Of a DNA stretch of 64,000 bases, positions 1-64,000 are shown in pieces. The stretch spans positions 1,079,620 through 1,143,619 of the forward strand of contig BDGG01000004.1 in NCBI GenBank assembly GCA_001949185.1, read 5' to 3'. The notes beneath the pieces were generated by a model. The model was not told the origin of the DNA. It did no database searches and was given only the letters and a program-made list of their open reading frames with translations. This DNA comes from Ramazzottius varieornatus. Lineage: Eukaryota; Animalia; Tardigrada. The first letter of the stretch is position 1. Each line of letters begins with the position of its first letter. The translations under genes were made by a program, and so were the position numbers.

Positions 1-2386
1 AACCGCAGCCAGCTCGATTGGACAAGCTGATGTTCGAGATCAAGATCCGCGCTTCGTCCGATTCCAGCATCCGGTCTTCCTCGTTGATCGTTCCCAGCGG
101 CAGCTCAGTCTTGCTCAAACGGCTGCACCTCGACGCAACTCGTTTCATGCCACGAGGAGAGTGGAAAAAGATCCAGTACACGGTCGTCAACACGCCCAAA
201 CTGGGGACGCTCAACCTGGACAGTTCGAACATTCTGAAGGCTGGAAGCACTTTTACCCAGACAGACATCAACAAGGTACGACATCGCATCGCAGTAGTGC
301 CAATTGCAGAAGAATTCCTCACCATAGTCGAGGCGTTTGATATCATTTCAAGCCAGCAGACGTTTCCTGGCAGAACCAAACAAGAGCAAAATAGTTGTGC
401 CGCGAATTAGCTTGGAGAATAACTTGATGGTTCTTGCAGCACCGTCTGAATTACCAGCACTTCGGAAAGGACGGTCAGACAACCCGTGACACGATCGTTC
501 TGGACCTGTCCATGCCTCAACGCAAGCCTGTGCGCCTGACCGTTAACATCACCATCGCCACGTCCGACACGCATCTGAAAGTAACGGCACAAGATGCCGA
601 CGTGGTTTCTGGCGACAACCTGACACTCAGTCAAGATGTTTTACGCACTAACCAGGACAGCAACCCAGGCTTGGCCCTTCGATATCGCCTGTTTAAGGAT
701 GTTCGCGGTGGACAGTTTTTGCTGCGTGGCTCCGCCACTCGCGAGTTCTCGCAGCGTGACATCATTAGCAAGGCGGTCATGTTCTGTCATGATGGCGTCA
801 CAGATGATCCACGTACTATTGCTGTCCAGCTGGAGACCCTCTTGCCGCGAGATACCAACGCCAGCAGCGCCGTTTCCGAACTGCTGCTGTTGAACATCCA
901 TGTCATTCCTTTCTACTTCCGGCTGGACAACCAAGCTAACATGAGTCTTCTCCAAGGTAAAATTTACGGCAAAGTATATTTTCATTCTGAAACAAAAACT
1001 ACAATATACGTGAAAAAGGTTTATGGCACGGTACCAAACTTTTAGTACAATTATAAAGCTTGCAGATTTCAGTGGCAGATAGTAATCAACGACATTGCCT
1101 ACATAATCGTGATCATTTTCTACAGTGATTCTGATATTCGTTCAATTTTGCGTCTGTTCTGTCAGGTACTTTCGAGATGGCTCTGAATACTTCCGTAATA
1201 TCGATCGGCTCCAACGCTGATAAATCGCGTATCTCCTACCAAGTTCTCAAGGAGCCTCGATACGGTCATCTTCGATCGGCCAACACGTCTCGACCGGTGC
1301 CACTGAAAACCTTCACCCAAACCGATGTGGACAAGAGCCGAATTTTCTACCAGCAAACCGCGCTCGACCAGTGGGAAGACTCTTTCATGCTGCAGATCTC
1401 TTTAAAGAAAGGGCCCAACTTTATCACTTTACCCAACAAGACCCTTCACGTGACGTAAGTTCGGAACGTCACATTCCTCCAGCAACGCTAGTTGATGTGA
1501 TACTATAGTATCGTAGTTTCCAACTTTTCATCGTTGTAGGGTTGTTCCTTTGGCAAAGATGGAACCCATAACCGTAGCTGCAAGTCACGCTATCCCACTT
1601 TCTCTCTCCATGCTCGACGCTTCCGCCCTGAAAACTCATACAGGCCAAGAACCAACCTACCGCATCCTGAGCGGACCACTTTTCGGCTCTCTGATGTGGG
1701 CCAATCAGACCGACAGCTCTCAACCCGCGAACAAAAGCTTCACTACCGAGAAAGTCACCTGGTTCCGTCACGACGACATCGTCCACAAGCGTATCCTATA
1801 CAAAAGTCCAATGGACCTCCGCCTCTCTGCTCCAGGCGGAGACATCCATGACAGCATAGTCTTCCTCCTTACAGCCGGTCCTGAAGTTCAGACAGCCCGA
1901 GGAACCATCCAGATCAAAGTCAAGCAGCTCTTCCAAACTCCCACCAAGATAGCTACGAACGATACAGCGCTCATAGCAGGTATCGTCATCTCTGTTGTGA
2001 TAGCAGCTGCTACCGTCTTCGCTTTCCTGGTCGTGAAGTGCCGGAAGAAGGAACTACAACGACAGAAACGAGCTTCCATCGCTCAGCACGCACACCTCTC
2101 GCCTTTGTTCGGAGCAAAAGGACAGGCGATCGATTCGCCTGACTCGGACGGCTTCAAGAGCCAACAGAATGGAAGGAAGCGGATGCCGCCTGCCACGGTC
2201 CCTAGCTGTAAAGTCATACCCATTCGCCGAGCTGGGAAGAACTTCCGCGCGGCTGAAACGGAACTGCATCCACTGGATGCCTACAGGGAAGACTTGTACG
2301 GGACAGCGGCCCATAGTAATGGGTTCTTGCTCCCGCAAACTGACACGAGGACGCCGGTTCTCAGTAAGAACCAATACTGGGTCTGA
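1..2386 (+). CDS. CSPG4: Chondroitin sulfate proteoglycan 4 (NG2/Kon-tiki-like), 3' part, multi-exon
   Basis: Cadherin-like CSPG repeats (FTQTDIN, FSQRDII, FTQTDVDKSRIFY), a TM helix (ALIAGIVISVVIAAATVFAFLVV) and the C-terminal PDZ-binding motif QYWV typical of NG2. The 5' end lies outside the window. Confidence 0.9.
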
Positions 2387-4356
2387 ACTTGATTAGATGA
2401 ATCCTTGATCGAGAGGGAAAACTATTTAACGTGCCAAAGTTTTGTATTTTTAATTTTGATTTGAACAGTGAAGAGCGTTGATTTTTGCCCTCTGAGAACT
2501 GTTGATTTTGATTTTGTCTGAAACTGCCCTACTTGAAATACAGTACCTGATGATTACCGACAGAAAAAAATCTAACGAGATATCATTCAGTCGGAAATAT
2601 TTGGGCTTTTAGTAGGCTCAAAACTTGTTGATAGATACCAACGGACTGCAGGCGTTATCGCTGTTCGCAGCATTCACTGGTTGCACCGGAAGTCCAGGAA
2701 TGTGCTGACTGACTGGCGCAAACAGCTCAACTTCCACCGTGAGCGTTTCAGTAAAGGCCCATTATTTGACAACGAGTTAGGGCTTGCTCGTTGGTCGCAT
2801 TTCTGGGGCCAAAAGGATCAAGATGTACAATGCCTCTTTGCTCGGTTTACCACGTCTTGCGCCAAAAAACGAACCAGACCTTTGTACTCATACAGTGCAC
2901 AAATATGAAAACCTTGCGTGTAGATTTCACCATTGTCTGTTGGGATTTTCCACTCAGCGTAGCGGGACTTACAACCGGATGTTGTGCGGAGGTGAAAGCT
3001 GTGCTCTCCGGTATATGCAGGTACATGAGCTCTTGTTTTTTTCTTTGGCTGAATTGATACCAACAACACTATGTAGGCAGCGAGGAGGGTGGCTGAAGGC
3101 GGCTCGAACTTGTCACAACGAACTTTAGCGGTAGTAAAAAGCGCATATCATGTTGCTGCTCTGAAACACGTTATGCGTGACCTGCTGACGTTACAACTGA
3201 CGTTATCCACAAGGTTTACCTTTAGCACTACCGGCAAAACTTGTGGTCCACAATGGTCTATAGTCTTATTCTGCTGAGTCCGGAGCTCGGCCACTCCTCT
3301 GCAAGAGGGATTAGGGGGGAAAAGAGGCATAAAAAGGGTCATTCTTGCTGTCATATTGATGGTCACAGTTATCAGGTACAAGTTCTTGTTTTTCTCGTTT
3401 CACGAGCTCATCCAGAATGGTCAGTCGCATTTCTACCAGTGAGTTTGCCACAGTGCTGCCATTTTACTACGGATTTTCCTCACCTATTCCCGCAGCGGTA
3501 TCGGTGGAATGGCGTTCCATAAATTACGAGCCATTCTGGTTGCGAAACTCGACTTGGAACGCAGTAAAAGCGCGCTCGTCGACATATTTCTTTGGTAGGC
3601 GGATGCGCACACAAAGCAGGTGAATTTTCAAAACCTGTTCGATGCGGTGCGCTCAGAATATTACATCATATTAAGTTAGACCCACCCTTCGTTTACTGAT
3701 CGTCTTAGTCTTACGCTGGAAACAGGCGCGCAAAGTTCAGCGGCCAAGACTTCCAAATATTCAATGATGGGTAATCAGATGAGCACACGATTACATCCGC
3801 GAGCTATACCTGTCTGACGTCTGACCAATGCATTCAGGTATCAAGAACCAATGCCAGTGGATCAGGTCAGCCATTTCTCATAATAAACCGTCAAGTACCT
3901 TGGTACATACAACAGTACGCAACCGTGGCCTGTATGCATAAAACTACGCTGTTAAGAGCCGGCGACCCAGCACTGCCAACAGTACAGTTGAATTGACCAT
4001 AGAGTCCTCTACGCCCCGGTACTCCAATCAGCCATCAGATAGCGATCAGATTACGTTTAAAGTTAAGACATCAACGTGCTGAGCTCGCTCAGATTCGGCC
4101 AAGTGTGGTGACTTACTCAGCGTGAGCTGACCAGATCTGACTGACAAGTAAAGAGCCAGCTTAGGACTTTTTCCCCCATCCTTACTTTAGCTTGATCCAT
4201 TCATCTTTCAGGTACGCCACTTAGCCGCTCAAGCATCATTTGCTCATAGTTGTGGAACATCCTCGACTTACTCTCCCCGACTCATCTCATACCGTTGATT
4301 GAGGATTTGCCAGTGTCTCGGAGACTTTTCGTTCGAACGTCTGGCAAGGAAGTAAA

Positions 4357-6513
4357 ATGGAGTCTTCGTGGATTACCGTCTTTTTAGTGACTTTGTGGAC
4401 CTGGGAAGCTGTCAAGGCCTTGCCAACGGGAGCTCCATCAACTGCCTGTATTTCCATGTACCCTCAACATCCGGGTCCGAACGGCCCAGTTTCCGCACAG
4501 CCTTCCCTTGTGGTCCCTTTCAGGATCGACGTGGCAGCTGTGGACAATGGCCGACAATGTGAGTTTATTTCAACAAACAAATATTTCTGTCTTGTTCGAT
4601 CGTTCTTTGTTATCCTGCAAACGTAACTCTTCACCTTCCTAAACCATCAATGAAAATTAATATCACCATACGGCTCAAGTCACGTACCGGTAGTTGACTG
4701 ATAAAATTAGCGCTGAAATAAAATTTGGGAGACCGGCAAAATTTAATGATGTCATGATGATCGTTAAAACAGGAAATTTCCTGTTAGGCGGACACGCTGT
4801 GGAAGGTTCTTTTCTGATTTGACATGACATATTATCGTTTGTGTCTTGCCATGCATAGTTTCTCGTTATATAGACAAGATTAACGTCGTGAGGAACAGCA
4901 ATTTTCCCGGCCAGCCTCCGCTTCTTGGTTTCTTCATGCAAGTGCGCGATCCCGTTTCGGACACGCCTTTAGGCGAGTTCGTCCAACTGCCGCCGTACGC
5001 ACGCATCGGAGACTGCGGCGGAAACAGCACAGTCACCCACCAAAACCGCCAAGAAAAAGCGATCGACCAAGCCTTGGAATTTCTGTGGAGTCCCAACAAC
5101 CTGCCCTTGAACACCAAGAACCTTCAAGTCTTGTAAGTCTACTCCTATTTTCTAAAGTGGAATCTTTACGGAAACCGCTCGACTTTGCTCTAATTAGGAC
5201 AAGAATGTGAAGAGCCAAAGTCTGGTTTAAGTTGACCGTGCTCGACGCACTCGCTCAACTTGTTCTGCTGGCTCTCGATCTTACATCCTGTCCTCGACCA
5301 TTCAGCTAAACCATTTGACAGACAGACGTTACCTACTATTCATAGGGTTCTTCAGACCTTGTGGTGGCAGTGATGTGGCCAGTCACTATGACTAAATGCT
5401 CAGCTCCGCACAGTCACGCCTTTCTGGTTTAATTATAGTCGTAAATTCAGAGAAAGCCATCGGCAGAGACGTCTTTTGGGTGGCTAAAAATGGATGAAAC
5501 CCACAGTTGACAAGAAAGCGTAACAGATGTTTAGATTTGGAAACATGAGGAAATGCATCTTTGGTGTAGATCGTGCTGCAGGTAGTACGGTAGATAGGTA
5601 ACGCCACAGTTTCCATAAAAAAGAACACGACTAAATCTCAGGTTAGTCTTGCCGGAAACCTTGCTTCCGCGCAAGAAGGAGATCTCAGCCTTCAAATTTC
5701 CGCTGAATGTCGGAGAATGTTGCAGAGAAGCAAAACTGAAATTAACAGTCGAGCAGCTGAGTTGATTGTTGATTTACTTCCGCGTCCGCCAAGTCCGCGA
5801 CTTGATTTCCGCGCTTGATTGACTACACGGAGCTGCAGTTGGTTTTGACTGGTCACTGCTCATCGCTTTGTCTAATCTCACACAGAAATTGATGTCATTG
5901 TTGGAAACCGTACTTTGTGCTTCGTTTACGTTCATGAATTTTCTCTATTTTCAGAGGGACGTTCGTGCAGAACATGCAGACCTTCTGGGTGAAGGTGCCT
6001 TCGCAGATTTTCACCGTCACTGTGCCAGCAGCTCACGCCACCAATGCCAACTTGCAAGAAGCTCCGGCCGTTATTCAAGTGGACAACAATGCTAGCCCAA
6101 GTCCTTCAGCGATCAACAACGTCAACCTCAACAGCCCAGGTACGTTGTAGTTCTTGTGCTCAAACGGATACGGCTCTCCTTGGCCTGCTTTGTCCAACAG
6201 ACTCTCAGCATGCATAACGTCAACAGCAAGGCCTGGCACTTGATGTTCTGCTGAGCTTGACAGTCTAACAAACTCTCGGATGACTTTTACAGTGACTTCA
6301 CCCAATGATCGTCGGCCGGGGTTCGGTAACTCTGCGTTGGCCGGTAGTGGACTGGTCACTGCCAACGATGGCACCCAACAATCGTCGTTGAATGCCCAAG
6401 CTCAAGACCCCAACGCCTCACGCCCAAACTACCGAGTGGTCAATTCAGCAACGTCAGCCGTCTCCTTCCTCCTTTCCACCATTCTTTTCAGTAGCGTGGC
6501 TTTACTATTGTAA
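4357..6513 (+). CDS. Secreted reeler-domain protein (defense protein/FRRS1-like reeler), possibly GPI-anchored, multi-exon
   Basis: Signal peptide, then PTGAPSTACISMYPQH, GFFMQVR, STVTHQN and LEFLWSP reeler motifs. Hydrophobic C-terminal tail (SATSAVSFLLSTILFSSVALLL). Confidence 0.8.
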
Positions 6514-7327
6514 GCTGAATGTGTATTTTAGGTTTTAGTAATTAAGTTACCTGAGTTTTTCTATTCAAGTTTCAAAACTTTTTTCCTCTCAGTTTGCCAC
6601 AACAGTTTTGCAAGATAAGTCACCAAGTGCACAATTTGCCAGATCAGTTTTGTAGTTCGTGAGAGAAAGTCTAAGAGTTTTCGTCCATACTCTACTTCAA
6701 ATTTTGATCTTTGCCATGTTGGCCGATAGAGCAAGCCGAGCGTGTCTATGCCGGATACTCTTTTCTAAAACAAACAATTAATCGCTATTTTGAACGGTTG
6801 AGTGACTTTTACCTCTGTTGTACAGTTCGAAGTGTCGAGATTAAATTTTGACAATAAGTTCGTTCCTTATTTACACGTTACAGCATCTATTTTCTCTTGT
6901 TCGCAAACAGTCATTAGCATACGAAAAATCACGATGAATATTACGACGAGCTAACTCATGAGGATTCAGCGAACCTCTGAGGTGCGTGCGATGAAATACA
7001 GTCGTCCACGCGAAAGCATGCACGGACTTTTGAGTACCCGTATGCGTTGTTAGTAAGGTAAGTTTTAGCTCTGACAAAGACTCGACTCTTACGGTACCAC
7101 CTGTTGCCGCGCTTCAGCAGCGATCCTTTGTTTCTGCGGCACTTGGTCATCTGTAATTTGCACTCACGTTCATCGAGAGTTCCATCACGACACGGCCACT
7201 TGAACCTCAGAAGTGAGGCTCATCTGTCCATGAGCAGCACGCCGAAGCCAGATTTAGACCTTAAGTAATGGGTCAACATCAGATCAGTCAGCAAATTCAT
7301 CGAATTTTTTCAGTAGTGCTAAGGAAT

Positions 7328-9369
7328 TCATTGTGCAGGTTTGAGAGATTCTAGCGTTTTTGAACAGCGCAGCTGCGAGACTATGTCTAGCAAAAACTGC
7401 GTTACCGTCACATCTTTCTCGGACTTCTTCACTTCGAAAACTATCACGATGTAAAACCGGGGTTCAATTTGAGCGGCAAAGTATGTCCTATCCATAGCCT
7501 ACAAACAGAAAGCTATCATCCATTTTCGTTCTTTATGGAATCCAGTTCGAGGGTCAGTTCAAGGGTAAGAATCATTGGTTCTTACTCTGTCAGAAACTGT
7601 AACGATGTTGTCGGGCTCGGCTAGACGCCGCGACTCTTCCGCCAGAGTCATGACGATGGGTGCCCAATGTTTAGCCGGCTTCTCCTACGAAACAAATGAA
7701 CCATTTCTGGTAAGCTTTGATGATTTTCTGCACGAAAGTAAAACTCACTGGTGGATAGCAGAACAGGAGAGGGTAACCTGAAGAGAAACGGATAATAAGA
7801 AGCCTGATGGACTGTACTGCACCTGTACCTATTGTGCTGTCCTGTACCTACTGTTGAGGCCAGATGGAGCTTCTGGCTGATGCCCAGGTAGTTGGTAACC
7901 TGCTCCTCGGTAGTCCATGCCGTTTGTATCCAGAACAACACAAACACTATGTGCGTCGCTTTTCCGTTGAAACTGTAGGATTCTACAAGCACACTATCAG
8001 ATAAAGAAAGAGCAGATACTACTTCGTCACGCTATTTACTTCTGGTGGTAGTCCGGCACCGTTTTTGTCATCAGGTTTCGCAAATCTGGTAGAGTCGTCT
8101 GCTTGCTCAGGACATCGTGAAAATACAGGCTGAACTGCAACAGCGAGAACTTGATCCCATTCGATTTGAAAGTATCATACATGGGATAAGAATATACCTT
8201 TGCTAGCAGGGCCGTTTGGTACTTGGAGAACCATGTCAACAGCGCCGGCCAAGTCGTCGTTTTCGTCGGCGATGTGCGATAGCCAGGAAGCTGCGCCGGC
8301 CTTTCTTCCGCTTGCTGGATGCTAGTCCACATCTGTAGACGGCGATGAGCATGCGTCAGATGGACCAAGGAAGCCATAAAGTTCCAGTCGAGCATGCGCA
8401 ACTGGGCACTGATGAGATGCTTTAGTACTTCCGTCTCGAGCCTCATCCATAAAATTAACCATAAAACCATTTTCTTCATAATTGAAGTTGCCAAACATGG
8501 ATCGGAACTTACGAAAAACTACTTTCCAGCGGACTAAGAGCCGGATGGTGGAATTCTTTGCCATAAGTGGTCATCACTTGCTCGATCTTGGTTAGTAAAC
8601 TCCCATACTGCCCCACCCGATTCAGGCCCATCTCGTGCAATTGCTCGTATCTGGAAGAAACAAGGCTATCAAGACTCCGAAGAGAAAGAATAAACAAACG
8701 TTATGCATCACATTTCGATCATGTCAAGACGAGCTGTCGTGAAGTGACTGAGCTGTTCGCTAAGGTGCACAACGACAGCACTAGGGATCTGCCCAGCAGG
8801 ACCGGAAGTGGGTATGGACGATGTGGAAGGAGTCGGCGAAGGGGCTGTAAACGAGAACCCACTGGAAGACTCTGTTCCTAGGGTATCCGGAGTACGGTAC
8901 AGAATCTCCAAACGTCGATCCAAGTCTTGCTTGATCTGCCCGTACATGCCTTGTAAGGGAATCTGGAAGGATGGAGAAAAGTTTTAATCACATTGCATCG
9001 ATCGTAGCAAGAGAATAACACTCGACTACAACAAACCTGCTTACGCGAGCGTCTTTTCGCCTGAAAGCTTTAGGGTTGTTCGGCGTTTGAGTAAGGAAAG
9101 ACAAGCTGAAGTACATCTTTTCTGCTGCGCTTAATTGTCCCAATGATGCCATCAGCTGGCTTAATGCGAGCACCGAGCCTTGTGGATTCTTCCCGGCAGC
9201 TTTCTCCTCCTTTTCCTAATGCAATCACGGTTATCTTCTGTGCAGACGTAACGAAAGCTGCTCTTCGACTTGGAATACGACTCACCGAGATCTCCTTTGC
9301 CCGATCAAAAGAGCAGCGACCGATACAGTAGAACACATACTCCAGTACTCCCGTGTCGCCCGACATCAT
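7328..9369 (-). CDS. KICS2: KICSTOR subunit 2 (C12orf66 homolog), multi-exon
   Basis: Spliced exons give AEKMYFSLSF, ARLDMIEMYEQL, FSLYFHDVLSKQTT and a final exon TYFAAQIEPRFYIVIVFEVKKSEKD...LESLKPAQ*, matching the recalled C12orf66 family sequence. Confidence 0.85.
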
Positions 9370-9791
9370 GTCGTCCCAATAAGCGCTTACCGGTGCAGAG
9401 TATCAATCCTGTCGAGACACGCCATGCGTTGAATTCGTGCGAATGAACTCAGGGGACAGAGTGACGCTATACCAAGATGAACGGCTTAGTTAAATCAGAG
9501 TGGTTAAATTTTCTTTAAAAAACAGTCTGAGAAAAGTTCAAAAAACACCACAACAAAGCGTTTTTCTGAATTCTGATAAGTGATAACCGAGATTGCGGAA
9601 TGCGCCACTGTAAAAGTGTATGACAAAAGAGGCTGAACAATCAATCAGTCCCTGGACACCGGTTCATAATGACCTCAACATTAGAGAGGTTTATCAGGAA
9701 TTTGGTTAGCGCTACTTGCCCCAAGTTACCTCACCTGATGTCTCGTCTCAGTTCCAGAAGCCGACGTTGATTTCGAGCAGGATCAGCAAGA

Positions 9792-11060
9792 ATGGAAAGC
9801 GGACAAGGAACATGGGAGCTGATTGGAGAAATCAGCGTCGATCGAGTCGAGGCGATTCCCATACAGGATTTCAAGATGAACGATGCGCCATCAACAACAG
9901 CACCAACTATTGTAGACTTCTTGCTCTGTCCAACGTGTCCATCTCGCTTTCAGCTGGAAAACGAGCTCCTCAACCACATTCAGAGCGAGCATGCAAAGCT
10001 TGTTATCAAAGAAGATCTTGAAGTTGACACCGACGACGGCAGTAATCCTCTCAAACGACTCAAATCCATGCACATTCCACTGACCATTCTGACGGTAAGG
10101 TTGTGGTACTCGACAGACTTGGGTCTTGGGTGCTGTTAAAGTGCTTTATCTTGATTCTTCTGATGCTCCTGCGTTGTAGGAGGATACGGTCATGTCACAG
10201 CTCGAAGTTGCGAAACAAGATGAACAGGTCAAAACGAAACCGAGTTCGGAGGAAGATGGGAACAGCCAGACAGGAGAAGAGGACCACGAAATGGCCACGA
10301 ACGATTCAGCCTCTGTCGACGAAGAGGAAGTACAAGGGAAGAGCACATCGAAGACGAATGAACAGCAGCAACTCAAAAGCATGCCAGAGCATGTAAAGTG
10401 TCTAGTATCCGACGAGGGGGTAACGTCTTTCGTGTGCGCGCACTGCGGCTACTGCACTTCCGACGAAGCGACTATGTTGCTCCAGCACACCCCGTATCAT
10501 CTAACTAAAGATGCTCACAGTTGCCATTCCTGTTCGTTTTCGGCTCGAGCGCCGGAAGTGGTGGTGTCGCATATCGCAGAAGTACATTCTGTGCAGGCTC
10601 ACGCTCGTTGGGTGGAACAATCTTGCCACAAGTGTCGCCATTGTCCATTCCGATCAGCTTTCGCGCAGGATCTGTCAAAGCATTTGCTTAATCACGCTGA
10701 CACTTTTCGCTACCATTGTTCCCTATGCTCGTTCTGTGCACAAGACCAGAAATCAGGTGAGCCAAAACCGTCAACACTCACTTCAATCCAAAGTCCCAAG
10801 CCTATTTATCCCTTCTTATGTTATTTGCAGTGGTACAGCACGAAGGTTCGCATTTCGTGAAACAACTTCCTCCTTTCCAAGGTATCGTTCGACCTACTCG
10901 AAAGTACCAGAAGCCGGGTGATAAGACACCATTCTTTCTAGCTAGCGATATTGTAGCGTATCGGCCGGTAAGTAAACGTCCACCCTTGACTGAACAGCAA
11001 AAGTCGGACCTCCGACAGTCGCTTTCGAAAGCCGGATTGAATTCCGCGCTTGTTCCTTAG
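9792..11060 (+). CDS. C2H2 zinc-finger protein (about 5 fingers), multi-exon
   Basis: CPTC..HIQSEH, CAHC..HTPYH, CHSC..HIAEVH, CRHC..HLLNH and CSLC..(intron)..HEGSH, with an acidic linker. Confidence 0.75.
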
Positions 11061-11550
11061 CTCATTTGAATTCATAGGTCTTTCTCTTCACTTTTTCGTA
11101 CCAAAGAACTCTTTCTGTCTTCCTGTCAAGAATTTCCTGGCTTGACTGAATTATCTAGAAGTTTTCCGTTCTAAACATGCCTGCAAACGCCCCGAGATAA
11201 TTTCATATTTTATGGAATGCAATCTGTTGTAAAACTATCACCGTTCAGATTACAAGCAGAGCTTGGGTGCTCTGCATCACAAAGACATCACAAAAACAAC
11301 AACACTTGGCAAAATGTAAATAAAACTGTGTGAAGGAAATAAAACAGTTCAAAATCGCGGATTAAACCCTTACACACATAATCTCGGACGCATGGAATCA
11401 TAAAGCTAATCAACCAGTAAAACATAAAGTGAGGTATTCCGTAATCATATTAACATGCAAGAACAAACTTTGTGACGAGGATCACAAACTATCACAATAT
11501 TCAAGACACAAAAGATATTAGCTGCCCTATGTCACAACCTTACTCTTCCT

Positions 11551-14500
11551 TCAGATCGTCTGCACGATGTAGTCCGAAGGGTGCAATGAACGAATCTTGA
11601 AGAAGCCATCTGCACCGCAGCTGAAGAGTCGATTATGATCATCGACATCCAGCTGCATAACTCCGCTCGAGGAACTGCGGAAGAAGGACTGCTTGCTGCT
11701 GTGCTCGTCCGGCAGGGACAGTAGGCACCCGTGCATATTCAGTCCCCATACTTTGATGTCGCCTTCAGCAGACCCCGTTACAAAAAACTCTTGCGTGGGA
11801 TCCAGAGCGATGGCGCGGATGGCTGAATCGTGCGCCTGAAACTTGTGTCTAAAGAACGATGACGATTATAAACTTCGGTATTTCCGCAGTAAGGTCATTA
11901 CTTCCAACAATTTATCTCTCACACACCTGCATACACGACCCATGTATAACTGTACGGGTGCGTGCACCCAGGTGAGCGGTATGTTTGTGGTTTCTTGCAG
12001 AGTCTCTCACACAGCTGCATACATACTTTTGCAGTTAGACAGCAGCCACATGTATGCAGGTGCATAAAAACCCTGAAGTGGTTCGTGTGCCGAAGTTATT
12101 GCTTCTTAGGTCTTACCGGAGTTGCCTTTGGCGAATGTCGAAGAGACATACATCTCCGCGTTTGCCACAAGTGATCAGCATGTTATGCTGGGAGGCGTAA
12201 ACCAATGCTGGAGAACCTGTGTCGTGGCAAACGAAAGACGCCACCAAAGCCTTCCTCGGTGGTAGAAGAGTGTCCCACAGCGCCACGTTCCGGCTTTCGG
12301 AGTTCAGACCAGCAGTGGCGATCAGACTGGACGACCCAACGAACGTGAAAGCCGAGCAGGTTTTGTTGTGGCAGTTGAGAGAGATGTATGGTGCAGCGTT
12401 ACCGGAAGCGGTAGCCAGCTGCCAGAAGCTGACGACACCATCGGCATCACAGGCGGCGAACTTGTTACCCTGACTGCTGAACTCCAGGTGGTTGATGCGA
12501 GCTAGGTTGGCCGTGGGTCGAAGGATGGTCAGCTCTTTAGGATGGCCGAACTCCCAGAGGCGGACGATACCGTCGACGGCCCCGCTAAGGTAATATGGTA
12601 GCATGGGATGAGGGGCTAGACGACGAACTTCCTTAATGGGACGCTTTGTCGTCTGTTGAAAGACAAGCCATCAGCAAACCGGAATTCAATTTCATGTGGT
12701 TATTTCATGCGTCACACATAGGGTTATTTCATGCGTCACACGCAGGCAGGGGAGAAAGCCACAATTTCGAACAGTGCATCAAGAACTATTTCAATATCAG
12801 GCTCAACCGGAAGTGATGTTAGTTACGCCACAACAAACACACCATGCGCCAACTGTACCTTGCGCATCATATAGGCACTACGTCCCACGACATAGTTTGC
12901 ATAGTGAGGGTTAGAGAAACCGGGAGAATTGAAGGCCTTCAGCTACGAGAAAGAACAGAGCACCATCTGTAGAGATCTGGACAGGACCGACCGTAGACCC
13001 TCCACCATCAAAGGCCAAGCCTCCGAACAGCTCGAAACACGGATATACAACCCGATACCGGCGGTTCAACAGTAAAACCCACAGCGAACGAATGAAACCA
13101 GTAGGAAGTAAACACCAATCTAAGCAAGAAAGGGTACGTACCACATAAGTCCCTCGTGTAGAGACTTGATAGTGAGCGGTGATGGGAGATGCCGACATGC
13201 GCGAATGAGCATCTAGCGGGGCTCTATCGGATGGCGTTTGTAATACCAGGAACTCTGGATCTAGCTTTTCCACACCCTATGAACAACCAATGCACGGTTA
13301 CGCAGTACAAGAATTGAGACCAAATTATGGCTGAAGTTACCTGGTTCTTCATGGTCAGCATGTTGAACTGCGCTTCATCTTCCAACCAGTCTTCCGGTTC
13401 CAATAAGCCAGAGATGGAAATTTCCTGGATATCTTTCGACGTGCTCAGCACCAGCATACGTGGGTTAGCTCTGTTGACGGCGAAGGCCGTAACGATGTCT
13501 TGGTCCTTGTGTACGATACGAATGGCTTCCCTGTTAACCGCGGACGAGCTGTACTGACCATCTTCCACGGCACTGAACTCGGAGATGGTGTCCAGCGAAG
13601 CGATCGTTGGGCGTTTCCGCTTGAACATGTACTTGACAAACGTTTCTTGCAGATACTCTTGGTGGATCAGGTAACACCACAGCCGCTTGACGGGCAGGGC
13701 GGAAGGCTGATCCGACTGGAAAGGCGTGTTGTCCGGCTGCAGGAGAACGCCATAGGGATTCTTCTTGTTAGTGGCCTCATCATGTCCACTGTAGGTTGAG
13801 GGAACGTAATGCTCAGGAGCGCTCTCGAAAAGATCCATCGCATGCTGCGCTCCATCTGAAAAGACGTCCAGGGTCAATCCGAAAAATCGGAAAAATTTAG
13901 AGATATTTGGGAACTCGGCAAACTAACACGACAAGAACGTTTCTTCAGGTGACGCACCCTTTCAGCCAGAAACACAGAGAAGTGCGCCACTTGAAAAAAT
14001 AATCTTGTCGAGCTTGTTTAAGTGTAATTTTTTATGAATTTGTTTCGAAATCCACTTTGAAAGATTTTGCAAGACATTGTGCATACTTTGCCAGTTGTCC
14101 AGTGTTTTCAGTGTGAGATGTAACGCGGGTGAAGCCACTGGTAGATCTTGGGTGTCCAACGAAACCGTGGTCAGAATCTGCTGGACTACTCGTGTAGCGG
14201 CTTTGATGACGACCAAGCGGAGAAGTGCCCAGCTGTACGACTGACTATCGCTGTGCTGTCGTGCGCCACTCCGTGTCACCTCGTCCTCGATCTCGGTTAT
14301 GCTTCTCTCATCGTCCAAGCCATTCTCGTCTTCATCGGCAGACAGGGACTCCTCCGAGTCATAGTCAACGAAGGGCGGATCGGCCAGTCTGTCTACAACT
14401 GGCTTTGTCATCAAAACACGGACCATGCTACTCTCTGGCGGGACGAATACTTCTCGGTACATGCTGGCACTAGCAGGTCCAGAGTCTGGTTGGGAAGTTG

Positions 14501-17500
14501 GAGTAGGTGTCGGAACTTGCCGACCACCGAGGGCTGGACTGGTCCAGCTCGATCCGGATGAAGAGGACTTGGCACCAGCGAGAACTTTGGCGTTAAGCAG
14601 GTTGCGTTGTCTTTCCAAGCTGGAAATATCGTTGTTCGACACTTCTGCAAAATTACAAAAAGATATTAGTGAAGAAATATTCCATGATTTCCCTTCATGA
14701 ATACGTACCTGATTTTTTTCTTTCGACGTTGGCTGTCCGGATAACTTTCTTTGCTGCGCCACCGAAAAGTGTCGACCAGGTCTTCACGTTGAAGTTCACC
14801 GCGACCAATCGATACAGCAGGTTAGAGTCCATAAGTACCAATCCGCTGGTTAGCAGCGACATGTAGACGGCCACCAGCGCTTCGACCAACAGAATATGCA
14901 ACTTCGGACTGTTATCGTCACGTTCTCGCGCCAGCAAAGCTCGCAATGACTGAACACCAGGCCACTTGCTGGGCTGACTGGTGGCCATCAGGCGCGGAGC
15001 GCTGTCCGACACGCTGACAGTGTTGCGGCGTCGCCTGCCTTGCATAGCTAATGTCTCGTATCCACCTTCAAGAAGGACAAACTTCATATACTAATTGAAT
15101 AAAACGAAAATATTCCACCAAATTTCCCAAAATTTAATGATAACATTACGAATCAGAATAACTTGGTTACCTGAATGCAGTAAGGCTTCGGCAAAGCCTT
15201 CCAAGATGGCTGAAGGTGCTTGTATCGCCTTGGCTTGAGTGGTATCGCTGTCGCAGAGCGACTGGTAGATGCAGGCCGATAAGGCAACGGAGATATCCCG
15301 AATGATGTAGACAACTCCGCCGTTCGTTCCTGTTGCGCTACCGATCAGTGGTGGCATCTTCCAGTCACCGATGGTCTTCAAGAGGTCCCGAGCCATGCGG
15401 TAGACGAACTTCACAGGATCGCTGGATATTGTCATTGGTCCTGTAAAAAAGAAAAATACCATCATGCTATCCGCGATGACGTCACGACGCGCCAATGGAT
15501 TGGGATATAAATCGATTTTCATTTTCACAGAAAAGCTCAATGAAGTACTTCGGGCGATTAATGAGAACGGATATTGGCACGAAACTGAATGCGAACCTGT
15601 GAGGAAAGCTGACAGGAGCGGAAGAGTGGTGAGGAACGGAAGTGGTGACAGCAGCTGTTGTTGCTGTTGCATGGAACTCAGGTAAAGCTCGTGGGCCAGC
15701 ACTGCCAGTTCCATATAGACCGAAGCTAGTCCTCCGCCATTAGCCCCGTAGATTTGGCAGAAATGAATGAGTGATCTCAACAACTGTTGATTCTGTCTCA
15801 ACCAAGCTTTCCGTTTAGCGATTCGCTGTAACCGAATGCCAAACTGGGCATTGTCTGCCATCAGGACCTGATGGGCTGCCAGTCTCAAAGATTCGTCTTC
15901 TTCATCCAGAGAACCATCCATCGGCTCAAATGTGCTGCTTGTTGCCTTTACCTGCATCCAAAATCCCCTACTCTGTCCAACCCAGTTTAATGCAAGGCCG
16001 AAACAATAATCAAGACGGTTATATATGTTGCTCAAGCACCTGCGTACACTTGCCCGCACGCTCATCACACTGTGACGTATGCATGTGCGCGCAGAGTGTT
16101 ACGATCTGTTACTCCTCATGATCTGGCAAAGGGCATGTATTATAAAATTAGCCCGAATGATGGATTACTCGGGACCTCACCTGCATCTGTTGTAGCTGAG
16201 AATGTAGACGTTGGCCGTTATACTGCGTCAAAATGCGAAGTATCTCCACTTCCTTCTCCAACCACATGTACAGCACGAACCGTAACTGACCACCGTCCGT
16301 CTCCATCCCTGTCGCCAAAGTGGCTAGTTCCTCCGTGAGTAGCTTCAGGCTAGCAATGAACTTGAGCTGCTGCGCCATAATGTCTGTTCGTTTATTCGCT
16401 GGGCTGGCGTTTGCTGGCTCCTGGGTAGCGGCACTGTCCCGAGACTTCCTCCAATCATCGTCCTTTGTTGCCGACCTACAAGACAAAATACTATCTTGAG
16501 AATGTCCTTCGATACTGTTAGTCTCTTCATCCTACTTGGTCTTCGGTAAGTCTTCAACCTCCTCGTCGTCTTCCTCATCATCATCCCAGTCTAGCTGCAA
16601 CGTGTCTTCGGCTTTGGTTTTCGACGTTCCAACCGATGGTGTTCCCCAGTCGAAGTTCTGCACTTCCTCCGCAGCAGCCGCTTTCTTTCCTCCATCGACC
16701 GCAGTCGCCACTGTACTCTCATCACCATCAAGAATAAACTCAGGTAGCTTACACAGTACCTCTAAAGCCAGTTGTGGGCATCCAGCACGGAAGTAGACGT
16801 TGGCGGTCTTAAAAAACAGACGTCGCTCTACTGAAGTAATAGTGTCCTTCTTCTGGACTTTGGCACCAGCTTCGGTGACTTGCCGTAACACGATGGGATG
16901 GTTACGGAGAAAGTCGTAAAAGTTGAAGACTCCAGGCTCGGCTTGACCACCCAGATCTTGATTGTCTTCTTCGAGTAGAGTCTGCAGAGCTTCCGTATAC
17001 TCACGCAGCATCCAGTACGCCATACTCTTCAAGAACGCATCGTTTCTCCAGCTTTCCTCTTCTGGCGAGTGACCTTCTTCCCCAGCACTCTCGATCACAT
17101 AGTTCTATGAAGCAAACCAACATCGGTTCGAAAAACACTTCGCTTTATAGTTCAAAGAAACGAGTGGATCTATTTCCTCATCAGCCTGTATACAGTGAGC
17201 CGTTTATTGCCAAATAGTTAAGTATGTAGGTGCATGAAATACGCTCTTGTTGTTTACCTTGAGAATGTGGATGAGATGAGGACTCGTTGTCCCGAAGTCG
17301 TCTCCTTCGTACAACCGAACAACGGTTAAGGCTAGCTGGACATCATGAAGCTTGGTCATAATGATATCGACAGCGTCTTTGATGGCACCGGCCAGCAAGA
17401 AGAAAGCCGCCGCATGCTCGAAGCGCTGCTTGCCCAGCAGAGCAAACGCGTTCTTCAAGGCAGCTTTCCGCCAACGATCTTCCTTGAAGTCATTGCTGAA

Positions 17501-20500
17501 GAAGTCGATCATCCGCTCATTACGAACCAACTTGAACAAGGCAGCCAGCACATTCTTGCGCTTCATGGCTAGGTAGAACAAGGCCGCGTCCAGCGGCTCC
17601 TGCGAAGCCTACGAAGAGTTAACAGATTACTTCTGAAATCTCTGAAAGGTCGAAAATATCATCAGCCAACCTGAAACACGTTTTTCGCCAGCTTTTCGAT
17701 TAGGGTCCTAAACGCCGCGTTGTTCTTCAGCCACCAAACCAGGCCAAGTTGTCGAATATCGGTCCACTTCAGTTCGTCATGGTGAATGTTGGTTATGGCC
17801 TGCAACAGCTCCTGATGGTTCTCCGAATGGAATGCCCAAGCGATGTAGCTCGAGTCTATTCCCTGCTTCTTCAGTTTGGCTCGCTGTTTCTTAGGCATAC
17901 AGCGAAGGACATAGAGGTGCTGCCGCACTGCCAACAGGTACCTCAAACCACAAGCATCAACGTTCTCCGCCATGGACTGCTGAGTATCGTCTCCTCCGTA
18001 AGACTGGTCGTCCACGGTTAGACTGCCACTACAATTGGCTACGGTGTCGGCTAAAGCCAGTAAGTGCATTTGGTCCTGGGTGGACAGACCAGGGAGATGC
18101 ATGTGAGTGAGCAAGCCGACCAGCTGTTTGGCTTGACGTGGACCGAAGGCGAACATGTCACGCTTCGAAGGTGACTGACTGCGCCGACTCTTTCGGCGAC
18201 TTGGACTGAACCCTTCATCGCTGCCTAGGACATCATCCAAGGAAAGGTCCTCTTGTCCAGCGGAAGCATCGAAGAGCGCTCCGTAATCCTCTTTCTCGTC
18301 ACGCTGACCTGAAATACAGAACGCACATTACGACGGCATCACATATTATGTGACATCTGAATATGGTATGTCATATGACATTACCCATGTCACTACAATG
18401 AAATACAAAATGTCATGTCACATGACTCTTGGTAAACTGACATGACATGACGTTGCTGGGAGGGTAGGGGCTTACCGGTGTAATTGTCCGATTGGAAGAG
18501 TGCGAAGAGCGGCAAAGGTGGAATCGAGTCAATTTCGATATAGTCTAGTTCAAAGTCTTCCACCATATCCCGGCTACCTCCCTCGTTAGTCGGTGTCAGC
18601 ATAACAGACTTCCGGCGTCGGTTGAGCGACAACTGTCGCGACAAACCCGAACGCCGTCCACCTTCGTCCAGCTCGTCATCGCCCTCTTGTCTCTCGAGAC
18701 CATCATCGGCTCCAGCAGGCACCGAGCTCTTGATACAACGCAGAAGGTGCGCTAGAATGGCTTGAACGCGTCTTAGTCGCCCAAAATTCAAAAGCTCCGT
18801 CAGCTGCTTGGGATGGTACTGTGGTAGGACGGGAGAAGCCATTCGAGCTGCCTCGAACAAACCCCGATCGACTATCACCGCGTCTTCGTCCATTCCAGCT
18901 TCTCCTGAAAATATATTGTTAGTGTTGACCTAGTCAGTACTGCGAGAATCCTCACTACCTTTAGCGCCATGTAGGTTCTTCTCCACCGTTTTCCGTGTCT
19001 TATGCTTTGCCAAGTTGTTAGTAGACATGAGGGAAGGTAGCGTCTTGTTGACTTTCATGCGACTGGGTGCAGCACCCATCTTGATCAAGTTGTAGTCTGA
19101 TAGGTCGCGAGCGTCAGTAGCGGCTGCAGCTGTGGCAGTTTCCTGATGTGACACCATGCCGGGAGACACTTTACTGTTCTTCCACTGTGAGTACACGTAC
19201 ATCTCGTTGTCCATCCCCAGTACTAACAGACCTGTTCGCACCCAGGTCAACTGGTTGGGTACAGCGGGTGCGCCACCTTGATCGTCCAGCACGATCAATC
19301 GTATCCTCATCCATCTACAACGAAATCCGACAAATACTTGTAAAAGTCTCGTACGAAGCAATGAGAATCTAACTGGGACCTAGGCAAGCAAACTCAACCA
19401 GATCACACCAAGTGACGCATACTTTCAGACAGTCATACTGAAAACGTGCGCCACCTAGAAAAGCAATCTTGTCGAGTTCGTTTGCCGAACTCGCAGTTGA
19501 TGATTTCTTGCTCACGTCCTTACCGATAAAGGCCTTTGCTGGGTGGTGCAGCAAAGCTACTGGCCTGCCTCAGCACCGCTCGACGGCTAGTGGTGGCAGC
19601 CTCCGCCATAACCTTCATGTTCTGCTGAGCGATGTCACTGCTAACTGCCGCGAAGATCATGATTTGCGAGCTCAGTGCCACCGTCAGTACATGCGAACCG
19701 TCTTCGGTCGAGACCCAGTCCAGCGTCACTGATTGCTTGTTCACTTTCTGTCGACCATCGTGTTGGTCTCCGAATGTCTTGCGGAAACACTGCATGGAAG
19801 GGACACTGGGAAGGAAGTTCTCGTGACCTGACAGGTATCTTGACAAGTTCTCGACACTCTGCTTCTCTCGTCGAATGGCCAAGAAGGACTCTTCGGCGTC
19901 GGGCAGAGGCGAAGCGGCGGAAGAGGCAGCAAACTGCACAGCTCGTACTGCGATCTTGTCTTCCTGAATCCATTCTGAGCCTCCGGTTGACTCACACTCG
20001 AAGACGGCTACCGTGATGTTCTGGTGGGCATTGTGGTCTCGATCTTGACGAATGTGGTCGACGCTGGCTTTGTATGCGCAAGCGATCCTTGCACTAAAGG
20101 CGCAGCTCAACCCTATAAACCATAGTAAATTTTTGTAAAGCATCAGGAATATTTTCAGAAATGTCGTCCGTGATAGCTATTCATAAATTTCATCACCGTT
20201 ACACTTACAACATCAACGTTTTTCCAGCTAAGTGAATGATACACTTTTTTGGGCTGCCAAATGGATTACCAAACGCGACCATAACAGTTCAGGATGAAAT
20301 TACCTAGAATTTTTCCAGGGACAGTGAGGCTGCTCGAATGTCCCAGCATGGTGCGCCACTCTTCCCAGTAGTAACTCTGCTTCCGGCCTTCCACTTCCTC
20401 CGTAATGTGGCATCGCCAAAACCTGACCGTTCCATCGGAACATGCCGTCGCCAGCAAGTAGGGTGCATAGCAGGCTGGGTAGATGGCCGACGAGCTCAAG

Positions 20501-23500
20501 TGCCCCGCTGCCGGAGTGGCATGCACGACCTCCACATGCGATGGTAACGGTAACAGCTGGTGACATACCTTCAGAGAAACCGACGGTTATACAAACTTTC
20601 CTCGCATGGTTTTGTGTTCGAACAAGGAAAAGAGCGTACCTTTTCCGTGATGATCTTCATGTTGGCCGGTGTCAGTTTCTGTTGGGTGTTGACGCCAACA
20701 GCGCTGGCTGTTTGGTGTGGGTCTTCGCCGTCACTCAGCGCAGACTCTGGACGCCAAGTGTGGTCGATGTCGGCTGGTGGTGTGTGATCTTGCGTGGGCT
20801 TACACGACAGTCGGATGGACCACATATGCAACAGTGAGCCGTTGGTCTTCTCATTCTTCTCCATGACTGCCAGGTAGAAAGTCTCTTCGAAGTTGGTCAG
20901 GCTGGAGAGGTCGACCACTGACTCTAGCTGGTCACCTGGAGCACCGCCGCCGGGATGCCATGAGGAAAGGTCTGTTTTACCACGGAGAACGTTCTCACTG
21001 TAGATGTGCAGGAACTGCGTATTGTGCCAGTTCTACAAAAGAGATAAGATCCCATTATAGGTTCTATCTTGACCGATTCATCGCTTTAGTATAATCATCT
21101 TAAAGGGAGTTTTTTAGCGTGTCGGACTTACGTGCTTAGCATCGACGACCGTATCCAGTGCCAAGATGCAACCGGGATGAATGCCTGACTGGAGGCTGAC
21201 GATGTTGAAACCGTCATCTCTTAAAGCATCGATTTCACTGCGGTCACCCAACGATGATATGGAACTGACCATCGACTCGCTGTTGGGCTATAATGACCAA
21301 ACACTCGATGAAACGAAACCCTATCGGTGCTAGTGTCTATCGATTTGTTGAACTGCAAAGTACATACCAAAGGTTTCCGCATGTCAGCATACATATGCGC
21401 CAGTATCAACTGGGCATCAATGACGGCTTGGAAGATGCGTAGAGAGTGGCCATCCGAAGCCACGAAGCAGGCACTGGAAGTCTGCGACAAGTTGCCCAAG
21501 GTCCAGGGCGGAAGCAGCGTGGGTATCCAAGCACAGTCCGAAAAGGCGCTCAGTTCGGGTGAGTTGATACGAGCCAGCTCCGTTATACCTGCAACCAGAC
21601 CAATGTTGACTTCTCTCTTCCTTCGTCTTCGCTTAGCCAAGCGATTAAACTCACCTCCCGATTTGGACAGCGGTCCAACAGGTTCGACCTTCCACAGGAT
21701 CAGTTCGCTGCACAGTCCCTGACCCAGATTGCCTAAGGGCCCTTTTGCAAGCGCCGGCGTCCTCAGTTCTCCGTTCTGCTTTCCTTGGGTACCTCTATTG
21801 TGGTGGCTGGTAGTCAACAGTAGCGGTAACACCGGATGGCTGACCATATCGTTGACACTGAACCTATGACCACACACTCGTCCACTGTGGTTCAAGCTAA
21901 CCACCGTGGAAAACTCTGCGGCGTCCGAAAAGTTCACTTTCCATAAATTCAAAGAGCCATTCAGATGACATGAAATCATTGACACTGTTGGTGCATCGAG
22001 GACTGTCTCGGGACTGTCTTGCCACAAAGCAGTCCTGTCATCGGACAACTACAAGGACGAAGGAACATTTTTAGTGTGATCAATCGGAATGTTTTGCAGT
22101 CAGAGTTCTGTCATGACTAACCTTCAACATGGAATACACGTCGAGGTACGAGGAATGTGTGAAGTAAACTTCGAGGTTGCTGCACGCGGTCACGGCGTCT
22201 CCCAGCGGGAGAGCATGCGGAATACGGGAAGCGAAGCTGACGTGTGGCTGTCGGAACATGCCTGGCCCTTCTTCATCTAGCCACTCTACCAACCACACCA
22301 GGAAACTTCCGTCGAGCGGGTGAATGCTGAAGAGGAGGTCGGCATTCTTGTGCCAATATCTGACCAAGTTGTCGATGTCCCTGTCTAACGTATCACCTGG
22401 CGTGCCTCCGTTGGATTCTCCTGCAAGCATCAACGGTAAACAACTTATCAGCAAAGTTCCATAGCGAAATTTGCTCTCACCAGCGTTAGAAGCCGTGCTA
22501 ATGCTTCGCTGGGTATTCGGTGTAGCTTCCCGTCGATGTGCATTGGTGCTCGTGACACTCATCGTTTCCGACTCTTCAAAAAGTTCGTGAGACTTATTCC
22601 GTGGCATCCGGATCTTCTTCCGAATGCTATTGAAAGTGCCGGCTTTCTTCTTGCCGCTTCTGCTGCGGTTGTCCGTGGCCGACATGGGTGTGTGTGCGGT
22701 TGATGGAATTGACCCCGGTGTTTCGGCTCCTTCCATCACGTCTTCATCCTCCTCGTCCATTACATCAGGGGACGCCACATCGTCGGCCCTATCTGCTCGC
22801 AGTGCTTTCTTACACAACTCGTGAAGCAGCTTCTCAGCTTGCCATGTGAAGTTCATGTCTTTGTTGTTCAACCAATGGATAACGAAACTTATTGGCTGAC
22901 CGGAATTGGCTGACAGTAATGGAACGAGCGGAATGTCGGTGTCAGCGTTGATACTCAGGGCTAAGTGGAAATGACATTCTGGAGAAATGGCTGTGCCGTG
23001 CACGCCAAACTTGTGCAGATCGTGGCTACTCATAACACTCAGCATGTTCACTGTGGGTTCTTTACCGAGGCTGGCGGACTCTTCACCAAGCTCGTGATGG
23101 AAAACCGACGGTACCTGAAAATGTAATTATGTGTTGTTTATTGATCGTTAATTCAAACTTCACAATCGTTTATTTTAACTCGATACCTGTAGATTGTCCC
23201 GTTGGATAGTGGCTTTCTTGAAGGCTTTACGCATATAGCGGAAGCGTTCCACGAACTTGTGCTTGTGACGCTGCTGACGGTACTTTCCACCAGCAGCCAG
23301 ACGACCATTCTGCGCGGTTTCCTGCAGTTGCTGCAAATGGGTTATGTTCAGAAGACCGTCATCTGGTAAAACCGTTTCCATCCATAAGCGGGATATATTA
23401 TCCAGCGATGATGTCAGCAACATATTCGCCACACCGCCTCTGAAATAAGAAAACCGTTTAATAGTCTTCTAAACCCACTATAGCGGATAAACTGGATACT

Positions 23501-24478
23501 TACTTGGGCATATAGCGACTAGTTTTCCGCCATGAGAAAGTAGTAACAGCTCGCGGATGTGAAAGGTAGACAAAAGAGTACTCCAGGTCTTGATGAAGCT
23601 GACTCCCATGGCTTCCATCCATCGTACTTGGGAAGATGAGCTTCCGGCCTTGGTACCAGACTTTAACAAGACGATCGCCCTTGGCCACACTAGCAAACAA
23701 CCTTCCATCGGGAGAAAACTGTATGTGTGCAACCGGGACAGCTGTTCGGCACTGCCAGACTTCCTTCCATTGGCTATTACTTCCGTCCACCTGCTGGCCG
23801 TCATGCTCGCCCAGTGAGAAGCTAACACCGAAGCCATTGCTTTGAGCTGGAGCCGCGGTTAAAGTCGAGGTTATGGCTGTTTCCAGCATGTCTTCGAGGA
23901 TGACGGGAGCAGCCCACATTTGGAGGGTATGCTGACCAGCGATGAGCAATCGCGTGCCTAAATATGGGTGAATCAGTAACGCACCTACGATCTATAACGG
24001 ACAATGCTGGGCGTACCTTCCTGGTTCCATGCTAGAGCGTAGACAGGTGCCAAGCACTGGATCAGCGCTGTTTCAGTCCATTGGTAGTCCAAGCGATGAT
24101 TGCTAGAGCGGTGGAAGACGGGCGCGGGTTCATAGATGTGGACAGTCGTACCTCGACACGCGGCGATCTTGCCAGTGTCTGATGAGCATTCAAGACAGGC
24201 CACTTCTTCACTGATGTTGTCTTGAGCAGCAGTGCCCGGGATGATCTGAACCCTCTGGAAATCGCTCGAGAGGATCACAATGTCATTCGCGGTGGCATAT
24301 GCCTGTATAAAAACATGGCTCTAGCTCCTAATTCAGTTTGTGGACTCAGCAAAGTTTGTGGACCATTAAAGAGGATGATCAAATGACTTACGGTAAAGTT
24401 GACGCCTTCGACAGTGCCAACAGCGTAGCAGTGGTCGCCAGTATTCACAGCACCCGTGATCACCTGATGTCGATTCAT
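11551..24478 (-). CDS. DMXL: DmX-like protein / Rabconnectin-3 alpha (WD40 repeats + Rav1p_C domain), many exons
   Basis: N-terminus MNRHQVITGAVN.GD, LPQYHPKQLTELLNFG, RWRKAALKNAFALLGKQRFEHAAAFFLLAG, DIMAQQLKFIASLK, and C-terminal WD40 repeats ending LFSCGADG. Confidence 0.95.
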
Positions 24479-25372
24479 TCTGCAGTTACTGTTGCGTAGT
24501 CGAGACCCTCATGGATGTCCTAGACAGTTTTAGTTCTCGCTCGACTTCTTGCCGAACATTCGTGATGCCAGATCTACAACAGCCAAAACATTAGGTGCTG
24601 CGAGCAGTATCCCTTTGGCGCAGCATCGAGACTTATAGCATGCCTAGAGTCGAAATCGATCAGAGCAGCAGGTCGACAACACCAGCAAGCTGTACTACTT
24701 ACGATGCCTAGTCAGTAGGAAAGTGCTTGTCGACTACATCCCGTTACTTCCGTCCCTTGTGACACAAAATTCCCGTCCTCAGGTTGTGCTCAACTGGACC
24801 AGTCAGGCGTTTCCAGCCATTAACTCACATCCAGCCAGCAGTTCATTACGAGAAGATCCAACTGCGCAGATAAGCTCCTGTCCAGACTAGGATGCTGTCT
24901 CGTGGCCGTAGAAGACAAACAGAAGTCTGTCTGGAAGGGAAGAAGAGAAGAATGAATTAGAAGTCCCCTGCAAGAAATTTTGAGAATTAGTCCAGTCCAT
25001 TGATTTAAGTCATTTGATTGAAGCTCTGATGCCGTTCCTGCACTGATTGGTGGACGGAAGTTGCTACCCACCCACCCTTTTCCTTGCGCAGCAATGTTAT
25101 CATTTGTCATCATCGAAAACTCCGTCTTCCGATTTCCGACGCTCTCCTAGCACTCCCTTGTATCTGAAGGATCTTTTGTGAAAGTGTGGCAAGAACGCGA
25201 ATATCTAACGAAACTGCGTCTGCAATATTTAAGCTTCATCATCGTTGCTCTCGTTGGAGGCTGGCCATCTACTGCAGCACACACGGTAAGCGAGAAGCAT
25301 CATATGATTTGACACTTGACACTTGACATTTGACAGTATACTGCAGCATAAGTTGATTCCTGTAGGCTTTGT

Positions 25373-28300
25373 GATGGCACACGAGGAGGGCAAGGATTCC
25401 CAGGAACCCCAGCCTCAGGAGGAGGTGAATGGAGAAACTGGGCACTCCGCTCAACCCTCCACCGAGCCCAACTCTGAATCTCCAATAAGCATCGGTCCCT
25501 CCGTCGAAGAAGCTAGTTTCCCAAGGACTCCATCAGCCTCTCCGCTCGTTCTTGGCAATGACTTGCTATCGAGTTTACCTTCAACTAGTCAACCCAAGTC
25601 ACCTAACGATAACCTGGGTCGGGAAAGCGACACAATGTTCAGTGGCGATCTGGACGTTCAGACTGTAAGTCGTAATCTACCAAGCTTATTAATTGCGTTT
25701 GTTACTATCTGATTGCTGTTGCAGACTTCAAACACCGACGACTGGCAAGAAGAACCATCAGCGATGAATCGAACTTCCTCTGAGATGATGAACAACAACC
25801 CACCTCCCGCCTCGAATAATACCACTTCGGTGTCTAATGTCCTACCAGACATACTGGGTGAAAATTCCTTCTCTTCTGTGAAGGCGGACTTGCTGGCAAA
25901 GATGAAGAAAATCGATGGGTTGATCCTCAACGCACAGCAGATTCAAGCGAAATATCATGGAGTTGACTCGGACAGCCTCCGCTGTACGTTTCTAGTCTGA
26001 TTTATTCCTTTCTTCAAATCTCAAAGTTTCTATGTGGCTATTTTTTAGCAATCGAAGACATGCTCCACAAATTATACAACCAGAAAGTGGAGTTACAGAA
26101 CGAGTTGGCCCTTCTCCTGGTACGATACACTTGCGTCGCGAAAACTACCGATGGCCAAGCGCAGTTACAAGTAAGGTTAGAAATTACCGCACCGGGGTTA
26201 TGCTGGGGTTCTATTTTTAGACCGTCAACGACAAGATCGCTGGCCCTCCCGATCAGTCAACTTCCGGTCGTCACTCAGGCGCCGAAGCCCCTATTAGTAG
26301 ACCACAACCACCTCTTCCAGTCAAGACCGCGCCGATCGCCACCGCTACTTCTTCCCCAGCAGTGACCGATGGTTCGTCGCAACAAATGAACCTCGCGAAG
26401 TCCATCAAAGACCTAACGAACAACCTACGAGACATCACCAAGCAAAAAGTCGATCTGGAAAAGATGGTCCAGGTAGAATATTTTCAACCAGCGCTTACTG
26501 TTCTGATTTCTTTCTTTCTCGAGTGGAGGTTTTTCCCGCAAAATGTAATTAGAAATTCCACAAGCAAACTTTGGCAAGGTTGCTACCTAAGCCTAAGTGG
26601 CATACGTTATCAGTGACATTGGCTGAAAACTTGCGCCACTTCGAAGCATTATCTTGCCAACTTTGTATGCCCAAGTCGCAATTTATATTTGTATTTCTTA
26701 CCAGGTTTTGCACGTTCGGAAGTCTCAGGCACAGTCCAAGGAAGAAGCTGAGCACTTCGGTATTCTAATTCACCGACACGAAGTCCAGGTGAAGGAGCTG
26801 GATCGTACGGTGAATGATGCGGGTGAGACACTAGTCAGCATGAAGCAGATTCAAGCGCGTATGGAGGGAAACGTGGAAGATGAGGAAGAAGTGCAACCGG
26901 ATCCTTCCTTGATTGCTTTGCGTTCTCGGCTGAAACAGATGCGAACTCGCCTGGACGACATCACTCAAGACGAGCAACCTCAGTCATCCAGCAGCATTCT
27001 ACACGAAAATACCATTGTACCACCGAGCCTGTACGATAACCAACGAGGCTTCCGCATCCTTGCTGGTCGACATGACCAAGAAAATCTCGAACAATACCAA
27101 CCACAAACACAGCAGAAACTGCCTCACCAGCAACAGCACCCACAGTCTCAGAGAGGTTTCCGCTTACAGACAGCCGATCTGATGTTCCCGGCCGAGGGAC
27201 CGGGTCAGAACAGGGACTTGAATAACACGGGGAAAGCGCAGACAGACAATCGGGACGTGAACGAGCGTTACTACAACCGTTTCGTTATTGACAATATCCA
27301 CAGCGGTAATGCCGGCCAGCATCCGCCGATGATGGATGATCAGCGACCGTTTTCCTATGTGCCGTTGAATGACGAACCTTCGTCGGATAGTGAGGTTGAG
27401 CATGCGGCGGAAATGAAGCTACAACAGCTACAAGCCATGTACAACACAACACCAAAGAAGAATCTGAATTCGCGAAGCTGGAAGAACGCGGCTGGTTCTT
27501 CGAGGACTTATGAAGACGGAAGTGTGGGAGGGCAGAATGAGCTGATGCCGGAGATGTTGAACTCGCTTCAGGTATGAACAAGCTCGATTCTCGATTGTTT
27601 TCAGGTAATTTCGTGATACAGCAGCTAACAGAAAAGTCATTGGAAGGAAAAGCTATTCACATAATGAAAATTTTTTTAGACGATGATTAGTGAGCAACAG
27701 AAGATGCTGAACTACTGCGCTGGTTTTGTGTCAAAGCAGCAGAATACTCAGTCCCCGACGCCAGATGGTGGGACTTCGTCCATGCAAAGGCAGGATCGCG
27801 AGCGGATTCCCTTCATTAATAACACTCTTCGGGAAATGCCGCAGTATTTGTACAACGTACCTCCTCCTAGCGGTCGTCATCGTTCGAAACCTCGACGCGA
27901 TAACACTGGGTATGTGGCTACAGGTGGCTTGCTGAACAATCAGGTGAGACTTAGCAGGTCTCTTTTCGGCTTAATTCCCATGGGTAATGTTGGGCGTTTA
28001 TTTGTAGAGAAACGACGCTCGGATGTCTTCAGTCTCTCCTAACATCGGTGATTTTGCTCGTTCATCTGACTACTGTGATAATCGCGAAACAGGCCGACAT
28101 CAGAACAGATCGACAGTGTCAAGAGCGGATCAGTAAGTTGATTCTACGAGGACTTGTGCTCATAATCAATGGTCTTACCTGGTTCTTTCGGTTGGTTTTA
28201 TAGGGCAGCACCGATACGAGAGCTGATGGAGACGATTCTACACCAGTATGAGCACGACCTGGGTTCGCTGCACTACATGCTGGACTGCCTATCAGCCGTC

Positions 28301-29338
28301 CGCACCAAACAAGGCCGAGCCAGTGTGGCCGCCCAACTGGGTATGGCTGTGGCTGTGGAATGTGCCAGAGACGACAAGCAGCATACCCGTAGTGTTCTTC
28401 CTCCTCCGGCTGCCTTCGATCGAGACTCGCAAACTCTGCTAACAGCTGCGCGTTCCTGCTCTGCCGTACTGTCGGATCGACCCAATGGTTTCCAGGTGTT
28501 ACCTTCGCGCCAGAGGCCAGCGGAAGAATACCGCCGTCGAGCTCAACCTGCTACCAGTACTTTGGTAATACTTTTGGCTGCTAGCGTTTGTGGGTCTTCA
28601 AAATATATTCGAGATATCAAGTAACAGTGCTTCTTGATGCAGGGTCGAGTGGCGCCCGATCTGGTGGGCTCCGGTGGTACCCGATTAGCGGAAACCGGAA
28701 GGAACTCGTATCCTTCTGGCTATGATGATCGGAAGATGGCACAGTAAGATGAAATAAAAAGATTGGAACCGTGTCTTTAAGTTGACTGGTATTGCAGAGG
28801 AGACGCGTATGGCATGTCCACTGTCTCTCGGTTTCGTCAGGGAAGCAACAATGGATCCTTGATCGATTATGTCCAGCAGAGAGTTCAGCAGATCCGTTCC
28901 GAAGATGGACTTTCGGTGAGGTGGATTACTGTGCTCGTTTTTTATTTTCACCGTCGAAACTTCAAAACTTTTTGACACACTTGATGCTTTCGTTTTAGCT
29001 TCCGCAAAGCGCAAACAGTTACCCCTTTACGACCAACAGTATGACGCAGTCAGACGAAATGATTAATAACGCTATCCGCATGGGACTTCCGGTGAGCCGA
29101 TATTCATATTGGTCCATCTATTTTTAGTCGTATCATAGATCTAATAGTCGATCCAACGTTCATTTGACGGTTGGTTTTGTTTATTACAGCGCAACAATGG
29201 GCTTCAAGGGGGAGCGAACAGCTACTTAGCTAGTAATAACGGCGTTCTCACTTCCGACGATTACTGCGATCCGCAGTCTGGAGCCAGCGGTGCTAGTGCG
29301 GACTATGATATGGTCAGGGACTTTGGACAGAACATGTG
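25373..29338 (+). CDS. Coiled-coil protein, candidate divergent pericentriolar material 1 (PCM1)-like, multi-exon
   Basis: Many GT-AG exons with coiled-coil and low-complexity segments. PIRELMETILHQYEHDLGSLHYMLDCLSAVRTKQGRASVAAQL and GSLIDYVQQRVQQI resemble recalled PCM1_C helices. Identity is tentative. Confidence 0.5.
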
Positions 29339-29800
29339 AATAAGCAACGAGTTTCGCCCTAACCGAAAGCAATTAACTTGAAACTTGTTTCGGAAAGCAA
29401 CAGAGTAGATGCTGTGCTGTGTATAAGTGCTTCTAGCCCACAAGGGATGTCTACTGGTGCTGCTTTGTCCGCGTGGGTTGTTCCCTTCAACTTTCATGTG
29501 TACTCTCTTACGGTCTTCGATAGTACTTTTGCTGATTCGTTTTGCTCTCGCTTTTTGCGGTGGTCTTCGCGCGTTTTTGTGTTTCATAACAGCATTCAAT
29601 ATAGTTAAATTTAATGTCGTTTTGCCCGCTTAGCTGGATATTCACAAAATTTAACTGCTTTATAATGTTCCTTGTTTGACTTAGGGACCTTTCAGTGATA
29701 TCGGCAACGCGTTTACTGAAATCAGCTAAGTGGATGATGTTAGTGTTGACCACGCAAGCCCGCCAGCTGCAGTAGGCATTGCCCCAATCTCTGAAGGAAC

Positions 29801-31003
29801 TTAGCCTCCGTCAACTAGAGGAGGAAATCCGCCACCTGGTGGTACTAAAGGAGGCGTGGCAGCTATGGTGGTAGCAGCCATGGTGGTAGCAGCCGTGGTG
29901 GTAGCAGCCGTGGTGGTAGGAACGCTATTAGGTGTAGGACCTGTGGCCGGTGTTGATAAAGTGTTCTGCGTTGGAAGTGGTAGCGACCCGTAGACTGCGA
30001 ACATCAGCATATATCGCAAATCAGTACTGGCTGTTAAATAAAGCGTATGTTCCGCTCACCGTTCGGACATGTCACCGTGCACGAGTACAAGAAGCTAAGG
30101 CACTGACAATCTTTCAGACTGAGGCGCCCAGTATTGAACAGCTGAGAGGAGGTCTTGGAGGAAATGACTGGCGCTCCAGTTTGGCTGAAGGTCGCCGCGT
30201 CCAGATTGGTGACAGAGAAATAGTCATAGTCGTCGCGATTACTGATGACTTTGGCGGGATCATATGTTGTGAAAACCCCAAGAGAAGTAGCCACTACGGC
30301 GAGAAAATAAAATAAGGGGAAGTGTCTTGTCCATCGAGGAACTAAGTGGGGCAGATTGTACCGGAAGTAGCCAAGGGTGTGTTGACCGTGATGTAAGCAT
30401 CCCGATTGGGCTTGTTGTGTTCGAAGCGGATACCGGCCAAACTCATCAACATCCGCATAACTTGACGGACACTGGACAAGCATCCGTTTGGCCCGGCTTG
30501 AACTGCCATGTACTGACCACGACCATTCTGACCGTTAATCATACCCGGATATGTGAAGCAGCTTTTAGAAGGGATTCTGCAAAACCGACAGCGTTCGTAT
30601 GGGTACAATGGATCAGTCTTATGTCTGAACGGTTAAACTTGAAGACCGATACCTACCCTGGACCGCCCGTTTTAGAGATGATAACAAAGTTTTGTCTGTT
30701 GGTTGGCGCTGAAGTCAGTTCTTGGAATCGCAGACAAGAACCCATATCGCTCGTCACCTGGCTCATGGCGGACTTTATCAGGCTTTGTTCCGCGGTACCT
30801 ACGAGCATCGTACAGTCCGAATAGTCCAGTCTTTGCGCAGCTCGTTAACTCGACCAGGAATACTCACTGTAGTCTCCCGGGTAGAGAATGTACGGAATAA
30901 CTTGGTTGGGCCAGCGAACGAACAGCGGGTCGCTGTTGATCACGCAGGTCTGCAAGCAAGGAAAGAGAATTACAAACACCAGCCCTACAGTCCATGTCCT
31001 CAT
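29801..31003 (-). CDS. Secreted astacin-family (M12A) protease homolog lacking zinc ligands, with a Thr-rich tail
   Basis: Signal peptide, WPNQVIPY, CFTYPG, RMLMSLAGIRFEHNKPNRDAYITVN (degenerate HExxHxxGxxHEHxRxDRD), YDYFSVT, GRLSLKDC. Confidence 0.8.
29858..29918. repeat. 15-bp coding tandem repeat (ggtggtagcagcc(a/g)t), about 4 copies, encoding TTTAA mucin-like units
   Basis: Directly visible in the astacin C-terminal tail. Confidence 0.8.
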
Positions 31004-32154
31004 TTCGGGTGCCACCATTCTGTGGATTGTCCCAAATGGGCTCATCAAACTCGGAGACCGACACTACATAAGGATACCGACAGAGTATTCCCGTCTTAGC
31101 CTCACAGGTTATCACTGGACTTTACGCCACTGTACCGTGCACAGTTTCTCTGCTCACCACCGAAAACGCGGCTCCATATCACATTAAAATTCGACGGACT
31201 TGCGAAATTGCACAAGGTTGTGCGGGTTCAGCAACCGATTACTGGAAACACATCCTGCAAGCATGCGCGAAAAATTACAATTTTCTTTACAGTTTGATTC
31301 CTGTTCTGAGGTACAAAAATTAGTCATTGCAGTAAACTACTAAGAACTTCTGGTCATATCGAAGTGCCAGAACCCACGGGTCGATCAGAACTGGGTAAAA
31401 ACACATCCCTCGGGTACTAGTTGGAAGTTCAAACAAAGGTTTCTCGAAAACACCCAGGCCGTCCAAGCTCACATCTCATTGAGGTTGAAGGAAAGCCATG
31501 AGTAGGCGAAGTGACGAGTTCTTTAAAGACGAGAGTACAATCCGCGCGATGGGTTTCTGGCAAACCCCTTGAGGAACTTTCGTCATGTACTGTGCTCTAC
31601 AAAGACACCTTTAAATATAACAGATCACTTTAGTTTGAGTACGGGAAGAGGTGCGGTTCTTTAAAAGTAAAGAGGTCGATCTGCGCAATCCAACTGCACT
31701 TACCTTGGGGGCGTTGTCCACTGCTTTAGAATCGATACGTTCCAGCCTCATATCGAACATCATAATTATGCATCGCGGGTAGCGCAGACAATAGGCACCT
31801 TGCGTGCCAGCCAGAATTTCACGACGAACGTTCAAATTTTACGTTGAGCGGTGAGTCATCACCGAGCGCGACGTAAATTACGTTGACAAACGTGACGGTG
31901 GCAAAATGACGACGAAGGCCCTCTCACTTCGTAACGTAAAAATTTCACGACGTTGACTGCTTCGCAAATAACTACCTGCAGTGAATTCTGCCGTACATCC
32001 ATGCTCCCCTGGTGTTCGTACAGTACAATTGATCCGGGGTACTTTGCCGCCGTTCGAACAGCAGATATCAGATTTATTTTCATAATTTTGATTTAGTTCG
32101 CTTCTTTACACATTCTGACATTTTTGGCCACTATTTCGATTATCTGTCTCCAAG

Positions 32155-33260
32155 ATGGCTTCTTCTGGAACCTCCACTACACAACAAGGTAGAACTGGAC
32201 GCAAGAAGGTAGCAGCTGTTCCTGAAACGACCGAGAAATCGGCGGAAGTCAGCGACATGGATAAACTGGACCTGATTATCCTGAAAGAAATCAAGGCCCA
32301 TAATCCGTACTCCGTTTCAACGCACAAGAGACCAGAACAACAGTAAGGAACGTTCTCAAGCAGAAGAAGAGAAGGAGGAGGCAGAGGCGGATGAGGTGAA
32401 GTCCATCCAGCAGAAGGCACTTCTAATCATGAAGCAAAAGCGAACAGATGGTGAGTCACCAAATCAAGTAATTCAATCAGGCGACTATTTTTGCTTGTAT
32501 TTTACTGCGCGCAAAATAAATCTATTCTTTAATCATTTTCGAAGGTGTTGAGGACTGGAAAGCTAACGAAGAAAGAGAGTTCCTGTTGGATGTTGGAATC
32601 AACCGCGACAACCGTCAAGCAGAAGAGGAAGACGGAGCTGATGCTTCCAACAAAGACGAAGGTAATACGGATGGGAAGAACGATGGAAAAGCTGATGGCG
32701 CTCAGAAGAAGAAAACAACAGCGCAAATTGAGCCCGGAAAAAAGAGACTTCGAGTGAACGCGACTGAAAGAATGATGGACAACAAAATGAAAGGTGCATA
32801 ACACTCAATCAAATTGATTTATCGATGGACAGGACAAAGTGGTGTCGGCACTACTTTGTCCCGTGATCACTTCATTTGCGAGTTGCAGTGTTGATATTTT
32901 TATAGTTAATTTGACGAGCATATTTTAGTTGATCGAGAGATCAAAGATGCGGAGCTACGGACCAAGCTGGTGTTTGCCAAGATGGAAATTGCTGAGCGAG
33001 AGAAGGATCGCGAAATTCGCCGAAAAGAGCAAGAAATGCAGGAAAACAAGATCAAGTTGGAGCATGAGTTCAACATGAGAAAACTAGAATTGGAATGCAA
33101 CTGGAACTGGAAAAGCAAAGGAAATCTAGTTCGGATAATAACACCGTTTCTGCTCTCTTGCAACTCTTGCCGAAGAACAACTCGGTATACTACCCGCAGA
33201 GTTTCGATTACTAGCTTACATTTACCGATGATTACAATAAATCTTGCCACCTGCTCGTGA
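32155..33260 (+). pseudogene. Harbinger accessory protein (Myb/SANT-like N-terminus remnant plus charged coiled coil), frameshifted
   Basis: DLIILKEIKAHNPY start, a frame change near 32340, then spliced E/K-rich exons (EREKDREIRRKEQEMQENKIKLEHEFNMRKLELE). Lies inside the TIRs, convergent with the transposase. Confidence 0.65.
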
Positions 33261-33283
33261 TAGAAATGTAGGAATAAAATAAA

Positions 33284-35085
33284 TCAGTAAAAATATTCCT
33301 CCAAGGTTGGGGCACTTAGACCAAAGTACTGGCCAGTCTGGCTTTCGTACAGCCAAGTATGGGCATTTGTAAGCAGAACGGCGACTCTAAAGTACAGTCC
33401 AACGGGTTGCAGAAGCACTTTCTGGTTCTTAGGGAAATCAAGAAAGGCCCATAGTACACAACATTTTCCAAACATCCATTCAACAGACACGCGCAGCTTA
33501 CTCATTACGTAGTTTAAGTCAGCCTCGGCCTGGTTGGTAACAGAACGAAAAGGTGCTATGAGCTGAGGAGTGGAGGTATATCCTTGATCGCCATAGATGT
33601 AGAATTTCCAGTCTGCATCCTCTCGTTTCCGTTTCAGCTGGTCGATCAGGTTACTTTCTTGGTACATCCTCCAGTCGTGCCTCTTTCCGACGATAGGACC
33701 CGCAAGATGGACAAACAGACCGTTTGGCAAACCCACAGCTTGATACTTTAAACTAGTGATGTTCTAATATGGGTTAATGAGATCTAACATAATAAAAACA
33801 AATATCCGCCGTCCATCAAAGTTCTAATAAGTGACCACTACTATAGTAAAACGTCTACCTGATTTAATAAAATATTACTATAGTAGAACTTTCGGGGGTT
33901 TGTTATTAAAATATATTTTAATATCGGAGAGCTCGACGGAAGATCTAAAGATTCAGAATCACAACCATCAGATCAGCAAAAATACTGTAGTACAACCTGT
34001 AACCTGCACCTGCACAGTGTAACATGGCCGGTTGAAGTGTTAGCCTGTATACAGGTGCACGATGTTCAAGGGTATTTATTCTGCAGTAGCCCTACTGTAC
34101 TGCTTTAGAGGCATCATCATGGTGTGGCGCACTTTATAAGGCGTGGTCGCACATCGAGAAGCCAACGCACGCGCATCAGAACTCAGCAAATCAACCAGTT
34201 CTTCGAATCAGCGGTAGCGTTAACCCGTATTAAAATTTATTTTACTGTGGAAGATGGACAACTTGATAATAATAAAATATGGCACTTCCGGTTTCAAGCT
34301 ACTAAAATATAAATATTGGAATGCGGTGCCCAATTATGTTTACTAAATATTACTAAATATAGCAGATGCTCAAAACATCTACTATCATCTATTTTAATAT
34401 AATATTACTATATTAGAACATCACTACTTTAAACCATCCTTTCGCTTATGGCCATTGTAGAGGTCTCGCTGGAGCCGTGAAGGTCTACCAGAATACAAAA
34501 ACAGAAAAGTAAAAATTAGGTTAACATAAACAGTATCGACTGAAATTTTGGTTGGGCCGTACCTTGCAACAGCACACACTGTCCCGTCAATAAACCCAAT
34601 ACATTTGTCGTATGGAGCTCCCTTTTCCTGTACGACTTGCACACATTCACGTATCTTGTTGTTGTCCAGCCAGGGATGGTCTAGAGTGTCCAGGAGATGG
34701 CCGAATCGATCATGGACGTACTGGATACGGTAGTCAAACATGCGAAAAAGCGCCGTTTCTTCCTTCCCATGTAATTCTTCTATGTCACACAGTCGGGACG
34801 GTAGGCAAGTCACCTTAGCACCACACACAAGATTTCCATACCACTGCACTTTATTCCATTGCCCAGCGTAACCGTGTCAGGAATGCGAAGAACAGTACAC
34901 AAGCGCTCCAGATCATCCATCTCAAACCGGAAATTCTCCCTGCACTGCTTCAGCGTCATGTTGTCCAAGTCGACCGTTGTTCGCGGAAGGTTCCGCTCTT
35001 CAGCACTAGATGCCGTGCAGATGATCAACTCTTCTTCATCGATGATACCCAGACCATAAGCAGTCAATAACATCTCATGGTCCAT
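33284..35085 (-). pseudogene. Harbinger DDE transposase (DDE_Tnp_4 type), inactivated
   Basis: CRENFRF, GFIDGT (D), YNGHKRKDGLK|YQAVGLPNG, YGDQGY (D), RVSVEW (E). In-frame TGA at 34810-34812, a 1-bp frameshift near 34800, an intron at about 34489-34562, and a MITE insertion. Confidence 0.92.
33754..34426. mobile_element. Non-autonomous hAT-type MITE (673 bp) nested in the Harbinger transposase
   Basis: Perfect 17-bp TIRs tagtgatgttctaatat (33754-33770 and 34410-34426) and a perfect 8-bp TSD ctttaaac (33746-33753 and 34427-34434). AT-rich interior with no credible ORF. Confidence 0.93.
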
Positions 35086-36028
35086 GATGGAGATGGGAAT
35101 TAAAAAAAGCAATGGCTGTAGGAGCGGATTACTCGTTTGAAATTCGAACTAGAAAATAAATTCCATCCAGCTACTTCTGGGAACAAAAGTAGTCAAATCA
35201 ACCGGCAGCGTTCGGCGGACACGGAGCGTGCCGCTGGTTGATGTCCACCGTTCGTAAAGTTTTTCTCGCAAGAGCCAAAATCAAATTTTACGTCGACGAG
35301 GAACGTGAAGTTCTTCGTCGTGAAATTTCACCGTTCGTAGTAAAATTCTGGCTGGCACGCAAGGTGCCGAATGTCGAAAAGCTTGCAGTGGTTTTTCAAC
35401 TGGACCGTCAGATCAGCGACCGATACGACACAGTCTCTCAGCTCTACTCGCAAGTTCTCCCAAATATTGATACATGGGCAGAAACGGGATATGATTTCTC
35501 CACTCGAAGATCCTCCCGAATGGCCGGTAGGAAAGATGTTCAACTGCTCGAAAACCAAGTCGCAGTAATCAGCAGCCTTATACCCGACATGGCTTTCCAT
35601 TTCTCGCGATCGCACACCGTGCAAATCATGATACGGCTAATTCCACCTATACTGCTGAAACAGAACGGTACATTGCAGACTGTACTTACCGTCCCGTACA
35701 AAGTGCTCATGAGCGTCGAGATACCCAAAATTTCCAGACCATCTGGAATGCTGTCGAATGTTGTCAGGGCACACGCTTCCGCCAGCTGTCGAGTGTCGCT
35801 TTTTTCCTCTGCCAGTCTATGGCCAACCTTTGTCCAGCGCTCGAGATACCGGTACTTCTGGTTTCCGACGCTGGCTGAAGGTAGACAAAGCAATCTCGAC
35901 CTGCAAGGAAACTTTGGTATGCAGAACCTGGCTATCAGGATCGACATCAAAAGTCGAGAGAATTCTCGGAATATGATTCAGGGCTGCGAGTGGACAATGG
36001 CCACTGCTGCCAACGGAGATCGATAATT

Positions 36029-36242
36029 GAGCAATGGGCAGAGTAGATCAGTAAGGCGGGGCTAGTTTGAAAAGTATAGAGCGCCAACGAAATAAAATTG
36101 TCTTTGATCGGCCAATCAACATTGTCGAAGTTAGAGATTCTGTGCCTTCATTGGTTGTCCGCGGATATTCTTTAATTTCATGCCTTGCTCCATATAATGT
36201 CAGCTGGCCGCGCCTTACTGATCTACTCTGCCCACTCTGCTC
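36029..36242. mobile_element. Small MITE (214 bp) with ~35-40 bp imperfect TIRs, GAG...CTC termini and AATT flanks (Sola-like)
   Basis: gagca..tgggcagagtagatcagtaaggcg at the left end and its reverse complement at the right end. aatt at 36025-36028 and 36243-36246. Confidence 0.75.
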
Positions 36243-36451
36243 AATTGATGCCAACATGCGCGACGGAGCGATCTCGACTTCCAAGCTAAGCGAGTATACC
36301 GCTCCGCTGTACAAACAGCAAATTTGATTCTTGATTTTCGCCAACTGTCACCGTTCAGTTAACCGACTTTCTTAAATTGCACACCTCCTCGACACTACTG
36401 GACCAGTAGTACTGGTACCGGCCGAAGTTCTAGTTCAAATCAAAGGAAAGT

Positions 36452-38473
36452 ATGGAGCAGCGGAATGATACGACATCGGAGACGCGGAGCATACCAGTCG
36501 ATGAGACGACGGACGTCGGAGGAATTCCCCCATACATGTACATCGTCCCGCTGTTCCTGACCGTCGCATTCGCCTTCACAGTCGGCTATCTGGTCTCCTT
36601 TCTGTTCAAACCCAAGGAACAGAAGAACGAGAAGGAAGACGTAGCAAAGCCTGTGCCAGCAAGTAAGGATGTCACTTCTGTCAAGACGAATGATTCCACA
36701 CTGAAAAATGGTGCAAAAGCTAGCAAAAAGTCAGCTGCGGCCACTTCCGGTCAGAATAAGGCTAAAGATACATACGCGCATCCTCTGCTGGTAACATCCC
36801 TCAAAGGCCACACAGGCGAAGTTTTTGATGGGGACTTCAGCCCGAACGGGAAGTATTTTGCCACGTGTTCCGAAGGTAAACAGAAATTTGACGACGAACG
36901 TACTAACTCAATTAAGGCCTCTACAATATTTGGCCTTTGGTCGAATAGAAAGCTCGACCGTGAAAGGCCTGGTATTTTCTGGTGCTCATTACAGATCGCA
37001 GCGTCAGCATGTGGCCCACGTCTGAGTTTCTCACCGATTCTCCCGCGAAAGAAATCAAGTAATAGCGCAGCACCTGCGAAGCGCACGAGGTCAGAGCATC
37101 CATTCAAAACCAGTGATCAACCCTGTTGTTGCAGGCATCATCGTCTAAATATTGACTTCGACCACGCCACATCCATTCAGTTCAGCCCTGGTTCGAAGTA
37201 GGTACCAGACTCTCTAGATTTTGTGCGAAGCGATGGAATATAAACATGTTAAACCTCTTGGTTTCATCAGCGTTTTTCCTTAGGGCAATGCTGGGACTAA
37301 TGGACAACGCCAGAGTTCTCCGCGTTTTCAAGTTAATCAAGAAAACCGATGGGTATTTCGGTAGTATGCAGCCGGCAATGGACATTCCACAGGTACTCGG
37401 TTTTGCGATTCCATACCTGCCCTTTTTCGTAACGATCGGACGGATTAGCAGACCTCACACGGAGACCTCCTCTTCATGAACATCGACTGTAACGGGAAGT
37501 ACATTATGACTGCATATCAGAACTCAAACATCTGCATCTGGTCTCTCAAAGGTTCGTGCTCTACCTCTGTTGTTACCACCTGGGACTGATAATGCGAACC
37601 TTCGAAGATCCACTAGCTTCCGCAACATTTGCAGGTCAGTTGCTGCAAACACTGGCCGCGAATATGGGCGTTTTCAGTGACTGCAAAGTGTCTCCTTGTG
37701 GTCGGTCCGTGGCAGCTTCCGGTGAGTACGTATGCGATGCTTTCTTTCTACTGGAGATTTAATCCAGCTGAACGTTTGATCATATAGGGTCGGCGGCAAG
37801 TGTGACTGTCTGGGGAGTGAACTTCGACGACGACACGAACGAGTTCAGATCGGTAGATCGGGCGTTCGAACTGAAGGGACATTCGGTTGTCGTACCCGCG
37901 TTCGCCTTTTCCGCAGACTCGACACATATGGTCTCAGTCTCTAGGGACAAGTCTTTCCGCTTGCATGATATCAACATCCAGTACAGGAAGAAGGAAGAAC
38001 CCCGCCTGGTCCTTAGCGGGACGTGGACGACCGAGACAGTGAGGCCCGCTGAGAAGATCACCGTCGCACTGTCCAATGATGCTAAGTGCATAATCATTGG
38101 ATATGGGAATGATGTTTTAATCATTTCCGGCAGCGATGGATCATTGAAAAATTCTATCAAGCCTTTACTGAATGGTAACATTAGTTTTCTAGTTAATGTA
38201 TTTGCAACTTCCGGCCCCAGGTTGTGTGAACTGTTTGTGTTTGTAGGTCCTGTCAACAGAGTGATGTTCGACCCATCGTCCGGATTCGTTCTGGTCCTTG
38301 GCGGCAAGATCGTCAGGGTTTACCGCAATATTCCTGGCTACGAAATAGCCATAGGTGCTTTGCAGAAGAAGCTCAAGTACGCCTCGCAAGATTCAGTACG
38401 GCAACGGTTGCAGCAGCAACTGGACGATGCTCAGAAAATGCTCAGTGCCTCTAAGCTTCAGTATCACGTTTGA
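36452..38473 (+). CDS. TBL2: Transducin beta-like protein 2 (ER WD40 protein), multi-exon
   Basis: N-terminal TM anchor, HPLLVTSLKGHTGEV..DFSPNGKYFATCSED, DHATSIQFSP, RAFELKGH, and C-terminal coiled coil RQRLQQQLDDA. Confidence 0.9.
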
Positions 38474-38733
38474 AATCTGGAAATGTGATTCTCAGTTTTC
38501 TCTCTGCGATTCAGGCTGGCATGGAGAATCATTATCGGTAGAGTCATTTGTATGGGCCTGCCAAATCTTGGCAGTGGTGTTAGTCCAAGCCATTCCATGT
38601 TTCCTACCGGTACATTCATGCCAGTCTGCTCCGATTTTGTACTATACAAATTTACTGATGACTAGTACGGCGTTCTACATAATTATAAAATATGGGCAAC
38701 TGTGAGAAAGTAGTCTGTAACTTGCAGGAAACT

Positions 38734-40160
38734 TTAGAGATTTTTTTGGGTTTGTCCCTTGGACCGCATAAAGGGTTGCATGTCTTCCTTTCCCAAGCCA
38801 CCTTGTCCGCGAACCCAGTCGAGGACCTTTCGGTTCTTGACGAACTGCCCGCGAGGAATGTCTGATCCCTTTTGGTTTCCGTCCTGCGGCGGCAAGAGAG
38901 CCAGATAAACTGGTGTGTCAGCACCTTCTTGTACCGTTCCGAACCCCGAGTGGTGGTTCAGGTCTGTCGCTACATATCCTGGACAGCACTATAAAAACCG
39001 TTTTCTGGGATCCTTAATGATTTGTTTGAAGCAAATTCCGGTGGGGTTTGAAATGAAACTTACTGCGTTGACAATGATATCTTGCTCGGGTTTTTCGCGG
39101 TCGAAGTCGCGCTGCTGCACTCGGGAAACTGCAGTGACACCAATCTTGGACATTGCATATGGTCCGATGCCGGTGTCGGGATATCCGTTATTGTTGTTTT
39201 CGTTCGGTCTACGAAAAACAGCTTCACAGCGCGAGAAAACAAGGTCAGGTGGCTCAGAGGAAACTTACTCGAATTTGGCGTATTCGGCCATGATTTTCTC
39301 TACTTCCGCCACTGTCAAATCGTCGGCAACCAATCGACCTTTGATTTCCGGGTTCTCTAGGCGTTTCAGTGTTCCAAGCTCGCTCGATACGTTGACCACC
39401 CTGCAGAGAAACATAGATGATCGTTAGGGACTCTTCGTTTACTTTACAGAGAACAGCTCTAGTAACCTGGCGTGCGGACGCAGAATGGGAAAGAAAGCCT
39501 TGCAGACATCCAAGAGACCGTTGAAGTTAGTCGCAATGGTCCTTTGGACAACTTGCAGCGATGGTAATTTTTGCATCCGTTCAGCTGGCGACACGGTTTC
39601 GTCTTGCTGTAGTCAACGTTAATGAAAAACAGCTCAATTTATCGTAATGATCAAGGCACGCGTATTTTTCCAACCATCAATGTTTCCGTTGAGAATTACC
39701 GCAGCTATGCCAGCGTTGTTCACGAGCACATCAAGGCCTCCGTGTTTTTCTTTAATGAAATTTCGGGCGGCGTTGATGGTGTACCCATCTGTAACGTCCA
39801 TTTGCAGGAACTCTACATTCTTCGTACCCTCCTCGTGCAGTTTCTTTACGGCTTCCTTTCCCCGAGCCTCATCCCGAGCTGGTGGAAAAGCGACGTTTGA
39901 GAATATCGTATAGGACCACCGAAATTATATTGCGATGCAACAAGGAAGTGATGCTCACCAGTGAGGTAAATCGTCCCCTTGAACTCCTTGCTAAGTTGTC
40001 GCACTGTCTCATATCCAATTCCTTTATTCGCTCCCGTCACCTGTAGAATTCAGTAGTTTATCCGGAAAGATTATCAGCAGTGTTTTGTTTAATTACAGGT
40101 TGTCGAAGACTTACTGTCACTTACCAAAGCCGCCGGCGAAGATGAATTTCCGGCAGACAT
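38734..40160 (-). CDS. Carbonyl reductase (CBR1-like SDR), multi-exon
   Basis: VTGANKGIGYE, LDVLVNNAGI, RVVNVSS, catalytic YAMSK, GADTPVYLALLP. Confidence 0.9.
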
Positions 40161-40892
40161 CGTACAGGGCTGGAAACTGCGGCTACCGATCTTGACGCCG
40201 GAAAGAGGAAGAAGACTTATCTGAGCAGTCTGAGCTGAGAAATCCCGTGAGTCTTGAGTTTATCTAGCAGTATGCATGCAAAATTTACACAAGAGAAAAT
40301 TGCCATATGAGGTTGACGAATGTGACTGTATGTACATTGCTTTTGATGAAATTAATGCGGTTCATCAATAGGAACGAGTACGATAAACCAGTTTTTGCCT
40401 TGTCATTCTGCTGTTATCGCGGTTTATTTAACAGCTTTCTGCATATCTTTGGCTGTGTTCCAGGTATCGATCGGTGGTGAACCTGCGCCAAGCACCAGCT
40501 TGATGATCAACAGCAACGTATGACAGTGGGGTTCCTCCAGCTCGCGCCTCGTCATTCCGCCCCATCTGGGTCACCTGAGAAAAAATGACTTGCGTCTTTC
40601 AATATGGATCAATACAATCAGAATATCACGTAAGTTTAGCTATGTCGTAAGGGAAGTTTGCTCTCGACATGTCTGGTCTCGAGCAAAATCGCTACGTATA
40701 GCCGAGTCATCGACCTTACGGCATTTGGACTTTGCATTACAGCATCTCCCAACGGCCATGAAGATTAAGAAACAATCAGCCATCAAACCCATAAATAGAA
40801 TGTCGGAAGAGTGAAGTACCGCACCGAGACTTCATAAACAGACCTGGAAAACATTATCTGTTGTACTTCCAGAAAGCTACAACAGAGCAAAG

Positions 40893-42320
40893 ATGGATGA
40901 CAACCACGGACCCGGAAGAACTATCGTGGCTTTAGTAAGCTTCTGAATATTCTTCCACACTCTCACTTTAAGCTACGAGTGTGTACTGATTTCGGATCCG
41001 TTTAATTAGGTTACTGGCGCCAACAAAGGAATTGGATTTGAAATAGTGCGGCAGTTATGTAAAACCTTGCCGCAGCCATCTATCGTTTACCTGACCGGTA
41101 CGTAATGCAGATTGACCACTTCTTCCATATTATACTCTCGGTTTTGGTACCTCAACGATCTGTTGAAGTCCTTCGATATCCAATTCGGCCCGAAATCAGG
41201 AACGCGGACGGAAGGCCACGCAGAGGCTCCGCGACGAAGGCCCAGAAAACGTGGAGTTCCTGCAACAAGACGTGACTCAGAAGGTGACAATCGACGCAGT
41301 GCGCGACTGGATCCAGCAAAAGCATGGGGCACTGGATATTTTGGTCAATAATGCCGGAACGGTTGGCGTAAGTACTCTCTACCTTGATAACCAATGACCT
41401 GTATACCTGGTTTCGCACAACGAAGCTGTCGTTTTCTGTCTTCGGTAGTTTGAAGGTGGCGAAAGTGTGGAGGAGAGGGTTCGCCGCGTTCCTACTTCCC
41501 ACCTCATACAGAGAACCGTTGCCACGAACTTTACTGGGCTTCTGAATGTCTGTAAAGCCTTATTTCCTTTGCTCCGTCCCCATGGAAGGTACCACTGTAT
41601 TTCGCACGATTATTCAGATATTGAATTTACATTTCCTACTGTACATATTATTTCCAGAGTGGTTCACATGTCCAGCATAATGGGAAGCTTGGCGCTCTTG
41701 ACTGATAAGCAACTGAAAGAAAGACCTTTGGACAATGCTCTGACCACGGACAGTCTAGAGAAGATAATGGCGGACTATGTCCATTTCGTGTAGGTCGAAT
41801 TCTTGCAGGTTTGAAAGCACAGCACCTAAGGACGTCGGTTGGCTGTTTTCAGTCCAAAGGAGAACGACTACGGGGGATATCCGGCGTTTGGGCTAGGACC
41901 TTACTGCATGTCGAAACTGGCTGTCAATGCTCTTACGAGAGTCCTACAAAGGGATTTCAACCAGGACAAGTCACGGGAAGACCTTTCTGTGAACTCCGTA
42001 AGTCCCAGCTACGTTAATGTGGCGTCTACCTGGCTACCGTAGAGGTGTGAACAATACCGAATTTCGGTTGTTCGTTCTAGTGCTATCCCGGATACACGGT
42101 GACGGGCTTGACGAACCAACGAGGAACTCATACTGCAGAAGAAGCAGCAAAGACATCTGTCTATCTTGCTCTGCTGGGTTCTCGGGTACAAGACGCTAAC
42201 GGGTTTGAGACCGACATTCCTCGTGGTCAGCTTGTTCGAGACCGCCGGGTCCTCGACTGGGTAAACAGCGAAGGCTGCATGAAATTCAGCGATATTCCGA
42301 AATTTGATGCAAAGACTTGA
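40893..42320 (+). CDS. Carbonyl reductase (CBR1-like SDR) paralog, possibly pseudogenised
   Basis: VTGANKGIGFE, LDILVNNAG, YCMSK, AKTSVYLALL. Suspect splice acceptor near 41185-41189 (ttcgg) and TAG at 41791-41793 next to a splice junction. Confidence 0.75.
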
Positions 42321-45300
42321 AAACACACAACTCAAGACTGCTCCGGCACATGAAACAACCCTCCGGAATTTCACGTTTCCCATGCCCAAAAGTTGTCTGT
42401 CATGTCATCTTTGCCATCAACGTAATAGCTTGATCGCTAAATATTCCCATAAAATGGTCCTACATCTCTTCCCTTTCTCTCCGGGTACAAATTGTCCCGA
42501 GTTCCGCCTCAAGATCGATAGCTGAACAGAAACGCGCGCGGGTAAGCTTTGTAAGGTAAGCAAGCTATCATGGCATGTTACTATGTATGTGCTGTAAGGT
42601 TACTGCTGAGTGCTGACTCACAGCCAACCGATCGCGATGCTCGAATAGTTAGATTTTAATCTCCTCAGTCACTTTTATCGATTTTCTTCTCATTCTCGTC
42701 AGCCATCGAAATGGAACATCCGAACAAGTGAAGTGGCGTGGCGCACCTTTTCCTTCCCTTTTGGAATCCAGAGAGGACTGTCCTGTTGGGGTTGACCGCA
42801 AGCATCCTGTCGGATCTGTCCAAGAGCGGCGGAGAGATACAGTAGCAGTGCATGACCAGCGCAGGCACGTCCAGTAATAAGAATGCTGAAGCCTGATCCA
42901 TATAGCCAAGGCGTTCGACCTTCGAAGAGTTGCTTTGAGATCCTAATGCTAAACCTGGTTCTTATGGTTGTATTGCACGTTCTCTATAGTGAAAGGACCG
43001 GAGTGAGCGAAGAATGATTTCGGCGGCCAGCGCTGCTGGGCATGGAGTAGCATTGGCGCGCTTGGCTACTGCCGGTGGGTATACTTCTCTCGAAAATATA
43101 AATCACCATATCGTGACTATCTTTGTGCCTTGTGGCAGAATCTACGTTGGAGCTGGACACGATACACCGTCACCACGGGCATAATGGGGATGCGGCAGTG
43201 GCAGCAGGGGTTGCTTCTCAACCAGGGACTTCCGGTCCAGCGCGGGTTGCGTGGTTTCGCACCATCTCCCCGGAACTCAAGAAAAGGCTGGGCGATACCA
43301 CCAGCGTCTCGCTTAGGTAAGTTCCGCAGCACAACATTGAGAACTTCTGCTGCATAAGGGATAGGAGGAGCAATGTTAAATTTATTTTTGTTTCTCCAGC
43401 TGGAAGGATTTAGTGGTTCGAGTGGTTCCTGAGAAGAAACGGCTGGCGGCGATTCTGCAGCCCTCCAGGCGAGAGTCGAATGCAACTGCAGCGTCGCTGG
43501 TGGCCGAGCCGCGCAAGATCCTAAATGGTGTTAGTGGCGTTGTCCAGTCGGGTGAATGCATGGCTCTGATGGGAGCTTCCGGGGCGGGGAAGACCACCCT
43601 AATTAACATGCTGACTGGGTAAGCACCGTCTGGTATGTTTTGCTTATGATTTCGAGCCATCTGTAGATTGGTGAATAGACCTTTCGTGATTGATCTCAAC
43701 AGGCGTAAACGGGAGATGAAGCTGCAGATGGAAGGGACCATCTGTGTGAATGGACATCAGATTGGTTCGGCCGTCACAATACTTCTGGCTACGTACAGCA
43801 GGTACAGTGACACAATGTGACGTACACTGGTCTCACCTTACTCCTTGTCATGGATTCGACGTAGATCATATAAGTGTAGCCGATACTTGACATTCTGTGG
43901 AATTCTCATGGCTTTTCGTTGTTGGGTACAGATGGATCTGGCTCTCCCCGCACTGACAGTACGCGAGCATCTCAACTTCCACGCGAACCGTCGAATGCAT
44001 CGAGGCATCTCGCCAAAGGAGCGGAAAGAACGAGTGGAGGAGGTCATTCTAGACTTGGGTCTGACCAAATGCACTGATACTCTCATAGGTGGAAGACATA
44101 TCAAGGTAAGTTTCATGTATCACGTTGTCGTGACTGTTTTGTACGACGATCATGATTGTAAGGCATAATATTATACTGTAGCATAAACTGATTAGAGAAT
44201 TCAAGACTGCATTCCCAACTTTAACCTTTGGTTTTGCAGGGCATCTCTGGAGGGGAAATGAAGAGACTGCAGTTTGGATGTGAGGTGTTGACCGACCCTC
44301 CTCTGTTGTTCTGCGATGAGGTAAGGGTTCTTCTTGATCGAAGCCATTATTTGTATTCTTCGTGAACTTATCTGTATTTTCGCGTATATGCAGCCAACTA
44401 GCGGTCTTGACTCGTTCATGGCAGAAGCAGTAGTGTCCATCGTGAAGAACCTAGCTGCTCGCGGCAAGACAGTGGTCTGCACGATTCATCAGCCTTCCTC
44501 TTCCGTGTTCGCCGTGTTCGATAAATTCATGCTCTTGGCCGAAGGTCGCGTGGCTTTCCTGGGTCCACGAGTAGATGACATCCCCTTCTTCAACAGTATC
44601 GGTATCCATGTTCCCGAAGATTACAATCCCGCTGATTTCTTCGTTCACCAGTTAGCCATCATACCTGGCCACGAAGACGAGTGCAGAGCCAAGGTGCTAT
44701 AGAATGAGCAGAAAGATAATAATTTTCGTTCTTGTTCGTTCTAAGGACAATTTAACCCACTGTTTTGTTCTTCAGGCCAAAGAGATTTGTGACAAGTTTG
44801 CCGTCTCCGATCTGGGTATCAGTATGAAGAACCGAGTGGACGAATTGATGCCGGATTCCACAGCGAACAATAATCGAGATGCAGGAAGTGCTCGATACAT
44901 GAAGCACATGGGCCATGTTACTTATAAGGCTTCTTACTGGGAGCAAATGCAAGCGGTGCTGTGGCGAAGTGTTCTTACCATGCGCCGCGAACCCATGTTA
45001 CTCCGCGTTCGCTTAATACAAGTCGTGATCATCAGTCTGATTTTCGGCTTGATTTTCTTACAACAAACGAAGAACATGGCCAGTATGTTTGATCCTTACT
45101 CGGTTTGCTCCATTTGGCGAAGAACTTGATGGATTATACATACGTTTTTTTCAGGCGTTCAGAATATCAACGGCTTAATGTAGATGTTTCTTATGCAAAT
45201 GGCGAGTACTATACAAATTCTTCTTCCAAATAACGGAGGAAGCTCGACGAACTAACTCGACAACTTGGTTTTTCCAGGTGGCGCACGCTCGTAGCCAGTA

Positions 45301-45652
45301 ACACTGGAAATGTGCACCATTTGCGGGAAACGATCTTGTTGATTTTGCTTGCTGAGCTTCCGCATTCTTTGGGCTTCTCATGCTGGAGTTTTTCTTGTAG
45401 ACAATGGGTAACATATTCGCGGTGGTGACGACGTTTACAAACGAGCTGCCGGTATTCTTGAAGGAACACGACTCCGCAATGTATCGGACGGACGTGTACT
45501 ACCTAGCCAAGACCCTTGTAGATATTCCGGTTTTCGTCGTCCTGCCCTTCATCATGGCATGGACGTATGTACACGCTAGCACACTGACCTAGTTTCATTG
45601 AAGCTTGAAAGACTGAGCAGAGAGCGAGTGACCGATGTCCTGTTGCACACGG

Positions 45653-45673
45653 CGTGACGTCACGGCATATAAG
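45653..45673 (+). promoter_or_regulatory. CRE-like palindrome (cgTGACGTCAcg) immediately followed by a TATA-like box (tataag)
   Basis: Motifs at 45653-45664 and 45668-45673, near the left edge of the insert. Confidence 0.4.
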
Positions 45674-46212
45674 TCGTAGCCGATGGCGCGATACCGTTGT
45701 TTCCATTCTGCAGCATTCTCTTCTACGGATTTCTCCTGCTTTTTCCATCCGCCTTCAGATCGCTGCTTCATCTGCTCTTGTGGCCTTTGTGCCTACCCGT
45801 GGATATCTGGACGGTGATACGGCGGACTAGCGGCGTATTTGTCGGAGGGGAGAGGTCGAGCGCCTGAGCGGACCGCGCTTTGATGGTGGCCATTCCTGTA
45901 TCTCTTTTTGCTCTTATTATCCGATTTCTGGAGCCAGATTGATCGTTAGCTGTATCCTGTTCCACTGCAAGTATCCTGCGCCATCATATTCCAGCATCTA
46001 CTGTTCAAGGTAAGATCAAACAACGGCTAAAACTTATAAAATGTCGCTAGGAATGCTGGAGGAGGTTCCAATGAATGACTTGACGCCTGACGTCACGGTT
46101 TATGTCGCGGCCCTTGAGGGTAATCGGCCTGGAAAGTGGCTGCCCCTGGGGGCAAATCGCGGGGGCACTGAAGTCATGCGCAAACGAAACGGGGCAGTGG
46201 AGACCCATCATG

Positions 46213-49200
46213 CTAAAAGTGGACGGTGGGCAGAGACCATCCATTTTTAGTGGCCGACCAGTGGTACTCGACCTAGTGACTCGGGTCTGCTGGGTGGGTG
46301 GCAGTTGTAGTGCGTAAATGGCTTCATCGTTCGAATGTGGCGTTCACACCCGGTACAGAAAGCAAGGTCGATAGTGTAGCCGGGCTAAAATTGGATGGTT
46401 GTCGACGACCACCAGCCCAAGCAGTACTTTGATTCGGTAGACTCAAATGGATGGCTTTCGGCGAGCCCATCATGAATGGAGACGCTTCCCCACCACCATG
46501 GTCACTCGCTACGAGCCCGGCAAGAAGAAGATGGCCGTCTCTCTGGTGATTGCGGATCACATTGATGGGCCGGAGCAAAAATCTGCAGGGGAATGGGCGA
46601 AACTCTTGCTGCGTTGGGCGATCACAGTCGAGGTATGAACAACCCCGATGCCAATGGTCTACCCATTCGACGGTCGTGGATCCGAACGACCTTGCTGGAC
46701 GCCAGGACTGGCCGATTCGTTCGTCAGTGATAGATTGTGGCTGGGTTTTCCCCTGGTCCCTCTTTTTCCAATTTGATTTTGCTATCCGAGACTGCGGCGG
46801 GGTGAGGGCGCACACCAACCGCGGTTGGTAATTTCTGTTTTTTCAATTTGAGTAATTCCCTTTGATGTTTCATTTCTCTATAAAGGGATGGTCGGCGACG
46901 ACCATCCATTCTTAGTATGACATTTTGGTCATCAGCTACAATTTGGTTTAATGGTAAAGTAAAACTTCCGATTGCACAGCTATCACTCCTGATAACTTTC
47001 CTACAGTAGTTTTGGTATTAAACAAAGATCCTGGACGGGACAGGGAAACGTCTCGAAACGTAAAGAAAATCTAGGGAAAAGACTAACGGTAACGACGCCG
47101 GCACATGAAAACGGAAAACCAAAAGACACGCGGCCGTATTGTAACAAGAAAAATCTAGTCTACTCTTCATCTCCATCTTCACTTTCAGTGTCGTCGCTCT
47201 CACCGCTCTCGCCGCTGGCCTTGTAGTCTTCATCGGCATCCTTATCATCATGGGCCGCCTGCTCATCCTCGTCGTCATCCTCTTCGGCGACCGTCGCTTT
47301 AGCCTTCAACGCGGCGACCTTCTTCCCCGCGGCGCGCTGACGAGGCCCGGGGGCGTCATCCTCCGACGCTTCTTCCTGAGACGCTTTCTGAGCGGGTTTC
47401 TTGGCTGGCGACTTGGCCTTGGTCAGGGATGCTTGGCGTCAGCCGGCAAAGCCGCCCACGCCGCCAGTGCTTCCGTCTTCAATTCGGCCGTCTTGAGCGT
47501 GGAATGTTCCTGTTGGTAGTGGTTCTTGAAGTGCGTATACGCCGCCAAGGGTCGACGGGGAGCCTATGAAGAATGAACACTATAAATGGATGCTCACGGG
47601 AGACAATCCATTTTTAGGATGAACAGTCCGACTTACATTGCCCGTGTTGGCCGGTCGTCCAATTTGCCCCTTGTGCTTCCGGTTGCGCTTGGCGCGAACC
47701 TTGAGGTTGGCCAACGAGGCCTGTTGCTCAGCGGTCAGCGGCGTATAATACCCCAAGGGCTGAATGGGCAGCAGCATACGGGCACGATTCCAAATCTCCT
47801 GGCGCACGTAGGATGACATGCTCTTGACTCCTGGCCATGACTGTGTGTGATTGGTACTACCCGCTACAAACGGCAACATACTACCAGGTCAAAGGGTACT
47901 ACCAGCGTCCAACTTACCGTTGCCCACACTTTGCTTGTTACGATCCTGACCTTTGGCTCGCTTCTTCAGTGCTTCCAGTCCGTCCACGCGCACGGGAATG
48001 GACGTCTGCGCGACGAAGCGCTGGTACTGCGCACCGGCTGGTTAGACGGTCCAGCCTTTGCTGTTTCGGACTGCTTGCCTTTATCCGCTCGCCAAGCCTG
48101 TAAATCATAAAAATCATACGACGAAAACCAGCTAGGCACAATGGCAATGACACCGGCTTACCGCCACAACCTTTCGCAGCTCGTCCGCCTCGGGTATCGG
48201 CACAAACTGGGCCATTTCAATCTACCACATAGATATATACACACTCGCTAAATATGGATGGATGTCGGTGACCATCCCTTTTTAGCAACGCCTACCGTCT
48301 GATTCTTTTTTCGCTCCAGCTCCGCGGCAATGTCGTGTGGCAGTAGGACCTCGTCTGTTTTCGCCAGTGCATTAACTTCCGCTCGTGCCTGTAACCGTAA
48401 ACTGCATTGCGCTGTCACATAGACGCTTAATAGTGCACCGGTTTGAACATACCTGCTCAAAGCGCCACCAGTCGGTCAAGAAGTGCAGCTGGACAATGGC
48501 CTGTTTGTTCTTTGACAAGTTCTGGTAGGTGCGACTCTTGCTGGACCGTTTCGCCAGATAGGAGGAGAATGGGGCATCATCGCGGCGTGACGCGAAATAA
48601 CTGGCCACATTGGGTGCGGGAGCCAGTTCATAATGACTGTCGAGAATCAGGGCTCGTTCGACCTTGCCTGACTTCGATTGGCCAAATCAACACTTGTATT
48701 TGACCTAAGAAGAGACCGAAGTCAATAAAGGGTCTCCGGTGCCATACCGAGAACCATATACTTGTCCTTACCTACTGATTGGGTGGAGTGGTATTCAGGG
48801 CAGCGCTGAACGGCCACGAGTTCACGGAACAGTCGGTCAAGTCGCAAAAATCTGTAAGGCCACTGACTGGCACGGCCGTCCCAGCCTCCACATTGTCCAA
48901 AACGTTGCCCTGTTCCTACCAACAAGTCCATCATATTAGCGTATTAGGGAACATAACTCGCTGAATACCGCCGTCACTGACCTGAAACACGGCCAAGTAA
49001 CGGTCCAGCGTCTTCAACAGAGAGGCAGCTGTTGCAGGATTATCCTTCAACGCCTTCAGGATCCAGGACCAGTTGTCGGCAAACGACTCCACTTCCGGCT
49101 CGAACCGCAAATGAAGAAGCGCCGTAGTACTGACGTCCGGACACATCATCCCGTGCAGGATACGCCGCTCGGATATGCCCGCCAACGAGTCTTTTGGTCG

Positions 49201-50328
49201 GACCAACTTGACCAAGTCATTCTGCATCAATACAATGTACGTCAGCCTTACATTGTCCGCTGCTGTTGGGTCGAAGGTCATCGTGACGTCCTCAGTCGCG
49301 TCGTCGTCCTTGTCCGTTGAGGCGGACACAGCACCAACACGCTTGCCGCGGGATTTTCGCGAGGACTTCGCACGGCGAACCCTCTTTGGCGTTGGGTCTG
49401 TCTTGTCCGCTGGTCGCGTCTGTTGATGTTGCTGGGCTGCCGGGACGGCGTGGGACGAAGACGGAACCGTCATCATCTGGACTTGTTCCTGGACACCGGC
49501 CAGTGCGGGGTTTCTAGCCGTGGTGTTGGCCGTAGCATTCTCGTCTGCAAATAAACATGTACTTTAGCATCCACAACAGACTATCAAGGGATGGTCATCA
49601 TCAACCTTCCATTATTCGGCATACCTTGAGAATATCCAATTCAATGTCGGCCTTGGCCAGGTTGTGTTCGGCCACTACCTTAATCATCTTGGCCTCGAGC
49701 CGATCCCACGGTTCTTGGGCCTTGTGCAACTTGTGAAAGTACAGCGCGAGACTGCCACCTTTCAAGAGCATCGGCCCCATCTTAACCTCGTCGTCTTTCA
49801 GGCCCACGATGGTCCCTTGTTCCAGTTCTTTCAACAACAAACGGAGGTGGGGATAGACGTTGTTGGGCGCGGTGGCCAGCCAGCGGAGGGCCGCCATCAT
49901 GTCGCTGTCCCACACCTTCTTCACCTACAACGAGCGCCAGCGCAAAATGTTAATCGCCTGCGACGGACAAGGTACCATACATGATATCGCACAAACGATC
50001 CGACATAGTCAGACGGGCATATTCCGCTACTTACGTTCGGTTCAAAAGCAGACAGATAACGCTTTGTGCGGGTAAACAAATCAGCTGGCACATCCCAGGG
50101 CTCGTAATCCACATTGGCCATCTGCTGCGACGGTCGCCACTCCACCAAACGAGATCGGAAGATCTTGACCCATTGGTACACGGTGGCAGCCGTGGCACGC
50201 GTATGGTCAAAGTTGACAACGTTGGCGTAGATGTCGCGTTCTGTGGCCGGAAAGTCATAGACGATAAAGACCTGCAAATACAAATAGACGCTATTAATGG
50301 ATGGAATCCAGTGACCATCCAATTTTAG
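46213..50328. repeat. Dispersed 38-bp palindrome family CTAWAAWKGGATGGTC-N6-GACCATCCMWTTTTAG
   Basis: Copies at 46213-46250, 46878-46915, 47580-47617, 48248-48285, 49581-49618 and 50291-50328, plus a partial copy at 46385-46422. Confidence 0.9.
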
Positions 50329-50410
50329 CGAACCAGGCTTGAGTTACATACCGGTACTCGTGTTCTCACGGTCCAGTACCGATCAGGCAGCTCACGGCAT
50401 CGCGGGTCCT
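47160..50410 (-). pseudogene. Multi-exon gene of the insert encoding an unknown protein with a C-terminal HMG-box-like domain and basic/acidic tail
   Basis: About 10 exons with canonical GT-AG introns. The last exon reads APRRPLAAYTHFKNHYQQEHSTLKTAELKTEALAAWAALPADAKHP*(in-frame TGA 47423-47425)...EEDDDEDE...ESEDGDEE. Further stops and frameshifts lie upstream, and no start exon was seen. Confidence 0.7.
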
Positions 50411-51235
50411 ATTATCCATCGGAACTAACAGTACCAATTTTTACCGATTATATGTTTGCAGTATGTGAGTTGGTTCAAGTACGCTAACGAAGGTAATAAT
50501 TATAGACATTTCTGAACAGCTTTCGTCATTCTCCTCTTTCCTGATTCTTATACTGTATGTCTGTATCTTCCTGCTTTGCGCTGCAGCTTTGCTGATTAAT
50601 CAGTGGGAGTCTGTGGACAACATAACGTGCACCAATGCGGTAGAGACTATCAATGGAACTTGCGCTGGACTTCTGCCTAATGGGCAAGCGGTAACCCCGA
50701 AGTAGAACCATGTTTCTTCGAAGCTCAGGGTTCAGGAAAACTGTCAGGGGAAAGCTAATTAGCGTTTGCATTATAGGTTCTGGACAGACTGAACTTCAAG
50801 CACTCGAACTACAGCTTCGATATCGGTATTCTGTTCCTTATGATTCTGGTCTTTCGAGTCATCGCCTATCTGGCTCTGTGGAACCGTACCCGGAAGTGAA
50901 GCACTGGTGCATGTTTTGTCCCTCTCTTGCCAACCATTCCTGCTGTTTTTGTTGATACCTTTGACAAACCGTCTCTCGAAGCAATCCCCCTCTGTCTCTC
51001 TTAGAAATCTCTCGATTTGATAATACTCGCTGTGAAACTCTAAGATTGAGATTAATTAGGATCACTCGTTTATTCGTTCGTTTACAGTCTTCTTTCACTG
51101 TTTTGGTAAGCTCTGCTCTGGTCTTGAAGTTTACGATCAAATTTCATCACAAAAATTTTAACAAAGTCTTGTCTGGTCACAGTAATAAATAAAACAACAA
51201 AACACAGTGGAGAATCTTTTGACTGAAAATTTGTA

Positions 51236-52232
51236 TCAGCTGACATGTCTGCCATGTTTCATCTTCCTGTCCTGTTCATCTTTCTCCTGCTTTCCTTTCA
51301 TCTCTTTGAATTCTGCGGCACCAGTTGTCGGTTCAGGATGAGCTTTGGCCTCTTCCGCTAACTGACGGCGACCTTCCACGAAGAGTTTATAGCTTTCATT
51401 GCCTTCCAGAAAGATACGCGCATCTTGCTCCGTAGTAATGGCCGCCCTCAGTTTTTCGATCTTACTGGAATCACTCAGTATAGATCCTCTGAAAGGGATT
51501 CGCTTCTCTTCCGACGTTTTGGTCTTCGGTATGAAGAGTGTAAAGACTTTGAAATACCTCACCAAATCTGCGACATCTTCTGGACGCATGTTATATACAC
51601 TGGCCAGGTGCTCCGCGTTGTAGGTTACCGGGTCGTGCTGCGCGAGGGCCATCAGCTCCAGCGCGTTCTTGAAGGTTATCTTGCCTGGCATCACTTTCTC
51701 GGGTTCGGGAAAGCCGTATTCCGGCTCGTCCATGGTTTGACGCTCTTCAGGTAGAGGACGACTTGAAGGGGCATCCTTCCGCGGATCACGCTCAATGGCC
51801 TGAAAACACCGTATTGTTACGTACAGAAACTTGATGTAAGATAGTTCTCTTGTGCTTACTGTTTGACTATGGTATTCTACCGGCGGTCTTGAGCTCGGAA
51901 CGTCATGCGAGTATACTTTCACAGTCTTCAGTCGTTCATCTAAACTCGGTTCCTTTTCTGTCTCTAATCCCGGTACCGTTCTACCTGCAAGCAAGAAAAA
52001 GGCAGCTGCAAATCGTGGGCTTCTGACGCTTTGAGCTGGAGTATGCACATTGCAGCTACTGACTGTCAGCGGCAGCTTCTTGTCGTCCACGCCTGGCGAG
52101 GACTTTCTGATCCGTGGGGTAGCGCGGAGCCATTCTAGGCTGCTCTTTCTGCTTCTCTATGACGCGGAAGGCTCGGTTCTCGACATTCCAGTTCCGGAGT
52201 ATCCGGAGCGGCTGCGACGTTATTCCACCCAT
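51236..52232 (-). CDS. NDUFAF4: Mitochondrial complex I assembly factor NDUFAF4 homolog
   Basis: MG...RNWNVENRAFRVIEK..PRMAPRYP, LDERLKTVKVYSHD, RPLP, PGKITFKNALEL, LASVYNM..EDVADLVRYF. Confidence 0.85.
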
Positions 52233-53027
52233 TCAACCGGAAGTGACAGCAAGAGCGGTGTAGTAGCTTGTCCAAGGCAACTTTCAACAAACCACTCGAT
52301 GTTGCTGCTACAAGGGCGGCTTCCCACAAAATCTCTGATCTATGAAGAAGGTGGAGAGTAAACACTACAGGACACTAACTCCTCGGGCAAAATTTCACCA
52401 ACAAAGGTTTAACATACGGTACAGCGTGTAAGCGTCATACCGCTTACACTTTAAAACCGCTGCAATGAATAATATGGCTCTTATAAAACAACCGTGGGCC
52501 CACCATGTGCGCGAGGTCGATCGATTCTCGAAAAATTGCTATTAAAGTTAATTGCATTGATTGAATGGATTGGCTGATTCAAGAAATCATGAAAAGCAGA
52601 CACTCCTATGTCCCAGTGAGGGTATGTCCGCACTACGTAGTACAAGATGCTTTTCTGTTTTCAATAATTTTTCCAATTTTGCATGTTAACGGAGTCACCT
52701 TCGCGTCTTTTGCTCTTGGTGCGCACTCCGATGATTTTTTTCTGCTAGCTCATGGATCTTCAGACGGCCGGATTACAGTGGGTACTCATATCCTTACAGT
52801 GGGCACTCGATCTTATACGGTGCTCGATGCGTATGTATAACATGTGAACTAGTGTCATCCCTGTTCTAGATCGTGTATAGGCAGTATAGCCCTTCGTCCC
52901 CTGACTGATTATTAGGCACAGAAGGATGCGTCTCATTCTTTGACTCAAGCTGTGAGAAGATCGAAAGCTATGGAGACGCTAACAGTTCAACTTCGAATTC
53001 TCTGAGGACCTAATTGGAGCATATAGT

Positions 53028-56534
<3,507 letters not shown>

Positions 56535-57375
56535 GCATGTCGTGGGACAATTTGGCCTAGTTATTCTTTTTTCCGGTTGAGGAATTCACCGTCGTTTTGG
56601 GTTCGTCAGACTGTCTGAAAGCAATAGTGCGGGCTTCAAGGCTTCAAGAAGGATTGTTGGTTTCAAGAAGCTTACTTTAAATCCGTTTTGGATGCATGTA
56701 CAGTGTGGCCAAGTTTTTGGTCGGGGTTGTAGTTGGTTGAAGTAACTTTGAAGGACCATGGATAGTGTCCAATACTATGTATTGCGCTCTCTGAATTTTT
56801 CTTTTAGCTGATGCTCAGTTGGGATTTTACAGTATAAAGACGTTCTCCGGTGTACTCATGATCCATTTTAGTCTCATATCGAGGTGGCATGCTTGTTGAT
56901 TTCCTTTGGATTTTGTTTTCAGCCCCGTTGCATTATGATTGAAACATAAAGTTTGCCGTACTTGAAAAACAGAGGCTTGTAAATTTGTTCGTATTGCGAT
57001 ACGAACGGAAAAGCCAGTGCAGACAGGAATTACCAGCTTGTGTGCACCATATGGCCAAAGTAGGGTACCACGTCTGCATGGTCGTGCGCGCCGCTTATAG
57101 CTCTTGCGAAGTACGGTACGCCGTTATCACAGAGTCTTCTAAATGGACTACGAGCAACGCAAGACTGTCAACTGTTTGGCTTATCGACACCCGTATAATA
57201 TGAATACTTCAGCTCGCACGAAAATCTATGTTGATACTGACTTCCCTCTTAATCAAATCTGAACTCCCTCCTTAAATTTAAGTTGTGTTGTACATGGGTT
57301 TAGTCCGTTGATTCATTGGCCGGTCCTTCTTTCTGTCAATCGAACAGAAACCATTGCCTCTCATTCCCGGGGAAA

Positions 57376-58221
57376 ATGTCCCGAAGTAGCGGTGTTGGAT
57401 CACCGGCTCGGCCAATGGTCGAGGGGACTGCGGAAGGTCCAGGCTTCGTTGGCATCATGTTCTGCCAAGAGTGGTAAGTTTCTACCGTGCAGTATCAAAC
57501 TTTGTTTTGATTACATGAGTAAATTTCGACGTCTGTCTTTTGCAGTAACAACATGCTTTATCCTCGAGAGAACAAGGAACGAAAAGTTCTGATGTACACG
57601 GTAAGCTGCTCTTGACCTTGTTAGCTCTGACGCCGTCGGCTGCTGGCATGTCTACGGTAGATTCTAGTCAGCGGTTTACGACGTCGCGGTTCTTGGCTGC
57701 GTGGCTGTTAGCCGAGAAGACTTTGACGGGGCTTATTGTGTTGGTGAACCGTACTGCAGGCTACGCACATCGCGTTGACGAGCTTAACGTTGTGATATGT
57801 CATGCAGTGTCGGAACTGCGATTTCAGCCAAGAAGCCGGAAATAGCTGCGTCTACGTCAACAAGATTATTCACAAGACCAAGTAAGAGAAACTGAGTAGC
57901 GGAAGAACCCCCGGGAAACAATTGGGGCGAGTGTAACTGACCGAGGAACTTTTGTACAGTGAACTGACGCATTTGGTCGCTGATGTAGTGGCGGACCCTT
58001 GCCTACCGCGGACGACCGAGCATCCTTGCCCAAAGTGCGGCCACCGAGGAGCCGTTTTCTTTCAAGCCCAGTCTCGGCGAGGAGAAGTGAGCTGTTATTT
58101 CCGCCCACCAAAACGGTGTCGTTGCGCGCATTGAATAAGTCACCCTTATTTTTCGCAGGAAGAAATGAAATTATATTATGTTTGCGCCGGTCCGAATTGC
58201 GCCCATCGATGGACCGAATAA
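57376..58221 (+). CDS. POLR2I: RNA polymerase II subunit RPB9, 5 exons
   Basis: Spliced: [72 protein letters not shown]. Confidence 0.95.
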
Positions 58222-59814
58222 CAAAAGAACAGCTGCAACCCATATCGACCATTTGAGTCAAGGACCTCAGACATCCCCGTGTGGTTTCTTCCGGGATCGC
58301 ACCCAACTGGCTTTCTTTCCTACGTCTCCTCCTCAACACGCGATTTTTTTGTTAGGACATTTTTCTACGTTTTTTTCTACAGCCTGTTGATGTTTTCGAA
58401 AATGACTGTTCTTAGTGCTGATGGGAAAGATCTGAGCCTGTGTCACCTGTCGAGCGTTTTGTGCTTTATGCAGTGTCAGTCTTTGAAAATAACTGTCTTT
58501 CGCTTTCCTGTTCGCACCAAGTCACGAAGAAAAAACGAGCGATTGTCAGAAAAATAAAACGTAACGACGTCGAGGCAGTTGTCGTGAGAAATCATGTCCT
58601 CAAGTGAGAGCTAGAGGAATGGACTGGTCATCGGGCAATCTAGGTAGGTATGGCGAGTTGGCTCTCTGGTAGTCGGACTGGTTTGCCCGCATGGCACCAG
58701 TTCCCGTGCAAGGACGTATCCTTGCTTATTTTACTGTAATGATTTGCTTTCTGATTGCTGTCATTTTTTTCTCATTATTTTCTCGTGTGTTGTGTTCGTC
58801 TATCGTGGAACGATAGAGACCTAAAAGCCTGATGTTGCGAGGGCTCCCCAAGCAGGGGTTCCTATAAACCAAAGAAAGACGAACAAAAGTACGCGTGTAC
58901 CCACAGTGGAAAAACGTCGGAGTGAATCTACAGGAAACGATAAACCTGATGAAACAAGTTCACTTCCGGGTTCGTTCTCGACAATCTAATAGGTCTGCCG
59001 ACTAATGAAGTCTCTAGAATCTGAAGAAGACAGTATCTTTTCTACACTGTACCGTTTGCATTTTCATCGGTTACCCCTGACTGCAATCTTTATAGGGATC
59101 CTCGGTAAAAGCTACAGACAATTTCCAACCGATGACAGAGCAAGAACAGTTTAAAACAGGATACTGGATAAAAGCATGGGCGCAATTTGAACCGACCACA
59201 GTCCGATCTTGATTCGCATGCCGCAGACACAACCACAATACTGAGAGCGTAAATTGTAATCATTAAATTTGTTCAGTATGTTGTGAGGTGCTGGGAAATC
59301 ACCGAATCAAAAATATGAGCAAAAGCGTCCTATTACTGTACCGAAAAGACTAGCAACAGCATTAAAGAGCAAGCACTAAACTGGACGGCGACGGAATGAA
59401 GTAGGTAGATAATGCGTACTGGCAGCGACGAAAGTGTTACACCCGTCAGTCGAAGACATCGGGTGAAGAATACGGAGGAAGGAAGGGATGAAAGGCTAAG
59501 TGGCTCGGGCGGATACTACAACTTTTTTACGGAGCATAAGAGCCCTGCAAACAGAAAAAGGTTTCAGAACAATTTCTGGGTAGCAAGATACTGTTAACAC
59601 GACGTAGAACAAGAACAAGGTGGGCCGCTAACATTATTGGACTCGGAATTAAACTGCAACAGGGAGGCTATGCCGGCAAACGAAACGTGTAAGACTGTTA
59701 AGTTAAGTGGTGCAGTTTTTCATTGTTATTGGCTGGAAGCGTGCGCCGCTCACGAAGACACTCTTGTGCGTCTCGTCTACCGGCTTCCCAAGAGACATGA
59801 ACGTAACTCTGGAT

Positions 59815-62800
59815 TCACTTGTGGACAGTGAGAACTTCATACTGACAAAATGGGGTCAATGAACGTAGAGGAAACAGGTAAACGAGGACTGGACAATATT
59901 GACAGACGCCATGAAGGCGTACCTCGCCAACTGTCCTTCTTAGGTTTTTTCTTAATGACTGGTGTCTACAGGAAAGCAACATGCGTACAATGAATGGCAT
60001 GTATCAAGTCAGCCATGCACAGTTCGTAATCTATCGTCCACAGTTTACAAAGTTCTACTGACCTGAGGCGAATGAGGATGGTCATTTTCGAAGTGAGGAG
60101 ACCTCCTACCGGAATGCTGTCTACCAACAAACACCAGCATTACTAATACCCGAACTCTAATCAGGTCTCTGTAGGCACGCAGCTGTACTTACGTCTGACA
60201 TATGATCGCCGCCAGCTTGGCCATTCATTTCACCGTTGCCCCTTCTGAGTAACTGCTCTTGGTCGTTCAGGGCCTAGTAAACAAGCAAAACTCAAATCTC
60301 GAATCTGCATATTCCATATCCAACTTCCGGTCTTACCTCTCGTAGCCTGTGAACGACTTCCTCCTCTTTCTTCAGAGAGTCCAAGCCAAAGCTGATCAAG
60401 CTACAATGAAACACAATCTTAGCCATCTTTAGAGTCTTTTCATGCTCCAGTTTGGCGAAGTGTGCGCCAACATACCCTCGTTGTCTGAGCAGTTCTTGAG
60501 CCATCTTGCGAGCATTCTCCTTCTCCCCATCCAGTGCACTTCTCAACCCCTGAGCATCCTAAGAAGCGATCATAGACATGAGAATAAATTTCAAGATCGG
60601 AAAAAGCTGGTTGAAACTTGACCGAGTACTAGGTAGGATGTTACCTGGTGGAGTTGGTCAAGGTTCTGGCTCTTGTTCTTCAGCTCGTTGATCTCCTGGA
60701 GAACTGCAGCTAGCTGATGGTCGACTTCTCTCTTGGAGTTTTGTGATTCTTCTAGACTTCTCTTGGTATTGGTGAGTTCCTCGCTTAGGTGGTCCTTCTC
60801 ACGACGAGCCAAACCAAGGTCGCCCTTCAGGGTATCAGCATCCCGGCGCAGCTGGTTGAGGCTTTCCTCGATCGATGAGACTGACTGCAGGCGTTCTTCC
60901 GCTTCTTTCAGACGATGTTCCATCGCGCTGACTGATGATTGACGCTCCTCCAGTAGACGATGCGAGTGGTTCTTCTCTTCGGCCAACTACGGCAACAGCG
61001 AAATTTTGCTACCCTTTCCTTGAGTGGGATGAAAGAGCAGCGATCAGTACCTGCGAAAGCTGAGTTTCCAAAGTTCTGCACTTGTGTTCGTAGTCTTTGG
61101 CACTACGATCCACCAACTCCCACTTTTCCTCTTCGCTCTCGATGCTGGCCTGCAGCTCATGGAGCTTCTTCTCTGTCTCAGCCAGCGACTTTCTAAGGTG
61201 CTCGGCTTGGGACTTGGAATCAGCCAGTTCTTTTTCTAGCTGCTCGACCTAGGAAGCAAACATTCGAACTCTGTCAGACATCCTATGCTGAGCAGAATGG
61301 AATACTAAAAACATACCCTGTGAGTCTGAGCATCATCCTTCCGTATGCTTTGCTTCACCTGAGTTTCGAAGTGGGATAACCACTCGTCGGCATTCTAAAC
61401 ATGGAAGACCATCACCAGCTACAAATTATGTTCCCGAAGAGAAGATGCAAAAACCTCAGCATGACGGTAAGAGTTACCAGGGAATGGTCCACATGAATGG
61501 AAGGGAAGAGACGGTTGAGCACATCACGATGCTTTCCTTGAAGCTCGGCGAATCGCGACTCATAGCGTTCCTTGATATCGAAAGAGAATATTAAAAGCCA
61601 CTCTTATGGACTGGAATGATAGGCTATATAGCGAGTATTATTCGGGCGCAAGATGTCCTCACCTGCGCGTCCTGCAAGGCTTCAGATCGGACCTGATCAA
61701 CTTTGCTCTTAGCCTCTTCTTCCTTCTGTTTGAAATCCTGCACAAATCCATTAATGATTAAGAGACACGCACCTCATACTACATGTTGGAGATGTGCGTT
61801 TCTTACCTCGACAGAGCTTGTCAATTTGAGGACCTCCTCGCGAAGATGAGCTTCTTCTTGGTTATATTGCTCTTGGGAGCCACGAGCTTCTTGCAAAGCA
61901 GTTATGCTCTGAGTCAGCTTCTCGTTCATCTGCTTCATTTCGCTGTTCTCGGTCTGGAAATTCTCCACTTGCTGGACCAGTTCCTGCAGAACAGAAGGCA
62001 TATGTAAGATAAAACTCCAAATGTGATGGATACGAGCACCCCCGCAGAAAACAAACCTGAATTTCAGCGTCGCGTTTGGAGAGAGCGCTGTTTAGATCAG
62101 AAAGTTTCTTGTCGATAGTCTCACGCTCATGGGCCGCATGACGTTCTCGGTCACGGGATTCTTGCAGCTGGCTTCGCATGGTTTCTAGTGCTGCTTTCAT
62201 CTCTTCCAGCTCATTTCCGATATCCTCCTCGCTCTACAGAAACAAACGATTAATCAAAAAAATCGTCATGCATAACATTACAGCCACGAAAAGCTCACCG
62301 AGCGAACGTGAGTTTCGGTTTCCAGCAGCTGCATCTTGTTTTGCTGCGTCAAGTGCTGAACTTGTTCCTCCAACTGCTGAATCTTGATGTAGCCAGTTTG
62401 AAGGTCGCGCATTAGCCGTTCCTTCTCGGTCCGGCAAGAGGCAAGCTCACTGGTCATATCCTCGGCGTCATCGCGTACTCTGTAAACCACCAATAATGCA
62501 ATGGAGTTCTCAAAAGAGCATTTCCAGTTATCGAAGCATGATCAAGCAGAGCTGATGTTTCGTGAAGGAGAATTACAGAAGTACCTTGTCAACTGATCGG
62601 AACTCTCAGAGGAGGCAAGGCGGCTTTGACTTTCCGATTCTTTCAGGCGCTGAGTGAACTGGTTCACGTCTGCAGCATGCTTATCCTGAACTTCCTTCAG
62701 GCGAAGCGTCAGTGTCCTGACCTGGTTCTCCAATGTCGGCACCTTCTCTGCCAAGCTTTTTTGTGCTTCTGTCAACTGCCGACTCTGCAAACGCTCCTGG

Positions 62801-64000
62801 TTCAACAAACCTCTGCAGAACAAGAAAAGAGTTATCACTATGGTTCCACCGCCGTGTACGAACAAGACACTCACTTGAGGTCTTTGAGCTGTTCAGACAA
62901 GACTCGATTCAGTCCCTTCTCTTCAATTAGATCCTTCTCTTTTCCTTCGATCAGCCGACGGGCAAGGGTGGCTGGATCAACAGTCTTGCTTTTACCCAAC
63001 TGGACCCATTCCGAATGGCGTTCGCTCTGCTTGACAATCAGGACATGCAGGAGACCCTGAGTTTGCTCGTCCGACAGGTTAACGTTGCGCAAAAGACCCA
63101 AAACCTCGCTGTATTCGGAGCCTGCAAGGAACTTGCTAAACTCACCAGCTTTAAAAAGACGTAGGCAAACAAACTCAATTCTTTCTTTCAAGCGGCGCCC
63201 GCTTACAGCTCCTAACACTAACAACATGCGCCAGTTGAGAAAACGATGTTATCAGGTCGGTTTGCTGACATCCCATATCAAGGCCACAGAAAAGTGAAGA
63301 CCCATACATACCAGTAGCAGCCGGACTTGCAGCAAACAAGACTTCTTTTCTGGAAGTACTCTCGGAAGTCGAAGCAGTCTTCTCTTTTCGACGTTGAGTA
63401 CCTTCCTGTTTGTTCAGATCCTTCGGTCCGTTGTCAGTCTGCTGCTCGTTCACAGTGTTCACGCTGGTTTCAGACTTCTTCGCCGTCTTCTTCTTGTCCT
63501 TTCCACCAGCTTTACCGGCTGTCGTCACAGCCGCCATGGCCTCCGAAGGACGAGGCATGGACTCCATCAGGTGTTGGGCCTTCTCCATCAAGACCTTACC
63601 TTGTTCGCTCACAGCCGTGGCCACATTGCTCGCTACATGTTCGGCCTGTTCCATCAGATGGTGCGACTCGGCCGACAATGTAGCCGTGACATCACTCAAG
63701 ACTTGTCCACCGCGCTCCTTGAGAACTTTTCCTTGTGCTGCTGTGGCAGCAGCGACCGTGTCCAGCATGTGGCTGGCTTTGTTGGCTAGGCTAGCGTTCT
63801 CGTCATTCTCCGACTCGGATTTGTCTGTTCGTTTGCTGCTGGTCTTTTTCTTCTTCTCGACGGACTTCTCTTTGGCCAGCTGCTGAGGCTGTGGGGAAGC
63901 TACCTTAGACTTTGAAGCTTCGGTGGTTTTCTCTTGTCGCTTGACAGGGACGGGCGCGGCCTCGTTAGCGCTAGACTCGCCATCGGTACCGGAAGCTTGG
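59815..64000 (-). CDS. Ribosome-binding protein 1 (p180)/kinectin-like long coiled-coil ER protein, 3' part, multi-exon
   Basis: LSDEQTQGLLHVLIVKQ...EWV...DPATLARRLIEGKEKDL resembles the conserved RRBP1/KTN1 block. A Lys-rich region lies upstream and an extensive coiled coil downstream. The last exon is tentative and the 5' end is outside the window. Confidence 0.7.

Follow-up and report, generated by a model that had tools for sequence, protein, structure and literature searches.

Regularly spaced palindromes in a tardigrade element fragment are candidate operators for a dimeric protein of the element itself

A 64-kb stretch of compact animal DNA, gene-dense and rich in introns, from Ramazzottius varieornatus (Tardigrada; BDGG01000004.1, positions 1,079,620 to 1,143,619; hereafter the window) contains an insert in which long palindromes recur at regular distances through the introns of a decayed gene and the DNA downstream of it. 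The sites themselves, their placement and spacing, the gene that surrounds them and an HMG-box match in its product suggest that these palindromes are operator-type sites, recognised as duplex DNA by a dimeric protein of the element's own, a reading to which we assign a probability of about 0.55. That the palindromes are protein-binding sites is quite probable; that an element-encoded protein reads them is somewhat favored, and an anti-silencing or chromatin role for the sites is put forward tentatively. The whole of the evidence comes from one locus.

The insert, ~4.8 kb in length (45555..50398, both ends being approximate and possibly truncation points), replaces part of a white-like ABCG gene on the plus strand (43800-50900, with an in-frame stop at 45181-45183). 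The ABC2_membrane match of this gene reaches only position 116 of 211 in the model and ends near 45562, the ABCG reading resumes beyond the insert at 50462, and comparison with the family suggests that ~70 codons have gone. DNA contigs of the unique flanks stop at 45668, begin at 50369 and branch at 50398, spliced contigs cover the ABCG gene and continue into the insert, and the GC content of the insert is 0.530 against a comparison value of 0.480. The contigs of DNA run X1 exist in two versions at 46411, 47022, 47081, 47361, 47598 and 49543, and RvY_00831 differs from the window; at least two versions of the element must therefore exist, most likely as copies at different places and less likely as alleles. 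Between the ends of the insert no inverted match reaches 8 bp and there is no terminal inverted repeat, no target duplication was found flanking it, and Pfam searches of the exons present in the window found no catalytic domain. We infer that the insert is a low-copy transposon of which the window carries a fragment only; set against the marks of a cut-and-paste transposon (interspersed copies, a transposase and termini), there are at least two differing versions, and neither a catalytic domain nor termini are seen in this fragment.

A first-pass annotation of this DNA had listed six 38-bp palindromes with inverted 16-bp arms around a 6-bp spacer, and their coordinates and letters all proved correct, the arms being self-complementary at 10-13 of 16 positions. 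Palindromes 1 (46213..46250) and 2 (46878..46915) lie downstream of the element gene. The other four lie within its introns: palindrome 3 at 47580..47617 (intron 47564-47636, 73 nt), palindrome 4 at 48248..48285 (intron 48222-48295, 74 nt), palindrome 5, the most diverged, at 49581..49618 (intron 49545-49624, 80 nt) and palindrome 6 at 50291..50328 (intron 50272-50351, 80 nt). The partial copy reported at 46385 is present as described (palindrome 1b, 46385..46420); its right arm is 7 nt short, but the inner part of that arm, the spacer and the left arm are preserved. It can now be amended to a full site, since another DNA version has it whole; it lies off the 678-bp lattice described below, at a distance of 172 bp from site 1. 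The sites are decaying, since in addition to the 7 nt missing from site 1b in the window, 7 nt are deleted at the spacer of palindrome 3 in another DNA version. When a scoring matrix was built from the 12 arms of the six sites (consensus CTAAAAATGGATGGTC), as had been proposed, and run within the 64-kb window, the six sites stood clear of all other places, with 38.0-47.3 bits at a spacer of 6, compared with 13.6 bits for the next best place (29090) and 15.5 for the best of 200 shuffled windows. In a leave-one-out analysis each of the six still scored 31.9-44.1 bits, and no place beyond the insert exceeded 14.8. The remaining 59 kb of the window contains no full site, in agreement with the earlier claim that no copy lies beyond the insert, and with spacers of 0 to 14 tried, full sites were found at 6 alone. 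Comparison of the six sites' surroundings bore out that their flanks are unrelated and that they are not tandem-duplication remnants. The supposed 'array' is no cluster; the sites are spread as a lattice through the gene's introns. A worn half-site candidate at 48926..48939, in intron 48916-48981, scores 3.8 bits and is suggestive at most. The exact site pattern, which fits three of the six sites, returned nothing from viral, metagenome and prokaryote collections, in which animals are few, and no 16-6-16 site is present in the first 400 letters of each consensus of a published tardigrade repeat library.

Each arm follows one consensus. Among the 96 arm-to-arm pairs, 72 are consensus pairs, 18 are mismatches, 6 are wobble pairs on one strand or the other, and none is compensated; the two arms of a site are as alike as arms of different sites (12.0 versus 12.3 of 16, permutation p 0.89). 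Departures from the consensus cluster by position, at the A-run and the innermost base (p 0.022), as in the pattern of a binding matrix, and right arms are kept somewhat better than left (88 versus 79 of 96, p 0.085). The spacers do differ in every copy, as had been noted, but they are not random: C occupies position 3 in six of seven and a purine position 4 in all seven, with symmetrised p values of 0.0017 for this centre and 0.0025 overall. Because there are no compensated pairs and the arms each follow one consensus, the palindromes are best regarded as duplex DNA read arm by arm rather than as hairpins kept for pairing.

The four sites that fall within the gene are all wholly intronic, a placement that chance would give to 363 of 3202 possible positions (11.3%; p 1.7e-4 for four of four). 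The site floats within its intron, 6-23 nt from the splice donor, and the intron sequence beyond it is unrelated between introns (z -0.31 to 1.56, all six pairs). Outside the site, these introns measure 35-42 nt, compared with 54-110 nt for the six introns that have none. Three sites are downstream of the gene, and two of these (1 and 1b) fall within 46007-46439, a plus-strand GT..AG joint skipped by RNA-type contigs of X5 and X7 that may represent read-through from the broken ABCG gene. The splice acceptor of this joint is followed by an open 64-codon stretch (46441..46632, plus strand), which has no Pfam match and is possibly a remnant of a second, convergent gene or, again, read-through of the broken host gene.

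Successive gaps between the six sites are 665, 702, 668, 1333 and 710 bp, which fit a 678-bp period with R 0.994, a single empty node and residuals between -20 and +13 bp. This fit was matched by 1 of 3000 uniform simulations and by 2 of 20000 in which four sites were confined to randomly chosen introns (p ~1e-4); the six sites tested were the earlier reader's set, fixed before the spacing was looked at. That reader had noted neither this regularity nor the position of sites within introns. The empty node, 48942, falls in the intron with the possible 3.8-bit half-site. Inclusion of the seventh site, 1b, weakens the lattice (p 0.042 for periods of 400-1000 bp), and a seven-site period of 169.5 bp (p 0.021-0.056) was found post hoc. 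A value of ~170 bp is typical of the nucleosome repeat, and our reading of the spacing as such a repeat is likewise post hoc. The gaps show no helical phasing. The left junction of the insert (~45552) lies about one lattice period from palindrome 1, and no recognisable site is found there. As the regular spacing is kept through a coding gene, we take selection to act on the distance itself, a form of selection relevant to the influence of mobile DNA on chromatin and to the positions that introns occupy.

The gene that surrounds the sites is a decayed multi-exon gene on the minus strand (47160..50399) with splice joints in run X7, ~834 residues present and its 5' part missing. It is interrupted by in-frame stops at 48772-48774, 48687-48689 and 47423-47425 and by frame breaks near 49543, 48003-48038 and 47423. 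Splicing was judged from contigs that skip GT-AG introns, none of the runs listed being recorded as RNA: in those of X7, a run taken as RNA by guess and for which 15 of 17 joints were listed, ten stretches between 47562 and 50350 are missing, of which seven have clean minus-strand GT-AG ends and three less clean ones. The exon at 49625-49924 agrees at all of 92 residues with RvY_00831 of R. varieornatus, a differing version of the element gene that forms a one-member cluster; since the spliced version has the differences of RvY_00831, it is not the window copy. The last exon encodes an HMG box (47426..47563, minus strand; Pfam PF00505, E 1.7e-4, 22.4 bits, under the 25.4 cut-off), followed in the next frame by a Lys/Ala-rich and acidic tail (47163-47423, minus strand). 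A further exon (50035..50271, minus strand) may encode a mariner/Tc1-type helix-turn-helix: its ESM Atlas features score 0.88-0.90 to HTH_48/DUF4817 clusters with 138-158 shared features, a weak match (score 0.90, fewer than 170 shared features) that we treat as a lead only, and the exon has no Pfam, PHROGs or PDB sequence match.

No relative of this protein was detected. Homologue searches restricted to longer proteins confirmed none of 270 candidates for exon 48934-49563 (region 100-210), none of 30 for exon 50035-50271, and one of 396 for exon 49625-49924, which was the RvY_00831 version itself. HMMER with RvY_00831 over 1.84 billion proteins found no homologue, returning only the query and one immunoglobulin-domain protein (E 7e-4) whose match is to a low-complexity stretch and was taken as chance. 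Protein patterns of the element gave 0 of 122 and 0 of 9 confirmed hits in collections with few animals, PDB sequence searches with pieces of the protein gave none, nine pieces searched against PHROGs gave one family of unknown function at E 0.017, and ESM Atlas held no usable match for 48453-48686. Single-sequence folds were poor (pLDDT 59.6 and 39.9), and Foldseek found nothing for them at E 0.001. Since the protein has no detected relative, the element may belong to an unclassified superfamily. Set against the features of KDZ/Zisupton elements, namely KDZ and CxC domains and an 8-bp duplication, the part present, which lacks the ends and the 5' part, has no Pfam match and one C-x-x-C, and no link between HMG boxes and KDZ elements appears in the portions of PMC12730594 and PMC12477816 available to us. 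The exons present, which exclude the 5' part, likewise have no Pfam match to a Mutator-type transposase or a VANC homologue.

Several other explanations for the palindromes were weighed. They might be hairpins that act in pre-mRNA or single-stranded DNA, as splicing aids, small-RNA precursors or nicking sites; every palindrome is foldable (as RNA, -6.5 to -18.0 kcal/mol), and four lie in introns and two more in the plus-strand skip. The lack of compensation in all 96 pairs and the absence of any extra likeness between partner arms make this very improbable, as do the lack of an Rfam match for any palindrome, hairpins that fall short of the splice sites, the absence of an H-hydrophobic-H motif from the residues present, and a DNA spacing that is regular though exon content varies. 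Common descent by itself would likewise leave no compensation, and the sites could then be neutral relics left by repeated insertion of a tiny mobile palindrome, whether an introner, a micro-MITE or Zator ends joined head to head. In favor of such an origin, the arm shares 12 letters with the 5' start of one Hypsibius consensus (hypDuj3-1381) of the tardigrade Zator elements (TP36; PMC11071193, consulted in part). A Tc1/mariner-type helix-turn-helix would also be suited to reading such a sequence. The palindromes differ from Zator ends, however, in being internal and head to head, without a GG terminus and without the 3-bp TWA duplication; the CC..GG of joined Zator ends occurs in none of seven spacers, and the ACGT core kept by the other Zator ends listed (22 rows of 102 mentions in the PMC11071193 supplement) is absent. 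Introners, as described in the accessible part of PMC12130899, also place a repeated sequence in several introns of one gene, but here only the intron middle is common, the splice sites do not derive from the repeat and three sites are outside the gene; with no whole-intron similarity (z at most 1.56 in six pairs), introners were rejected. Target duplications at the sites never exceed 2 bp, and reach that in two of the six, the 35-42 nt of intron remainder are unrelated around a site whose position floats, and random insertion would yield no lattice, all of which leaves a relic origin with a small probability.

The recombinase reading in the headline of the first-pass annotation, taken here as tyrosine-recombinase target sites for inversion, excision or resolution, appears equally unlikely. 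Tyrosine recombinases need matching spacers between partner sites, and none of the 21 spacer pairs is identical in either orientation, the best agreeing at 5 of 6 letters; the annotation's own caution that differing spacers disfavor recombination between copies stands. Inverted arms around a fixed 6-bp spacer do fit the general layout of such sites, for which the available text of PMC3212892 gives spacers of 6-8 bp, but the arms there are 11-13 bp and not 16 bp. A recombinase had been sought in the element; the 834 residues present contain no H-x-x-R motif, and the exons present have no recombinase match in Pfam or PHROGs, while the missing 5' part of the gene could hold one. The exons flanking four of the sites are spliced together in order, and the units are therefore not independent cassettes. 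Against the marks of Cryptons (an R-H-R-Y recombinase, terminal direct repeats of 4-6 bp and a circular intermediate), the insert resembles the elements covered in that part of PMC3212892 in having introns and no obvious terminal inverted repeats, and is unlike them and unlike tyrosine-recombinase sites in that its palindromes are internal rather than terminal and its seven spacers unmatched. Rearrangement breakpoints in the spacers, which the annotation had proposed to look for, amount to one DNA version with the 7-nt loss centred on the spacer of site 3, a point in favor of recombination; no joint runs from spacer to spacer among the 15 of 17 joints listed for one DNA run, whose contigs drop rare forms. 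A host DNA-binding protein borrowed by the element is improbable, though less so. Consensus-driven arms, a fixed spacer and intron placement would suit any dimeric reader, and two lone half-site-like matches, without a partner arm, occur beyond the insert (5484 and 29112; 16.8 and 19.2 bits). Yet no full site occurs in 59 kb of gene-dense host DNA, the element has candidate DNA-binding domains of its own in the HMG box and the helix-turn-helix lead, and 32 bp of recognised sequence is unusually long for a host factor.

The reading we favor, operator-type sites for the element's own protein, retains the part of the annotation that saw cis sites of an inserted element and discards the recombinase; its fallback, in which a dimeric protein would use the sites for binding or as a scaffold, is the best fit. 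On this model a two-fold symmetric protein, probably element-encoded, would dock on each palindrome, with each subunit reading one arm: a helix-turn-helix would contact the inner GGATGGTC, an HMG box or basic tail would contact the outer A/T run, and the weakly kept central C-purine step would serve as the bending point. With sites every ~680 bp, in introns and in downstream DNA, bound dimers would stand roughly every four nucleosomes, and the protein would thereby recognise and mark its own element over its full length. The purpose would most likely be to protect the element's activity from silencing by the host, in the way that VANC acts for VANDAL. More speculatively, and with considerable doubt, the insert may come from an unclassified mobile element of animals; its HTH-HMG protein would occupy a lattice of long palindromes placed in the element's introns at multiples of ~170 bp, corresponding to one, three and four nucleosome lengths, and would thereby determine the chromatin of the element as a whole. 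If true, this would be a transposon-encoded, spacing-dependent self-marking of a kind not described in animals.

The sites of En/Spm TnpA, of Harbinger Myb-proteins and in baculovirus hr palindromes are also repeated, partly palindromic and bound by a protein of the element or virus; these are subterminal or clustered tandem arrays, whereas the tardigrade sites stand singly and are spaced through introns. The closest likeness is to the VANDAL transposons of Arabidopsis: in the portions of PMC5735166 available, VANC21 binds motifs that lie in the introns and remaining non-coding DNA of the transposon encoding it, these motifs being 8-9 nt, non-palindromic, in one orientation and multiplied by tandem repeats. 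In both cases the motif is confined to the element (here, within the 64-kb window) and concentrated in introns and non-coding parts, and the reader is element-encoded, as demonstrated for VANC and proposed here for the tardigrade element. Unlike the motifs of PMC5735166, the tardigrade sites are 38-bp palindromes that stand singly, have unrelated flanks and follow a 678-bp lattice, and the element that bears them is an animal one with a candidate HTH/HMG protein. Sequence-specific self-recognition along the transposon body is known for this plant family, and an animal case would combine long palindromes and a fixed period with a candidate reader encoded in the same element. We found neither this element nor a lattice of this kind described in the literature covered, outside which lay Repbase and most subscription papers, and a literature search on tardigrade silencing gave nothing usable.

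The insert and its surroundings contain several other features. A 9-bp direct repeat occurs at 45660 and 50392; its second copy coincides with the insert's right-hand junction, and the repeat may mark the point of a deletion. The stretches 45704-46214 and 47082-47279 are absent from other versions, which have short filler instead, and the break of the former falls 2 nt within the outer edge of palindrome 1. Two CRE-like TGACGTCA palindromes occur in the insert (45653-45664 and 46088-46095), compared with one in the remaining 59 kb, and the TGACGTCA core is also kept in tardigrade Zator ends among the entries listed. A broken Harbinger transposase at 33284-35148 (minus strand; DDE_Tnp_4, E 1.5e-13) agrees by eye at its start with the consensus RV-B-R228#DNA/Harbinger. 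An intron of the ABCG gene carries a high-copy short repeat at 45254-45330, with many loose contig ends; a hairpin with 50-nt arms at 55542-55652 is related to it, and this repeat resembles by eye the end of ramVar1-801.raw#Unknown. Finally, an inverted repeat at 53405-53643, with 42-nt arms that are 88% complementary and 155 nt apart, is MITE-like.
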